DNA from: Verrucomicrobiota bacterium
Lineage (GTDB): Bacteria > Verrucomicrobiota > Verrucomicrobiia > Opitutales > Cerasicoccaceae
Length of the DNA stretch: 64,000 nt
Assembly (NCBI GenBank): GCA_039818205.1
Contig: JBCBUK010000006.1
Coordinates: 32,001 to 96,000, forward strand
Reading direction: 5' to 3'
The notes under the pieces are model-generated. The model was given only the letters and a program-made list of their open reading frames with translations. It was not told where the DNA came from and ran no database searches. Below, piece after piece: positions 1 to 64,000 of this stretch. A program made the translations under genes and the position numbers. Every line of letters begins with the position of its first letter. The stretch's first letter is position 1.

Positions 1-216
1 GACATTTTGAGTATTGGTGAAAACACGGGTAGCCTGGCACCGAGCTTTCATGAGATCTATAACATGCATGCATCGGAGCTTTCGGGTAAGCTAAAGATGC
101 TCACGCGATTGATTGCTGGCGTTGCGCTGGGCTTTGCCTTCACGCTGGTGTTCATCCTGACTTTGGCTATTGTGATGAGTATTCTGAATATGAGCCAGTC
201 AATGATGGCTCGCTAA
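1..216 (+). CDS. Type II secretion/type IV pilus inner-membrane platform protein (GspF/PilC family), C-terminal fragment
   Basis: Frame is open from base 1: DILSIGENTGSL...E...followed by a hydrophobic helix ending AIVMSILNM. This matches the GspF/PilC C-terminal GE-x-TG-x-L pattern. Confidence 0.75.
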   Translation, partial: DILSIGENTGSLAPSFHEIYNMHASELSGKLKMLTRLIAGVALGFAFTLVFILTLAIVMSILNMSQSMMAR

Positions 217-235
217 TTATTCCGAACTTCCTGGC

Positions 236-1264
236 ATGGACGTACCAACGATTCAGGCGGACAACTGGGAAAAGATCCGACGGTTGTTGTGCGATTTGCA
301 GGATACCTTGCTTGCAACGATTCTTCGGGAGCGGGGCAATCAGAGTCATTCGCTACACGAGGTTGCCCATGTGACCTCGGCTGATGTGATCTACCAGATC
401 GATAAGATCAGTGAGGATACAATCATTGAATGGTTTAATGACAGCTGGCCTCAAGCGTGGTCGGTCGAGATTGTGATGGAAGGCAACGAAGACGAAGAGT
501 CCCTGACTTTTCCTAAACGAACGCCCATTGAGCAGACCCAGTTTAAGTGTATCCTCGACCCCATTGATGGCACGCGCGGTATCATGTATGACAAGCGATC
601 CGCTTGGATTCTTGGTGGGATTGCACCGCAGCTGGGAAGTGAGACCAGCCTCCAAGACATTGTGGTTGGCGCGATGACTGAGCTGCCGACCACCAAACAA
701 TGGCGCGCGGATCAACTGAGTGCCGTCGCCGGTGGGCCATTGATTTCGGATGCCATTGATGTCCGATCGATGACGCATAATCCCATCCATCTGCGTCCGT
801 CGGAGGCGAGAGATTTTAATCATGGTTTTTCGGCGATTGGACGCTTCTTCCCGGACGGCCTTGAACTGCTTGCCCGGATTGAGGCCGAGCTATGGCGCCG
901 GGTCGACAGCACTGAACGAAGCTTCCCCATGATTTTCAGCGACCAATATCTGTCGACGGGTGGTCAGTTCTACGAGTTGATGGCCGGTCATGATCGATTC
1001 CTGGCTGACCTGCGGCCAGCAGTTTTTAAACAACTTGGGCTGGGCGATGCGATGACCTGTCATCCCTACGACATCGCGTTCATGCCTGTTCTTACGGCGT
1101 CGGGAGTGATTGCGGAGAATCCGATTACGGGGGGTCCTGTCGATGCACCGCTGGATACTACTTCGCCTGTTTGTTGGGCGGGCTATGCGAACGCGGACCT
1201 GCAAGCAATGGTGAGTCCACATTTGCGTGACATCTTAATGGAAACTTGTCCGAAGGCATTTTAA
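236..1264 (+). CDS. Inositol monophosphatase/FIG-superfamily metal-dependent phosphatase
   Basis: Signature ILDPIDGT; upstream DKISE and MEG; C-terminal HPYDIA. Confidence 0.75.
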   Translation: MDVPTIQADNWEKIRRLLCDLQDTLLATILRERGNQSHSLHEVAHVTSADVIYQIDKISEDTIIEWFNDSWPQAWSVEIVMEGNEDEESLTFPKRTPIEQTQFKCILDPIDGTRGIMYDKRSAWILGGIAPQLGSETSLQDIVVGAMTELPTTKQWRADQLSAVAGGPLISDAIDVRSMTHNPIHLRPSEARDFNHGFSAIGRFFPDGLELLARIEAELWRRVDSTERSFPMIFSDQYLSTGGQFYELMAGHDRFLADLRPAVFKQLGLGDAMTCHPYDIAFMPVLTASGVIAENPITGGPVDAPLDTTSPVCWAGYANADLQAMVSPHLRDILMETCPKAF

Positions 1265-1266
1265 CA

Positions 1267-2556
1267 ATGAGTCTACCGATACCTGAATCCATTTCTGCAT
1301 GGCGCCATGCAATACAGTCCAATCCCGAACAAGCTGTTGATGCCTTGCTTCGTGGCATTGAATCCCTCCCACAGAATTTGCATCGTTCGGTAATCAGGTG
1401 GACTCCAGAACGTTCGGCTTTTATTAAGGCCATAACTGATTCAGCGTCGGCAGCGGGACCGCTCAGTGGTGTTCCTTACGCCCTGAAGGATTTGTTTGAT
1501 TTCGCGGGGGCTCCGACAACGGCGGGTTCATCGTTTTTGAATGAAGTCCGAGAAACGCCGACCAAGGATAGCCATATGGTTGAGTCGCTTGCTCATCATG
1601 GTGCGGTGATGGCGAGCAAGGTGGCTACCGTGGAGTTTGCCTATGGCCTGTCGGGGGAAAATCAATGGTATGGCGATTGCCCACACCCCTCGGTGAGTGG
1701 CGCCTTGTCTGGTGGCTCGAGCAGTGGCTCTGCCTGGGTGGTCGCGCGCGGTTTAGTTCCGTTTGCGATTGGGACCGATACTGCTGGGTCGGTTCGGGTG
1801 CCAGCTGCGTATTGCGGTTTGTTTGGGTGGCGTGATATCCCCGGTCCGTTTGTTCAAGAGGGCTGCGTTCCGTTGGCGCAGTCTTACGACACGCCAGGTT
1901 GGTTCACGCGCTCAGCCGCAGAGTTACAAATGCTCAATGAGTTGTTGCTGCCGCACGTTCCTGATTCCACAAACCTGCACGTACTCGACTTGAGCAGCCT
2001 CGCCTCTGGCATGGACGATCAGCTGTTAGCGAGAGGGCAGGGTGTATTGCAGTCGCTTGAGGCGGTCGAGGACCCCGTGGCATTGGGACATGCGCAGGAA
2101 GCGTTCGCCGACGTGGCGACGGCTTACAATATCCTGAGTACTCTTGAGATATTTGCTAACCACCAAGATTGGATCGATGCTTATCGCGACCGTTACGATC
2201 CGGTTGTGTGGGCGCGTATTGATCGCGGGCGACATTGGACTGCCGAACAGGTTGGATGGGCCACGGAAAAGCAACGCCGGGTTCGCGAGACCTTTGCGCA
2301 ATTGTTTGCTCGTTACGATGCGATCGCATTGCCGATAACGCCGATTCCCTCGCCTGGTAAAGGTGCCATGACCGAAGACTACCGGTCAGCATTGTTGGCG
2401 TTAAATACTCCTGCGAGTTTGGCGTGCGTCCCTGCGTTGACGATACCGATCAAGCTCGAAGATGGTCGCAGTGGTGGTCTCCAAATTTTGTTTGCTGCCG
2501 AAGAGGATCGAACTTGGAAGGCATCGCGAATTTTGGAGCGATTGGAAACTCTTTAG
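1267..2556 (+). CDS. Amidase-signature family enzyme (GatA/AtzE-like amidase)
   Basis: ALKDLFD, GGSSSGSA and GTDTAGSVRVPAA provide the Lys/cis-Ser/Ser triad motifs. ATG at 1267 is 2 nt after the upstream stop. Confidence 0.9.
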   Translation: MSLPIPESISAWRHAIQSNPEQAVDALLRGIESLPQNLHRSVIRWTPERSAFIKAITDSASAAGPLSGVPYALKDLFDFAGAPTTAGSSFLNEVRETPTKDSHMVESLAHHGAVMASKVATVEFAYGLSGENQWYGDCPHPSVSGALSGGSSSGSAWVVARGLVPFAIGTDTAGSVRVPAAYCGLFGWRDIPGPFVQEGCVPLAQSYDTPGWFTRSAAELQMLNELLLPHVPDSTNLHVLDLSSLASGMDDQLLARGQGVLQSLEAVEDPVALGHAQEAFADVATAYNILSTLEIFANHQDWIDAYRDRYDPVVWARIDRGRHWTAEQVGWATEKQRRVRETFAQLFARYDAIALPITPIPSPGKGAMTEDYRSALLALNTPASLACVPALTIPIKLEDGRSGGLQILFAAEEDRTWKASRILERLETL

Positions 2557-2564
2557 ACCAGACG

Positions 2565-4238
2565 TTAGTTTTTCTTTTTGTTGGCTTCACGTGCGGCTTT
2601 GCGACGGTCTGCTTTTTCACGGAGTTTCTGTTTGATGGCATTCACCGAATTTTGCCAAGCCTTGGCTTGATCGCGATCGCCGAATTGCGAGGCCAATGGA
2701 ATCGCTGAGGGCATGAACTTTAATTTTTCGATGTCGAAAGTTGCCTGATTCGACAGGGTTTTGAGAATTTTATAGGCGGTCTCGCGGTCACCCAATTTGA
2801 CAAGCAATTCAGAAATCTGGAATGCGAGCCCACACTCGTCTGGCGCGAATCCGGGCATTTGCGCAACGAATTTTAGCTGGTCGATCGCCTTGCTATTTTC
2901 GCTACGATTTTCCCACCCCTTGGCGATTGCGTAGGCGAGCGCAAGACCCGGCGCTCGGTGGTAGTTAGAGCGCTCGTATTCGAAAGCTTCGTCGTTGCCT
3001 TGAGTGCGACGAATTCGTTCAGCTTCACGCAAGACAACATACTGGGCGTAGGGGTCATCGGCGGATAGCTTTTCAAGCTGTTCTTCGAGGGTTACCTTGA
3101 AGGGCTTGTACAGTGGATCGCCGATAAACATCGGCATCCAGCTGAGAGCAGGCAGTGCGTAGTAGGCGGCTTCGCAGGTAGTCATGCCATTCACCATGCC
3201 CTCGAGGAAGAGATCCGTGTTGTGGGTAAAATGGAGGAAAGGTTCGTAGACATTGCCAACGGTCGCGGCAATACCCCGCTCAACCAGTGTTCCACCCCAG
3301 CGGCGATTGGGTTCCCGTAGATTTTGGCCAGAGAAGCTTGAAATATGGATGGCGAGGGCGCCGGGCGGAAAACGGTAGGCTGGGTTTTCAAAGCCTCCTA
3401 CTGGGGCGTGTACCCACCATCCAAAGTATATGGCGGCTGCATCGAGTCGGTCAGTCCATTGGAAAACCGATTTTGTCTCATCAACGCTAACCGGGAAGTA
3501 CTGTTGCTCGATTAACTTGCGATCGGTATTGATCCAAGTATCGCCCATTTTATGAGGACCGCCAAGGTCGAAGTAACCCCGGCCCTTAAGGCCGTCGCGT
3601 TCGCCAATGATTGCGCTGTCGATCAAGCGTTTGACTGCCGCGACGCTTGGGCCGTCAAGTCGTGCGACTCGGATGACGTTTGCCAGCATTTGGGGTGCGG
3701 GTTGTTTTTGCTTATAGAGCGGGTTATTTACGGGGCCCGCTAGGGGCGTGTCGGTAACGCAAAGCAGACTTAGTTCGCTGTCCACTGAAGCGGCGGAGTT
3801 TCCCATCGTTTTGTTCTGCGGCTTGGGAAACGCGCTCATCGATTCTTCGGTGTAACCGCTGACTTGATAGGGCAGTCGGCACAAAACGAGATAGCCGATA
3901 CTGTGCCCTTGAAGTTGCATGCGGCGGCGCCCAGCGGAATCCGTTTCATCTTTCCAGACAGCGCGAATCCACCCATTGGCAACAAGCTGTTCCCGCAGTG
4001 GGTTAAAGATCTCGGATACGAATTCTTCTCCGGTAAGTCGCTGAACCCGTCGCACCGGGATCATGATTAGGTTTGCCTCCGGAATGCCGCGCTGCTCCAT
4101 GTAGTATCGCGCGATCTCCAGCGATTCGCGGTCCTTGCTGTTGGCGACAACCACGACATTTTCTGGGCCGATATTCAGCGCGCTAGCCTGCGGAAGAAAG
4201 AGGAAGAGGCATCCTAATAATGCAACAAGACGATACAT
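2565..4238 (-). CDS. TIGR03790-family protein with C-terminal helical/TPR-like region
   Basis: Signal peptide, then NVVVVAN..S.EIARYY..RGIP, ASVDSEL, RLDGP, YFGW, GNVYEP and SW.MFIGDPLYKPF. ATG 4238 chosen to avoid overlap with crcB. Confidence 0.8.
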   Translation of the reverse strand: MYRLVALLGCLFLFLPQASALNIGPENVVVVANSKDRESLEIARYYMEQRGIPEANLIMIPVRRVQRLTGEEFVSEIFNPLREQLVANGWIRAVWKDETDSAGRRRMQLQGHSIGYLVLCRLPYQVSGYTEESMSAFPKPQNKTMGNSAASVDSELSLLCVTDTPLAGPVNNPLYKQKQPAPQMLANVIRVARLDGPSVAAVKRLIDSAIIGERDGLKGRGYFDLGGPHKMGDTWINTDRKLIEQQYFPVSVDETKSVFQWTDRLDAAAIYFGWWVHAPVGGFENPAYRFPPGALAIHISSFSGQNLREPNRRWGGTLVERGIAATVGNVYEPFLHFTHNTDLFLEGMVNGMTTCEAAYYALPALSWMPMFIGDPLYKPFKVTLEEQLEKLSADDPYAQYVVLREAERIRRTQGNDEAFEYERSNYHRAPGLALAYAIAKGWENRSENSKAIDQLKFVAQMPGFAPDECGLAFQISELLVKLGDRETAYKILKTLSNQATFDIEKLKFMPSAIPLASQFGDRDQAKAWQNSVNAIKQKLREKADRRKAAREANKKKN

Positions 4239-4249
4239 GGCCGGATAGC

Positions 4250-4627
4250 CTAGGGGGTCGAAAATTGGATGGCCAGCCTGATTCCAATCCAAACCGCCAG
4301 GATGCAGAGAATCACGTTGAGCGCGATGTTGGCGAGGCCAGCTTCCCAGCTCTGTTCCTTAAACAGGGTGAGCGTTTCAAAGCTAAAGGTGGAGAAGGTC
4401 GTGAATGCGCCGCAAAACCCCGTTGCGAATAGAAATTTGACTCCGTGAGGCACCTGACTGCGAGTGCCCATCCAACCGAGAACCAGACCAATGAGCAGCG
4501 AACCGGAAACGTTAACGATGAACGTCGCCCACGGAAAACCGCCTTTGATGTAGTGACTAATTAAGGCTCGGCTTATTGCCCCCAGTGCGCCGCCAATTGC
4601 GACGTAAATGAGGTGGGTAATGCTCAT
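4250..4627 (-). CDS. crcB: Fluoride efflux channel CrcB/FluC
   Basis: GGALGAISR, FPWATFIVN, TGFCGAFTTFSTFSFE; 125 aa with four TM segments. Confidence 0.95.
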   Translation of the reverse strand: MSITHLIYVAIGGALGAISRALISHYIKGGFPWATFIVNVSGSLLIGLVLGWMGTRSQVPHGVKFLFATGFCGAFTTFSTFSFETLTLFKEQSWEAGLANIALNVILCILAVWIGIRLAIQFSTP

Positions 4628-5643
4628 GAATCTATTCCGCGCGCTCGATTCAGGGCTTTCTGATATTGAAGGATGCCGCTCACGATACCGTCGGCAATCT
4701 TTTCGCGGTAGGCAGCGCTGCCAATGTTGCGGCCCTCACGCGGATGGGTAATGAACCCGCCTTCGACCAGAACTCCCGGGCATTTCAGGTCTCGCAGGAC
4801 GGCGAAACGCGCCCGTTTAAGCCCGCGGTCACTCGCGTTGGTCGAACCGACCATTTCTTTCTGGATGTGGTAGCCTGCCAGAAGGCTCCAAGGGTTGTCT
4901 TGATTGCCCGGGTAAGTCTTTTTTGCCCCAGAGGTCACCTTGCTATGGTTCGTTGAGGGATGTCCCGCCGGCGTCATGACAAAACACTCCGCACCGTCTA
5001 CTTTGGAAGAGTCAACGGCGTTGAAATGGATGCTGATAAAGAGGTCTGCGTTGAGCTTGTTTGCAATTGCGGGACGGTCCTTGAGATCGATAAAGCGGTC
5101 GTTGTCTCGAGTCATCGTGACCTTGTAGCCGTAGCGTTCCAGTTTGGTCTTTAGGCGTTTGGACAGGTCAAGGGCCAAGGACTTCTCCTTGAGCTTGAGC
5201 CCCGAGTTTTGGGCACCACCGTCTTTGCCGCCGTGACCCGCATCAATGACGATGTGATAGAGCTTTGGCTTGGGGTCGAACCGGTGCGGAAACAATAACG
5301 GTTTTAGCGTTTGGGCGTAATCGCGCTCCGAGATGTAGAGATTTTGTTTGTGGAGTGCGATGGGAACACCGAGGTAAACGCGCTGGCCATTGAACTGAAA
5401 ATACCGCTGGTGTAGTTTAAACTTCAGTGATGACCATTTGCTCGCAATCTCGGCGTGGCTGTTGGCGGATAGCCAGCGGTGATCCATACCAAATCGTTTG
5501 GCAACCTCGGGCAGCGAAACATAGGCGTGCCCGTTGATCGTCACCGCATGCGCGTTCGAAACACCAAAGCACGCAACCGCCCAGAGTACCATCGCCAGAA
5601 AAATCTGGTGGTGAGGTTGTCGAACTGCTGGATATCGAATCAT
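4624..5643 (-). CDS. N-acetylmuramoyl-L-alanine amidase (Amidase_3)
   Basis: IDAGHGGKD, E, ISIHFNA and VLVEGGFI zinc-amidase motifs; N-terminal signal sequence. Alternative GTG start at 5673. Confidence 0.92.
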   Translation of the reverse strand: MIRYPAVRQPHHQIFLAMVLWAVACFGVSNAHAVTINGHAYVSLPEVAKRFGMDHRWLSANSHAEIASKWSSLKFKLHQRYFQFNGQRVYLGVPIALHKQNLYISERDYAQTLKPLLFPHRFDPKPKLYHIVIDAGHGGKDGGAQNSGLKLKEKSLALDLSKRLKTKLERYGYKVTMTRDNDRFIDLKDRPAIANKLNADLFISIHFNAVDSSKVDGAECFVMTPAGHPSTNHSKVTSGAKKTYPGNQDNPWSLLAGYHIQKEMVGSTNASDRGLKRARFAVLRDLKCPGVLVEGGFITHPREGRNIGSAAYREKIADGIVSGILQYQKALNRARGIDS

Positions 5644-5685
5644 GGCATTCGTTGGATTCGCAAAATCCCGCACGAAACCTCAGGA

Positions 5686-6315
5686 CTATTCTTCGTGATC
5701 GTCGTCGTCCTCGTCGGGCGCACCGTCATCCGGGTGAAGATTGTATTTAAGCGGCTTCTTTTTGTTGGCGGGAAGCGGTGATACCGTCGTGGTGATATTG
5801 CGGCCCACTTGCTTGGGCGGCGTGTCCGCTTGCCCGATATGATCCAGATCTTTGATCGCTCGCTTCACCACTTCGAAACCAAGTTCAGGGTGTTGCATTT
5901 CGCGGCCCCGGAACATCAAGGTGATTTTGAGCTTGGATCCGTGATCCAAAAATTCTTCTGCGCGGCGAAGCTTGGTGAGGTAGTCATGTTCCTCGATACG
6001 TGCGCGGAACTTTACCTCCTTCAACCGTGATGCGGATTGCGATTTCTTGCTATCCTTCTCCCGCTTGCTTTGTTCGTACATGAACTTCCCGTAGTCCAAG
6101 ATGCGACATACGGGGGGTCTTGCCGTCGGGGAAACTTCCAGGAGGTCAAGCCCGGCTCCTTTGGCAAGTTCGAGTGCCTCGCGGGTCTTCATAACACCGA
6201 TTTGCCTTCCATCAGGTCCAATGACCCGGATCTCGGGAACACGGATGCGTTCGTTTTTGCGGGGCCCTCTTGGCTGATGGCGGCCGCGTCCTCTTCCAAA
6301 TGGCGCTTTTCCCAT
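5686..6315 (-). CDS. infC: Translation initiation factor IF-3
   Basis: NERIRVPEIRVI, LDLLEVSPTARPPVCRILDYGKFMYE, KEVKFR, MFRGRE; ATG at 6315. Confidence 0.97.
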   Translation of the reverse strand: MGKAPFGRGRGRHQPRGPRKNERIRVPEIRVIGPDGRQIGVMKTREALELAKGAGLDLLEVSPTARPPVCRILDYGKFMYEQSKREKDSKKSQSASRLKEVKFRARIEEHDYLTKLRRAEEFLDHGSKLKITLMFRGREMQHPELGFEVVKRAIKDLDHIGQADTPPKQVGRNITTTVSPLPANKKKPLKYNLHPDDGAPDEDDDDHEE

Positions 6316-6416
6316 TAAGAATCGGATACTTGGAAACACCCGAACGGTCGGTGTGCTTCACTTCGGTTATGGCTTGTTTGGATAACGCTATCGCTATTTT
6401 GCATAAATTCTACGTG

Positions 6417-6444
6417 AGTATTGCATGACTAAAAATCATTTCAA
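6417..6444 (-). promoter_or_regulatory. Putative sigma70 promoter upstream of infC (TTGAAA-N16-AATACT, extended TG)
   Basis: Minus strand reads TTGAAA tgatttttagtcaTGc AATACT. Confidence 0.4.
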
Positions 6445-6518
6445 TCTCCTTTTCGTAAATATTCTCCCCTATGGATCTAATCCATTCTGCGGTATTTCCC
6501 CGGGATTGGAGTCAATGT

Positions 6519-7916
6519 CTAGTGGGCTCCTTCGCCACTAAGAACCGCCGGTAGCGTTCGGCACAGGATACGAATATCCAGCCAGAGACTCCACCGATCG
6601 ATATATTCGAGGTCCAGGCGAACCCATTCGGCGAAGTCGCTGATTTCCGAGCGACCCGATACTTGCCAGAGTCCGGTGAGGCCAGGGAGAACGCTGAGGC
6701 GTCGGCGGTCGCGGAAGGCGGAAAACTTTTGAGTCTCGTCAACGGGGAGTGGGCGCGGGCCCACCAGGCTCATCTCGCCCCTGATCACGTTCCATAGCTG
6801 AGGTAGCTCATCGAGACTGTAACGGCGTAGCCAGCGCCCGAATCGAGTTACGCGCGGATCGTTCTTCATTTTGAAAACGGGTCCCGCATGCTCGTTCGCT
6901 TCCTCAAGTGCATCGCGTTGTGCTTCGGCACCGCATTGCATCGTGCGGAATTTCCACATGGCAAACGGGCGTCCCCGCCAACCGGTGCGTTGCTGGCGGA
7001 AAAATACGGGGCCCCTTGAGGTCAGTTTGACGCCGATTGCCAGGGCGATCAAAATCGGGCTCAAGGCGGCTGCTAGGCAAAGTCCACCGATTACATCAAA
7101 TGCCCGCTTGTAAAAGAACTTACCTTCATAGTGTGGGACCGTTGAGAACACGACGATGGGCTCTCCGCCAAACTCATCAAACTCGGGTCGTGCCAACAGG
7201 GGAGATAGGAAGTCAGCCCGGTACCAGACCTCGACTCCTTGTTCTTCCGCCGTCTCGATCGCCCGCTGCGCATTGGGATGATTACCCAGGAGAACCAGAT
7301 CATATCCGCCATTCGATAGCTCGTTTCCCATCGAGTCGATATCATCCAAGGTCGTGACCAGCTTGACTGAGGCATGGTCATGCCGATTGAAGCGTTCCTG
7401 GATGACCGGCGCTTCATCGCCTGGACAGACTAGCAGGGCCCGCAGCGGACGGGCGCGGAAGCGGCGCTGTATGACGAGTTTCCGAAACAGCAGTTCCTTC
7501 ACCAGCAGGTAGCCAGCGAACAGGCCAAAGAATCCAAATAGCAACGATCGGTTGACGTTGACGATCGAGAAGAAAAAGAAAAATACGGTGACGAGGCCGA
7601 GGCCAATCAGCGTTGATTTAAGGACCGCAAAGATAATCTTCCGACGCCCAATGAAGAAATCCATTGAGTAAAAGCGATTCGACCAAAGGGATAAGAACAG
7701 GCACAACAGGATCACCGCAAAGAGCCAGCCCTGGTCGGTTAGGTGCTCAACGCCTTGCAGTTTGAACGGATAGCCGGTCAGCTTGGTTAGCCAGCGTTCG
7801 ATTAGCGGGGAGGCGAAGAAGAGTGTCAGGTAGATCGCCTCAAGAATGACCACCGAAGCCACAGCATCCATCAGGAAACTGCAGGTGCGGTACATTCGCT
7901 TTTGTCGCCCCAACAT
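6519..7916 (-). CDS. Polyprenyl-phosphate glycosylphosphotransferase (initiating sugar transferase, WcaJ/WbaP type)
   Basis: N-terminal TM segments, then KRAFD, F.Q.R.G..G..F..WKFRTM, DPRVT..G..LR..SLDELPQL.NV..GEMSLVGPRP, PGLTGLWQVSGR. Confidence 0.93.
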   Translation of the reverse strand: MLGRQKRMYRTCSFLMDAVASVVILEAIYLTLFFASPLIERWLTKLTGYPFKLQGVEHLTDQGWLFAVILLCLFLSLWSNRFYSMDFFIGRRKIIFAVLKSTLIGLGLVTVFFFFFSIVNVNRSLLFGFFGLFAGYLLVKELLFRKLVIQRRFRARPLRALLVCPGDEAPVIQERFNRHDHASVKLVTTLDDIDSMGNELSNGGYDLVLLGNHPNAQRAIETAEEQGVEVWYRADFLSPLLARPEFDEFGGEPIVVFSTVPHYEGKFFYKRAFDVIGGLCLAAALSPILIALAIGVKLTSRGPVFFRQQRTGWRGRPFAMWKFRTMQCGAEAQRDALEEANEHAGPVFKMKNDPRVTRFGRWLRRYSLDELPQLWNVIRGEMSLVGPRPLPVDETQKFSAFRDRRRLSVLPGLTGLWQVSGRSEISDFAEWVRLDLEYIDRWSLWLDIRILCRTLPAVLSGEGAH

Positions 7917-8011
7917 AAGTGAGCGGCCAATACTACAGAAAACACCTGAGTTTTCAAGACGGTTTCATTCCGTTGAACCCGGAATGACGCCCTAAGCAGG
8001 ATAAGGCCGAA

Positions 8012-8389
8012 TCACACTGAAAAGCTTTCGCCACAAGAGCAACTGCTCTTGGCGTTCGGATTACTGAATTTAAATCCTCCACCAACCATTTTGTCTGAAA
8101 AGTCCATTTCAGTGCCTTTCAGGTAAAGGGCGCTTTTCATATCAACGACGACCGATACGCCACCGGTCGGCACGAGGATGTCGCTTTTCTTGGGTGCACC
8201 AACAAATTTGGTCTTATACGACAGGCCGTTGCAGCCTCCGCCGGTGATCGCGATCCGCAGGTAGGACTTACCATCCTCACGTTCCAGCAAGCTTGTAATC
8301 TTTTTGCCGGCGGCATTCGTGAGTTTTACCAGGCGCTCATCTCCGACGCGGACATCGGCGGGCGGCTGAATGGTGGCATTACTAGACAT
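8012..8389 (-). CDS. HesB/IscA/SufA-family A-type Fe-S carrier
   Basis: GGGCNGLSY and C-terminal NPNAKSSCSCGESF. Confidence 0.93.
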   Translation of the reverse strand: MSSNATIQPPADVRVGDERLVKLTNAAGKKITSLLEREDGKSYLRIAITGGGCNGLSYKTKFVGAPKKSDILVPTGGVSVVVDMKSALYLKGTEMDFSDKMVGGGFKFSNPNAKSSCSCGESFSV

Positions 8390-8431
8390 ACTACTAGCCA
8401 AACCTCGAACCGGGAAAAAATCAAGTATCCG

Positions 8432-9193
8432 TTACGGTTCTGCTTTCGATGGGGTTTCAGTCGTTATGACCTCGTCGACAATCTCGGAGATCGAATAGAC
8501 TTTGAGGAGTAGGGAGCCCTTCTTGCGAGGCGGCTTCATTATCAGGAGAACACGGCTATCGGGAGCAAAGGTAAGGCTGTTCTCAAACAGTAGCTTCGGG
8601 CCGTCTTTGGAGTCTGTTGCGATGCTGATCAGCAGGGGATCTTCATGGTAGGGCAGAAATGAGAAGGCCGGTGAGGGCCCCGGTGGAATGACTAGCCGCT
8701 CTTTGCCCATGCGGGCTATCAGTTGGATGTTTGTGGCATTGATCGCGATAATCGAGCCCCGCGGAAATGATCCCGGACTATCATCGATTCCCAGTACGGT
8801 AAATTCGTGCTTTTGCTCGTTCTTTGTCGGGAGCGACTTGAACATTAGCAATGCGTCGTCCCAGCGCTCGCTGAGATCGTAGGTCGCAACGACAACTCGC
8901 TTGGTGGCCTTTGGGTCACTCTCGGTTGGCGCTGGTTTCTCCCGGAAAAACCTGATGGGGTTCGGTCCGTGGTAGTTGATGGTCTCTGATCGATTTAAAT
9001 TACTGAAACTTAGCTCGGTGACCAATCCAGGTTCGGATTCGACTTTGATCTTATGGAAATTTCCTTTTCCAAGGGGCAGAACACTAAATTGGAGGGCGAT
9101 CGTTTGTGGACGCTCTTCCTGAGCAAACAAGGCCACTCCGGTTCCCCAAAGGATGAACAGGCAGAGGGTTAGATGTCTTTTTCGCTTAACCAT
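8432..9193 (-). CDS. Exported hypothetical protein, coupled to the upstream PilX-like gene
   Basis: Signal peptide; DDS..FP.G....N.T motif; 25-nt overlap with the upstream gene end. Confidence 0.65.
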   Translation of the reverse strand: MVKRKRHLTLCLFILWGTGVALFAQEERPQTIALQFSVLPLGKGNFHKIKVESEPGLVTELSFSNLNRSETINYHGPNPIRFFREKPAPTESDPKATKRVVVATYDLSERWDDALLMFKSLPTKNEQKHEFTVLGIDDSPGSFPRGSIIAINATNIQLIARMGKERLVIPPGPSPAFSFLPYHEDPLLISIATDSKDGPKLLFENSLTFAPDSRVLLIMKPPRKKGSLLLKVYSISEIVDEVITTETPSKAEP

Positions 9194-12126
9194 TGAAATT
9201 CAAGGATGTAGAATTTTCGCCCAAATTGGCTGGCCGGATTTTCATAGTCGGTCGAGCTCGGAAAATCAATACCGACGGGTTCGGGGAATCGCTGCACGAG
9301 CGCTTCACACCAGGCTTGGGCTTTGGATTCATGAGTAATGGGGTCTTTGGCTTCACCGAATGCGCGGATAACGAAAGTGTCCGAACGCACTTGCAAATAT
9401 GGTGCCAAAACGTTGAGCAGGTCGGCTTGGGTGACGAAGCTGGGCGAATAGCGTGGAAACTTATTTGCGGCGTTGGCTTCGTCTTCGTAGGCCGCAAGAC
9501 TTGCCGTGTTAATGCGCGTTTGGTCGATTGCGTCTTGCAGTAACCCGGAGTTCACGAGCTCTTTGATCGATGAAAAGGGTTGTCCGTGGACCCGCAGTTG
9601 GTCGACGATTGCGCTGGCGAGCTCCGTAACATCATCGATTTGATCTGGATTGTTGCCATCCCGTAGTTCCCGCATTCCGACTGAGTAAGCGGCCGACCAT
9701 TCGGGTTCCGCCTGGGTGGCTGTCTTTCGATAGCGCTTGTACCAGTCTCCTTTGTCGGCTTGCGTGGCCTCCGGGTAGTTTTCGATACCGTCGTCTCCTG
9801 TTGTGGCCGGATGGTGAGCCGTTCTGTTGGCGTTGTGGGGAAAGCGAAAGACTGCGTTTTTGACGTGTTGCCGGCGAAGGGCTGGCTCATCGGGGTCGAA
9901 CTGCCGGTATTGCCAATTGTAGAGGTGCACCGACGAGAGCATGGAGCGCCAGGCGTCGACAGAGGTCGAGTTTGCATTGAAGGCGCCGGTCAGGAGGAAT
10001 GCAGCAGCAGCCTGATTGGGGTTGGTGGGGTCAACCGTTGCGGTTGGGTGAGTTTCCAGATGATGGTTGGGTAGTGGGTCGCCATATTGTCTTTGGTTCA
10101 GCGTGGAAAAGAAGTAGCGGTCAAAGGCCGCGTTGTGATTCTGCCCCCAGGGGTTGCCGATGGCGAAGGGCCCTTTGCCTTCAAACTGCAGGTGCTGCAG
10201 GAAGCCGATGGAAACCGGTTCAATGGTTGGGTAGTCAAAAAAGCTCAGGTAGCTCGGGGCATAGAACACCCCATTGCCGCCGAAAAAGAAAGTGGTGCCG
10301 CGTGCGAATACTCCAAGGTCCGCCGCAGCCATCGCGGGGTCGTCATTAACGTAGACCAAGCCATTGTCCTCATTGCTGAGATCGATGATGGCTTGGCGTG
10401 GGTCGACCTCGCTACTCCATGCCTGGAGCTGGTTTAGCTGGAGCTCTTCTTCGAACTGAAAGTGATAGGCTGCCTGATATTCGCCATAGGGCACCAGGTT
10501 TTCTCGAGAGCGAAGGTTAGCCTGAGCATCAAGGCTGGTAAATTCGACATTCTGGAACTCCTGGATCAGCCGTCCGTTGCGAGTAAGCAGGCGGATCGTC
10601 AAATTTGTCCTGGGAGCATCCAAGTGGATAAAATCTCGCTGGATGCCGGGATCGTGGTCTCGGATGCGTTCCGAAAGATCCAGAGAGCTCCTGACCTGAA
10701 ATGTCTGGAGCTCGCCGGGTCCTAAGGGCCCGCGGATGTCAACCGCGACGCCTTCTTGCACTGAAAACGTCCGTCTGGACTCTGCGTAGGGGAAACGCAT
10801 GCGGTTGGGATAGAAGCTAAAGCGGCCACGCTCATACTCGCGGCGATTTGGGCTGCCTTTACCGGTTTCCCATAGGCCACTGACTCGAGGGAGGCCGAGA
10901 ACTTGGATCTCAAGATCATCTGTTCCGGTCGGCGAGAATCCCATGCTCGTTGCGTAAGGGTTCCAGAGGTCCCCGCGAACGGTGATTTCGCAGCGCAGGC
11001 GGTTGGAATTGATGTTGGTTTTGTAGACTCCCAGATACACTGCGAACTCGGTGAGAACTGGACCCGCCGAAGCAACCGCGTTCCCAGTTTGATATGGATT
11101 CGTGGTTCGCGGTCCACTTGGGCTGATGTCATGCCCGGTTACGATGATCTGATCCTCGAGGTTCGGTCGAGTGCCAAGGAATTGCCGGACACTCGCGTCG
11201 AGCGGAAAGGGGCCAGCGTTGTCCACGAGATGTGGGTTGCTCAGGTCCTTCTTTAGGCCACCGCGTTTCGTATTTACCAGCACACCCCGAGACAGGTAGG
11301 TGAGATCCGGGCGGTGGTATTGCAGCTCGCCGATTTGGGCAGCGGGGTCGACTTGGTTGAGCGTGCTGATGATTTCGAGCTGATCGCTACTGATTGTGGT
11401 ATCGATCGCATTGCCCGCGTTTTGATCCCAGACATCGATTGGCGAATGAGCATTGGCCTCTTCGATGGTTTTGATCGAATCGAACAGCTTTTCGAATCGA
11501 GGGCGGTCCGCAGTTGATTGCAATAGCCGTTGAAATTCCAAGGGGTCCAAGCGCAGCACGGTGGGATTCGCATTGAATTGATCCAGCCTTCCGTTCTTGG
11601 CAATGCTGGCCTTCACGCCTTCGTCCGACACCCAATACGCAATGACGTCGATGGGGTTCTGCTGATCGATCGGTACGGCATCCACATAGACGTGCCGGTC
11701 GGCAAGGGGGCCAAAAAAGTCGTTACCTGCGATCAACACTGAACCCTGTGCGCGGACGTTTCCTGGGCCCGATACGAGCCATTTGGGTTCGGTATCCATC
11801 TGGGTGGTGTTCCAGACACCGGTCCAGTATTGATTTTGCGGGTGGTAGCTACCATCTCCAAGAATCTCCGCCCGCGCCGTAACGCGCTGGTCCGGTCCCG
11901 CAGCTGATTGCAATTGGGCCAAGGCGCTCCGCATCGCATACATGGCATTCATGCGGGCGCGAATTTCAGCTCCCTCAGTGGAGGCATTACTTATCTCGAC
12001 GCGGGTGAACGCGGCAAGGCTCAGCAGCAGCAAAACGATGAAGGCCATCAAGCTCAGCGCAATCACCAGCGCGAAACCTCGTCGGTTTGGGAAGGTATCT
12101 GGCTGGTGGACACGCGCGTTCATCAC
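9169..12126 (-). CDS. Large PilX/GspK-like minor pilin (Verru_Chthon cassette protein A-like)
   Basis: Class III signal RRG|FALVIALSLMAFIVLLLLSL without Glu+5; QLQ..AGPDQRVTARA; YWVSDEGVKA; C-terminal QADLL..LAP....RSDTF.IRA.GE...AWCEA.VQR.P...FGRKF.I..F.WL. Confidence 0.8.
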   Translation of the reverse strand: MMNARVHQPDTFPNRRGFALVIALSLMAFIVLLLLSLAAFTRVEISNASTEGAEIRARMNAMYAMRSALAQLQSAAGPDQRVTARAEILGDGSYHPQNQYWTGVWNTTQMDTEPKWLVSGPGNVRAQGSVLIAGNDFFGPLADRHVYVDAVPIDQQNPIDVIAYWVSDEGVKASIAKNGRLDQFNANPTVLRLDPLEFQRLLQSTADRPRFEKLFDSIKTIEEANAHSPIDVWDQNAGNAIDTTISSDQLEIISTLNQVDPAAQIGELQYHRPDLTYLSRGVLVNTKRGGLKKDLSNPHLVDNAGPFPLDASVRQFLGTRPNLEDQIIVTGHDISPSGPRTTNPYQTGNAVASAGPVLTEFAVYLGVYKTNINSNRLRCEITVRGDLWNPYATSMGFSPTGTDDLEIQVLGLPRVSGLWETGKGSPNRREYERGRFSFYPNRMRFPYAESRRTFSVQEGVAVDIRGPLGPGELQTFQVRSSLDLSERIRDHDPGIQRDFIHLDAPRTNLTIRLLTRNGRLIQEFQNVEFTSLDAQANLRSRENLVPYGEYQAAYHFQFEEELQLNQLQAWSSEVDPRQAIIDLSNEDNGLVYVNDDPAMAAADLGVFARGTTFFFGGNGVFYAPSYLSFFDYPTIEPVSIGFLQHLQFEGKGPFAIGNPWGQNHNAAFDRYFFSTLNQRQYGDPLPNHHLETHPTATVDPTNPNQAAAAFLLTGAFNANSTSVDAWRSMLSSVHLYNWQYRQFDPDEPALRRQHVKNAVFRFPHNANRTAHHPATTGDDGIENYPEATQADKGDWYKRYRKTATQAEPEWSAAYSVGMRELRDGNNPDQIDDVTELASAIVDQLRVHGQPFSSIKELVNSGLLQDAIDQTRINTASLAAYEDEANAANKFPRYSPSFVTQADLLNVLAPYLQVRSDTFVIRAFGEAKDPITHESKAQAWCEALVQRFPEPVGIDFPSSTDYENPASQFGRKFYILEFQWLSEKDI

Positions 12127-12160
12127 AGTAGTTCAGTAGTATCAGAACTGATGGTGTATC

Positions 12161-12199
12161 AATTCTGCCAGAAGTTCTGTCGAAACTTTTGGCAGAATT
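12161..12199. repeat. 16-bp-arm inverted repeat (1 mismatch, 7-nt spacer) upstream of the PilX-like gene
   Basis: AATTCTGCCAGAAGTT / AACTTTTGGCAGAATT. Confidence 0.8.
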
Positions 12200-12285
12200 C
12201 AGCACTAAAATGCACGTCAACGGTTACAAAATAATAACTGTTGAGCCGTCTGGAGCAGGATTCGACCGATTCGGTCTGGGGCTAC

Positions 12286-12316
12286 AGCAGGTAGGGTGAT
12301 CGGGCCGCTACCTGCT
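12286..12316. repeat. GC-rich hairpin (possible terminator or REP-like element) downstream of the DUF1254 gene
   Basis: AGCAGGTAG...CTACCTGCT form perfect 9-bp arms; no U-tract. Confidence 0.55.
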
Positions 12317-12331
12317 TGGGTATTGAAATTC

Positions 12332-13837
12332 CTACCGAACGAGCTCGGGCTCGCCAGGGCGCCAGGTTTTCTCAAACCACGGCTCAAGTGGACCGTAGAG
12401 GCGGAAGATCATGTTCCAGCCACGTCCGGGAATGGTTTGAACCCAGTTGTTCTCCTGTCCCTTTGGTGCTTCAGGACCAAAATAGACGTCGTAGGAGCCA
12501 TCGTCGTTTTGAATAACGCCGGCCTGCTTGTCATCGATCCCGGGAAACTGTTGATCGGTTTGTAGCATTGAGCGGGTTTGGTTATCGTAAAGGGTGAAGG
12601 ACCAAAAATCCTTGGCGGGGACCTCGGGCGGAACGCGCACCTTATAGGTCTTGCTTCCATCCAGTGGATTGCCTTCGGCGTCGAGGAAGGTGTAGGCGTA
12701 CTTCGACCCCTTGCCGATAATCTTCTTGGCCATCGCGGGGGTGATGCCTGTGGCATAAAAGTGAAAGCCAGCCCGTGCATTCAAGAGCTTAGCGCCATCG
12801 TGCATCCATTCGTAGTCACCACCTGGGAATGGGTTCATCCAAACGCTTTCGCCTGGATAAAAATAGAACATCTCACTCCTCGGCTTGGACATGATGGTCT
12901 TAACGCAGACGGAACCGGCAGCAGCGGCTTTCTCGAGAATTTTCTGCATGCGGGCATCGGGCTCAAAGGGTTGACCTTTCTTTATGCCGATTGACGCAAG
13001 GATGCCGAGGATTTCAGGGCTCTCACCAAAGCTCGGTTCGGTTTGGACGACCTCGTTGATCTCGGCGAAGATCTCGGCGTCCATCCGGTGGATTGTGTTG
13101 AGCTCTTTCCCGGAGACGTTGACGAAGGTCATCTTGGGCGGGTTGTTTTTTTGCGAGAGCGGGTAGATGCGAAACTTTTGTTGGGTGGCATCAACGGCCT
13201 GCTTCGTGGATCCGTCGACTTGGAATCCGCGCCAGATGATCCAGTTGCCATAGGTGTTGGTGCGGGCTACGTGATAGCCTTCGGGGACCTCTCCTTCGTA
13301 ACCGGGAGGCAAGATCAGGAATTTACCACCTTTGCCTTGATCCGGTCCGAGGCGGCCAAAGTCGGCTACGTATTTGAACCAGTGGTCGTCAATAATACCG
13401 AGGACATCCGGTGGGGTCTCAATAACCATGGGTTCGTCATCCAGTTGGAGCCAAGCCATCTGGTAGACACTCGTGGTGTTGGCGGTCAGGAAGAGCGCCT
13501 TGGAATCCATCAACTCAGCAAACTGGACGACCGTGGTGTTTGCGGGGCCGAACTCCAGTAGGCCCTTGCGCATGGCATCCATCGACGCGATTTGAATGCC
13601 GCTCATGTAGGCCTGAAAGGCGTGTTGAAAATCCAAGAAACTGTAGACCTTCTCGACGGTTGCCTCATCGGGCACGCCATCAAAGAACGTTAGATCCCCA
13701 AGCCGGGTGTCGATGTTGTCGGGAGTGGTGATGCCAGGAGGAATCTCGGTGGTCATCTTCATCTTGGCAGGTTCGGCGGCCAGAACGTTTGCCAACCCAA
13801 GGGCCAACACTGCTAGGGAGAGACGTAGAGCAATCAT
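12332..13837 (-). CDS. DUF1254/DUF1214 domain exported protein
   Basis: Signal peptide, LTANTTSVY, GPDQGKGGKFLILPPGY, LDGSKTY, FWSFTLYD, RLYGP. The ORF extends to 13882; ATG 13837 preferred. Confidence 0.88.
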   Translation of the reverse strand: MIALRLSLAVLALGLANVLAAEPAKMKMTTEIPPGITTPDNIDTRLGDLTFFDGVPDEATVEKVYSFLDFQHAFQAYMSGIQIASMDAMRKGLLEFGPANTTVVQFAELMDSKALFLTANTTSVYQMAWLQLDDEPMVIETPPDVLGIIDDHWFKYVADFGRLGPDQGKGGKFLILPPGYEGEVPEGYHVARTNTYGNWIIWRGFQVDGSTKQAVDATQQKFRIYPLSQKNNPPKMTFVNVSGKELNTIHRMDAEIFAEINEVVQTEPSFGESPEILGILASIGIKKGQPFEPDARMQKILEKAAAAGSVCVKTIMSKPRSEMFYFYPGESVWMNPFPGGDYEWMHDGAKLLNARAGFHFYATGITPAMAKKIIGKGSKYAYTFLDAEGNPLDGSKTYKVRVPPEVPAKDFWSFTLYDNQTRSMLQTDQQFPGIDDKQAGVIQNDDGSYDVYFGPEAPKGQENNWVQTIPGRGWNMIFRLYGPLEPWFEKTWRPGEPELVR

Positions 13838-13929
13838 ATGAAATTTTAGTAGAGGTACGGAATTTTTGTTTAGATTGAACAAATGATAGCTCTACCCGCT
13901 CTTTGCGAGATTGCAATCCTGGTCCTTCT

Positions 13930-16497
13930 TTAAGCTTTTCCCGGAAGCGTTGTTTGCACGAGCTGATTGGCTGCGTCGAAGTGTTTGCGGGCGAAGGCAT
14001 GAAGCTGATCCAGCGTCAGGGCACGAACCCGGTCAGGATAGTCCCGCCAGTTATTTGGGTCTTTGCCATAGAGGGCACTTAAGCAAGCCTGCATAGCGCG
14101 CGAGCCTGGTGCCTGCTGGCTTTGCTGACGACGGACCACAAGCCGCGTGCGGCAGGCGTTGAACTCGCTGGTGGTGAGTCCACCGGCCTTTGCGCGTTCG
14201 ACTTCCTTGAAAATCTCCGCCAACACGTCTTGGGCTTGGGCAGCACTGGTGCCCGCGTAGAAGTTGAACATGCCGCAGTCAAGCCCGGTCAATCGTTGAG
14301 AGCCAACGTAGTAGGCCATGCCGCGCTCTTCCCGTACCTGTTGAAACAGCTGGCTGGACATGCCACTAAATATCTCGTCCAGCGCCTCGCCGACCAGGTG
14401 ATCCTCTGACTGGCGGATGCCCACATCGGGGTAGGCCACGAGAACCACTGCCTGCTCGCGATCGCGGTGGAGCTCGAGTGTCTGGCTGCCAACCGGTTTT
14501 GGCTGGGTCATCGTGACCGGATCAAATTCTGCGCGAAGGCCATCGATGATTGGCCCAAGTGTATCGACAACTTGACTGCGGTCGAACTGACCTGAGACCG
14601 CGATTGCGGTATTTGGGCCAGCGATCAAGCGGGCTCCAAGGGCGCGGGCATCCTCAACGGTCATGGCCTGAAGGTCTTCCTCGCGGCCCAGGTAGTCGAT
14701 GCCGTAGGGGTGCTCGCCAAAGAAATTGGACCGGAGACGGCGACGGCTCCATTCCAAGACCTCGTCTTCGTCTTCCTGCAGGGAGGCGAATTGGGCATCG
14801 CGCTCAATCGTGAAGGCTTCATCCAGGTACTTTGAGTGGTGCAAGGCTTGGCCAAGGAGATCAGCAGCGAGGCTAAAGTCACCGCTCAGGGTTTCGAGCG
14901 AAAGACCAAAGGTATTGTTGCCTACAAATTCGCCGAACGAGCCGCCAACGGATTCAATGTCGTTCGCGATCTCGGAATAACTGCGTTTCTGCGTGTCGCG
15001 GGTGAGGATGGAGGCAAGCACGCCGCTGACACCTCGCTGGTTGCTGGCTTCCCACGCGGGGCCGCCCAGGGCCACGTAGCGTATGTGCGTCTTGGGCAGG
15101 TTGCCACCTGGTTGCAGGAGCAGGCGTGCGCCATTGGCAAACTGGACCTCTTCGAAGTCGGTCAGGCCACTGGAATGGTTCGCGGTGGAAATGTTAACGG
15201 CCTTGACGGCTGGCTCGATCGAAACCGCCGTCTCGCATTGAGGAACGAGGTATCGTTGGGCCACCGTTTGGATTGCTTCGGCTGAGAGGTTTCCAAGCTG
15301 GGCCAAGTGTTGGCGTGGAAAGCCAAGATCGCCAGCTACCACTTCAGCTGCCCCAAGGCGAGAAGCCTGGCCGGAAATGGTTTTGCGTGTGTTCACTTCA
15401 GCAACGACGGATTGGCGGACGGCCTTTGCGACTTCTTCCGCCAGGGGGAGCCTGTTTTGAACGCGGGTGAGCTCATCGTGAATTGCCTTTTCCACGATCT
15501 CCCGCTTGCCGGGATCGCATAGGTAGGTGATCCACAGGAGGCCGTGAGAACCGGGGTTCCAGCAGCCCGCATCGATCTGGTGAACCAGGCGTTGCTCTTC
15601 GCGGATACGTTGCCAAAGCCACGAACTCGATCCGCTGCCGAGTAGCCGAGCCAGAACATCCATGGCAGGCGCATCGGTGTGGCCGAGGCCCGGGACCTTG
15701 TAGCCAATCATACCACGTACGACATTGTAGTCACCGGTTTCCCGGTCAGATCGCGGTGCTAGCTGAGTGGGCTCTTCTGGATACCAAGCTGGGCTGAGTT
15801 GCCTCATCGGCTCCGCCGAAAAATACTTTTCTGCGAGCTGCTGGCAGGCTTCCGAATCGATCGCGCCGGCGACGACTAAGACGACGTTGTTGGGTGCATA
15901 GCGCCCGGCATAGTAGGAGCGCAGCTCGTCCTCGGTAACGCCTTCAAAAAGCGTCCGATGGCCAATTACCGGATGGCGATACGGATGTTCGCGAAAGGCG
16001 GTTTGGGCAAACGTGTGAAATTGTTTGCGATCGGGGTCATCGAGGCCCATGTCGATTTCGCGCAGAATAACGTCGCGCTCACGCGTGATTTCGGCCGACG
16101 GCAAGGTGGAGTGAAACACCATATCCGAGAGTAGGTCGAAGCAGGTCTCGGCCGCATTGGCTGGCGCATCGATGTAGTAGACCGTGCGATCGAAGGTGGT
16201 GTAGGCATTGATGTAGCCACCGCTGGCATGGATTTCCCGTGTGATGTCCAGTGAACCCCGTTTGTCCGTGCCCTTGAAGAGCAGGTGCTCGAGGTAATGG
16301 GAGAGGCCAGCACCAATTTTGTCACTTTCGTGAATGCTCCCCGTTTTTACCCAGGTTTGGACCGAGACCAACTCTGCGGAGTGATCCTCTTTGTGAATCA
16401 CCGTTAGGCCATTTTCGAGAATGGTCCGATTGACGGTTTCGCTCTCGATGGCGCGCAATAAGGGGTCAGAACTTGGCTCCTGGTGGTATTGGGACAT
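13930..16497 (-). CDS. M16 (insulinase/pitrilysin) zinc peptidase, fused two-module form
   Basis: GLSHYLEHLLFKGT (HxxEH), NAYTTFDRTVY; the second module lacks HxxEH and has REERGMAY. Confidence 0.93.
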   Translation of the reverse strand: MSQYHQEPSSDPLLRAIESETVNRTILENGLTVIHKEDHSAELVSVQTWVKTGSIHESDKIGAGLSHYLEHLLFKGTDKRGSLDITREIHASGGYINAYTTFDRTVYYIDAPANAAETCFDLLSDMVFHSTLPSAEITRERDVILREIDMGLDDPDRKQFHTFAQTAFREHPYRHPVIGHRTLFEGVTEDELRSYYAGRYAPNNVVLVVAGAIDSEACQQLAEKYFSAEPMRQLSPAWYPEEPTQLAPRSDRETGDYNVVRGMIGYKVPGLGHTDAPAMDVLARLLGSGSSSWLWQRIREEQRLVHQIDAGCWNPGSHGLLWITYLCDPGKREIVEKAIHDELTRVQNRLPLAEEVAKAVRQSVVAEVNTRKTISGQASRLGAAEVVAGDLGFPRQHLAQLGNLSAEAIQTVAQRYLVPQCETAVSIEPAVKAVNISTANHSSGLTDFEEVQFANGARLLLQPGGNLPKTHIRYVALGGPAWEASNQRGVSGVLASILTRDTQKRSYSEIANDIESVGGSFGEFVGNNTFGLSLETLSGDFSLAADLLGQALHHSKYLDEAFTIERDAQFASLQEDEDEVLEWSRRRLRSNFFGEHPYGIDYLGREEDLQAMTVEDARALGARLIAGPNTAIAVSGQFDRSQVVDTLGPIIDGLRAEFDPVTMTQPKPVGSQTLELHRDREQAVVLVAYPDVGIRQSEDHLVGEALDEIFSGMSSQLFQQVREERGMAYYVGSQRLTGLDCGMFNFYAGTSAAQAQDVLAEIFKEVERAKAGGLTTSEFNACRTRLVVRRQQSQQAPGSRAMQACLSALYGKDPNNWRDYPDRVRALTLDQLHAFARKHFDAANQLVQTTLPGKA

Positions 16498-16660
16498 GGC
16501 CGCAGCAAACGCGGACTCCGCTCAAGTTTAAAGGCTAAAGTGCCCGGTTAGAATGATCAGTGATTCAATAAAATATACATGACGGCATCCGAAGTGGGTA
16601 TTCGGCAATGGGACCAACCATAATTTACTTGTAGATCTAAGAATCTGTTCCGGAAAAAAG

Positions 16661-16698
16661 TTTCTGTTTTACAATAATTAATTTCTGTGAAACAGTAA
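16661..16698 (+). promoter_or_regulatory. Tandem 17-bp semi-palindromic operator pair upstream of the DUF2975-XRE operon
   Basis: TTTCTGTTTTACAATAA (16661-16677) and TTTCTGTGAAACAGTAA (16682-16698), 21-bp period. Confidence 0.6.
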
Positions 16699-16702
16699 AA
16701 AT

Positions 16703-17263
16703 ATGGTCGCAGATGACGCAATGAATACGGGTTTTGTAACGCCTAGAATCCGAACTCTGGCGAAGGTTTCGGCGGTCTTTACGACGATCGTGATGTGCCT
16801 GATCCCGATTCTGTATGGTGTCAGCTGGTTGATTCCGGGCTGGGAAAAAACCTTTCCGCAGGAACATTACCGGCAAAGTGGCCCGCCCTCCATCTGGTTG
16901 TTGACGGGCGTTTTCATACTTCGTGGGATACTGGCGCTTGTCCTCGTGTTGGTGCTTTATTGGCTGCGCCGAATGCTGCTGCGCGTTTCCGGGGGCCAGC
17001 TGTTTGGCCGCGAGCAAGTCGTTGCATTGCGGTGGGCGGGAATACTTCTCGTGGTACGGGAGCTTCTGCGCCCGGTGATCAATACGCTGGTTGTCTTGTT
17101 GGCCAGCTCAGGCAACCCGCCTGGTCACCGAGTACTGGAAATTACGGTTGGCTTGACCTCGGAGACGCTGCTTAGCCTGGTTGCGGGCGTTGTCATCATC
17201 CTGCTGTCCTATCTGCTCGCGGAAGCGCGCCGCATATCCGACGAGAACGCGGCGATCGTCTAG
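16703..17263 (+). CDS. DUF2975-family membrane protein
   Basis: Four TM segments; G.LF....V..LRW.G; C-terminal EARRISDENAAIV; typical adjacency to a YozG-type XRE gene. Confidence 0.85.
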   Translation: MVADDAMNTGFVTPRIRTLAKVSAVFTTIVMCLIPILYGVSWLIPGWEKTFPQEHYRQSGPPSIWLLTGVFILRGILALVLVLVLYWLRRMLLRVSGGQLFGREQVVALRWAGILLVVRELLRPVINTLVVLLASSGNPPGHRVLEITVGLTSETLLSLVAGVVIILLSYLLAEARRISDENAAIV

Positions 17264-17296
17264 CCGAACCCACGATCTACAAAAGAACCTTAACCT

Positions 17297-17533
17297 ATGC
17301 CCATCATCGTTCGACTGGACGTCATGTTAGCCAAAAGAGGCGTGAAAGCGAAAGACCTGGCGTCGCACATTGGAATTACCGAAGCCAATTGTTCGTTGCT
17401 GCGCACGGGAAAAGTCAAAGGAGTGCGCTTTGGCACGCTGGAAAAAATTTGTGATTATCTCGAATGTCAACCGGGAGAAATCCTAGAATACCAATCCGAT
17501 GAAAACACCACCATCCATCCAAAACCTGATTAA
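17297..17533 (+). CDS. XRE/Cro-C1 HTH transcriptional regulator (YozG-like)
   Basis: MPIIVRLDVMLAKR...GITEAN.SLL.TGKVKGVRFGTLEKIC..L.CQPGEILEY. Confidence 0.93.
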   Translation: MPIIVRLDVMLAKRGVKAKDLASHIGITEANCSLLRTGKVKGVRFGTLEKICDYLECQPGEILEYQSDENTTIHPKPD

Positions 17534-17972
17534 TCATTCAATAACTCGTGGCTGCACTCTCGTGGCCACTGGCGCGCTGTTTGCCGCGTGCTCGTCGACA
17601 CCGACTCCGAGCGGATCCGTGCCCGTCGTTGCTCTCAACGAAGGCGCGCTTGGCGAAGAGCAATGGCTGACTGAAGACGGTGAACTCCGTGAAATCATTG
17701 TCCAAGTCGATGCGGGCGACCAGCTACCGATCGATATCGCGATCGAAGGCGACGTTGTAAACGCGCAGCTTGACGAACCACTGGTTTTGACTGCGACACA
17801 GCCATTCAATTTGTACATCGTGCCACAGGATGGCATCTATCTCAGCTGGGATGGCGAAACGTATCAACCCTTCATGGAAACGTTGACTGGCTCATTCTCG
17901 CTGAGCGCCAAAGCCGAGGCCAACAAGCCCGCCTCGGGCTCGGCCAAAGCCGTAGTCATGCGCGCCGAGTAG
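17499..17972 (+). CDS. Putative lipoprotein, unknown function
   Basis: Lipobox-like LFAAC followed by a Ser/Thr/Pro linker; overlaps the XRE gene end. Confidence 0.65.
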   Translation: MKTPPSIQNLINHSITRGCTLVATGALFAACSSTPTPSGSVPVVALNEGALGEEQWLTEDGELREIIVQVDAGDQLPIDIAIEGDVVNAQLDEPLVLTATQPFNLYIVPQDGIYLSWDGETYQPFMETLTGSFSLSAKAEANKPASGSAKAVVMRAE

Positions 17973-18028
17973 GGGCTGATGTTATTCATTGCGGTTTGTT
18001 GGCATCGGTTTAGAATTAATTTCTGACA

Positions 18029-18760
18029 ATGCTCTTATCGGTTGTCATTCCCGCCTTCAACGAAGCAAAGATCCTGGCTGATACTCTTGGAAGGATTAAA
18101 TGTGCCCTAGAGGATAACCGCGACCAGGGCTTCGAGTGGGAGATCATTGTTTGCGACAATCACTCGACCGATGAAACCTCAGCTGTTTCGCGAGAGAATG
18201 GGGCGCTTGTTGTTTGTGAACCCGTAAATCAGATTTCGCGGGCGAGGAATACCGGCGCTGGCATTGCTCGTGGTCAGTGGTTACTTTTTATTGATGCGGA
18301 TACCTATCCAACCACCGCCTTGATTCGTGAGACCATCGATACAATTCGTGCGGGGAACATAATCGGTTGTAGTGCTACGGTAAAAGTAAAAGGAGGGCCG
18401 TTCCTTTTTCGCTTTCGAGTTGAGAGTCATAATCTCGAGATGCGATTGATGAAGAATGGGGTTGGTGCCTTTTTACTTTGTGATGCAAATGCTTTCCGAG
18501 CGATCGAAGGGTTTAGCCATGATCTCTCTGCGCTCGAAGAGATTGATTTTATCAAGCGCCTGAAGGCCTATGGGCACGCAAACGGTAAGTCGTTCACCGT
18601 GCTACACCGCCATCCGGTTGTTACGTCGGGTCGTAAAGGCAACCTATATTCAAATTTCGATATTTCTAAATCGATATGTCTGGCCCTTTGGAGCTTGGTT
18701 TGTCAGCGGAAAATCCGTTCGCCTAAGTCGCTACCCTATTGGTACGATGGGAGACGCTAA
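18029..18760 (+). CDS. Glycosyltransferase family 2
   Basis: SVVIPAFNE, IIVCDNHSTD, RARNTGA, FIDAD. Confidence 0.92.
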   Translation: MLLSVVIPAFNEAKILADTLGRIKCALEDNRDQGFEWEIIVCDNHSTDETSAVSRENGALVVCEPVNQISRARNTGAGIARGQWLLFIDADTYPTTALIRETIDTIRAGNIIGCSATVKVKGGPFLFRFRVESHNLEMRLMKNGVGAFLLCDANAFRAIEGFSHDLSALEEIDFIKRLKAYGHANGKSFTVLHRHPVVTSGRKGNLYSNFDISKSICLALWSLVCQRKIRSPKSLPYWYDGRR

Positions 18761-18785
18761 CGTCGAGCCCGAGGCCAACAGACGA

Positions 18786-20531
18786 CTACCCCTGCTGTGC
18801 GGCCAGTAACTCGCCGAAGGCGCTTCCGGGGCGGTTGGCGAGTTCCTGGTAAGCGCCGGTTTCGAGGATGCGGCCTTCGCCCATGACGACGATTAAGTCG
18901 GCCTTGCGCACGGTGCTTAGGCGGTGGGCAATCGTTATTGTGGTGCGGTTCTGGGCGACACGTTCCATTGCTTGTTGCACGACTTTCTCGCTCTCGTTGT
19001 CGAGTGCGCTGGTGGCCTCATCGAGGATGAGTAGGACGGGGTCGCGTAATACCGCGCGCGCAATAGCGATTCGTTGACGTTGGCCACCGGAGAGCGCGAC
19101 GCCGCGTTCGCCCACTTTGGTATCCATACCTTGAGGAAGGTAACTAATGAAGTCCCAAGCGTTGGCCAATTTGGTGGCTTCGACGACTTCTTCGTCGCTG
19201 GCTTCTGGCCGGGCAAAGCGCAGGTTGTCTTCGATTGTTCCTGAGATCAGGAGATTGTCCTGCATCACAATGGCGCAGCGCTTTCTGAAGGAACGCACAT
19301 CGAGGGCGCTTTGGGGAATGTCATCGATCAGGATCTCTCCACTGGATGGCTGATAGAGACCAAGGATCAAGTTAACCAAGGTACTTTTGCCAGAACCGCT
19401 CGCTCCAACAAACGCCACATGAGCGCCTGCCGGGATTTCCAAGTTGAGCCCTTGGACTGCGACATTCTCCGATTCGTCGTAACGGAAGGATACATCTTTG
19501 AGCGTGATCTTTGCCTGCAACGGTTCCGGCAGTCGATTGCCTTGCCAGTTTTCAACGTAGCCGGAATCCATGAGCTCCTTAATTGAGCGGTAGCTTTCCT
19601 GGCCTTGCATGTAAATCATGCTGAAGCTGGTTAGCAGGTTTGCCGGGCCCAAGATGACGGGCAGGGATCCCACGAGCGCAACCAAGGTTCCTAGCGTTAG
19701 CTGATCATGCACGACGAGGACGGATCCAAACGCAATCGCCATGATCTCAATGGCCGCAAACATCGAAAACATTGACCATCCAAAGGTCTGGTTGATGACC
19801 ATTTGGTTGCGGCGTTGTTCGCCGTAGTCCCAGCTGATATCTCCCATGTTCTGCTCAACGGGACGCTCCTGGCCGAAGCCCCGAACGAGACGGATCGCTG
19901 AGATGAATTCGCTCGCCTGGCCGGTCAGCCGCTCGCGGGCTTTGCGCACGCTTTCGTTGATTGCCTCTAGCCGCCCCATGAAAAAGATTCGCGCGGCAAA
20001 TACCGGCGGCATGGCCAGTAGCACAAATAGGATCAACCAGGGATTTAGAATAGCTAAGGCGAGGATCAGCAACGACGACCGTACGAGTTCCGGGATGACG
20101 GAGGCGACCATGGGAATGAGTACGGCTTCCACGTTTTGCGTATCAAAGGCATATTTGGAGAGCAGGCGTCCGGTCTGAGTCCGATCCAGAAAACCAAAAT
20201 TCATGAACTGCAGCTTGGCAAAAATGCGCCCGCGCATTGAGGTGATGATGGCCTGCGACTTCTTCGCGAGAATGCCGACGCACTTCGTCATCGTAAAGAT
20301 ATGGAAGGTCAGGAGCGTGACTGAAATACCCGCGAGCTGGAGGCAAAGCACGAGGTCGTTGGCTTCGAGTCCCTTATCTATGATCTGCTGGGTGATGACC
20401 GGAAAGGGCGTGACGGCCAAAACGCTCAGCAAACGCCAAAAGAGGTAGCCACGAAACACGCCGCGGCTTCGCCACATTAAAGCGCGCATGCTTTTCGCCG
20501 CGAACGGATCGTTGAGATCTAGCTGACTCAT
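18786..20531 (-). CDS. ABC exporter, fused permease/ATPase (MsbA/Sav1866 type)
   Basis: TM domain, then GASGSGKST, LSGGQRQRIAIARA, ILDEATSALD, IAHRLST; ATG at 20531. Confidence 0.93.
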   Translation of the reverse strand: MSQLDLNDPFAAKSMRALMWRSRGVFRGYLFWRLLSVLAVTPFPVITQQIIDKGLEANDLVLCLQLAGISVTLLTFHIFTMTKCVGILAKKSQAIITSMRGRIFAKLQFMNFGFLDRTQTGRLLSKYAFDTQNVEAVLIPMVASVIPELVRSSLLILALAILNPWLILFVLLAMPPVFAARIFFMGRLEAINESVRKARERLTGQASEFISAIRLVRGFGQERPVEQNMGDISWDYGEQRRNQMVINQTFGWSMFSMFAAIEIMAIAFGSVLVVHDQLTLGTLVALVGSLPVILGPANLLTSFSMIYMQGQESYRSIKELMDSGYVENWQGNRLPEPLQAKITLKDVSFRYDESENVAVQGLNLEIPAGAHVAFVGASGSGKSTLVNLILGLYQPSSGEILIDDIPQSALDVRSFRKRCAIVMQDNLLISGTIEDNLRFARPEASDEEVVEATKLANAWDFISYLPQGMDTKVGERGVALSGGQRQRIAIARAVLRDPVLLILDEATSALDNESEKVVQQAMERVAQNRTTITIAHRLSTVRKADLIVVMGEGRILETGAYQELANRPGSAFGELLAAQQG

Positions 20532-20653
20532 CTTCGTGCCAACCTTGCTTGTCCGCGTTTGGGACAAACAAGGTGATCGTGCAAGAATCCTTGGGTGCGC
20601 GCCAGAATGCAAGCCCGTTTACCACTTGTCGCGGGATGCTTACAATTGGGCTG

Positions 20654-22102
20654 CTAGTGGCGCCGGTGGTCCCAGGGGAAGGTCCAGTCGTAGTCGCGCT
20701 CGTGGCGCCACATGACGAACGGTTCGAACATTTTGCCTGGATTCAGAATGCCATTGGGGTCGAGGGCATCTTTGACCCGCTTCATCGCGGCAATCTCGGC
20801 TTCGCTGTGTTGGAGCGGCATGAAGGGGCTTTTCGCCAAGCCGACACCATGTTCACCGGTGATGGCACCGCCAAGTTCGACGACTTTCTGCATCAGGAGA
20901 TTCAGTCCCTCTTCCGCTCGAGCGGATTGGTCCGCGTTGCCATGGTCATACATGATGTGGACGTGAAAATTGCCGTCTGCGACGTGGCCAAAGGTCGGGG
21001 TCGCCAAGCCGGTTGTTTTCTTAAGCTCCAGCGTGTATTTGATCAGCGGAATATAGCTGCTGATAGGGACGACGATGTCCTCATTCAGCTTGGTGTCGCC
21101 CATTTGAAACATCGCTTGAGAACAGGTGCGGCGGGCCTCCCAGAGGGTCTCGGCTTTCTCTGGGTCGCTGGTGTGGCGGGTTGCGATGGCCTTTTCGTTG
21201 AAGAGAGTTTGCACCAGCTTGCGCTCCTCGCGGACGGCGGCTGGGTGCCCATCGAGCTCAAGGAGGAGCAACGATCCCTCGCCTTGCTTGGGGAAGAAAG
21301 GCTTACCGCGTCGCCGTTGCGCGCACTCAACAGTCTGGCGGTCTAGAAATTCAAGAATGCTGGGCACCACGCGCTGGCCGAGTAGCGTTTTGACGGTTTG
21401 GAGTGCCTGGGTCTCGTTCTTAAAGACTGCGAGGCAGGTCCATCGATCCTGAGGTTTCGGGACAAGTTTCAGGGTCGCCCGGGTGATGACTCCGAGCATG
21501 CCCTCCGAGCCAATCCAGAGGTCTCGCAGATTGAGCCCCGAGGCGAACTTCTTGAGCGGAGCGCCCCAGCGAACGGGTTCTCCGGTGGGGAGAAATCCTT
21601 CCAGAGCGAAAACGTAGTCGCGGGTCACCCCGTATTTTGCTCCGCGAAGTCCCCCTGCGTTGGTCGCGATGTTTCCACCGATGGTGCAGTATTTTTGGGA
21701 CGATGGGTCGGGCGGATAAAACCAACCCTTCTTTTCTGCTGCCTGGTTGATTTTCTGAGTGATGGCTCCGCACTCGACGTGAGCCATGCCCGCGGTAGCG
21801 TCGATCTTGATTTTGTTCCAATGAGCCAGGTCCAAGGCCCAACCACCATTGACAGGTGATGCAGCTCCGGTGGTGGCCGATCCCGAACCCCGCGGGGTGA
21901 TTGGAATGCGAAGCTTGTTCGCCAACTCCAGCAGAGACTTCAGGGCGTCGCCCGAGGATGGGCGAACCACGGCTTCTGGTTGGAACGATAGTCGGGCGCT
22001 GTCGAGCGATGCGCGCGCCAGGTCATCCGGGCTACAGCTGACGTCATCGCCAAGGAGCAGTTTCAGTTGGTCAAGTGGGCTACTTTTGGTCACGGGTAGC
22101 AA
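20654..22102 (-). CDS. FAD-linked 2-hydroxyacid oxidase/dehydrogenase (GlcD/D-LDH family)
   Basis: PRGSGS, YPPDPSS...TIGGNIATNAGG....KYG.TRD, GSEG.LGVIT, GH..DGN.H, GEHGVG, DP.GILNPGK. Confidence 0.92.
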   Translation of the reverse strand: MLPVTKSSPLDQLKLLLGDDVSCSPDDLARASLDSARLSFQPEAVVRPSSGDALKSLLELANKLRIPITPRGSGSATTGAASPVNGGWALDLAHWNKIKIDATAGMAHVECGAITQKINQAAEKKGWFYPPDPSSQKYCTIGGNIATNAGGLRGAKYGVTRDYVFALEGFLPTGEPVRWGAPLKKFASGLNLRDLWIGSEGMLGVITRATLKLVPKPQDRWTCLAVFKNETQALQTVKTLLGQRVVPSILEFLDRQTVECAQRRRGKPFFPKQGEGSLLLLELDGHPAAVREERKLVQTLFNEKAIATRHTSDPEKAETLWEARRTCSQAMFQMGDTKLNEDIVVPISSYIPLIKYTLELKKTTGLATPTFGHVADGNFHVHIMYDHGNADQSARAEEGLNLLMQKVVELGGAITGEHGVGLAKSPFMPLQHSEAEIAAMKRVKDALDPNGILNPGKMFEPFVMWRHERDYDWTFPWDHRRH

Positions 22103-22271
22103 AATTGGCAGTTCTGGCTTCGAAATGCAAATCGGGACTCGGATCTGCTCGATTCAGGTCGGGATCTCGGCATGTTAAAAGGGTGTCTATCAGGGTATTC
22201 GAAGAGACTGAATTACAGCTGGATATGACTATAGGATTGACCGTGATCAAAACTATTTGATGATTGGGCAC

Positions 22272-22868
22272 ATGGCGGAGAAAAGGTCTAGGCGGCGGGC
22301 GGATGTTTATGCTGCAAAACAAGCGAAGACTGCCCGTAAACACGCGGCAAAGAGCTTTGGTAATGGCATCGCGACATTTTTATCGGTGATTTTCCTCATC
22401 GGGTTCATCAGTGGTGGCATCTATCTATACCTCCGTTTCTACACGGAGGGAACGGAACAGATTGAAGCTCAGATAAAGCATCAGTTTTCGGAAGCTGCCG
22501 ACGACAGTTACACCTTGATCGAAAAGCGCATGATTGCGGGCGAGGTGCAAGAAGCCCAATTGCTCTCGGGGCAGAAGAGCAAAAATTTCGCAACCTGGTC
22601 TGAACCTCGTTTCTACTTCGTCTGTCTCGGGGACAAGACGAGGCAGAACATTGTGTTTGAGGTGCCCGAATCGATCTTTAACTCAACCCCGCGTCAATCG
22701 GTCTTCACCGCCGAATATGCGTCGCGCTGGACTATGATCGTGGACGACAAGCCCGAGCAGAAGAAGCCGAACCCGATCATCGAGAAGCTCGAAGAGTTGA
22801 CCGGTATCAAAATTGACGTGCCAATCTCGACGGGACCCATTCCGGTCGGTGGCGATGGGCCCCAATAG
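22272..22868 (+). CDS. Hypothetical single-TM membrane protein
   Basis: Basic N-terminus, one TM helix and a soluble domain; fills the gap between flanking genes. Confidence 0.65.
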   Translation: MAEKRSRRRADVYAAKQAKTARKHAAKSFGNGIATFLSVIFLIGFISGGIYLYLRFYTEGTEQIEAQIKHQFSEAADDSYTLIEKRMIAGEVQEAQLLSGQKSKNFATWSEPRFYFVCLGDKTRQNIVFEVPESIFNSTPRQSVFTAEYASRWTMIVDDKPEQKKPNPIIEKLEELTGIKIDVPISTGPIPVGGDGPQ

Positions 22869-22883
22869 GACCCAGTTAACGAA

Positions 22884-24419
22884 TTACAGGTAGCGGTCGA
22901 CGGTCTTTGCCAGCGAACCGAACTGATCCTTCAATGCTGGATACAGTGCGGTGTAGTGTTGGTAGAAGTCGTTGTAGCGTTGCTGATCGGCACCGCACTC
23001 TGTGCGCGTGACTTCCTTCAGCGTTGCAGTGCAGGCGGTGTCGACGGAATCGTAGACGCCGCTGCCGACGCCAGCCAAGATTGCCGCTCCCAGTGCTGCG
23101 CCTTCGGTGGCATTGTTGGTGGTGATTGATGCACCAAAGCTATCGGCCATCATCTGGCGCCAGAATGGGCTCTTGGCTCCACCGCCGCTGGCGATGACTT
23201 CGGTTGGGTTAATGCCCAGGTCGCGCATGAGCTCAAGCGAGTCGCGCATTCCGTAGGTGATGCCTTCCAAAACAGAGCGTGTAAGGTGGGCTTTGCTGTG
23301 GCGCAGGCTCATACCGAAAAATACTCCGCGGGCATCGGGGTCCGGATGTGGCGTCCGCTCGCCGGATAAGTATGGCAAGAATAGCAGGCCTTCGCTGCCC
23401 GCGGGTGCGGTTGCAGCCAGGTCGGTCAGCACGGAGTAGGGATCCTTGCCCTGAGCCTTTGCCTCCGCTGCTTCGGGATCACCCAATGCGTTGCGAAACC
23501 ATTGAAACGATCCGGCAGCCGAGAGCATTACGCCCATCATGTGCCACTTGCCGGGGACGGCGTGGCAAAATGCGTGTAGGCGGCCATTGGGCTCAACGCG
23601 GTATTCGTCCGAGTGTGCGAAAACCACTCCGCTCGTTCCAAAAGTCGCGGATACAATGCCCTCCCGCACGATGCCGCAGCCGACGGCTTGGGCAGCCTGG
23701 TCGCCGCCACCGGCGATGATCGGCGTTCCTTCCTTAAGGCCAGTTAGTTTCGCCGCTTCAGCATTAACCTTGGTAGAGGCCACCGGAGACTCGGTCACTT
23801 CTGCCATCCACTCACGAGGAACGTCGCAGGCGGCAAGCATCTCGTCTGACCAATTGCGCTTGGCGACATCGAGCAAGCCCATACCGGAAGCATCGCTGAC
23901 GTCAGTGAAGAACTCACCGGACATGCGGAAGCGAATGTAGTCTTTCGGTAGAAGAATCTTGGTGGCCTTGGCGTAGACCTCAGGCTCGTTTTCCTTGACC
24001 CAGAGAATCTTTGGAGAAGTAAAGCCGGGTAAGACGGGATTGCCGGTAAGCGAAAGCACCTTCTCCGCACCCACGCGCTCGGTCAGCGTGGCGCATTGGG
24101 CTGCGGTGCGCTGGTCGTTCCACATGATGCAGGGGCGTAGCACCTGGCCATCATTTCCGAGCATGACGAGGCCGTGCATCTGCCCGGTCAGCCCGACACC
24201 GGCGATGTCATCCGCGGTCAGGTCGGTTTGTTCAAAGATCGCCTTGATTGCCGTGATGATCGCTTGCCACCAATCCTCAGGATTGCACTCAGTCCACCCT
24301 GGGCGCGGTGTTGCAAAGTCATACTCGGGTGCGATCGTAAATACGATATCGCCGCTCTCGTTGATAACAATCGTCTTTGCGGACGACGTTCCGACATCAA
24401 TTCCAATCAAATAGGCCAT
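22884..24419 (-). CDS. xylB: Xylulokinase (FGGY kinase)
   Basis: GIDVGTSS.K, GLTGQMHG, WNDQRT, GGGDQAA, GTSGVV, HAFCHA, LPYLSGERTP, GGGAKS..WRQ. Confidence 0.9.
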   Translation of the reverse strand: MAYLIGIDVGTSSAKTIVINESGDIVFTIAPEYDFATPRPGWTECNPEDWWQAIITAIKAIFEQTDLTADDIAGVGLTGQMHGLVMLGNDGQVLRPCIMWNDQRTAAQCATLTERVGAEKVLSLTGNPVLPGFTSPKILWVKENEPEVYAKATKILLPKDYIRFRMSGEFFTDVSDASGMGLLDVAKRNWSDEMLAACDVPREWMAEVTESPVASTKVNAEAAKLTGLKEGTPIIAGGGDQAAQAVGCGIVREGIVSATFGTSGVVFAHSDEYRVEPNGRLHAFCHAVPGKWHMMGVMLSAAGSFQWFRNALGDPEAAEAKAQGKDPYSVLTDLAATAPAGSEGLLFLPYLSGERTPHPDPDARGVFFGMSLRHSKAHLTRSVLEGITYGMRDSLELMRDLGINPTEVIASGGGAKSPFWRQMMADSFGASITTNNATEGAALGAAILAGVGSGVYDSVDTACTATLKEVTRTECGADQQRYNDFYQHYTALYPALKDQFGSLAKTVDRYL

Positions 24420-24521
24420 GGGACGCAGGGTGGGTAGGTTAATTTTCGAGGTTTATGGGAGGATGTTGCGAAGAAATTTTGAATCTGGCAATGAAACTTT
24501 TGTGAAGGAATTTGTATATTT

Positions 24522-27110
24522 TTAACGCCATTCATGTTTCGGGTAGCGCCCCTTCAACTCTTTCTTCACGCCTTCGTAGCTGGTGTTCCAGAAATTTGCG
24601 AGATCCTCCGTGATTTGACAAGGCCGCCCGTTGGGCGCGAGCATCTCGACCACGAGCGAAACCTTGCCACCACCGATGGTAAGCGTTTTCGGATCAACAT
24701 CGTAGAAATCCTGCAGCTTGCTCGAGATGATCGCGCGTGGTCCACCAGCGGCGAATGGCTCGTAGCGGATTCGTGCCGGTTTCGTGCGTGTCGGCAGCAG
24801 AAACTCTTTGGGGGCAAAGTGTTCAAGTGCGGCATGTTGCTCATCGGTTAACCAGTCCTGGAGGAACGGCCAGGGGTCTTGGTCTCGAATCTCTTTATAG
24901 CCGAATGCACCGTAGCAAAATTGCTCAAGAATCATCCGTCGGGCGTCAGCGTCGAGTAGTTCAATTTCTAAGTCCTCAAAACTTTGTGATGCAAAGTTTA
25001 CCCGATTGATCCACTCTTCAATCATGCCGGTCCACCGTTTTAGCTCGAGTTTCCCGTCGACGATTTCGCGAGCCAACAGCGCGGCTGCTTCGTCACTGGT
25101 GGGTTCGCCGCGGTCGGTTGATGCCAGCACGAGATCTCGGAATCTCCGCTCCTCGCGGCGGACGACACGGCGAAGATCTTTATCATACACAATTTCACTT
25201 TGCGTTACAAAGTCACCGGGGAAATACTCTTTGAGCCATGATTCTTCAATCTCGGTCGCGAGTGAGAGCATGATGGCAACGTCGCCTCGGGTTTCAATTT
25301 CGTCGATTTCAGCGGCGACGAATAGATTGGCATCCCGTGCGGCGCTTTCGCGGCGAAGCTCACCACGGCGGCCATGCACAATGGAACAACGGAGCGTGCC
25401 CCGACTATCGCGCTTAGCGAGATGGTCCGAAAAAGCGAGTAGCAGGCAGCGTCGAATGGCTTCCTCGTCGATGGGCCCAGGCTCAGTATCCAGTCCCTGC
25501 CCCTCAGCGATCTTCCGAAACTGCTCGGCGGCGCGTTCGGCATCGCGACTGGCGTTGGCGTGAATTCCCCAGCGACGGCAGAAGCCTGAATTATAGTTTT
25601 GCTTGCGGGCCATGCCCCAGGCCGAAAGCCAATGAAAGAAGTCCGAAGGCACGTCACCGAGAATGTCCTCCCGTTCCTCGCGCTGTCGTTTGTCTTTGAG
25701 ATGCAGGAGCAGCGGACGTCCTTGCGCAAAAGCCGCGAGCAGGGCAGCATGCCAAACGCAACCAAGGTCATCGGCGGCGAGCAGCAACCGAGCCCAGCGT
25801 GGGTGCAAGGGAAAGTCAGCAAGCTTCACCCCAATGGGAGTCAGCTCATAGGTTCCTTTGATTGCTGCTCCGTCGCTATTTACTTTGTGTTGCAAAGCAC
25901 CGAGATCCATCAGCAGTTCGATTGCTCGCTGGAGCGCGGTGTCGTTGGGGGCTTCGAACCAGGGAAACTTCTTGAAATTGGTGACGCCGGCCTTGGCGAG
26001 CGAAAGGAGTGTTTCGCTAAGTTCGATCCGCCGGATTTCGGATTCCTCGCGTTCGGGACGATGCTCCTGTTCCGATTGGCTCCACAATCGCAATACGTGG
26101 CCCGGCGCGGTTCGTCCCGCACGCCCGGCTCTCTGATCGGCTGACGCCCGGCTAATCTTCTCGATGAGCAAGGTATTGACGCCTCGATGTGGATCGTAGC
26201 AAGCGATGCGGGCCAGGCCGCTATCGATCACCAGGCGAATTCCGTCAATCGTGATTGAGGTTTCGGCGACATTGGTAGCGACCACCACTTTGCGGCGATC
26301 ATATTGCGCCACAGCGGCGTCTTGCTGGTCGGGTGGAAGCTCGCCGTAGAGTGGAAACACGAGGGAATCGCGTCCGTTTTTGGTGGCTTGAATGGCTTCA
26401 ACCGTGCGGCGAATCTCATAGGCACCCGGCATAAAGATCAGGCAGTCGCCATCATGGTCTCGCGCAAGCTTGTCGAAGTGGTGAGCGGCCTGGTCCCACA
26501 CGGGAGCCCCGGCGACTTTTTGCGCGCCCGCCGAGTATTGAATCGTCAGCGGATAGGTCCGTGATTCGACGCCCAGAAGCGTGGCGGGCGCAAGGTAGTC
26601 GACGAGGGAATCCGTGTCCAGGGTAGCCGACATCACGACGATTTTCAGGTCGGGGCGCGTGGTTTTCTGGAGCTCGCGAACCATGGCGATTCCGAGATCG
26701 CTGTATAGGTGACGCTCGTGGAATTCGTCAAAAATAACGGCGCCGACATCAGGCAGGCTAGGGGAAGTCATCATCTGCCGCAGCAGAATGCCTTCGGTCA
26801 CCAGCTTGATTCGGGTCTTGCTGCCAAATTTTCGGTCGAAGCGGATATGGTAACCAACCTCCGAACCCAAGGGAACTTGCCGCTCCTGGGCAATCCGCTT
26901 GGCCAGCAGGCGTGCCGCCAATCGCCGCGGTTGGAGGACAATGATGTGTTGGTCTGACGGAATGGCGCCTGAGTCCAAAATAATCTGTGGCACCTGAGTC
27001 GATTTACCCGATCCGGTAGGGGCTTGTAGCACTGTACGGGAAAAGTCGCCCTGTACGGCCTTTTTCAACTCGACGTCGATGTCATGTATAGGTAGTTTAC
27101 CCGGTGTCAT
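24522..27110 (-). CDS. hrpB: ATP-dependent DEAH-box RNA helicase HrpB
   Basis: APTGSGKST, QPRRLAAR, DEFHER, MSAT, TNVAETSITI, QRAGRAGR; C-terminal FW..SY..VKKELKGRYPKHEW. ATG 27110 preferred. Confidence 0.93.
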   Translation of the reverse strand: MTPGKLPIHDIDVELKKAVQGDFSRTVLQAPTGSGKSTQVPQIILDSGAIPSDQHIIVLQPRRLAARLLAKRIAQERQVPLGSEVGYHIRFDRKFGSKTRIKLVTEGILLRQMMTSPSLPDVGAVIFDEFHERHLYSDLGIAMVRELQKTTRPDLKIVVMSATLDTDSLVDYLAPATLLGVESRTYPLTIQYSAGAQKVAGAPVWDQAAHHFDKLARDHDGDCLIFMPGAYEIRRTVEAIQATKNGRDSLVFPLYGELPPDQQDAAVAQYDRRKVVVATNVAETSITIDGIRLVIDSGLARIACYDPHRGVNTLLIEKISRASADQRAGRAGRTAPGHVLRLWSQSEQEHRPEREESEIRRIELSETLLSLAKAGVTNFKKFPWFEAPNDTALQRAIELLMDLGALQHKVNSDGAAIKGTYELTPIGVKLADFPLHPRWARLLLAADDLGCVWHAALLAAFAQGRPLLLHLKDKRQREEREDILGDVPSDFFHWLSAWGMARKQNYNSGFCRRWGIHANASRDAERAAEQFRKIAEGQGLDTEPGPIDEEAIRRCLLLAFSDHLAKRDSRGTLRCSIVHGRRGELRRESAARDANLFVAAEIDEIETRGDVAIMLSLATEIEESWLKEYFPGDFVTQSEIVYDKDLRRVVRREERRFRDLVLASTDRGEPTSDEAAALLAREIVDGKLELKRWTGMIEEWINRVNFASQSFEDLEIELLDADARRMILEQFCYGAFGYKEIRDQDPWPFLQDWLTDEQHAALEHFAPKEFLLPTRTKPARIRYEPFAAGGPRAIISSKLQDFYDVDPKTLTIGGGKVSLVVEMLAPNGRPCQITEDLANFWNTSYEGVKKELKGRYPKHEWR

Positions 27111-27124
27111 AATAAGCTCTACCG

Positions 27125-28741
27125 ATGATGTCGGATTATAAAAACGCACAGCATGCACCATGCATCCGGTCTGGGAGAAGCAAAATCCTCGTTCTTGTTT
27201 TTTTCCTGCTGTTGCCTGGTATCACCGCCTCCGCTCAAATGGGCTGGCGAGCCAGCCCCATTAATACGTTTATCGTTGGTCTGCCGGCGGAAGGCTCCGA
27301 AACGGTAAGTTTGCCCGCAGAGTCAGTCTGGCCCATCGAATACGAGAAGCCTGATTCGGTTTACCTTCGAGTCACGATTGATGGTCAAGAACGCATCGTC
27401 CAGGTGCCCAAGACCCTATCTAATACCTCCTCGGGTCAGGTTAGGGGAACGAATTTCAAGACCGCGCACCAGCTGAATCTGGATGCAAGTACTCAGTATA
27501 CGGTATTTCGGAAGACAAAGTCTTATCCGGTGCTCCGACGATCAGGCGGGAAGCTGGACATTAAAATGCCCGCGGTGAGTCCGGTCGAGTCCTGCCAGCT
27601 GCCGGAGAAATTTTTTAATCTGACTGCGGTGATTGGCTCCGAGGATAAACCCGAGCACACGAGTCATAGCACCAGTTTGGAGGCCGAGACCCGTCGGGTT
27701 GAAGCATTGAAGCAAGCACTGGCGGATCCCGAGATCAAAATAGCGGACAAGCCAAAGGATTTCGTTTGTTTGATCGAGGGCCCCGAGGGTGTGGGAACTG
27801 GCTTCTTAATGCGCGAGGGCGGCAATGTATATTGCTACACCTGCTTTCACGTGATCGACGGAATGCGCCTACCGAAGATTCGCCTTATCAACGGTGCCGA
27901 GATCGAGCCCTTGAGTCTCGAAATTTCAGAAGAGCGAGATATTGCTCGGATGCTCGTCGCGGGCAATCCGCCAGCATTGGCTGGGTTTCGGGCTCCTAAA
28001 ATTGGTGAGAATATTCGGGTCTACGGAAACTCCCAGGGTGCGGGTCGCGTGACGCTACTCAAAGGAGAGGTGACTGGTATTGGCGTGAACGAGGTTGAGA
28101 CCGACGCTGGGTTCACTTCGGGCAATAGTGGTAGCGCCCTAATCGCTGATAGCGACTCAATGGTTGTCGGTGTAGCCAGTTACGTTGAGGAGCTCGCCGA
28201 CAAAGAAGACCTCACGGTTCGCGGAACCCGCTTTACGACGCCTCGCCGGGTTGGTGAAGCCCTGGATGATGACATCAAGTGGATTGCTGTTGATTTTGAC
28301 CGCTTCTATTCAGCCAACCGGAAATTTCATGAGTACAGCGCGTTCCTGCGTGAAAGCATCGCGGTTCTTGAACGCGTGAGCCAGTCGCCCCAAGTGCCGG
28401 TTAGTGATCTTGGCATCAGGGATACGAGTTTGAAGCGGTGGATCCGTAATCGGAATCGGTGGGTCAAGGAGTTGGCGTCGGTTGACCACTCGTATATTGA
28501 TACCTATGCGGAATACGAGACTGCGTTGACGAACAATATTCGTGAAGTCGCCAACCAACAGGCCTACTTCCGCCGCTTGTGTGAACTGCGGGAGTCTCAG
28601 ATGAAATCACTGCAGCCCTACCCGGGAACGAGTTTTCAGGATGAGCTCTGCGACCGGATTATCTTCGAGTATGAGATGGTCGGCTTCTTGAACGATTACA
28701 TTCTAGAGGTCCTGAGAGCGTCTCTTCAGGGTGGAAATTGA
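27125..28741 (+). CDS. Exported trypsin-like (S1) serine protease
   Basis: GTGFL, TCFHV (His), DIAR (Asp), GNSGSAL (Ser); hydrophobic signal segment. Start uncertain. Confidence 0.8.
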   Translation: MMSDYKNAQHAPCIRSGRSKILVLVFFLLLPGITASAQMGWRASPINTFIVGLPAEGSETVSLPAESVWPIEYEKPDSVYLRVTIDGQERIVQVPKTLSNTSSGQVRGTNFKTAHQLNLDASTQYTVFRKTKSYPVLRRSGGKLDIKMPAVSPVESCQLPEKFFNLTAVIGSEDKPEHTSHSTSLEAETRRVEALKQALADPEIKIADKPKDFVCLIEGPEGVGTGFLMREGGNVYCYTCFHVIDGMRLPKIRLINGAEIEPLSLEISEERDIARMLVAGNPPALAGFRAPKIGENIRVYGNSQGAGRVTLLKGEVTGIGVNEVETDAGFTSGNSGSALIADSDSMVVGVASYVEELADKEDLTVRGTRFTTPRRVGEALDDDIKWIAVDFDRFYSANRKFHEYSAFLRESIAVLERVSQSPQVPVSDLGIRDTSLKRWIRNRNRWVKELASVDHSYIDTYAEYETALTNNIREVANQQAYFRRLCELRESQMKSLQPYPGTSFQDELCDRIIFEYEMVGFLNDYILEVLRASLQGGN

Positions 28742-28777
28742 ACTGAGTCGAAGAGAGGTGATCCAGACTGGAGAAGC

Positions 28778-29062
28778 TTAGGAATGCCCGTACTTTGACT
28801 TGTTGATGTGCCAGATATTCAGCAAGGGTTGCCTTAGTCGCGTGGGAAAGTCGGCCGAGAAGCCAAGGGTCAGGTTGTTGTTTTGCTTCATTGCATAGAT
28901 TGATCCGGTGACCAATTCGCCCGCATTTACTTTCTCGGTGACCGCCGCAATGAAGTCTCGGGGCATTCGACTCTGGGAGGAAACAACAATCTCTGAATTT
29001 GTGATCTCGATCACGAATTCACTTCCCGCGACGTAGCGGCGAATGAGCGAAGACAGTTTCAT
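28778..29062 (-). CDS. Small protein, DUF3634-like
   Basis: FVIEI...P..F.....G.I......L.FS..FP..LRQ.L.NIW pattern. Confidence 0.55.
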   Translation of the reverse strand: MKLSSLIRRYVAGSEFVIEITNSEIVVSSQSRMPRDFIAAVTEKVNAGELVTGSIYAMKQNNNLTLGFSADFPTRLRQPLLNIWHINKSKYGHS

Positions 29063-29126
29063 TGGCAGTCGGCTGATCTCGAAGAATTTCAATTCCAAGC
29101 AGGGAGAAGCCGATTGGCAACTTCAA

Positions 29127-31265
29127 TCAAAAGTCTTCCGCAAGTGGGAGCTTGATTCCATCAAGCCATTCGGTATGGCGCAGATCGTTCCAGTCGGCGT
29201 TGGTTGGAGCAATCAGCCAAACGAATACCGTGGGCCCGGTAATGGTCGTTTCATAGATGGCCTGAGTGGCCGGAAACCGAATGGTGAACTCCGGGCTATA
29301 CCATCCAGCTTCAAATGGCTCACCCTGGCCCCGATAGGTATTCAGCTCCCAGCGGTGTTGCCCGAGTGGTGCCACGCGCAAGTTTGCGCCTTCTGGGTCA
29401 GCGGTCACTAGCTCGGTGCCTTCAGTCTCCACAATCCGATCGGGGTGAAACAACCAGCGAATCGAGACGTCCGTTGGTTCAAATGTGATGACCTCGTCGA
29501 AAACCACCCAGCCAATGCCACGCCTGTAGTGGACCACGCGAGTGTGCTCGCGGGGCCCGTTGCCCTCACCTGCGTTTGCGGGGAATGAAACGGTTGCACC
29601 GAAGCGGTCCAGGTCCGGAGTTATCTCGGCCAAGGTATGCATTGGCGCGCTTACTTTCTTGGGCCCCGTCAACGGTTGTTGGTCATCAAGGAGCAGCACA
29701 TTGTGCCCGGTAGGTCCTTTAAAGTAATCGCGAGTGGTTCCTGGCGTGTAGTCGTAGCGACCGCTGTCGACCAGAAAATCTTTGCCGCCGAGGGATACCG
29801 AGAGGTGCAGCTTATCACGATGCTGGTGATCGCTGCCATAGGGGCCAATGTCGAAAAACGCCCATTGAGCATTGGCATCCCAGCCATCGCGCATGATTGC
29901 GTGCCCAGCCCAGGGAAAGTAGCGCGAGGGGATGCCCTCGGGTTCGGTGCCACTGCTTCCACTGCTGACAAGGAATTCCCAATCCGGGTGGTCAAACCAG
30001 CGCAACGCGCGAGCCAGTTCTGTGCGATTGTCCTCGAGGTCTGAGTCGTTGTTGAGGGGGCCAAAGCCCGATGGCCGCATCACGTAGGCAAAGTAGTTCC
30101 ACATCGACTCGATGGCTGGCTTTATGCGGGCAATCAAGTCTCTGGCTTCACCAATCTCGAGTAGTTCTAGAAACCGTTGGAGACTACCCAGTGCCACGAG
30201 ATGGTAGTGGTTTGTCAGTTCCTCGTATGAGCCATCGGGGTATACCTGTTTGCCCATCAGGCCCATGACGGAATTCGTGGAGTCCTCCAGCCACCTGGGC
30301 GCGCCTTTAAACTCTGGAAAGGCGACGGCAAGTTGGGCCAGCATGACTTTCTCTGTCAGCAGGTGATTCCCATGAAACGAGGGATAATTCAACAAGGCAT
30401 CTGCATGGTCGGGCATTGATGAAATCATCAAGAGCCGAGTCTCCGGGGAAAAGCCTTTGGCATGTCGCAGCCGGATCAGCGTATCGATCCAGGACTTGTC
30501 GATTCGTCGAGCGACCTCGAGTGGCCGCCAAGGGGCGGAAAACGATCGGCTTTCCGGGTATTCATTAGCGAGCACCCAGTTGGCAATGTGGTCATCAACG
30601 ATCTCAACATAACGGGGATCTCCCGTGACTTCCCAGAGCGAAACTGCCCGCGGCAAATAGCCCATACGATTGAGCCACCAGGCCCATTCTGGGTCGTTCC
30701 GCGGGCCTTGATGCTCCCAATCATACAATCCGTTCTTATCCCGGGGTTGCCGCCCAAAAACATGTCCTTGCGTAAAGACATCGATCAGCGCCGCTTCGAC
30801 CAAGACGTAGTCCAAGTGAGACGGTGGTCCGTTGTTGATCAGCATGACGTCCGCCCATTCTTTGGACCGGTAGTGTTCCACCAGCGCAAGCGCCGTCGCA
30901 TTCAGATCTCCGACCTCATAGAGCTCGCGGACTTGTTCCAGGCCCGGATAGTCGAGATTGAGCTGGTCGAACAGGACCTCCAGCCTCCTGGTGTCTAGGT
31001 CGAGTTGATAGCTTCCACCAACGAGTGCCTGATCCGCTTCCAGCCTGGTTGGATTCCAATCGATCGACTTCGGCGGTTCCCAGGTTTGCGATGCCTTGAT
31101 GATTGGCGCGAGGAGCGGCATGAGTCGCTCATCCCAATAGGTCTCGGGATCATCGACGACCTCGTTCGTTGTCGATTCCTGCCCGGTGAGGACATTGCAC
31201 AGGCAGATTCCCCACAGCAAAATCACGCGTCGGGCGAGAGGCAACCTACCAGTCCAAGTCCCCAT
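29127..31265 (-). CDS. Heparinase II/III-family polysaccharide lyase
   Basis: Signal peptide; WWLNR, GNH, Q.YPDG...E....YH, P..NDS, H.H.D.L, LVDSGRY.Y, HN. Confidence 0.85.
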   Translation of the reverse strand: MGTWTGRLPLARRVILLWGICLCNVLTGQESTTNEVVDDPETYWDERLMPLLAPIIKASQTWEPPKSIDWNPTRLEADQALVGGSYQLDLDTRRLEVLFDQLNLDYPGLEQVRELYEVGDLNATALALVEHYRSKEWADVMLINNGPPSHLDYVLVEAALIDVFTQGHVFGRQPRDKNGLYDWEHQGPRNDPEWAWWLNRMGYLPRAVSLWEVTGDPRYVEIVDDHIANWVLANEYPESRSFSAPWRPLEVARRIDKSWIDTLIRLRHAKGFSPETRLLMISSMPDHADALLNYPSFHGNHLLTEKVMLAQLAVAFPEFKGAPRWLEDSTNSVMGLMGKQVYPDGSYEELTNHYHLVALGSLQRFLELLEIGEARDLIARIKPAIESMWNYFAYVMRPSGFGPLNNDSDLEDNRTELARALRWFDHPDWEFLVSSGSSGTEPEGIPSRYFPWAGHAIMRDGWDANAQWAFFDIGPYGSDHQHRDKLHLSVSLGGKDFLVDSGRYDYTPGTTRDYFKGPTGHNVLLLDDQQPLTGPKKVSAPMHTLAEITPDLDRFGATVSFPANAGEGNGPREHTRVVHYRRGIGWVVFDEVITFEPTDVSIRWLFHPDRIVETEGTELVTADPEGANLRVAPLGQHRWELNTYRGQGEPFEAGWYSPEFTIRFPATQAIYETTITGPTVFVWLIAPTNADWNDLRHTEWLDGIKLPLAEDF

Positions 31266-31271
31266 TCGAGC

Positions 31272-31517
31272 TTACTTGGAGAGATCTTTGCCGAACAGAC
31301 GGCCAATCGGGCCACTGATCAGCCACAGCGAGAGGCCGATGGCGATCGCAACGACGGGCCGAACAATTTGGCTCACCACAAAGTACAACCAGTAGGAGGG
31401 GTTGAAATCGCCAACTCCTTCAATCACGTTGGCCACTAGCAGCCACAGACCGAGGGCGCCCATGAACAGCGCGATTAGGCGGACACCAAGAATAGCGTGT
31501 GCGGTTGTCGTATTCAT
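31272..31517 (-). CDS. Small 2-TM membrane protein
   Basis: 81 aa with two hydrophobic helices; ends 6 nt before the lyase start. Confidence 0.65.
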   Translation of the reverse strand: MNTTTAHAILGVRLIALFMGALGLWLLVANVIEGVGDFNPSYWLYFVVSQIVRPVVAIAIGLSLWLISGPIGRLFGKDLSK

Positions 31518-31593
31518 GACCCGTGAGCCTAAGGGGCTCGCGCCGCAAAAGGAAAGCTCCGAATCTCGTTACAAATCAACCGAATAAGTGCAA

Positions 31594-32541
31594 TTAGCTG
31601 AAGCGCAGCCGTGGATTAATGGTGGCTTGGAGTAGCTCCGCGACTAAGTTGAGCAGGATCAGCAGTGCGGCATAGAACAACGCACAGCCAATGACCAGGG
31701 TTTCGTCGCGGTTGATGGCGGCCTCCACGAAAAATCGCCCTAACCCGGGCACTCGAAAAATCGTTTCAACCACAAAGGAGCCGCTCACCAGGCCCGCAGC
31801 AGCGGGTCCCAGAAATGACAGTACGGGCAAGATGCCGTTGCGCAGGCCATGAATCCCGTAGACTCGCCAGTCACTAAGGCCTTTAGCGTAGGCGGTGCGC
31901 ATGTAGTCTTGGGTTCGCACGTCGAGCATGCTCGCTCGGGTTAGCCGTGCGACGTAGGCCGCATAAAATAAGCCCAGGGTGAGCGCCGGGAGAACGCGAT
32001 CACCCGAGGTGAACCATCCGGATACGTTAAACCAGCCCAGGTTCAGCGCAAGTATAAGGACCAAGATTGGGCCAAGCACAAAGGTCGGTAGACAAATACC
32101 GAGCATCGCTAAACTCATCGGGACATGGTCGGACCAGCTATGCGGCTTGTACGCAGCTAGGACCCCCACCAAGACCCCAACGCTAAGGGCAATGACCAAG
32201 GCATAAAAACCAAGTTCCATTGACACCTTGATCTTCGGCCCCATTAGTTCGGCAACCGTCCAGCCCTCATAGCGAGTGGAATCTCCAAGGTCTCCCTGGA
32301 TCAGTCCTTGGGTTTGCCCATCGGGGCGCTTTGCCACGCCCAAGAATCTCAAATACTGCAGCCAGATGGGATCGTTGAAACCGTATTGGCGTTCAATCGA
32401 CTCCCGGACGAAATCTGGCACGTCTTTCTCGCGATCGAAGGCGTTGCCCGGGGCCAGGCGCATCATGAAAAACGCCATCGATGCCATGATTATTAGCACC
32501 GGAATGGTTTCCAGCAGGCGTTTAAGTATGAGCGTTCCCAT
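31594..32541 (-). CDS. oppB: Oligopeptide ABC transporter permease (OppB/DppB)
   Basis: KRLL..IP.L, GDLG.S, RLTRASML.V..QDY.RTA.AKGL, GSFVVETIF..PGLG. Confidence 0.88.
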   Translation of the reverse strand: MGTLILKRLLETIPVLIIMASMAFFMMRLAPGNAFDREKDVPDFVRESIERQYGFNDPIWLQYLRFLGVAKRPDGQTQGLIQGDLGDSTRYEGWTVAELMGPKIKVSMELGFYALVIALSVGVLVGVLAAYKPHSWSDHVPMSLAMLGICLPTFVLGPILVLILALNLGWFNVSGWFTSGDRVLPALTLGLFYAAYVARLTRASMLDVRTQDYMRTAYAKGLSDWRVYGIHGLRNGILPVLSFLGPAAAGLVSGSFVVETIFRVPGLGRFFVEAAINRDETLVIGCALFYAALLILLNLVAELLQATINPRLRFS

Positions 32542-32613
32542 CGACTGGCTAACTACAGCAAGCTCTCTGCCGTTTTCCAAGAACGGAAATGGAGGTTTCG
32601 TTCCCTAAGCCTG

Positions 32614-33387
32614 CTAACGTTTCCTCGCATAGATGAATTGAGAGACGCCGAAGCAGCGGACGCCCGGGATGGATTCGGCGGACTGAGAAACCTTGCGAAG
32701 TGTGGGGCGGAGTTTTTGCAGCCATCCTGATTGGTCTCCGGAGATGCCTTCAAAGGTTTGCCATACGTAGGTCAGCTCCACGATTTCAAACCCGGCTTCG
32801 CGGATCATCTTGCGGAGCTGCCAGGGCCAGTAATTGCGCGCCCAATAGTCGAGGAAACGCTCACCAATTGGCAAAGGAAGGTAGGGCACGAAGGGCGTCC
32901 AAACCGGCAGCGATTTCCGGGTCTCAGGCTTAAGAGGCGCATTGCTTTTGAGGAAGACCCCATGCGACTCAAATGGGTAGAGGCGATTCGGCGAGAAGAC
33001 GAACAGGCGTCCGCCCTTGGCGAGGACACGGTGTGTTTCTACGAGGGCGCTACGATCGTCGGGCACGTGTTCTAGCACCTCGTTGAGCAAGAGGATCTCG
33101 AACTCGCCATCGTCGAATGGTAGCGCTTCCAAGTCGCCTTGTTGAACTGTTTCTGGTCCAAGACCCTTTGCCCGTGCCCGCTCGACTTTTTCGGGTAAAA
33201 ACTCAATTCCTTTCGCTTGCCAGCCTAAGGAATGGCAAGCCTTGACGTAATCGCCTGCGCCGCAACCGCCATCAAGAAACCGGGGCGCATCCACACCGTC
33301 GCAATGTTTTTGGAGAATTGAGAGCCGCTTCAATAGGTTGAGCGGCTTAGCGGTGTCGCCACCCGCAATGGCAATGGATTGCGGCAT
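32614..33387 (-). CDS. Class I SAM-dependent methyltransferase
   Basis: FLDGGCGAG, GDLEALPF.D.EF, VLEHV.D, RVL..GG. Confidence 0.9.
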   Translation of the reverse strand: MPQSIAIAGGDTAKPLNLLKRLSILQKHCDGVDAPRFLDGGCGAGDYVKACHSLGWQAKGIEFLPEKVERARAKGLGPETVQQGDLEALPFDDGEFEILLLNEVLEHVPDDRSALVETHRVLAKGGRLFVFSPNRLYPFESHGVFLKSNAPLKPETRKSLPVWTPFVPYLPLPIGERFLDYWARNYWPWQLRKMIREAGFEIVELTYVWQTFEGISGDQSGWLQKLRPTLRKVSQSAESIPGVRCFGVSQFIYARKR

Positions 33388-33392
33388 CGGAT

Positions 33393-34709
33393 CTAGTTCG
33401 ACATTAGCAGCTCGTCCAGCGGGGTTGGTGCCTTGGCGGGTGCAATGGTCGGAAAATAGTTGATCGCTTCGGACTTACGCCCGACCCCAACTAAGCTGGA
33501 AAAGTAAGCCAGCCGAAACAGATCGTCCTGCGCGTCGCTGCCGCCGACCCGCGGTAGCAAATCAACTTTTGGTTCGATGGCTTGCAGCGCGCGGGAGTGG
33601 TCGCCCTGGCCCCAGGCGGCGCACGCTGCGCTGAAGTCGGCCCCGATGGTGTTCCAGGTGTTTTGCGCCTCGGTATCGGAACCCATCGCGCGTTCGCGGG
33701 CTTTGGCGACAGCAGCCTCGGCGGCTTCGACCTGGCCCGCACGCCCCAAGGCGTAGAGAAAGTGGCCTTCGAGGAACGGGATGATGCACTCGCCCGCGTG
33801 TGGGGCAACGTAGGCGGCGACTTCTTGCCAAAGCTCATCACTGGCTGGCGCTCCGGCTAAATCCATCCGCCACATGAGCGCAATCGCGTCGACTTGTTCG
33901 CCAACGTATTCAGGCATGATTCCCCAGATGTCTGACCTGAGGAGTTCGTCGCTGCGGGCCCAATCAGTCTGTTCTACGTAGAACAACGCCCGGTGCCATG
34001 CATTGTGGGCGTGGATGCCCCGGGCGCACTCCGGCCAGAATGCGGAAAAGCGTTCCATCTCGCGGACGCCTTCGTCGAGCTTGCCGGTGCGAATCAACAA
34101 GTGAGCGAGGGTGTGGTGCGACCAGGCCTGGCCGGGTGTCTGTTCCAAGGATACTTCCGCAGCAGCGCGGGCTTCGCCGTAGCGACCACACAGTTCAAAA
34201 GCAAAGGAGAGCATCGACAAAAAGCCTGGGTGATTACCATTGGCTTCCCGGAGGCGCATCATGTGCCAGAGGAAGCGCTCAGCGTTATAGTGTTGGCCGT
34301 GACAGTAGTACAGGAACTCCGAAATCTTGGCGGCTACGAGGTCCAGGGGATACTCGGTCGTGAGTTGCTCGAGTTGGTCGAGCGCCTTGTCAAATTCTCG
34401 CTGTTGGAAATAGTCGATTGCGGTTACGAACTGAATTTCCCGAGGCGTGGCGTCGGCCAACAACGCCCGCGCTCGTTCCAGCGGTTTCGCTGCCTCGGCC
34501 ATAGGGCCTGCTGCTTGCGAATAAATCATCAGCATGGCGGCATAGGCTTGAATCAAGGGGGTCGCTGGGTAGGTGTCGGCTTGCTTGAGGATGTCTTCGG
34601 CTCCTGGCAAAATGCCCAAGAGATTGTCTTCAAACGCTTCGATGGCGGCAACCGCTTCTTCGGATTCGGCGGTAACATCTAAGCCCCGCTGGGTTTTTAG
34701 CAATGGCAT
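33393..34709 (-). CDS. TTC38 (tetratricopeptide repeat protein 38)-family protein
   Basis: AFELCG.Y..A, AW.HH..AH, H..WH.AL, GGS.AQ.DLF. Confidence 0.8.
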   Translation of the reverse strand: MPLLKTQRGLDVTAESEEAVAAIEAFEDNLLGILPGAEDILKQADTYPATPLIQAYAAMLMIYSQAAGPMAEAAKPLERARALLADATPREIQFVTAIDYFQQREFDKALDQLEQLTTEYPLDLVAAKISEFLYYCHGQHYNAERFLWHMMRLREANGNHPGFLSMLSFAFELCGRYGEARAAAEVSLEQTPGQAWSHHTLAHLLIRTGKLDEGVREMERFSAFWPECARGIHAHNAWHRALFYVEQTDWARSDELLRSDIWGIMPEYVGEQVDAIALMWRMDLAGAPASDELWQEVAAYVAPHAGECIIPFLEGHFLYALGRAGQVEAAEAAVAKARERAMGSDTEAQNTWNTIGADFSAACAAWGQGDHSRALQAIEPKVDLLPRVGGSDAQDDLFRLAYFSSLVGVGRKSEAINYFPTIAPAKAPTPLDELLMSN

Positions 34710-34849
34710 GGGTGGAGCCTGGACGACGTCGACCGAAAACTCAACTTCAAGCCAGTGAACGAATCAAATTGTTTCATGGTGGCATTGACCGTTGATTCCT
34801 CGCTATCAAAGCTTGCCTCCGGCTAGAGCCTCCGAACAAGATACAGCTG

Positions 34850-35668
34850 ATGGATGAGTCGTATTTTGCTGAGGAGCCTGCATTTACCAAGGTCGAATCC
34901 CTCTTTTTACGCGGCCGAAACATCCTCCTGACCCGGGCTGATCTGGCACCATTGATGGATCAATGGCGAGATCATATCTCGCGGAATCATCTGGAGTTGC
35001 CGGTCGAACTGAAGGGGATGTTTCAGCGTGCCTTGGCGTGTTTTGCCCTTCATTGTGTTTCGCGCCCGCGCCGACAAACGCTTTCCTGGACCATTAATTT
35101 TCAGGAGCCGTTGGTGAATATGTTTTTAGTGGGCGATACCGACGAAGATTCCGTCGCGGGGCGCATCTTTGTGGACAACGTTGCGGAATCTGAACGCAAT
35201 AATTTCTACCAGGAAATTGGCAAGCGGGGGCAGGATCCATACCGTAGCTACATCGACTTTGAGAGCCGTGATCCGCTCGTGGCGGCCGAAGAATTCTATC
35301 GTCGCAGCGAGCAGCGACCCGCCCGCTTTTTTGCGTTGTCCGAAACCCGTTACGTGATGTTGAGTGCGCACCCGGATTGGGACCGCGATTGGTTTCACAG
35401 CATTGGTGAGGACGATGTTTTCACCCTCGATGAAAAAGAGGACCTGCACGATATCGAGTCACGCAAGGTAAAATGGGAATGTGGTTGCAGCGACCAACGA
35501 ATTTTTGCCGCCTTGGCTCCCATCTTCAGCCATTCTCCGGATGAGTTGTTTGGCGGAGATCCGATCATCACGGTCAACTGCCCCCGGTGCTCAGCAAAAT
35601 TCGGCATTACCCGCGAGGCAATGGAAGGTTGGATGGCCCAGCAAAACGATTCTAGCCAAAGCGCTTAG
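34850..35668 (+). CDS. hslO: Hsp33 redox-regulated chaperone
   Basis: C-terminal CGCS...CPRC zinc switch; YRRSEQRP. Confidence 0.8.
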   Translation: MDESYFAEEPAFTKVESLFLRGRNILLTRADLAPLMDQWRDHISRNHLELPVELKGMFQRALACFALHCVSRPRRQTLSWTINFQEPLVNMFLVGDTDEDSVAGRIFVDNVAESERNNFYQEIGKRGQDPYRSYIDFESRDPLVAAEEFYRRSEQRPARFFALSETRYVMLSAHPDWDRDWFHSIGEDDVFTLDEKEDLHDIESRKVKWECGCSDQRIFAALAPIFSHSPDELFGGDPIITVNCPRCSAKFGITREAMEGWMAQQNDSSQSA

Positions 35669-35673
35669 CCCTC

Positions 35674-37098
35674 CTAGAAATCAACCACCCAGAAGCTCCC
35701 TTGGGAAACCTTGGAGGCCTGTTGGGCGGGGATCCAGCGCTCTTCAAATTCTGGGCCCCAAGAGTCGGTGACCGCAATTTCGTCGGTCTCTTCATTGTAG
35801 CCAACAATGAGGCACATGTGACCCATTTCGCGATCGGCTTCAAGGTCATCGACGTCCTTGAGTTTGTCTTTGAGCTCGTCCTTCCACTCCTTGGCGGTGG
35901 CAAACTGCTTACGGCTACTGGTAAAGGCATTCACCAGGGCGTTGTATTCGGTGGTTGAGTACATGCCCCACATGACGGGTTGCCCTTGGTCGATATACTT
36001 TGCGATGGCGCTGGCCTTGAGGCGGACATTGACGTCTTCGAGTTTGCGACCCGCGCTCTTGACGTATCGCTCGGTGCCTTCGACTAAATCGCTCGCGTAG
36101 GTTCCGCCACCAATTGCGGTCTCGCCAGCCATTGCTAGCAAATACATGTCCGCGCGGATGCCCATATACCGCAGGGTTCGTTCGAGCGTGGCTGGCACGC
36201 AATAGCCCTTGGGTCCCTGATTGACCATAGGAATGTTGCGAATGATGACATCGCCGTTGCCGCGCTCTTCCACGTTGGCTTTCGCGGCGGATTTCAGCTC
36301 GGACGTTGCGACCCGTTCTGGCCGGCCGCGGTTGTCGGCAAGTTTGGTTGGCATGATGCGTAGCGCGACGTATTCTTCATCCTGAACGGCGAGCAGGATG
36401 GCGTGACCATTCCAGTCCCATCGCTGCAGGCGCTCTTTCATGCTCCTGCCGGCTGCCGTGGTTTGTTGTTCGGCCGGGCCTAAGGTTGCGAGTTTTTGCT
36501 CCAGCGTCTTGCCATCCGCTTCAACCGCGGTTTTGACGGCCTCCTTGATTTGTTTTTTGCTCATCGCGAAGGCGTTTCCGGCGGAATCACCTTTGTTGGC
36601 AAAGACGATTGAGATCATGTCGACCTTGCCATCCTGGCCGTAAAGGGCCGAGGAGTGGGGGCGGGCAGATAAGATGCGGTCGTCTTCGCCGTTGTATTTG
36701 CGGAAACTGGATTGAGACTGCGTTTTTGATTCCTGGGGCCAGTCAAGGCGCTTGGCAACCTCGGCGGCATTGTCATCCCACAGGTTGCCGTCGGTAAACA
36801 ACTCAACGCCGAGGAGTTCATTCATCTGCTTGATTTCATCGGCGTCCACTTCCTTGGGCGCAGGTGGTGTCCAGTTGCGGACAAACTCCTGATCAGCGTC
36901 GGACAGACGGTTGAGGGGAATCGTAAACTGTTTGCCATCGTCCCGAAGGATCGTGACTTTATCGCCACCAGTGTATTCGACGATTTCGGCTTCCATGGTT
37001 CGACCCGATGCGTCAGTAAACGTTCGGGCGGAGACAAGCGAACAACCAAGGGCTAGTGCGGTGATCGCAATTTTGAGGTAGGGGGGACGTTCAAACAT
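35674..37098 (-). CDS. Exported SHD1-domain protein with C-terminal papain-like (C39-like) peptidase
   Basis: RTFTDASGR..EA...IPL..LS.ADQEFV (SHD1); NQGPKGYC, HMCLIVGYN, DSWG catalytic motifs. Confidence 0.8.
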   Translation of the reverse strand: MFERPPYLKIAITALALGCSLVSARTFTDASGRTMEAEIVEYTGGDKVTILRDDGKQFTIPLNRLSDADQEFVRNWTPPAPKEVDADEIKQMNELLGVELFTDGNLWDDNAAEVAKRLDWPQESKTQSQSSFRKYNGEDDRILSARPHSSALYGQDGKVDMISIVFANKGDSAGNAFAMSKKQIKEAVKTAVEADGKTLEQKLATLGPAEQQTTAAGRSMKERLQRWDWNGHAILLAVQDEEYVALRIMPTKLADNRGRPERVATSELKSAAKANVEERGNGDVIIRNIPMVNQGPKGYCVPATLERTLRYMGIRADMYLLAMAGETAIGGGTYASDLVEGTERYVKSAGRKLEDVNVRLKASAIAKYIDQGQPVMWGMYSTTEYNALVNAFTSSRKQFATAKEWKDELKDKLKDVDDLEADREMGHMCLIVGYNEETDEIAVTDSWGPEFEERWIPAQQASKVSQGSFWVVDF

Positions 37099-37143
37099 GG
37101 TTATCCTTTAGGACAGCGATTCTCGGGAAATGTCTCGAAGATA

Positions 37144-38373
37144 TTAGGCTGCGGGTGCCCGCCTGTTCCAGACGCGGCGGTCCAGAATCCAGAGGACCAC
37201 AAAGACCATGACCGTGAAATAAACACTGGCCATAAGTAATATCACATACAATTCATCGAAGGACTCATTGACGAGATTTTGACGCATCACTTCAGCATCT
37301 TCGACTAGGGCTCGGCGCTCGCTGGATAACAGCTGCTCAACGCTGCGCAACTGCTCGTTTAGGTCCTCGGTCAGAGCAATTCGATTTAGGGCAACCTCAT
37401 CCATGACGATCTTGCGCTCTCCCGCAAGGTCCCGCATGATCACCTGGCGTTCAGCCTGTAACGCTGTAATTGAGCGATCCAGCTTCGCCTCAAGATCTTG
37501 CATAATCGCAATTCGTTCTTGAGTAAGCATTTCCGGAATATTCGCCATGGTTTTCTCGGCCTGGTTGAGCGTTGCTTGTGAGTCGAGTAATAGCGCATCC
37601 ACCCGCTCAGCAACGCCCTCAGGATCGATTGGACCGAGGTTCTCGTAAGCAAGAATTTCCATTTCCCAACGGGCTTGGCTCGGCAATTGAGCGCTCAGGA
37701 CGTCGATCTTGTAGTTCAGGTCGTCCATTGTGGTCACTACTGCATCCACTGCCGCCCCGATGGACATATCGAGTTCCATGCTGATCTCGGAGGCGTCTTC
37801 GTAGATGGATTCACGGGACTCCAAGCTGCCCATTATTGGGTGTTCGCTCGCCCATTCCCGCATGACGAATCGGGCCTTGCCTGGGTCGCCGGTGGTGGTC
37901 ACGCTGTCCATATACTCCCGGATAGTATCAGCAATCTCTTTGGTGCAATCGTAAGCTATTGGTGCGTAAGACTTAAAGTCATCCGATCCTTGCCCGTTTT
38001 CGAAGTAATCCATCATCTGGTAGCTCAGGGCCAGCGTATCGAGGACGGCAAACTTCGGGTTGTTGGCAAATAGCGTCTCCCGGTAGAGCGGCACGGCAGT
38101 CGCTTTCCATTTGATGGCGGCCAGTCGCACGTCGGGATCATCGGTTTGCTCCATGATCTCGTTGGCGGTATCGATAATGCCTCCGGTGATCGGATTGATC
38201 GTTGCTCGGGCTTGCAAGCGGAGTTGTTCGCGAGTCACCCGCAGTCCTTCGATCATTTCCGCGCGTTCGTTGACCTGCCCAAAAATCAGGCTGCGGCAAC
38301 CCGTTAAGTTGAGTGCAAACAGCAAGAGAAGGGCGCCGAGCAGCGGGCGGAGGCAATGAGCAGCGAGCGTCAT
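37144..38373 (-). CDS. Lipoprotein with hendecad coiled coil and C-terminal TM helix
   Basis: Lipobox LTGC; eight 11-residue repeats; C-terminal hydrophobic helix followed by RR. Confidence 0.75.
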   Translation of the reverse strand: MTLAAHCLRPLLGALLLLFALNLTGCRSLIFGQVNERAEMIEGLRVTREQLRLQARATINPITGGIIDTANEIMEQTDDPDVRLAAIKWKATAVPLYRETLFANNPKFAVLDTLALSYQMMDYFENGQGSDDFKSYAPIAYDCTKEIADTIREYMDSVTTTGDPGKARFVMREWASEHPIMGSLESRESIYEDASEISMELDMSIGAAVDAVVTTMDDLNYKIDVLSAQLPSQARWEMEILAYENLGPIDPEGVAERVDALLLDSQATLNQAEKTMANIPEMLTQERIAIMQDLEAKLDRSITALQAERQVIMRDLAGERKIVMDEVALNRIALTEDLNEQLRSVEQLLSSERRALVEDAEVMRQNLVNESFDELYVILLMASVYFTVMVFVVLWILDRRVWNRRAPAA

Positions 38374-38613
38374 TTGCCCCTCATTGAGAGCGATTTACGC
38401 GTTCATGACAAGGCCTTAGCCGTCTATAGAGCACCGACATCATTCGGCGTTTTCGCGCTTGCCAGGGGTGGGTGAATCTGGCTTTATGGGATGTTTTCGC
38501 TCGGGCGAGTTTCTCGCTGGGGCTTTCGTTTTATTCACTGATTAACCAATCTACTTAACATTCAACCCGAATTTGGGGCCTGCTCCAAGTTCGTACATCC
38601 TACCAAACCACAT

Positions 38614-40275
<1,662 letters not shown>

Positions 40276-40298
40276 GCCCAACACACGACGCTTTAACC

Positions 40299-40330
40299 AA
40301 AACCCCGGTCACTTACGGCCGGGGTTTTTT
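40299..40330 (+). terminator. Rho-independent terminator of rpsA (possibly bidirectional)
   Basis: AAAACCCCGGTC-acttac-GGCCGGGGTTTTTT. Confidence 0.9.
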
Positions 40331-40486
40331 CGAACCCCAACGTGCCGTTGGATCCAGTCTGCCACTCGCATTGCTCGAACGGAACATGGAACTAGGCGAA
40401 GTGGTGCGCTCCGAACCGCACGTTGGTGGGGTTAGCGGCACGTTTTCGAGGTCCTGAAAGTCATGGCACCTTGCGGTTAAGATTGG

Positions 40487-41356
40487 TTACTTGTGGTAGT
40501 CGCCGGAGCCAAAATGAAAAGCGATAGTTCCTTCAATAACCTCTTCGGGTATTGGTCCAAAGTGACGGCTGTCGTAGGACTCCATGCGGTTGTCGCCCAT
40601 CACGAAGTATGTGCCTTTCGGAACAGAAATGGGTTCGGGCGGGAAGAATTTTTCGATAAATTTATTAAAGGCTCGGGGCTCGTTTTGAAACATCTCCTCA
40701 AACAGGGACATCGTTGCCTGCTGAGTAACATAGGGTTCGGGCGGCTCTTGGCCATTGATGATCGGGCGGCCGTTGCTTAGGTCGATCGTATCTCCGGGGA
40801 GCCCGATAACTCGTTTCATGTAGAGTGTTGGCTTAGGCTTTGGAGAAAACCCATTTGATGTTGGGGTTGGGGCCCAAAACACGATGATGTCACCCCGCTT
40901 TAGTTCGCGGACTTGCTTGTCGATGATGACAATATCCCTTCTATCGACCGTGGGTTCCATCGAGGCGGTTGGGATCTGGAACACGATCCCGGCGCGCCCT
41001 TGGAATGCCATTTTTAATGCGGTCGTAACACCGTAATCAATAAATGATGCGAGCAGAAAGAAGCCGAAGTAGTAAAACCATCGATTGAATTGTGAGAGAC
41101 TTTCCACGCCGCGGCCAGCCAGGCGAATCTGTTCAACAACGACGAGGATTCGAAAGGTGACCAACGTGACATACATTGCAATAGACAACCACAGCCAGCT
41201 TTGGAGGTAGGCAGTTGCCGCCGCGAGTACACCCAGTACAGGAAATCCAAATAGGTAAAGCAGCGCTTTCTTGACCCGCGCGTTGTACAAGGCACCCAAG
41301 CCCGGAATCAATAATGCGAGCAGGCCAGCGAGAAATCGGTTTCTTTTGATGGGCAT
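40487..41356 (-). CDS. lepB: Signal peptidase I with extra N-terminal TM domain
   Basis: TASMEPT (Ser), RGDIIVF, KRVIGLPGD (Lys), GDNR..S.DSR.FG. Confidence 0.9.
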   Translation of the reverse strand: MPIKRNRFLAGLLALLIPGLGALYNARVKKALLYLFGFPVLGVLAAATAYLQSWLWLSIAMYVTLVTFRILVVVEQIRLAGRGVESLSQFNRWFYYFGFFLLASFIDYGVTTALKMAFQGRAGIVFQIPTASMEPTVDRRDIVIIDKQVRELKRGDIIVFWAPTPTSNGFSPKPKPTLYMKRVIGLPGDTIDLSNGRPIINGQEPPEPYVTQQATMSLFEEMFQNEPRAFNKFIEKFFPPEPISVPKGTYFVMGDNRMESYDSRHFGPIPEEVIEGTIAFHFGSGDYHK

Positions 41357-41543
41357 TCTAAATGGAGTACGGGAATATCTGATAGTACAAGATTGTTAGT
41401 TACAAACTAATGTGGCCGATTATCGCGCGTTAGACAGCCAAAGAGTTTTTCGGTTGGTTGCAATCTCTAGGTGAACCTTAACGACAGACGCCGCATTGCC
41501 TCAAAGACTTGACGCGTCCCTGATCAACCTCCAATTAGCGAGC

Positions 41544-42353
41544 ATGGATTTGATCGACAGTCATTGTCACCTGGAGAAGTTTTATCAGCGCGGGATGTTG
41601 GACGATGTTTTGGCGCGGGCGGAGGAAGCTGGGGTGCGCCGCATGATTACGGTGGGCACGTCGCTGGACGACTGGGCGCTTTACCGAGACCTCGCAAAGA
41701 AGTATCCGGGAAAGGTTTATTGGACCGCGGGTTTGCACCCGTGTCATGTCGATGACGGTTGGCGGGATCAAGTCACCGCGCTGTCGACTTATTTTTCCGA
41801 CACGCCATCGCCCGTGGCCTTGGGTGAGATCGGGCTCGACTATTTTCACCTGCCGAAGTTTCCCGATGAGGCCGCGGAGTTGAAGAAGCACCAGGCGAAT
41901 GCGTTTCGCACGCAGTTGGACTTGGCGTTTCAATTTGATATGCCGGTGATCATTCATTCGCGCAATGCCTTCGACGACACCTTGGCGATGCTCAAGGAGG
42001 CAAAATTCCCTGGCGAGCGCGTGGTGTTCCATTGTTTTGCGGAAGGCGCTGAAGAAATGAAGCGACTGAACGAGTATGGCGGTCGCGGCTCATTCACGGG
42101 CGTCGCTACCTACAAGAGCGCGGAGAATGTTCGCGAGGCAGTTAAGGAGCAGGGGCCTGAGCGTGCCATGGTCGAAACCGATGCGCCCTATCTGGCACCC
42201 GTTCCGCATCGCGGTAAGGAATGCGAACCCGCGCACGTGTACCTGACGACGAACCAATGCGCGCAGGTTTTAGGAATGAATTCCGAGGCCTTCGCCGCCC
42301 AGGCGACTGCAAATACCGAGGCGTTTTTCGGTCTCGATAAGCAAGGTGACTAG
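41544..42353 (+). CDS. tatD: TatD-family DNase
   Basis: IDSHCHL, GLHP, GEIGLDY, IIHSR, FHCF, ETDAPYLAP. Confidence 0.95.
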   Translation: MDLIDSHCHLEKFYQRGMLDDVLARAEEAGVRRMITVGTSLDDWALYRDLAKKYPGKVYWTAGLHPCHVDDGWRDQVTALSTYFSDTPSPVALGEIGLDYFHLPKFPDEAAELKKHQANAFRTQLDLAFQFDMPVIIHSRNAFDDTLAMLKEAKFPGERVVFHCFAEGAEEMKRLNEYGGRGSFTGVATYKSAENVREAVKEQGPERAMVETDAPYLAPVPHRGKECEPAHVYLTTNQCAQVLGMNSEAFAAQATANTEAFFGLDKQGD

Positions 42354-42447
42354 ATCGCCCCGTGGGTGATTCCAGGGTTGAGAAATCGCGGGAAATTTCT
42401 CTAGATTGAACGATTGGTTTAATTTTTTGAAAGAGTTGCCGGGTAAA

Positions 42448-43320
42448 ATGAGCACCGAATCCACCACCGAGTCCGCCAAGGACAGCGTATTGATTGCCGC
42501 GATGTATCGCTTCTTCGATTTCCCAGATTTCGAGGAGTGGATTCCGCGTATCCAGGCTGTGTGCAACACCGGAAAGTTGCGCGGCATGTTGCTGATGGCG
42601 ACCGAAGGGCTCAATGGCACCATCGCTGGCCCGGAGAAAGGCATCCGCGAACTCATTGAGTTTCTGCAAAGCGAGCCGCGTATTAACGGCATGGAGGTCA
42701 AATATTCACGTTCTGAGTTTAACCCCTTTAAGCGCGACATCGTGCGCATCCGCCGGAAGAAAGAAATCGTTACCATGGGGGTCCCCGGGATCGATCCATT
42801 AACTCAAGCCGGTACTTACGTGAAGCCCGCGGAATGGAACGATCTCATTGCCGATCCCGATGTCGTGCTGATCGATGTTCGCAACGACTACGAAACCGCG
42901 CTTGGCAAGTTCGAGGGAGCGATCGCGCCCAACACCGAAGACTTCCGCCATTTCCCGGAATGGGTGAAGGAGAATCTCAATCCGGATAAAAACAAGAAGG
43001 TTGCGATGTATTGCACCGGCGGTATCCGGTGTGAGAAGGCGACCGCGCTGATGCGCCAGGAAGGATTTGAAGAAGTCTACCACTTGCATGGCGGCATCTT
43101 GCGCTACCTGGAAGAGACACCGACGGACTCTACGAAATGGGAAGGTGAGTGCTTTGTCTTCGACCACCGGGTATCCGTGGACCACAACCTCGAGCGTGGA
43201 CAATACGAATTACGTTGGGCTTGCGGGCACCCGAAGACCATCGATGGGGACGGCGAAGAATGCCCGATATGTCATTTTCGTGAAGATACCAACGATGATA
43301 AATCAGAGCTGAAATTGTAA
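42448..43320 (+). CDS. trhO: Rhodanese-domain tRNA U34 hydroxylase (YceA/TrhO)
   Basis: EGLNGT, KKEIVTMG, DVRNDYE..G.F.GA, YCTGGIRCEKA, HL.GGIL.YLE, G.CFVFD.R. Confidence 0.9.
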   Translation: MSTESTTESAKDSVLIAAMYRFFDFPDFEEWIPRIQAVCNTGKLRGMLLMATEGLNGTIAGPEKGIRELIEFLQSEPRINGMEVKYSRSEFNPFKRDIVRIRRKKEIVTMGVPGIDPLTQAGTYVKPAEWNDLIADPDVVLIDVRNDYETALGKFEGAIAPNTEDFRHFPEWVKENLNPDKNKKVAMYCTGGIRCEKATALMRQEGFEEVYHLHGGILRYLEETPTDSTKWEGECFVFDHRVSVDHNLERGQYELRWACGHPKTIDGDGEECPICHFREDTNDDKSELKL

Positions 43321-43356
43321 TTTTCACCCGGCGGATGTTCCGCTATAGTGCCGTTC

Positions 43357-43563
43357 ATGTCAGATCAAGCAGGACAAGGTTCGGCCGGCAATGTCATCGC
43401 GGCCCTGTGTAGTTTTTTCTTCCCGGGGCTTGGTCAATTGCTGCAAGGCCGACTTTTTATCGCCATTTTTATGTTCCTTACCGCGACGGTGCTTTGGGTC
43501 ATCTTCATGGGATGGATTATCCACCTGTGGTCGACTCTCGACGCTGCGATGTGGAAACCGTAG
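43357..43563 (+). CDS. Small membrane protein (PGLGQ/TM2-like motif)
   Basis: AALCSFFFPGLGQLLQGR followed by hydrophobic helices. Confidence 0.7.
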   Translation: MSDQAGQGSAGNVIAALCSFFFPGLGQLLQGRLFIAIFMFLTATVLWVIFMGWIIHLWSTLDAAMWKP

Positions 43564-44023
43564 GCGAGGGAGGCTTTCGATAGTGCTCGATCTTTGCCCG
43601 CAGTTGATCATACCGGGTCTGGTCGATGTTACCTTGCTTACGCCGATCTTCGAGTCCGATGAGCATATCGGACTCAGATAGGTGGCACCAGTCCCACGCC
43701 ATCATCTCAAAATTGTACCATCCGGCGGTCTCCCAGGCGATCATCCGCATTTCCTGGATGTCTTCCCGTTGGTAGCCACGCGCGAGCAGCTCCTTGATAT
43801 GTCGACCGTAGTAAGGCGGTTCGTGATCCGTATCCAATACCTCCTCGAGAATGCATTCCCAGGAATCAAGATTGGGTAGTGGCTCAATGCTTGCCTGTTG
43901 TTGCGGAGACCGAGAATCAAACCAAGCCAGCCCATCAAGCAGACGTCCGCTAGACTGAACGTCTTTTAAAAAGCTCTTGGTCAAAAAAACAGGCATTTTG
44001 TCATCATAGATGACAAGCCGCAC
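43517..44023 (-). CDS. Hypothetical Trp-rich protein
   Basis: 168-aa ORF just downstream of the SDR-like gene on the same strand; 47-nt convergent overlap at its 3' end. Confidence 0.55.
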   Translation of the reverse strand: MRLVIYDDKMPVFLTKSFLKDVQSSGRLLDGLAWFDSRSPQQQASIEPLPNLDSWECILEEVLDTDHEPPYYGRHIKELLARGYQREDIQEMRMIAWETAGWYNFEMMAWDWCHLSESDMLIGLEDRRKQGNIDQTRYDQLRAKIEHYRKPPSPTVSTSQRRESTTGG

Positions 44024-44061
44024 CTAGTCCAATAATTCTTCGCCTACGAGCAGGAGGTTGG

Positions 44062-45639
44062 TCAATCCCCGCCAGGTTCCGTCGCAACTTTCTTCACGGC
44101 CTTTTTAGCTGCTTTCTTGGCGGCCTTCTTGGTCGCCTTTTTTGCTGCTTTCTTGGTGGCCTTCTTAGCGGCTTTTTTGGCCGCCTTCTTCGTTGCCTTC
44201 TTAGCGGCCTTTTTGGCCACCTTCTTCTTTGGCTTCGGTGTCTCCGCTGAGACAGCCGATTCCGTAGCAACTGGCTTTGGTTCTGCCGTCTTCTCTGATT
44301 TTACGGATTCAGTGGCAGATTTTTGCGGAGAGGGGTGAGGCTTTTCGGCATCGGAACGTGGCTTGGAATCTCTTCGTGCTGGCGCGGTTTCGGTCGGTTT
44401 CGCTGGTCGCTCATCCGACGGCCGGGTGTCTTGGTCACGCTGCGGAGGACGATCCCCTTGCTGTGCGTTACCCTCGCGTGGTGCACCGTCTTGGGGTGGG
44501 CGTTGACCCTGACCGTCGCGATCGCGACGGTTGCGACCACCGCGGCGGCGGCGACGGCGACGCTTCTTGTTACCATCTCCATCTTCGCCTTGGTTTTGAT
44601 CGCGGCTCTGGTCCCGGTTCTGGTCCCCGTCTTGACGTTGGCGCTGTGGTTGGCGGTCGCCGTCTTTTTCGCGTCGGCCATCTCTTGGCTGCTTCCGATC
44701 ACGCTTGCGCTGGAGGTCCCGTTTGACCTCTTCTTTGCGCTTGTTGATTAAATTGCGAGACTCGGCAAGCATGCGATCGAGCTCATCATCGTCATCATCG
44801 TCGTCCCACTCGTCATCTTCATCGGGCGGCGGTGCATCAAATGGACGCTCCCGCGGCGGTGTTGGGATGGGTTCGGGCTCGACCGGGAAAAATTTGCGCT
44901 CGGGTAGCTGCACGCTATGAGAGGCTTTGACGAGTGGCGCCACACTGGCGGGAATTTTTGGCTCTTCCCGGGTTCCTTGCGGGCGGACCACGATTTCGCT
45001 GAGGCAATTGTTTTCCTTGTAGCGAAGAACGGTCTCCACGGCTTGAGCAAACAAAGGTGCTTCAATCGAGCTTTGTGGTTCCATGACCAGCCGCGATTGC
45101 GGATCTGGTTCGCCCGGGTTATACTCAGGATAGAGCGTACTCACTTTTACGCCCGTGTCTCGAACTTCATCATACAGCTTGCGGGCAAAAAAGTGCAACC
45201 CACCTTGGGTGGCGGCGTTGATAGCGCCGCTCGGCCCATGCCCGGTTCCATTCCAGGCTATGTTGATCACGTAGCCATGGTAGCGAATCAGACTGGGCAG
45301 GGCTAGCCGAGTGAGCACCAGCGGGCACAAGAGCTCCGTTTGCACGGTGTACTCGAGCGAATCCAGTGGCGAGGCTTCGAAACTATCTTCAGCTCGGTGT
45401 TGGGCCGCATTGACCAGGACCGAGACCATTGGGTCTCGCCCGTTGATCTGCTCCCAGGCACTTTCAAGTTCGGCCCGTGCAGTCAGGTCACAGGTGACTT
45501 GAACAAAATCAGGATGCTCAAAGGGGCATTGGTTAAAGTCTTGGGCGAAGCCGTAAACACGGAAGCCGAGGTCGATGAGTTTCCGGGCGATCTGCAGGCC
45601 TATGCCGCGTTCAGCGCCGGTGACGATTGCTATGTCCAT
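44062..45639 (-). CDS. SDR-fold protein (catalytic residues degenerate) fused to a long disordered acidic/Arg-rich/histone-H1-like tail
   Basis: TGAERGIG Rossmann motif, CDL, VLVNAA, GVKVSTLYP; YxxxK position reads NAATQ; C-terminal low-complexity region. Confidence 0.85.
   Translation of the reverse strand: MDIAIVTGAERGIGLQIARKLIDLGFRVYGFAQDFNQCPFEHPDFVQVTCDLTARAELESAWEQINGRDPMVSVLVNAAQHRAEDSFEASPLDSLEYTVQTELLCPLVLTRLALPSLIRYHGYVINIAWNGTGHGPSGAINAATQGGLHFFARKLYDEVRDTGVKVSTLYPEYNPGEPDPQSRLVMEPQSSIEAPLFAQAVETVLRYKENNCLSEIVVRPQGTREEPKIPASVAPLVKASHSVQLPERKFFPVEPEPIPTPPRERPFDAPPPDEDDEWDDDDDDDELDRMLAESRNLINKRKEEVKRDLQRKRDRKQPRDGRREKDGDRQPQRQRQDGDQNRDQSRDQNQGEDGDGNKKRRRRRRRGGRNRRDRDGQGQRPPQDGAPREGNAQQGDRPPQRDQDTRPSDERPAKPTETAPARRDSKPRSDAEKPHPSPQKSATESVKSEKTAEPKPVATESAVSAETPKPKKKVAKKAAKKATKKAAKKAAKKATKKAAKKATKKAAKKAAKKAVKKVATEPGGD
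44083..44226 (-). repeat. 12 tandem 12-nt coding repeats encoding KK(A/V)(A/T/V)
   Basis: KKVA KKAA KKAT KKAA KKAA KKAT KKAA KKAT KKAA KKAA KKAV KKVA. Confidence 0.9.
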
Positions 45640-46646
45640 ATCTGTAGTTTGTCCGCGGGGATAAATCGGGTCAGCTCAGTGCGTGCGAAATCAATCAGCA
45701 TTTCGCGTTCATTGTGCGGATGGGTGACAACTCCGTTCTCCCGGTGGTAGAAGCGGTAGGCCAAATCCGTATCGGGCCGATTTTTTTTCAAGCGGTTAAA
45801 GTATTCGGTATTGAGTCGGAATACACCCAAACTCACATCAACGACGTTGTTTGGAGGGATTCTCGCAAAGGTTTCAGTAAACAGTTCTCGGTAACTAGAC
45901 CGCCAATTAGCGTTGGGCAAGACCGGATCGAAACATAATCGAACGGGCCATCCAGCCTGACTTGCCAGCGAAAGCGCTTTTAACCGTTGGTTTACCGGGG
46001 CTGTATCCTGTTCATAACGCTCGATAATTTCTTGCGGTGACAAGGTCCAGGCCAGGACTGCTCGGGGATGCGGTTCCAGGTCCTGCAGTGCCGCCCAGTT
46101 GCCGCTCTTGGTCCGCATCTCGATGACTAGATCCGGCTGTTGCCGTGCAAATTCAATCCATTCCCGACAGTAGGGAAGGATACGCTCCGAGGCCAACAGG
46201 TCGCTTTCGTAGGAAATCGCCAATTCAAGCGGCTTGCTGGGATTACTTCGTTGGGAGAGGGCACGCTCGGCGGCTTCAAAATAGTCCTCCAGGTTGACGA
46301 ACGCGACGAGGTTGGCCGAGGTATACATCCCTTGGAGGAAGCAATAAGCGCAATTGTAGAGGCAGTTGAGCTGAAGGGTGGTGTAATGGAAGTTGGCCAC
46401 ATCACGTCCTTGCACATATTCGTTGGCAGGATAGAGGAAGTCCTGCTTTTTCCGGGCGAGGATGAGTGCCTTACTCTGCTTTTGACGCTGAAAGTCCTGT
46501 CCGGGGCGGTTGAAAACATCTCGGTAGTCCTCAATGTCAACGCGCTGCGCCGTCGGAAACCGCTGGAGGATCTGTTGGGCAAACGGATAGGCGTTGGCCC
46601 CGCGTTCGACGTAGATTCGGCTAAAGTGTTTGGCGGCCTGGCTCAT
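45630..46646 (-). CDS. Spore-photoproduct-lyase (SplB)-like radical SAM protein
   Basis: NCLYNCAYCFLQG (CxxxCxxC), FVN.ED, SD, E.RTKS, WTLSP...E..T....RL, GWPV...DPV. Confidence 0.85.
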   Translation of the reverse strand: MSQAAKHFSRIYVERGANAYPFAQQILQRFPTAQRVDIEDYRDVFNRPGQDFQRQKQSKALILARKKQDFLYPANEYVQGRDVANFHYTTLQLNCLYNCAYCFLQGMYTSANLVAFVNLEDYFEAAERALSQRSNPSKPLELAISYESDLLASERILPYCREWIEFARQQPDLVIEMRTKSGNWAALQDLEPHPRAVLAWTLSPQEIIERYEQDTAPVNQRLKALSLASQAGWPVRLCFDPVLPNANWRSSYRELFTETFARIPPNNVVDVSLGVFRLNTEYFNRLKKNRPDTDLAYRFYHRENGVVTHPHNEREMLIDFARTELTRFIPADKLQIWT

Positions 46647-47509
46647 TCGACTCCCGGTTTGAGCGCGTCGCGCAAATGTTCCACCAGCGCGTTGCGCTCG
46701 CGTTTGTGGGCAGGCGGCGCAGCGATCACCGCTTCTAGGGCTGTTTGGGCCTCAGTTGTTGGCTGCCCCCGAAGCATAGCGGCGATCAACCAATCGTGTA
46801 CTTGGCTCGATTGAGCATCCGTAAGGCGGCACCGCTCCCGGAGAGCGTCAAAAGCAACCTGCAGTGCCGCATCGAGCCTTGGGCATGCGGTATTCTCCAT
46901 GGAGGCTGCCGCGGCAATGACCAACTCAATCGTCTCCAGTTGGTCCTTCAGGTGCGCTTGCAAGGCAGCTTTGTCGATCGGGCGGCCGTCGAGGTGATCA
47001 CTGACCAGCTTGATGACCTGCGCCCGGTGAATCGGCAGAAAGGCGCGTGCAGCCTCTAGGAAACCGGCCGCTTCCATGTCGACTAGATCAGTTTCGACTA
47101 CTCCTGGCTCAGGTTGAATCACGGGTCGACTATGCGTGCCTAGCGATCCTTCCGGCAATTCATGACGAAACAGAATCTCCGGGATGAATTCGCGTTGAGC
47201 GTCCACCGCACGAACCCGATTGACTAGCACCAACTCACCAATTGCTTGGTCACGATTGCGGCTGCCAGCAAAGCCCAGGTTGACCACGAGCGGCAAGGAT
47301 TGCTGCAGGCTTGCCCGATGAGTCAGAAGAGCCGCTGTCGCGGCTGCTGAGGCCGTCGGGCCCACTCCGGAGACGATCAATCCATAGGCGTCTCCCTGCC
47401 AGCGTTCAAAACGACCGAGATCGTCCATCCGCCGAAGCCCCCACCCGTCAATCAGCGGGCGAGCCTCAATGCTCAGAGCGGTGACGATCCAAATGTCCGG
47501 TTCATTCAT
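46643..47509 (-). CDS. Nucleoside phosphorylase/MTA-SAH nucleosidase-like protein (PNP_UDP_1 fold)
   Basis: TAL..EA, SGVG, N.G.AG, VDMEAAG, K.VSD. Confidence 0.8.
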   Translation of the reverse strand: MNEPDIWIVTALSIEARPLIDGWGLRRMDDLGRFERWQGDAYGLIVSGVGPTASAAATAALLTHRASLQQSLPLVVNLGFAGSRNRDQAIGELVLVNRVRAVDAQREFIPEILFRHELPEGSLGTHSRPVIQPEPGVVETDLVDMEAAGFLEAARAFLPIHRAQVIKLVSDHLDGRPIDKAALQAHLKDQLETIELVIAAAASMENTACPRLDAALQVAFDALRERCRLTDAQSSQVHDWLIAAMLRGQPTTEAQTALEAVIAAPPAHKRERNALVEHLRDALKPGVE

Positions 47510-47742
47510 GATCCTAAATTATGGACTCCTCTCAGTGCACTCATCAAGGTTGCATGTGGTGCATTGTTGGTGGCGATCATTGATGATTCTGCGAAGCGTG
47601 GGGAACGATTGGAATAATATTTCCGGTTTGGTCCTTAGATGGCTCCCATATCAGGTGAATTTTGCAGTGCTGGTGCCTGCGCTAGTCTCTTCCTCAAATT
47701 AAAAACGATTGTAACTAAAAATATCCTAGTTAGGTTAACATT

Positions 47743-48168
47743 ATGAGATTCCTAACACTTTTACTTGGATTAGTACATTTTTGCACCCTTGGCTTTGCCC
47801 AGGACTCGTCGGAACCGAGAGATGGCGACGTCAAAGTTTCGCGAGAACCCGTTGTATCCGTAGAGGATGGAGAAAACGCGCCAAGGCGGGTGATTCGCCA
47901 GCGCGTCGACTCCAAGGAGGTTATTTTGAGTCGCGGAGACAACAGGAATCCCTTGGTGGTCGACGAGAGGCCACCTTTGGTCATCGGCAAACCAGTCGCG
48001 ATCTACAAGAAGACCGAGCTTCCATTGTCCATTGCTGGGTTTGGATTGGGGAAGGGGTCGCGTTTTACGCTGCTAGACGCACAAGGAGACTGGATTCGCG
48101 TGCAAGGAAAAGACCGTTCGGCCTGGATAAACACCAATGACTTTATCATCATCCAAGAATTGGAATAG
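47743..48168 (+). CDS. Exported hypothetical protein with SH3-like C-terminus
   Basis: Signal peptide; G.RFTLLDAQGDWIRV....AWI pattern. Confidence 0.6.
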   Translation: MRFLTLLLGLVHFCTLGFAQDSSEPRDGDVKVSREPVVSVEDGENAPRRVIRQRVDSKEVILSRGDNRNPLVVDERPPLVIGKPVAIYKKTELPLSIAGFGLGKGSRFTLLDAQGDWIRVQGKDRSAWINTNDFIIIQELE

Positions 48169-48317
48169 CTCCAATTTGATGAGGAGCGGCATCGTTCGCC
48201 GGGTAGCGCTGATAAAAAGATCGCTCTGAGGAGCATCATTTTTACTTTAGGAATCGAATGCACTGCTAGGCCATTCCCAGTGCGGCCAATGTCGGCCATC
48301 GGTAACTGAATGCGCAT

Positions 48318-49022
48318 ATGAACTCGGTCATTATATATTCGGGCGGTCTCGATTCCTCCGTCCTGCTCCACCAGCTGCATCAGGCTGGGGGCGAGCTCGC
48401 CGCGATGAGCATTAACTACGGGCAGCGCCATGCCCGCGAAATTGAATGCGCGAAACGCAATTGTAGCCGCTTGGGCATCGAACACCGCGAAGTGGACCTC
48501 CGGCAGATTGCGCCATTGCTTGGTCACAATAGCCTCACCGATGCGAGTGTGGCCGTGCCCAAGGGCCACTACACCGAGGATACGATGAAGGCGACGGTGG
48601 TCCCAAACCGGAATATGATCATGCTGTCGATTGCCACTGGCTGGGCAATTGCGCGCTCGGCCGATTGCGTTGCCTACGCGGCACATTCGGGCGATCACGC
48701 CATTTATCCCGATTGCCGGACTGAGTTTGCGGACGCCCTGGACGCCGCCATTCGCCTGGCGGACTGGAAAGAAGTTTCACTCTACCGACCGTTTGTCGAA
48801 ATGACGAAAGCCGATATCGTGCGCCGGGGGGCCGAGCTCAACGTGCCCTTTGAAGACACTTGGTCCTGCTACGAGGGGGGTGAGCTGCACTGTGGACGCT
48901 GCGGCACCTGCATCGAGCGTCGAGAGGCGTTTTACCTGGCTGGTGTGGACGACCCAACGCGCTATGAAGATGCTGCTCCGTCGGTCGAAGAATTACTAGC
49001 CAACGATTGGAGGCTCTCATGA
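48318..49022 (+). CDS. queC: 7-cyano-7-deazaguanine (preQ0) synthase
   Basis: SGGLDS, YGQRH, VPNRN, YPDCR, TWSCY, CGRCGTC.ER. Confidence 0.96.
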
Positions 49023-49450
49023 TCACCTGCCGCAAAACCTACACCGACGTTCCCTTTGCTCACCGACAGCCAGACCATGATGGCCATTGCCGCTTCGTGC
49101 ACGGCCATAATTGGACAATCACCGTGACCTTTGCATGTCGTGAACGTGATCAGAATGGCTTCGTGATCGACTACGGTAAGCTGGGCTTTCTCAAGGCCTG
49201 GATCGAAGAAAACCTCGATCATGCCTGCGTTTTCCGTGAGGATGACCCGCTGATGGACGCCCTGGTGTCATCGGCGCCGGAAGCCTGGAAGGTCTATGTC
49301 GTCAAGGATTGTTCCAATGAGGGACTGGCAATGCACGTCTTCGACGTCTTCGACCAACTGGTACGGAAAGAGTCCGCCGACCGGGCGTGGGTCGTTTCGG
49401 TGGACATCAAGGAAGACAGTAAAAATGGCGCGTGCTATCAGCCCGACTAG
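49019..49450 (+). CDS. queD: 6-carboxy-5,6,7,8-tetrahydropterin synthase
   Basis: AHR, C..VHGHNW, VIDY, LDH, S.EGLA; ATGA overlap with queC. Confidence 0.9.
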
Positions 49451-49456
49451 GAAAGG

Positions 49457-49954
49457 CTACGCCGAGCGGGCGTTGTGATCTTGCTTTTGCTCAAGCTCCA
49501 CCCGGAGCACTTCCAGCTCTTGTGCTTTGACCATGAGTGCTTCCTCCGACTCTTGGAGGTATAGTTCGCGCTCCTCAAACTCGGCCTTACGCGTATCGAT
49601 GGTTTCTAGGAAAGTGACGTACTCGCGCAAAATTTCAGTGATCCGATGGGTGTCTGCAAGGTCCTCTTTCAGCGCGGCGACTTCGTCCATCATGTGTTGG
49701 ATGGGGCCAGCAGGCTTCAGCGGGTTGCTGGCGTCTTCGTCCTCTTCTTCGGTCAGCAATGACCACGGCGCACCGTCAACGTCGGCATGATCCTGATGGA
49801 GGACACAGATCTCCCAATCCGGGTAACGTTCTTGGAGGTCACGGATGCCAGCGGTGGATTGTGGCTCATCCAATACGTTGTCACCCACTGCTACCCAGAA
49901 CAGATCCTTTTTCTTCGCAGCCTTTACGAATTTTTTGAGCTGAGTTAATGTCAT
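49457..49954 (-). CDS. Hypothetical protein with acidic C-terminal coiled coil
   Basis: 165-aa ORF between queD and queE; E/K/Q-rich heptads. Confidence 0.65.
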   Translation of the reverse strand: MTLTQLKKFVKAAKKKDLFWVAVGDNVLDEPQSTAGIRDLQERYPDWEICVLHQDHADVDGAPWSLLTEEEDEDASNPLKPAGPIQHMMDEVAALKEDLADTHRITEILREYVTFLETIDTRKAEFEERELYLQESEEALMVKAQELEVLRVELEQKQDHNARSA

Positions 49955-50016
49955 GGTTCGGGCGGCGTTAAAGCGTCGGCGACATATTATTTGATTGAGA
50001 TTTTTCCCCCATGTAA

Positions 50017-50030
50017 AGCATATATATGCT
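50017..50030. promoter_or_regulatory. Perfect 14-bp palindrome in the divergent intergenic region before queE
   Basis: AGCATATATATGCT. Confidence 0.45.
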
Positions 50031-50048
50031 CCATTTGGTAAGTTTTGT

Positions 50049-50672
50049 ATGCAATATCCCGTTTCAGAACATTTTGCATCCTTCCAAGGTGAAGGTATGC
50101 ATTTAGGTCGTTCATCCTATTTCATTCGGCTGTTTGGGTGTCCAGTTAAGTGCCCGTGGTGCGATTCTGCTGAAACTTGGCACCCTGATTTCAAGCCAAA
50201 AAGCGTTCCGCGCATGTCGGTAGAGGAATTGGCGACATTAGCAAACGCCGCCCAACCAGAGTTCGTTGTGATCACTGGCGGCGAGCCTGCCATTCATCGT
50301 TTGGAGCCACTGGTAGACGCATTTCACGGGGTCGGATTGCCAGTACACATCGAGACTAGCGGGACGTTTGCCATCCCCGAGAGTATCGATTGGGTAACCG
50401 TCAGCCCAAAGGTCTATCGAGATCCGCTGCCCGAACTCATTGAACGCGCCGACGAACTAAAACTCATTGTCGAGAATCCCGACTCAATAAAATATTGGGA
50501 AGACAAACTGGGGGACGGACTTCTGCGCGCCGATCGACCCGTGTGGCTTCATCCAGAGTGGTCACTGAGGGGTGAATTGAAGACCCTAAAGTTGATAGCC
50601 GATACCGTTAGTGGGCGCGGGGCACCTTTTCGGGCAGGCTGGCAACTGCACAAACTCTACCAGGTCCGGTAG
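50049..50672 (+). CDS. queE: 7-carboxy-7-deazaguanine synthase (radical SAM)
   Basis: F.SFQGEG, FIRLFGCPVKCPWCD, ITGGEP, IETSG, SPK, Q.HK. Confidence 0.93.
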   Translation: MQYPVSEHFASFQGEGMHLGRSSYFIRLFGCPVKCPWCDSAETWHPDFKPKSVPRMSVEELATLANAAQPEFVVITGGEPAIHRLEPLVDAFHGVGLPVHIETSGTFAIPESIDWVTVSPKVYRDPLPELIERADELKLIVENPDSIKYWEDKLGDGLLRADRPVWLHPEWSLRGELKTLKLIADTVSGRGAPFRAGWQLHKLYQVR

Positions 50673-50713
50673 AATTTGGTTAAATTAGGGTCTTTCCCTT
50701 TACGGGATTTTAA

Positions 50714-51085
50714 CTAGGCGAAATAGGGGGGGATTGGCCCTTCGTAGTCGTCTTGTGCATTCTCAGCGGTGAGGGTTGACCGAATGCCGCCGCGTCCGGT
50801 CCAAATCGTCTCAAGCCGCATCCAGCGCGGGTTTAAGAGCCCCCAAAGCTCGTCGAAAATGGCATTTGTCACGGCTTCGTAGAAGATGCCGCGATTGCGA
50901 AAATCCTGGAGATAGAGCTTGTAGGCCTTGAGCTCGACGCAGGATGCGCTGGGAACGTAGGTGAGCGCAATGGTCGCGAAATCGGGATGGCCGGTCTTCG
51001 GGCAAAGCGAGGTAAATTCCTCGGCAATGTGCTGGATGACGTAGTCGCGGCCTGGGTTTGGGTTGGGAAAAGTCTCAATTTCCAT
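50714..51085 (-). CDS. queF: preQ0 reductase, unimodular type
   Basis: EFTSLCPKTGHPDFA, ELK.YKLY, F.E, RGGI. Confidence 0.93.
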   Translation of the reverse strand: MEIETFPNPNPGRDYVIQHIAEEFTSLCPKTGHPDFATIALTYVPSASCVELKAYKLYLQDFRNRGIFYEAVTNAIFDELWGLLNPRWMRLETIWTGRGGIRSTLTAENAQDDYEGPIPPYFA

Positions 51086-51134
51086 GCGCAAGACTAGGTA
51101 CGCTTTCGGCGCGAATGCGAGCGGAAATCCCAGA

Positions 51135-51980
51135 TTAATCCGATTCGTTGCCGGGCTTGTCGATCGCCGGAGAAAATATCTCGGGCGGGAAGGATTCGAC
51201 TATCTCAACGGATTCTACCCGGAGTTCGGATTCGGGTTCTCCGGTGCGGAAATGCTTCACGTAATGCGCGATCTGGAGGCCGTCGATGTTGCGGAAATCG
51301 CTTAGCTCCGCTGTCGTGATCTTCACGTCGTTGCCGGAAAAATCGGTTTTGACCTCGCGTTCGATCAGCGCGGTTTCCGGATTTAGCCAGTACCGGATCA
51401 ACCCGCCGTCGGGGAGCTGTGCCTGGATCCCGATTAGGTCGCCAGGCTTCGTGTCTGAGCTTCCGGCCAAAGATAACTGCACGGGTTCGCGCTCCCGCTC
51501 AACGAGGTAGTTGAACATGATTGCATCGCGCTGCATCGTTTTTGACGGGCCGGGCGCCATCCACTCTGCATTTTCGGCATCAAATCCTGCGGGGAGCAGC
51601 CATCCCCGGCTGCCGTCAAAGCCTTGGACCATCAGGCCATTGGGGGTGGAAAGCTCCAGGCGGAAGTAATGCGGGCGCATCTTCTTCACGACGAACGGAT
51701 AGCTCTGCCCGTCGAGAGTGTAATTACCGCTTAGCGTTAGAGCCGTGACTTCCTCGGCATTGCGACCGCCCATTGTGGCCTGGGTATGTTTTTCCACGAG
51801 GGCATCGAGGGCTTCGCTGAATTCGCCTTCGAGACTCGCCCAGTTTTGCTCCTCGACTTCGATCGCATCCTCGAAGGCAGTCAGATCTCCAGGGACATAC
51901 ACGCTCAACGCGCTAAGCTGCACAGCGGCAGCGATGGCGATGTGGAGGGTCCAGGAGGCGGTTGTCAGCAACGAAGGCAT
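51135..51980 (-). CDS. Exported protein, LolA-like/outer-membrane lipoprotein-sorting-like fold
   Basis: Signal peptide; H..A.GG, RP..FR.E, Q.FDG..GW, YW....T....R, SDFR.IDG...A, ..F.P. Confidence 0.6.
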   Translation of the reverse strand: MPSLLTTASWTLHIAIAAAVQLSALSVYVPGDLTAFEDAIEVEEQNWASLEGEFSEALDALVEKHTQATMGGRNAEEVTALTLSGNYTLDGQSYPFVVKKMRPHYFRLELSTPNGLMVQGFDGSRGWLLPAGFDAENAEWMAPGPSKTMQRDAIMFNYLVEREREPVQLSLAGSSDTKPGDLIGIQAQLPDGGLIRYWLNPETALIEREVKTDFSGNDVKITTAELSDFRNIDGLQIAHYVKHFRTGEPESELRVESVEIVESFPPEIFSPAIDKPGNESD

Positions 51981-51990
51981 CGTTCGAGCT

Positions 51991-52023
51991 AATAAAAAGC
52001 CTTCCCCGCAAGCAGGGAAGGCT
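51991..52023 (-). terminator. Rho-independent terminator after the PEP-CTERM gene
   Basis: AGCCTTCCC/GGGAAGGCT stem followed on the minus strand by TTTTATT. Confidence 0.8.
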
Positions 52024-52047
52024 GAAAAGAAATTATATGTCTCCAGA

Positions 52048-52665
52048 CTAGCTGCGACGACGCTTGCGAGCGACGTAGAGCATAGCGCTCAAGCCGAACA
52101 ATGCTGCGTAGAAGCTCGGCTCTGGAACGGCAGCTACGGTAAAGCCAGCTGTGAGTGGCGAGATTGCGAGCGGACGGACATTAACTCCTACACCAGATGA
52201 TGGGACAGTCATGTTAGCTCCACCATCGCCCGCCAGCCCATATATCGAGCCCGTATTCGCGTTTCCCTCTGGAAACCAAATTCCACGAAATTCTTGGCCT
52301 TCGGAAATGTTTGTCAGAGCAATATCGGAAACAATATTAATCGCACCTGCGATAGGAGGACCGAGATTCTCCGTTTGCGGAGGGGTTTGTGCAGCACCCT
52401 GGGTGCCGCCGTAGACGAACCAATCGTTAGTGACACCGCTAGCGGTAGAGAGGAACTGGCCATTCGTCGTAATATCCCATGTGATGTAGCTGTCGGTTTC
52501 AAATCCGTCACCACCAGTATCGACCAAAAAACCAAATGGCATACCGTTAGTGGCTACTCCGGCTCCATTCTCGAGACCAGCGCGTTGAACATTGAAAGAG
52601 ACCTGGGCGTTCAAGGAAAAGCCCGCGCCCGCTACCGTACAAATTAATAGAATCTTCTTAATCAT
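52048..52665 (-). CDS. PEP-CTERM sorting-domain surface protein
   Basis: Signal peptide; C-terminal AVPEPSFYAALFGLSAMLYVARKRRRS. Alternative ATG at 52695 overlaps the upstream stop (TAATG). Confidence 0.92.
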   Translation of the reverse strand: MIKKILLICTVAGAGFSLNAQVSFNVQRAGLENGAGVATNGMPFGFLVDTGGDGFETDSYITWDITTNGQFLSTASGVTNDWFVYGGTQGAAQTPPQTENLGPPIAGAINIVSDIALTNISEGQEFRGIWFPEGNANTGSIYGLAGDGGANMTVPSSGVGVNVRPLAISPLTAGFTVAAVPEPSFYAALFGLSAMLYVARKRRRS

Positions 52666-52694
52666 TGCAGCAGAATATAAGTGAGAGAAATGCA

Positions 52695-53714
52695 TTATTG
52701 GAGGTAAGTTGGTAGATAGACCCAGTCTTGCGAGTCAAGAGCGCCGCCGGTTGCAGGCTTGCGAATAATGTATGCGTCACCTGCGCGCAGCTCAGTCGAG
52801 TCTGCAGGAGTTCCTGAATTGAACCAGCCGAATCCTTCGAAATAGGTGTAAACCGTTGGCTGCTTGAAATAGCCCGTGGCGTCATTGTTATAAGCAAGCA
52901 ATTCTATGCCATCAACTACTGCCAATCCCGAATTCGCCAATGTAGTATCGATTGGCGAATAAACACCGTAGTGTAAGTCATTTGTATTGGTGTCTGACGC
53001 CAATACCTGTCTGTTTTGGAACATCGGAACCGCCCCAGATACGGTCATGTTGAAACTTGCGCTCATTGGCGGTGTGCGCACTAAAATTCCTTGGCCTAGC
53101 TCAAGCAAAGTGTCATCGGCCGGGCTGCCAGAATTAAACCAGCCAAAGCCCTCGAAATAGGTCAATACTGTTGGTTGCTTGAACGCACCGATTGCAGAGT
53201 TATTATAAAGTAGCAGTTCGATACCGTCAGGGATTGTTGAGCCAGCAAACAAAGTCGCGGGAGTCCAGTAAGGGATGATTTGGAAGATGTCGCCCAAGCC
53301 AGCGCCGTCGGCGACTTCCGTTTGAACCGTTGCTAGCGAGCCGCCGTCCAAATCGAGAGTCACGGTGTCGGAACCGCTCGCGGTGATTTCGAAGTATGCA
53401 CCTTCAAGAGCGCCAGACAAGAAAACCAGGTAATAGGTGTTGGCTGGGTTCGAGGAGTCGACATCGCCATAGACGAAGCGGCCATCGGCCCAGTCTGGAG
53501 AGCCCAGAGCGGTAACGACATTCGAGGAAATGGAGTTTACCTTGCCCTCGAACGCGACTGCGCGGCTGAAGGGAACTGAAATTCGAGTGTCAGATTCGCC
53601 GTTGATTGGAATGACGATGCCACCCAAAGGATCTGTCGTGGCGGCTTGTACGCTAATGGCTGCTGCCGATACCAAGGCGAAGGTTGCGAATTTGCGGAAA
53701 GACTTAAGTTTCAT
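52695..53714 (-). CDS. TIGR02597-family exported protein with internal duplication
   Basis: Signal peptide, TDPLG, SDT.ISVPF.R, YY.....G..EG, IIPYWT..TLF, SGAVP. Confidence 0.75.
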   Translation of the reverse strand: MKLKSFRKFATFALVSAAAISVQAATTDPLGGIVIPINGESDTRISVPFSRAVAFEGKVNSISSNVVTALGSPDWADGRFVYGDVDSSNPANTYYLVFLSGALEGAYFEITASGSDTVTLDLDGGSLATVQTEVADGAGLGDIFQIIPYWTPATLFAGSTIPDGIELLLYNNSAIGAFKQPTVLTYFEGFGWFNSGSPADDTLLELGQGILVRTPPMSASFNMTVSGAVPMFQNRQVLASDTNTNDLHYGVYSPIDTTLANSGLAVVDGIELLAYNNDATGYFKQPTVYTYFEGFGWFNSGTPADSTELRAGDAYIIRKPATGGALDSQDWVYLPTYLQ

Positions 53715-53947
53715 GGTAAGTGGGAGATAGAATGAAGTGAATAACCCTTATCAAATCAAGGCTATATTAGCATTAATGGGTTTTCTTGGAATGAATAAAT
53801 TAGTTCTAGCGGGGAATTTACGCCTCTTTTACGCATTTGCTAACAATTTCCTAATGGTTGGCCGTATCATGGGCATTTTTGTCGCAATTTGGTCAGAATC
53901 AACGCTTTCTTATTTATAATGAAATTAAATCTCAAATTAGATTGATT

Positions 53948-53964
53948 TTTGGAATCATTCCAAT
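53948..53964 (+). promoter_or_regulatory. 7-1-7 palindromic operator (Irr ICE/PerR-box-like) ending 13 nt before the Fur-family gene
   Basis: tTTGGAAT-C-ATTCCAAt. Confidence 0.7.
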
Positions 53965-53977
53965 TTACTGCTATTTC

Positions 53978-54424
53978 ATGATCACTCTCCCAGCCAAAGC
54001 CAAGGAAGCCCTCGACCAAGCCCTCGCGAAAGGTGGGATGCGCTCGACGCGGCAACGGGAGCAGATTTACGCCGTTTTGCTTAAGAAGCGCGACCATCCT
54101 AGCGCGGACGAAGTCTATTCTCGCGCGAAAGAGGTAATGCCAACCATCTCACTGGCAACGGTTTACAACTGCCTCGAGACTTTGGTCGATTGCGGCCTTA
54201 TCAAAAAGCTCAATTACGAGCGTGAACCGAGTCGTTTTTGCCCGAATGACGGCGAGCACGCCCACTTCCTGGATGAAGCCAACGGTCGGGTTTACGACAT
54301 TTTGCTCCCGCCCGAGTTTCACGACACCATTCGTAACATTTTGCCCGAAGGATTTGAGGCCAAAAAGGTCAAGTTGTCCTTCACGGGGTATGCTCCGAAG
54401 AACATCGATTCCAACGTCATCTAA
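53978..54424 (+). CDS. Fur-family regulator (Irr/PerR-like)
   Basis: R.TRQR..I, DHPSADEVY, ISLATVYN.L, HAHF.DE..G...DI; no CxxC motifs. Confidence 0.9.
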   Translation: MITLPAKAKEALDQALAKGGMRSTRQREQIYAVLLKKRDHPSADEVYSRAKEVMPTISLATVYNCLETLVDCGLIKKLNYEREPSRFCPNDGEHAHFLDEANGRVYDILLPPEFHDTIRNILPEGFEAKKVKLSFTGYAPKNIDSNVI

Positions 54425-54448
54425 TAAAAATTTCTTTCAATCCAACCT

Positions 54449-55207
54449 ATGTCACTCGTAATTAATAACTTGAACGTCGGCATCGAAGACAAGCCGATCC
54501 TCAAAGATTTCTCATTGGAAATTCCAGCCGGTGAGGTCCACGCCATCATGGGGCCAAATGGCACTGGTAAAAGTACACTCGCGAAGGCTTTGGCCGGACA
54601 CGAGGATTATGAAATTAGCTCGGGTGAGGCGTTGTTCGACGGCGAGGACATCGTCGATATGGAGCCGGACGAAATCGCACGTCTCGGTTTGTTCATCGCT
54701 TTCCAATATCCGATTGAGATCCCTGGCGTGACGATTGCCAATTTTATCCGCGCAGCCTTGCAGGCGCGTCTCCCCGAAGGTGAGAAGGTCGTTGCCACGG
54801 AGTACTATAAGACGCTCCGTGCGACTATGGATGAGCTCAAGATCGACCGCAGCTTCTCCTCCCGCTCGATTAACGACGGTTTTTCCGGTGGTGAAAAGAA
54901 GCGTTGCGAGATCCTGCAAATGAAGATGCTCGATCCCAAATACGTGATCATGGACGAGACGGATTCAGGTCTTGATATTGACGCGCTTAAAATCGTCGCC
55001 GAAGGCGTCAACAATATGCGCTCACCCGATCGTGGCTTCCTGGTGATCACTCACTACCAGCGCTTGCTCGAATACATCGTCCCCGATGTGGTCCACGTCA
55101 TGTATGATGGGCGTATCGTCAAGACCGGCGGCAAGGAACTTGCTCTCGAACTCGAGGCCAAGGGCTACGACTGGGTCAAGGAAGAGCTGGCACCGGCAGG
55201 TGCCTAG
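54449..55207 (+). CDS. sufC: Fe-S assembly ATPase SufC
   Basis: [56 protein letters not shown]. Confidence 0.97.
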
Positions 55208-55257
55208 CCGCCTCCAATTGCTTTTATATACACACGAACCGTTAACGCTGCAATCCG

Positions 55258-56268
55258 ATGAATATCCAAGCTTACGCTGCCAATGAAGCCAAAGGAGACA
55301 TTGCCCCTTTTTCATATGAGTCGGGAGAACTTCGCCACGACGATGTTCTAATTGAAGTCGAGAACTGTGGTATTTGCCATAGCGACCTTTCAATGCTGAA
55401 CAACGATTGGGGAAATTCGATGTTTCCATTGGTCGCGGGCCATGAAGCGATCGGAAAAATTGTCGAGAAAGGCGCAGGTGTTGATCACCTTCAGTTGGGG
55501 CAACGCGTTGGCCTGGGCTGGTTTTCAGGTTCGTGCATGCACTGTTCGGAATGTATGTCTGGGCACCATAACCGCTGCGGCACGGCTGAACAAACCGTTG
55601 TCGGTCGCCATGGCGGTTTCGGCAGCCACGTTGTCAGCAAAAAGGAATGGGCAGTGCCACTGCCGGACTCGTTAGATTTTGCCAAGGCGGGTCCGCTGTT
55701 CTGTGGTGGATTGACGGTTTTCAATCCATTTGTGCAGAATGACATCAGCCCAATGGATCGTGTCGGCGTTATTGGGATTGGTGGCCTTGGCCACTTGGCA
55801 TTGCAGTTTGGCAACGCGTGGGGTTGCGAGGTCACCGCGTTCTCAACCTCGGCGGACAAAGAACCTGAAGCCCGTGAAATGGGCGCCCATCACTTCGTGA
55901 GCACAGGCGACGCCGATGCCCTGGCACAGATTGCTGGGACCCTGGACATGGTCCTGGTTACGGTGAACGTCGGTCTCGATTGGGGCGCCTACATTAACAC
56001 GTTGAAACCGGGCGGTAAGCTACACTTTGTTGGCGCGGCGCCACCCGCTGAGTTTACCCCGTTCCAACTGATCATGGGGCAGCGCTCTATTACGGCGACT
56101 CCGGTAGGTAGCCCGGTAACCGCTGGTCGCATGATTGAGTTCTGCGCACGCCATGAAATCAGCCCGGTAACGGAACACTTTCCCATGTCGAATATCAACG
56201 ACGCCTTCGAACACTTGAAATCCGGTAAGGCGCGTTATCGCATCGTCCTCGATGCCGACTTCAATTAA
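55258..56268 (+). CDS. Zinc-dependent NAD(P)H alcohol dehydrogenase/aldehyde reductase (Ahr/YjgB-like)
   Basis: CGICHSD, GHE, C..C..C.......C, GIGGLGH, G.ARYR.VL. Confidence 0.92.
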   Translation: MNIQAYAANEAKGDIAPFSYESGELRHDDVLIEVENCGICHSDLSMLNNDWGNSMFPLVAGHEAIGKIVEKGAGVDHLQLGQRVGLGWFSGSCMHCSECMSGHHNRCGTAEQTVVGRHGGFGSHVVSKKEWAVPLPDSLDFAKAGPLFCGGLTVFNPFVQNDISPMDRVGVIGIGGLGHLALQFGNAWGCEVTAFSTSADKEPEAREMGAHHFVSTGDADALAQIAGTLDMVLVTVNVGLDWGAYINTLKPGGKLHFVGAAPPAEFTPFQLIMGQRSITATPVGSPVTAGRMIEFCARHEISPVTEHFPMSNINDAFEHLKSGKARYRIVLDADFN

Positions 56269-56291
56269 AATCATCTAAGTAGGAGCAAATC

Positions 56292-57701
56292 ATGAGCACC
56301 ACCGCACCCGAGATCGAAATCGATCGCAGCAAAGGCGATTTTTCTTACGCCGAAGACTATAAGTATGATGCCGGCATTGGCCTTTCGCCGGATACGATTG
56401 ACTATATTTCCAACGTTAAGGGCGAAGAGTCCTGGGTTAACGAGTTCCGCCAAAAGGCGTTGAAGATTTTCCAGGACAAGCCAATGCCCACGCATTGGGC
56501 CAGTCAGGACCTGGACACGATCAAGTTTGACGATGTCCGCTATTATTTGTCCAAGGGTCAAAAGCCATCGCGCACTTGGGATGAAGTGCCAGACGATGTG
56601 AAGGAAACCTTCGAGCGTCTTGGTATTCCCGAGCAGGAGCGTGCCTTCTTGGCGGGTGTTGAGGCTCAGTTTGATTCCGAAGCGGCTTACTCACGCATGA
56701 AGGAGGACTTGGAGAAGTTGGGCGTCATCTTTGTGGGGCCACACGAAGGCCTGCACGAGCATCCTGAGCTCTTCAAACGTTTCTTCGGTAAGGTCATTCC
56801 AATTGGCGACAACAAGTTCTCGGCCTTGAATAGCGCTTGTTTCTCTGGCGGTAGCTTTATCTACGTGCCCAAGGGCGTGAAGGTTGCTCAGCCGCTGCAG
56901 GCGTATTTCCGGATCAACGCGGAAAACTTCGGCCAGTTCGAGCGGACTTTGATCATTGCCGATGAGGGTTCGGAAGTTACCTACATGGAGGGCTGTACTG
57001 CGCCAAAATTTGAAACCGCAACCCTCCACGCCGCGGTCGTTGAGCTCGTCGCGCTGAAGGGTGCGAAGATTCAATACATCACGGTTCAGAATTGGTCGAA
57101 CAACGTATTCAATTTGGTGACCAAGCGTGGAATGGCCGAAGAGGATGCCGAGATTCGCTGGATCGATTGCAACATCGGTAGCCGTTTGACCATGAAGTAC
57201 CCCGGTGTCATCCTGAAGGGTGAGCGTGCGCGGGGAGAGGTCTTGTCGATTGCCTTGGCTAACGATGGGCAGCACCAGGACACCGGTGCGAAGATGATCC
57301 ACGCTGCACCGAATACGACTTCGAACATCATCGCGAAATCCATTTCTATCGGCGAGGGTCGGAGCACTTACCGTGGCCAGGTCCACATTCCCAAGCGTTT
57401 GTCGAACTGCAAGAACAACACCGAGTGTGATGCCTTGCTGATTAACACGAACTCGCGAACCGATACCTACCCGGCAATTACCGTTCGGGGCGATCACAAT
57501 TCCGTTCAGCACGAAGCCAGCGTATCTAAGGTGAGCGCCGAGCAGATCTTCTACATGCAGCAGCGTGGACTCGAAGAAGCGCAGGCGATGAGCTTAGCCG
57601 TGAATGGCTTCGTCAATGACCTCGTTCGCGAATTTCCGATGGAGTATTCCGTCGAGTTGAAGCGATTGATCGACCTCGAGATGGAAGGTTCCGTCGGTTA
57701 A
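56292..57701 (+). CDS. sufB: Fe-S assembly scaffold SufB
   Basis: [50 protein letters not shown] upstream. Confidence 0.97.
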
Positions 57702-57747
57702 GGTTTATTCACTGAAATTATTAACGCATACCAATTATTCCCCGATT

Positions 57748-57963
57748 ATGGACAAAAATAATGTTGAGAAATTACTGAAGGCCGAGCCATTCAAACCGTT
57801 TTGTTTCGTCCTGCCCAAGGGTAGGAAAGTATGCGTTTCTGATCCAGAATGTGCGGACATTCCCAACAAGGGTAACAACCTGGTGGTTTGGGAAGCCGAG
57901 CAAGAAGCCTACTCAATCGTGAGCTTACCCCACGTTGACCGCATTGAGCCGCAAGCCGTTTAA
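57748..57963 (+). CDS. Small hypothetical protein
   Basis: LL.AEPFKPF...L..GR...V..PE pattern, which I recall from PVC-group small proteins (not searched). Confidence 0.65.
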   Translation: MDKNNVEKLLKAEPFKPFCFVLPKGRKVCVSDPECADIPNKGNNLVVWEAEQEAYSIVSLPHVDRIEPQAV

Positions 57964-58017
57964 TTTCACATCAATTTTGGACCAATGAGATTGGTCCAAC
58001 CTGCATCTAACCTTTTT

Positions 58018-59349
58018 ATGTCCCTAGCAACGCCAACCTTGAGCAAGAAATTTAGCGAAGAGAACTTCCGCAATCACCTGGAGCAATTCTGGCCTGACGC
58101 CGAATGGGTTCAGCAGGTGAAGCAGGAGAACTGGCAGCGCTACCTCGAGCTCCCAGAGCCAACGCGCAACGATGAACGCTACCGCTTCACCGACCTGAAG
58201 AAGGTGACGCTAGATGACTTTCGCGCGGCTCAAGAACCCGATGAGGACAAGAAGAAGTTCGCGGTGGAGTCGTCGAACCTTGTCGCTGATCCTGCGGGTA
58301 AGCTGGTCTTTAGTGACAACTTTCTTGTTGAATTCAAAGGACTTGATGAGGAGCTCGTGAAGCAAGGCGTCATTTGGATGCCGCTTCAACAGGCTGCCGT
58401 TGAGCATCCGGAATTGGTGCAAAAGTATTTCTCCGAGGAAGAGCAGATGCTGGGTTCGGAAAAGCTCTTGGCTTTGCACAATGCCTTCTTCCACGGCGGT
58501 AGTTTCCTCTATGTGCCCAAGGGTGTCGTTATCGAGAAGCCAATCTGCGCCTACTACTGGTCCGTAGATTGCCATGAGGCGATTTTCCCGCACACGCTCC
58601 TGGTTGTGGAGGACAATGCCAAAGTCGATTTCTTTGATTACTATGGCTCCCTCGATGGTTGCTGCCCATCCTTGTCCTGTGGGGTCGGAACGATCTATGC
58701 GGGGCAGGGGGCACAGGTCTTCCGCAAAATCGTTCAGAATTTTAATGAAGACGCGCGCTCTATTCAACTGGAGTCAAACATCGCCAGCCGGGATAGTCAG
58801 GTGAAGACAATCGCCGTTAACGTTGGCTCGGCTTATGCGCGATTGCAAAACCACACTCGCATTGTCGGAGCTGGTGCCGATGTGAAAATGTATGGCCTCA
58901 CGGTTGCGCGTGGTGAGCAGGAATTTGACCAACGTACTTTGCAGATCCACGAGGCGCCTCACGCAACGAGTGACTTGCTCTTCAAGAATGTGTTGTTGGA
59001 TAATGCTCGGACGATTTTCTCCGGCCTGATCAAGGTCGATAAGGATGCCCAACAAACCGACGCTTACCAAACCAACCGCAATCTTTTGCTATCCAAGACT
59101 GCTGAAGCGAATAGCTTGCCCGGCTTGGAGATTGAGGCGAACGACGTGAAGTGTTCGCATGGTGCCACCACCGGCCAAGTCGATCAGAGTGAACTCTTTT
59201 ATCTGATGAGCCGCGGTATCCCGAAGAGCAAAGCGTATGAGCTTCTCGTTTATGGATTCTTCGAAGAGATCGTGGAGAAGATCAACAACGAAGAGCTCCG
59301 CGAGAACGTTCGCAAATTGGTGCAAAGTCAGTTCCAAGTCGCTTCTTAG
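58018..59349 (+). CDS. sufD: Fe-S assembly protein SufD
   Basis: E.YR.T, F.G.I.V...AQ.TDAYQ.NRNLLL, P.LEI.A.DVKCSHGAT, FYL.SRGI. Confidence 0.95.
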   Translation: MSLATPTLSKKFSEENFRNHLEQFWPDAEWVQQVKQENWQRYLELPEPTRNDERYRFTDLKKVTLDDFRAAQEPDEDKKKFAVESSNLVADPAGKLVFSDNFLVEFKGLDEELVKQGVIWMPLQQAAVEHPELVQKYFSEEEQMLGSEKLLALHNAFFHGGSFLYVPKGVVIEKPICAYYWSVDCHEAIFPHTLLVVEDNAKVDFFDYYGSLDGCCPSLSCGVGTIYAGQGAQVFRKIVQNFNEDARSIQLESNIASRDSQVKTIAVNVGSAYARLQNHTRIVGAGADVKMYGLTVARGEQEFDQRTLQIHEAPHATSDLLFKNVLLDNARTIFSGLIKVDKDAQQTDAYQTNRNLLLSKTAEANSLPGLEIEANDVKCSHGATTGQVDQSELFYLMSRGIPKSKAYELLVYGFFEEIVEKINNEELRENVRKLVQSQFQVAS

Positions 59350-59432
59350 TTCGCGATTATCAGCAAACGGTTTTCACCGTTTGTGTGCATTCAAGGTTGT
59401 CAATCTAGGCGGTATTACCTACTAATACCGGC

Positions 59433-61289
59433 ATGAATGCGCGTTGCTTTACCTTGCTGGCCTTGGTGGCTAGCTGCTTGGTTTGCATCAGTCCGATCTC
59501 GGCTCAACCCGACGACGAATTTGTCCCAATTACCTCGGACCAAAACCCGGCAGAGATTGCTGGAATGCTAGAGGAGATTACCGTGATCGAACGGGGAGCT
59601 GATGACTACTATTTGCTCCATCCGGCAGATACCAGTAGCCCGCGCGATACGCTTATCAGTTTCCTGAAGCTCACTCAGCGTTATTATGATTTAATTAGCG
59701 CCGATGACTTTTCTGCCAGTGATCTGGCGGAGCGCGCTCACTTGTTTGAGCAGATGGAAGGTTTTTTTGACCTTCGTGAAGTGCCGCCTTCATTCCGAGA
59801 CGACTACGCCTCGGCCACAGCGGTCTACTTGCGCGAGGTCTTGGACCGGGTGGGGATCCCGGAAATCGAGGACATTCCTGATGAAGAAAGCATGCACGCG
59901 GCAATCGAGGACGGTTATCCGCCGCGTTGGCAAATGCCGAATACACCCTTCGAGATTATTCGCATAGAGGATGGCCAGGAGGAAGGGAACTACCTTTTTA
60001 CACTGGAGACGAGCAAGAGCGCCCGGCCGTTGTTTTATCATGTTCGCCACCTGCCTTACGTTACCGATGATGCGGAAGATTTCTACTATTACTACTTTCT
60101 CACGCCAAACCCATTGATCCCGCGGGCTTGGGTGGAATCGTTGCCTGCGTGGATGCTTTATGATTTTATGGAGCAGACAATCTGGCAATGGCTGTCGATG
60201 ATTGTTGTTCTGGTTCTGGCAGCCTCACTCGTTCTAGGGCTGCATCGATTGGTAAGACGGATTTCAGGTGATTGGCCTGCGGTCGCTCGGCATTCGGTGT
60301 TTCTTGTGGTTCCGGCCAGTGCGATCGCAAGCGCTTACGGTGCCCACAACCTAATCGACGATAAGATTTTCATCACGGGTGCGGTCTTTCAAGTTGTCGT
60401 CTACCTCATCTATACCTCGATCTTGGTGAATGCAGTCATCATTGCATTCGTTCTGGGCACCGTGCTTTCAGATTTGGTTTCGGGGTCGGAAAAGTTAAAA
60501 GATCGAACCTTTGATGCGCATTTGGCACGTTTAGGCATCCGCATCGTCAGTATTATCGCCTGCATCACGATATTGATCGAGGGATTACACTATGTCGGTT
60601 TTTCGATTGCCACGGTCATCGCTGGGGCTGGGGTAACGGGGCTCGCGGTGGCACTCGCCGCGCAAAATACCCTGCGGAACATATTTGGTAGCCTCATGAT
60701 CCTGCTGGACAAACCCTTCCGGGTTGGCCAGCGCGTGAAGATTGGCAGTGCGGATGGGACGGTTGAAGAAATCGGTCTGCGGTCCACGAAGATTCGCTTG
60801 CTCAATGGCCATATGACCACGATTCCTAACGACAAGGTAGCGGATGCCGAAATCGAAAATATCGGCATGCGCCCATACATTCGACGAGTCTCCAGTATAA
60901 CGATCACTTACGATACACCGCAGGAGAAGATTCCGCTAGCGGTCGATATTATACGCGAGGTGTTGTCCGTCCCGGAGGGCTATGATGACAGCTCAGGCAA
61001 GCCCCATCCAATGGCGGCGGTCAATCATCCTGATTTTCCACCGCGAGTATTTTTCAATGAGCTGAATGCCGACTCGTTGAACATATTAATGATCTATTGG
61101 CACCATCCGCCGCAGTATTGGGATTTCCTTGAACTGAGCCAGCAGATCAACGAAGCTATTATGAAACGGTATGGAGAAGCAGGCATCGAGTTTGCGTTTC
61201 CAACTCAAACGATACACATTGCGGGCGAAAATGCGGTTCCCTTTCCTGGTATCCAGGGAGACGATGGGGACGTAGCGAGTACCAGCTGA
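59433..61289 (+). CDS. MscS-family mechanosensitive channel with periplasmic N-domain
   Basis: [53 protein letters not shown]. Confidence 0.92.
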
Positions 61290-61302
61290 GAAAAGAAAAT
61301 CA

Positions 61303-61863
61303 ATGAGCGCTAACAATCAACGCGTCTTGGAACGCGACGTCGAAGGAACAGTTATCCCAGCCGGGGATAAGGTAACGCTGCCCGCTGGGACCAAAGTCGA
61401 TATCACGCATCGGCTCGGTGGAAATTTCACGGTGGTCTGCGACTACGGAATGTTCCGCATTCTGGGAACCGATGCGGATGCCCTCAATGAAGAGGTGCCG
61501 GATTCCGTGAAAACGGCATCGAGTGCCACGAGCGAAGACAGCCACGAAGGCCCGCCGGCCGAGGAGGCGATTTGGGATGCGCTCAAATCTGTTTATGACC
61601 CGGAGATTCCGGTTAATATAGTGGACCTCGGCTTGGTCTACTCGATGGAGATCATCCCCGAGGAGAACCTCCACCGCATCGAAGTGCAGATGACCTTGAC
61701 CGCTCCTGGTTGTGGCATGGGCCCGGCGATTGCGGAAGACGCCAAGACGCGCGTGGAAACCGTGCCAGGTGTGGCCGAAGCCAAGGTTGATATCGTGTGG
61801 GACCCGCCCTGGACCCAGGACATGATCTCCGAAGAAGGTAAAATGGAGCTGGGTCTTATCTGA
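61303..61863 (+). CDS. sufT: Fe-S maturation protein SufT (DUF59)
   Basis: N-terminal RD.....IP.G..V.L..G...[37 protein letters not shown]. Confidence 0.92.
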
Positions 61864-61990
61864 TTCAGATCCAGTTCTGCTGCCCGAAGATGCTCTCGCC
61901 CAGGAAATTATCCGGATGGGAGGAACTTCCTAGCGCCAAAATAGTCATTTTTGATTGGTAAATTTCTAACTCTAGCCTAACGGTGTTCCT

Positions 61991-62614
61991 ATGATCGAAT
62001 CGAAAGCAAAAACTCCCTGGTTCAAGTGCGAAGAAGAAGAGAAGAGCAGCGATGCCAGCAAGGCAGGCGTGCAGATGCTCATCGAGAAGAAGTTCCTCGA
62101 AGAACGAAAGATTTTCCTGTGGGGTGAAGTCAACGACGAGTCCATGAAGATTGTCATGGAGAAGATGCTTTACCTGGAGGCCGACAAGCCTGGCGAAGAA
62201 ATCAAGTTTTACATCAACTCCCCCGGTGGATCGATCACCGCAGGGATGGCCGTCTATGACACCATGCAGATGATCTCCTCACCGATCGCGTGTATCGTTA
62301 CCGGCATGGCAGCATCCATGGGGTCCATTTTGCTTTCGGGCGGCACCAAGGGGCGGCGTTTCGTCTACCCACACGCTCGTGTTCTTATTCACCAGCCGTT
62401 GATTATGGGCCGCATCGTGGCACCTGCTGTCGATATCAACATCCAGGCGGAGGAGATGGAGAAACTGCGGGAGGAGTTGAACCGTGTCCTCGCCGAAGCC
62501 TCCGGTCAGCCGATGGAAAAGATTCGCCAAGATACCGACCGCGACTTCTACCTGACCGCAGAAGAGTCCATCGAATACGGTCTCGCCGACGCGATCGCCG
62601 AAAAGATCGACTAA
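61991..62614 (+). CDS. clpP: ATP-dependent Clp protease proteolytic subunit
   Basis: YINSPGG, GMAASMG (Ser), IHQP (His), DRD (Asp), EYGL.D. Confidence 0.95.
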   Translation: MIESKAKTPWFKCEEEEKSSDASKAGVQMLIEKKFLEERKIFLWGEVNDESMKIVMEKMLYLEADKPGEEIKFYINSPGGSITAGMAVYDTMQMISSPIACIVTGMAASMGSILLSGGTKGRRFVYPHARVLIHQPLIMGRIVAPAVDINIQAEEMEKLREELNRVLAEASGQPMEKIRQDTDRDFYLTAEESIEYGLADAIAEKID

Positions 62615-62633
62615 TTACGATTTCGGGTGGTTC

Positions 62634-63071
62634 CTAGTCGCCGACTGGAATCACCATTACCGGACAGTTGGCTTGCTGAATCACGCTTTCTTCGGTGCTT
62701 CCGGCGATGAGCCGATGCCAGATGCCGTGGCCGTGTGAACCGATGACAATCAACTCCGCCTGGAGGTCATCGGCCTCCTTGACGAGCATTTCCGCCGTTG
62801 GCCCTTGAATGAGCATTGCGGTGGCATCGATGCCGTCCGCATTGAGTTCCTCCGCGCGAATGCGGAGGTCTTCGTGTTCCTTTCGCAGGTGCTCGGCACG
62901 GAACTGGCGCTCGTTGTCCGGCCCCGCATCGTAGCCGACAAAGGATGGATCTGGCGCGGCAACGTGGACTAGCCATAGCTTCGCTCCCCGCAGCTGCGCT
63001 TCCTTGGCGGCGGTGGTGACGACTCCCTTGCCCGCATCTGAAAAATCGACTGCGCAAATGACAACACTCAT
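62634..63071 (-). CDS. Universal stress protein (UspA family)
   Basis: AVDFS, LVHV, IVIGSHG, GS..E.V....CPV..IP. Confidence 0.93.
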   Translation of the reverse strand: MSVVICAVDFSDAGKGVVTTAAKEAQLRGAKLWLVHVAAPDPSFVGYDAGPDNERQFRAEHLRKEHEDLRIRAEELNADGIDATAMLIQGPTAEMLVKEADDLQAELIVIGSHGHGIWHRLIAGSTEESVIQQANCPVMVIPVGD

Positions 63072-63230
63072 GTTGTTATTCTGGAGCGGATATACCTCGA
63101 GGGCAAGGAGTTTCGGGGTTCGAGGCTTGATGTTGGCGCGGAACCTTGAGGGTGATCAGTCACGGCCACAAAACGATAATTTGGCTAGAAAACGTTGGCC
63201 TTTAAGGCGGCGTACCGGTATCCATTTTCT

Positions 63231-64000
63231 ATGATTCGACATCGTTTGTTCACAGAAAAATGCCTCACCCGACTAGTCGCGGGTTTCGTTGCTGTCGTTT
63301 TGCTTTCGGTTGAAATGAGTGCCCAGGCACCACTGGGTTTTCGGCGCGCCTCTTTTCTCACGGATATCAGTGGTTTAGCCTGGATCGACGGTGATCGCTT
63401 TTTGGCTGTCCATGACGCGAAAGCCGACGACGAAAAACTCGATCCGCGAATCAGCATTCTCTATCTTCCATCAAACGATACGGGTATCCGGTTCCGGTCC
63501 CGATCCCTCCGATATCGCGGGGAGCTGAGCAACGATCTGGAAAGCATTGCCGCCATCCCAGGAACAAACCAGTACCTGCTTTGCGAGAGTGGCGACAGCG
63601 ATTTTGATGGCTCGGATGACGAGCTGCGGATTTACAAGGTGGAGGTCGTGCGGAATTCGGTGAGGATTTTGGATCGAATCAATTGGCCTGCGCCCATCTT
63701 CAATGTCGAGGCCACCACTATTGGAAAATTGGGTGACGCCTACGTATTCATTTATGCCGAGCGGGCCGAAGGTGAGCCGACTACTGAAGTCAACTGGGCA
63801 CCGTTCAACCCAAATGATTTAACCTTTGGCGAGTTCCAATCGGTGACCTATGAAAACCCAGATCCAGATTCATTCAACCGGGCGATTGTTGGTTTCAGCC
63901 TAAGCAGCGACAATGAGATTTACTCTGTCGCGTCCTACGATCCTGACGTCGATAATGGGCCGTTTGCGGGTGGCGTTTACCGAATTGGTGTGCTCGAAGA
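63231..64000 (+). CDS. Exported beta-propeller-like protein (phytase-like/SdiA-regulated-like), truncated by the window end
   Basis: Translated by hand from ATG 63231: signal peptide, DISGLAW, FLAVHD, DLESIA, NVEA. Not in the ORF track, consistent with no stop before the window end. Confidence 0.6.
   Translation, partial: MIRHRLFTEKCLTRLVAGFVAVVLLSVEMSAQAPLGFRRASFLTDISGLAWIDGDRFLAVHDAKADDEKLDPRISILYLPSNDTGIRFRSRSLRYRGELSNDLESIAAIPGTNQYLLCESGDSDFDGSDDELRIYKVEVVRNSVRILDRINWPAPIFNVEATTIGKLGDAYVFIYAERAEGEPTTEVNWAPFNPNDLTFGEFQSVTYENPDPDSFNRAIVGFSLSSDNEIYSVASYDPDVDNGPFAGGVYRIGVLE

Follow-up and report, generated by a model that had tools for sequence, protein, structure and literature searches.

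Our results show that a nucleosidase gene and the gene of a radical SAM enzyme with the fold of spore photoproduct lyase (SPL) form a conserved pair across phyla, which is widespread and so far undescribed; a literature search found no description of the nucleosidase and radical SAM cassette. Among 80 related loci from many phyla, the radical SAM gene is immediately preceded by the nucleosidase gene in 60 (the DNA reaches far enough upstream to show it in 73, and clustering adds L076 to the adjacent cases), whereas an SDR gene follows in only 38 and all three genes are found together in 23. Because the pair is adjacent in 60 of these loci and the trio complete in 23, the neighbourhood is not due to chance, as a preliminary description of this DNA had proposed, with conservation across phyla holding for the pair and less so for the third gene. 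That description also took the trio to be one dedicated pathway, and here it has to be corrected, the conserved and co-occurring unit being the pair. By analogy with known systems, we tentatively propose that the two enzymes would add a 5'-deoxyadenosyl group to an acceptor molecule and then trim the adenine.

The window (the whole 64-kb stretch of DNA that was analysed) carries the cassette as three minus-strand ORFs, the third of which (44062-45639) encodes 525 aa, followed by a fourth ORF with a GTG start codon:

46643..47509, minus strand: putative hydrolase of adenine nucleosides with the MTAN/futalosine-hydrolase fold, 288 aa (PF01048, AF2 model, Foldseek, conserved catalytic residues)
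45630..46646, minus strand: SPL-fold radical SAM enzyme, 338 aa (PF20903, C95-x3-C99-x2-C102, matches to PDB SPL chains)
44935..45639, minus strand: SDR-like Rossmann domain, residues 1-235 of the third gene product (adh_short, 79.3 bits; alignments; tree)
44062..44934, minus strand: charged low-complexity tail, residues 236-525 of the third gene product (composition, tails in relatives)
43517..44023, minus strand: ORF4, 168 aa, an orphan outside the conserved unit (family searches; one of 81 genomes)
47510..47742, no strand assigned: intergenic region 5' of the operon (ORF map), with a divergent 141-aa ORF on its other side

The junction of the nucleosidase and radical SAM genes reads ...GAATGAGC..., with ATGA at 46643-46646, in which TGA is the stop codon of the former and ATG the start codon of the latter, and that of the radical SAM and third genes reads ATGGACATAG, with an overlap of 10 nt at 45630-45639. 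A spacer of 38 nt (44024-44061) separates the third gene from ORF4. This arrangement was described correctly beforehand and is seen both in the ORF list and in the sequence, and the Pfam matches and the C95-x3-C99-x2-C102 motif bear out the initial assignment of a PNP/MTAN-fold enzyme, a CxxxCxxC SplB-like protein and an SDR-fold protein with a basic tail. ORF4 is an orphan that lies outside the conserved unit: it has no Pfam, NCBIfam or PADLOC family and no match in the 80 related loci, and the only one of 81 genomes of the order to carry it is the window's own. The anti-phage models of PADLOC 2.0.0 found no family for any of the four proteins. The operon is divergent from the 141-aa ORF, which has no assigned function and is followed by queC and queD in the ORF map. 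A promoter-like site lies at 47547-47518 (minus strand), in a region where such sites occur at chance level (3 found, 2.0 expected), and Rfam gave no match anywhere in the 64-kb window.

The nucleosidase matches PNP_UDP_1 (PF01048) at 37.1 bits (cut-off 25.1). Its best NCBIfam model is futalosine hydrolase TIGR03664, at 43.9 bits far under the cut-off of 124.7, and none of the MTAN models passed (23-33 bits against cut-offs of 129-213). The top Foldseek matches of its AF2 model (pLDDT 93) are MTAN and futalosine hydrolase, with probability 1.0 and TM 0.5-0.66. Judged from an alignment of 20 homologues, in which E15, D144-M145-E146, K167 and D171 are conserved, the nucleosidase retains the MTAN catalytic residues, E15, M145-E146 and D171 being the equivalents of Glu12, Met173-Glu174 and Asp197. 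It thus shares with Pfs (TIGR01704) the fold and the catalytic Glu, Met-Glu and Asp motifs, but identity is 16-21%, and it has an extra, family-specific C-terminal domain of four helices (residues ~214-283), for which contact with the radical SAM enzyme is predicted. A canonical Pfs above the TIGR01704 cut-off is present beside the dedicated nucleosidase in two of ten cassette-bearing genomes tested, both Campylobacterota, where the dedicated enzyme is therefore no stand-in for a missing Pfs; none above this cut-off was found in the other eight.

The radical SAM enzyme belongs to the SPL family PF20903 (79.5 bits, cut-off 27); PDB SPL chains match it at E 2.6e-14, and its structural neighbours in the Atlas are all PF20903. 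With SplB (TIGR04070; Geobacillus thermodenitrificans 4FHC-4FHG, 4K9R) it has in common the Pfam family, the fold and the CxxxCxxC motif, but identity is only ~23%, and SplB is not paired with a nucleosidase. Twenty-four residues are invariant across 23 homologues, among them C95, C99, C102 and K180 and the polar residues D149, E176, R178, E212, R221 and R277. The cluster and SAM-binding residues Tyr96, Lys174 and Ser195 of SPL correspond to Y101, K180 and T201, the last a conservative change. The positions of the hydrogen-donor Cys and of Tyr98, whose roles in SPL are taken from PMC3467042, have not been kept: Ile is found in place of Cys140/141, Asn at the clostridial Cys position (76/77) and Phe in place of Tyr98, and no fourth conserved Cys occurs among the 23 homologues. 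Of the lesion and DNA contacts compared (Arg193, Glu268, Arg273, Lys309 and the hairpin residues Arg304/Tyr305), the first has Ala at its aligned position and the hairpin tip has Glu/Asn, in a part where the alignment is weak; R277 may stand for Arg273, and the C-terminal 40 residues are poorly conserved and weakly aligned. The enzyme, as far as these alignments go, holds the cluster and SAM-binding residues without the repair residues of SPL. Its identification as spore photoproduct lyase was rejected, given a TIGR04070 score of 82.5 bits against the 400-bit equivalog cut-off, the replaced hydrogen-donor Cys and Tyr98, and lesion-binding residues that appear in part to be replaced, which agrees with the earlier view that this is no ordinary member of that family. 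It occurs sporadically in non-sporulating phyla.

The association of the two enzymes extends beyond gene order. In four of the five genomes that have the radical SAM gene without an adjacent nucleosidase, a full-length nucleosidase of the same subfamily is encoded elsewhere (E 1e-63 to 1e-86), and the five genomes with the radical SAM gene in a sample of 301 from Verrucomicrobiota are the same five that have the nucleosidase subfamily. The two are also found fused: the radical SAM enzyme has matches in 113 clusters of proteins 599-848 aa long (fusions of ~640 aa), and in one of them, P0172, residues 1-284 match the nucleosidase profile with 99.9% probability, the domain order, nucleosidase and then radical SAM, being that of the genes. 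The pair is predicted to form a complex, with a score of 0.81 against 0.00 for the best of three controls; this mark is attained by 116 of 157 solved complexes as against 2 of 215 mismatched pairs, counts that apply only roughly here, since our own alignments were used. The prediction runs had at least 92% of contacts in common, with a partner pLDDT of at least 88. The predicted interface joins residues 34-58 of the radical SAM enzyme to residues 107-114 and the C-terminal domain of the nucleosidase, conserved stretches of both proteins, and also takes in radical SAM residues 291-299, which in our reading of the alignment fall just before the DNA-inserting hairpin of SPL.

The chemistry that we tentatively favour follows the precedents of HpnH/HpnG, MqnE/MqnB and ArsS. 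The radical SAM enzyme would move the 5'-deoxyadenosyl group of SAM onto an acceptor molecule, and the bound nucleosidase would then cut adenine off, leaving a 5-substituted ribose. The ribose carbonyl may next be reduced by the catalytic SDR encoded third in other lineages, and the product may be glycosylated where a GT2 gene is attached, as in L071 and L076, where GT2 genes overlap the cassette (58-70 bits to TIGR04283, under its cut-off of 182). Since the SDR is found in 38 of the 80 loci and five Marinimicrobia genomes have no clear orthologue (the best, at 140 bits, is at paralogue level), the reduction step would not be obligatory, and in the source genome the third gene product would be incapable of it. 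To our knowledge, no PF20903 member transfers adenosyl groups.

According to PMC13459092, HpnH puts a 5'-deoxyadenosyl radical on diploptene and HpnG takes the adenine off, MqnE performs the same kind of addition as HpnH, and in HpnH/HpnG(/HpnI) a radical SAM enzyme and a PNP-fold adenine remover precede conversion of the ribose to a polyol. The resemblance is one of logic and extends, in some loci of the cassette, to a GT2 glycosyltransferase, but the radical SAM enzyme here is in another subfamily than HpnH, and its pair is predicted to bind and often fused. The HpnH (TIGR03470) and HpnG (TIGR03468) models gave no match to the pair proteins, HpnG none at E 0.01 or better. The source genome has its true HpnH elsewhere (contig C2, 511 bits) and an HpnG-like gene, a PNP-fold gene with HpnG as best match, on contig C9. 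Many carriers of the cassette, e.g., Lachnospiraceae, are in taxa where hopanoids are presumably not expected. MqnE/MqnB likewise combine radical SAM adenosyl addition with an MTAN-fold hydrolase, and MqnB, the futalosine hydrolase, heads the NCBIfam matches of the nucleosidase and also ranks with its top structural ones, but the score falls short (43.9 of 124.7 bits), the radical SAM subfamily differs, and no other mqn genes lie in the neighbourhood of the operon. ArsS adenosylates dimethylarsenite (PMC13598754). Its pathway (ArsM, ArsS, TIGR04282/TIGR04283) also joins radical SAM adenosylation to a PNP-fold gene and glycosyltransferase-like genes, but ArsS (TIGR04167) is of a different subfamily with a Cys-rich end, and no arsenic genes lie beside the cassette; in the source genome, one of two other PNP-fold genes sits in an ArsM/ArsS/TIGR04282 cluster on another contig.

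The third gene has had a different history in the order of the source genome. Its product matches adh_short over residues 3-172 and resembles a classical SDR in its Rossmann fold and glycine-rich TGAxxGIG motif (TGAERGIG), but has NAAQ in place of NNAG and lacks Ser, Tyr and Lys at the aligned catalytic positions, which upholds its first description as a pseudo-SDR. The window copy and ten relatives all lack the catalytic residues (Tyr-x-x-x-Lys is kept in 0 of 11) and have gained a charged, low-complexity tail of 100-550 residues, the relatives in open frames of 336-794 aa. In the window copy the tail (43 K, 38 R, 33 D and 22 E) comprises a conserved proline-rich linker, an acidic run, a stretch rich in R, Q, D and G, and ten KKA repeats, (A/T)KKA, at 476-512. 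The linker motif, LPxR..FP.EPEPIPTP, recurs in most of the 11 members that were aligned. Outside the order, the third-position protein is an untailed, ordinary catalytic SDR: S129, Y142 and K146 occur without exception in 16 cassette SDRs from other phyla, which also keep NNAG, and these catalytic forms resemble aldehyde and ketone reductases, the nearest solved structures being 3RKR and clavaldehyde dehydrogenase 2JAH. In the tree the tailed clade falls inside the cassette SDRs, and on alignment evidence the third protein is a dead derivative of a cassette SDR with a disordered tail that is for the most part basic. As 15 of the 21 relatives carrying the tailed protein keep it without the radical SAM partner, it is likely to have a separate role of its own, possibly nucleic-acid binding. 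The suggestion that it aims the pathway at DNA or RNA is not supported, given this distribution and its catalytic counterparts in other phyla.

The main rival to adenosyl transfer, which we consider rather unlikely, is that the radical SAM enzyme abstracts hydrogen from its substrate, using SAM stoichiometrically, while the bound nucleosidase serves as a dedicated 5'-deoxyadenosine hydrolase that eases product inhibition, with the catalytic SDR, where present, taking the product or 5-deoxyribose as its substrate. The pairing, the fusions and the predicted complex are equally expected under it, the nucleosidase active site is of the MTAN type, and the eight of ten cassette-bearing genomes without a canonical Pfs above the cut-off leave room for such an activity; among solved structures the nearest relative is SPL, which acts by abstracting hydrogen (PMC3467042). 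However, every genome has many radical SAM enzymes on a general clearance route, the source genome has an MTAP-like phosphorylase, and the two Campylobacterota genomes retain the dedicated nucleosidase beside a canonical Pfs. We know of no other radical SAM family with its own fused MTAN for 5'-deoxyadenosine removal. The nucleosidase might instead act first, on MTA, SAH, 5'-deoxyadenosine or some other adenosine with a 5' substituent; the radical SAM enzyme would then rearrange or cleave the 5-substituted ribose and the SDR would finish the pathway. MqnB followed by MqnC is a model for this order, which is also that of the genes (nucleosidase, radical SAM, SDR) and of the fusion, and the invariant polar residues of the radical SAM enzyme would suit a sugar-like ligand. 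A homocysteine S-methyltransferase gene overlaps the radical SAM 3' end in L027 and L029, but methionine-cycle neighbours are confined to these two of 80 loci, the source genome already has SAH hydrolase and the MTAP-like enzyme, and a LuxS-type need is not evident; we regard this sequence of events as improbable.

The preliminary description had left a choice between repair or modification of a base and adenosyl addition followed by adenine removal. The latter is ranked first here, and spore photoproduct repair is disfavoured because the hydrogen-return residues of SPL and, as far as a weak alignment shows, its lesion-binding residues are not kept. That the enzyme, like SPL, acts on a lesion or base in DNA or RNA and is brought there by the tailed protein is suggested by its fold, by the K/A- and R-rich basic tail and by sporadic tRNA- or DNA-acting neighbours (que genes and a TrhO-like gene near the operon in the source genome, a MiaB-like gene in L004, OGG in L035 and RNase HII in L043). 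We find it highly improbable: Cys140 (or the clostridial Cys), Tyr98, Arg193 and the hairpin tip are not kept in the alignment, the predicted nucleosidase contact covers the segment aligned beside the DNA hairpin, the third protein is a tailless ordinary SDR outside the order, and within it the tailed form occurs without the enzymes in most relatives. MTAN-fold enzymes act on free nucleosides. The que neighbours, with queC, queD, queE and queF all within 4 kb, also raise the idea of queuosine salvage, the pair being an analogue of QueK and QueL, which are described as a nucleoside hydrolase (queuosine hydrolase) of the IunH family and a radical SAM enzyme (radical queuine lyase), respectively (PMC11130926, PMC11477304, bioRxiv 10.1101/2025.10.13.681863). 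To this we give hardly any credence, as the nucleosidase here is PNP_UDP_1, no que genes lie beside the cassette in eight other fully scanned loci or in the same-strand flanks of 30 further proteins, Rfam gave no preQ1 riboswitch in the window or seven loci, no transporter (QueT/QrtT) is near the operon and the source genome makes preQ1 itself. In one Leptospiraceae genome, queG lies near an unlinked nucleosidase. MTAN-type enzymes use their conserved Asp to protonate N7, an atom absent from 7-deazapurines, and the MTAN structures matched by Foldseek include tubercidin analogues bound without hydrolysis.

Adenosyl transfer followed by adenine removal could be taken a step further, with even more reserve: the SPL-fold enzymes of the cassette may be a new radical SAM family that transfers 5'-deoxyadenosyl groups in obligate, sometimes fused complex with a nucleosidase, making a ribose-derived metabolite or lipid that is polyol-tailed and, in some lineages, glycosylated, while in Opitutales the reductase was recycled to a dead tailed protein. 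If this is true, a ribose-derived metabolite or lipid would still await discovery in bacteria of habitats as different as the ocean and the human gut, and the Opitutales reductase would have taken a new job as a tail-bearing dead protein.

The minus-strand genes form a compact operon, and the layout given in the preliminary description holds: the nucleosidase and radical SAM genes share an ATGA stop/start overlap that is seen in the junction sequence, the radical SAM and third genes overlap by 10 nt (the junction reads ATGGACATAG), and the ORF map places a fourth minus-strand frame, ORF4, 38 nt past the third gene. The frames and their Pfam assignments are:

46643-47509, minus strand: nucleosidase ORF, 288 aa (PNP_UDP_1, 37.1 bits)
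45630-46646, minus strand: radical SAM ORF, 338 aa (SPL PF20903, 79.5 bits)
44062-45639, minus strand: SDR-like third ORF, 525 aa (adh_short, 79.3 bits, residues 3-172)
43517-44023, minus strand: ORF4, 168 aa, without a Pfam family

Both enzymes of the pair lie far below membership of their nearest NCBIfam models, futalosine hydrolase for the nucleosidase (43.9 bits against a cut-off of 124.7) and spore photoproduct lyase (SPL) for the radical SAM enzyme (82.5 bits against a cut-off of 400). ORF4 is present, among 81 genomes of the order, in the window's own genome only. A defence system was considered and rejected, PADLOC giving no match and the neighbours being housekeeping genes; no Rfam families were found in the window and seven loci.

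Our results indicate that the nucleosidase and the radical SAM enzyme are a sporadic, self-contained pair, inherited or transferred together, because of their adjacency, the behaviour of the unlinked cases and their co-occurrence. Scanning a single genome for each species, we confirmed 564 relatives of the radical SAM protein and retained the best 80 of these 564 loci. They belong to Latescibacterota, Marinimicrobia, Opitutales, Gemmatimonadota, Clostridia, Lachnospiraceae, Methylococcaceae, Campylobacterota, Leptospiraceae and others. In tblastn comparisons the nucleosidase gene immediately precedes the radical SAM gene at 60 of the 80 loci (upstream DNA is sufficient in 73), and clustering adds a further locus, L076. 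At 38 of the 80, the radical SAM gene is directly followed by an SDR gene (downstream DNA sufficient in 76). The preliminary description had proposed a dedicated trio; this neighbourhood check bears out the adjacency of nucleosidase and radical SAM enzyme, and finds the nucleosidase and SDR on both sides of the radical SAM gene in 23 of the 80 loci only (69 testable). All-against-all clustering of 885 ORFs from the 80 loci and the window gave no conserved neighbours beyond the three genes, the same-strand flanking genes being diverse (GT2, homocysteine S-methyltransferase, GlgD-like, GGDEF, FolD, esterases). Marinimicrobia loci consist of nucleosidase and radical SAM enzyme, with SDR scores at paralogue level only in the genomes that have no adjacent SDR, and Methylococcaceae loci of radical SAM enzyme and SDR. 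Four of five genomes without an adjacent nucleosidase encode a full-length member of the same subfamily elsewhere (E 1e-63 to 1e-86), adjoining unrelated genes. Among 301 Verrucomicrobiota genomes sampled, the radical SAM gene occurs in five and the nucleosidase subfamily in the identical five; both are missing from two genomes of the family to which the window belongs.

Some loci show peculiarities of their own. Two Clostridia radical SAM homologues (L047:76-1644 and L059:5701-6993) may have N-terminal extensions of ~190 and ~100 residues, respectively, without a Pfam match; neither has an adjacent nucleosidase, and the L059 genome has a weak nucleosidase match only (E 2.3e-7). At loci of Latescibacterota and Gemmatimonadota (L001:7863-8675 and L006:7836-8690), the gene directly 3' of the SDR encodes a MOSC-domain protein. 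Two related loci from uncultured bacteria each have a homocysteine S-methyltransferase gene that overlaps the last 10 nt (L027:5437-6315) or 52 nt (L029:6953-7885) of the radical SAM gene, which is the sole link to the methionine cycle seen.

The association of the pair also extends to the proteins themselves. In the family, 1051 matches are near-length and 113 are fused, the latter being clusters of longer proteins (599-848 aa, mostly ~640 aa). Rubellicoccus peritrichatus and Methylobacter tundripaludum are candidate cultivable carriers with species names. In one of these, P0172 from a Lachnospiraceae genome, residues 1-284 fit the nucleosidase profile with 99.9% probability and the remainder covers 98% of the radical SAM query. 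The two window proteins are likewise predicted to form a complex, with a score of 0.81 against 0.00 for the best control; this score was attained by 116 of 157 solved complexes and by two of 215 mismatched pairs, counts that hold only roughly because our own alignments were used. The runs agreed in at least 92% of contacts, with a partner pLDDT of at least 88. The predicted interface involves residues 10, 12, 34-58, 210, 244-248 and 291-299 of the radical SAM enzyme and residues 97-98, 107-114, 120-122, 155-161, 204-210, 236-247 and 280-288 of the nucleosidase, includes family-conserved stretches of both, and sets the nucleosidase C-terminus near the radical SAM N-terminus, matching what the fusions require. 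From the HMMER alignment, radical SAM residues 291-299 would fall just before the DNA hairpin of SPL, which has been proposed to be pushed into DNA (PMC3467042, in excerpt).

The radical SAM enzyme matches SPL structures (E 2.6e-14) and shares with SPL the cysteines of the cluster, Tyr96, Lys174 and the Ser195 position. Unlike SPL, it has Ile for Cys140, Asn at the clostridial cysteine position, Phe for Tyr98 and Ala for Arg193, and the homologue alignment contains no fourth conserved cysteine. The family has instead its own invariant residues, which are largely polar (D149, E176, R178, K180, E212, R221 and R277; also Y12, Y88 and Y101). Databases call its members 'SPL family radical SAM protein', 'DNA photolyase' or 'spore photoproduct lyase', an Atlas look-up returned SPL-type names only, and members have been read as DNA-repair genes, for example in Nautilia (PMC2628731, in excerpt); the evidence says that 'spore photoproduct lyase' and 'DNA photolyase' are wrong names for this family. 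Literature searches on SPL with a nucleosidase found no description of the pair, and searches joining SPL, nucleosidase and short-chain dehydrogenase found nothing; among the matches listed for SPL homologues, none concerned this family by title or abstract.

The nucleosidase model, which is confident (pLDDT 93), combines a PNP-type core with a C-terminal domain of four helices; among solved structures it comes closest to MTAN and futalosine hydrolase, with 16-21% identity. E15, D144-M145-E146, K167 and D171 show conservation across 20 homologues, and we take E15, M145-E146, K167 and D171 to be the equivalents of MTAN Glu12, Met173-Glu174, Arg193 and Asp197. Since these catalytic equivalents are kept, the nucleosidase should hydrolyse a 5'-substituted adenosine, as judged from its residues.

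Three known systems join radical SAM and PNP-fold enzymes, and in all of them adenosyl transfer is followed by adenine loss. With HpnH/HpnG and MqnE, the radical enzyme transfers a 5'-deoxyadenosyl group and adenine is then removed (PMC13459092, in excerpt); ArsS performs the same radical transfer, with adenine removed afterwards (PMC13598754, in excerpt). The window's own genome illustrates this rule, having three PNP-fold genes including that of the cassette: one is flanked by a TIGR04282 gene and an ArsM-like gene, near ArsS, and the other has HpnG as its best match in a genome that also contains HpnH. The features on other contigs are:

C3, ~102700-106200 (locus L081 and beyond): arsenosugar-type cluster, with a TIGR04282 protein (172 bits, cut-off 134), ArsS (TIGR04167, 435 bits, cut-off 300), an MTAP-like phosphorylase and an ArsM-like methyltransferase with a Cys-rich end
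C9, 150674-151132 (locus L082): HpnG-like nucleosidase, 81 bits, below cut-off
C2, 561503-562462: HpnH, 511 bits, a clear match

The HpnG-like nucleosidase and clear HpnH suggest that the bacterium makes extended hopanoids. By analogy, and because of the three precedents, the own-genome PNP-fold genes and the SDR and GT2 partners, we tentatively rank adenosyl transfer first, at somewhat below an even chance. The radical enzyme would attach a SAM-derived 5'-deoxyadenosyl group, from which the nucleosidase would then take off adenine; the ribose would be reduced by the catalytic, aldehyde reductase-like SDR where there is one, and glycosylated by a GT2 at some loci, where its gene overlaps the cassette. 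Both partners would fit ribose reduction and glycosylation as in hopanoid side chains. The chemistry of the pair is throughout what we infer.

A possible, if doubtful, alternative is that the nucleosidase is a dedicated remover of 5'-deoxyadenosine, which accounts for the pairing as well as adenosyl transfer does. Canonical Pfs scored over cut-off in only two of the ten cassette-bearing genomes tested, so replacement of a missing Pfs does not decide between these two readings, and the need for 5'-deoxyadenosine removal is neither proven nor removed. SAH/MTA recycling in place of LuxS or AhcY was rejected, there being no recycling gap to fill because the genome has AhcY and an MTAP-like gene, and no LuxS. 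A route in which the nucleosidase acts first is improbable. Nucleic-acid repair, for which the resemblance to SPL would speak and the substitutions relative to SPL would not, seems more improbable still. Least probable, by our estimate, is queuosine salvage, a reading prompted by the que genes adjacent to the operon. The neighbours on the two sides are:

41496-42353, plus strand: TatD-family hydrolase, downstream neighbour
42406-43320, plus strand: UPF0176 + rhodanese protein, downstream neighbour
47743-48168, plus strand: divergent 141-aa ORF between operon and queC, with a hydrophobic N-terminus and without a Pfam/NCBIfam family
48318-49022, plus strand: queC
49007-49450, plus strand: queD-like PTPS
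49457-49954, minus strand: unassigned acidic ORF of 165 aa between queD and queE
49995-50672, plus strand: queE-like radical SAM
50714-51091, minus strand: queF

Queuosine precursor genes thus flank the operon at 48318-51091, and the UPF0176 + rhodanese architecture is presumably of the tRNA U34 hydroxylase TrhO type. However, que genes adjoin the cassette in the window only, and salvage was rejected for want of a conserved que context and a riboswitch, and for the wrong hydrolase family and an N7-dependent mechanism; a search for literature linking queuine with SPL found none.

The third gene has a separate history. In other phyla, an ordinary SDR lies 3' of the radical SAM gene, with Ser129, Tyr142 and Lys146 invariant in 16 sequences and carbonyl reductases as nearest solved relatives. 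In the window and the Opitutales loci L004, L018 and L019, Ser, Tyr and Lys are lost and long charged tails are gained. The SDR-like domain occurs in 22 of 81 genomes of the order, in open frames of 336-794 aa; of the 21 besides the window's, six have the radical SAM gene (G231, G311, G319, G320, G346 and G366), and it was not found in 15 (three of them weak matches, at 29-32% identity; G310 is 80% complete). G231, an Opitutales genome, encodes a catalytic 246-aa SDR directly 3' of the radical SAM gene; its tailed pseudo-SDR is separate, on a different contig (L098, L099). With both versions in one genome, it offers a useful natural comparison. Maximum-likelihood analysis of 50 SDR rows unites the 12 tailed proteins in a single clade (100/99), nested in the cassette SDRs and adjoining those of Latescibacterota and Gemmatimonadota (99/94; midpoint root only). 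Tyr-x-x-x-Lys is kept in none of 11 aligned tailed proteins, which retain the glycine-rich motif and the proline-rich linker. The window tail (290 residues) contains 43 K, 38 R, 33 D and 22 E, with ten KKA repeats; our guess from this composition is that it may bind nucleic acid. We read the tailed protein as a reductase minus catalysis, plus a disordered tail, in a role independent of the enzyme pair.

The dead reductase with its disordered tail illustrates compactly how an enzyme can be re-used after loss of its pathway. Members of the radical SAM family occur in many phyla, gut Lachnospiraceae and abundant marine groups included; the size of the family and its tightly defined partner recommend it as a clean target for radical SAM enzymology. 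If adenosyl transfer is true, the pair would represent a fourth, independent origin of the route that adenosylates and then removes adenine, and would point to ribose-derived products of an unknown class.
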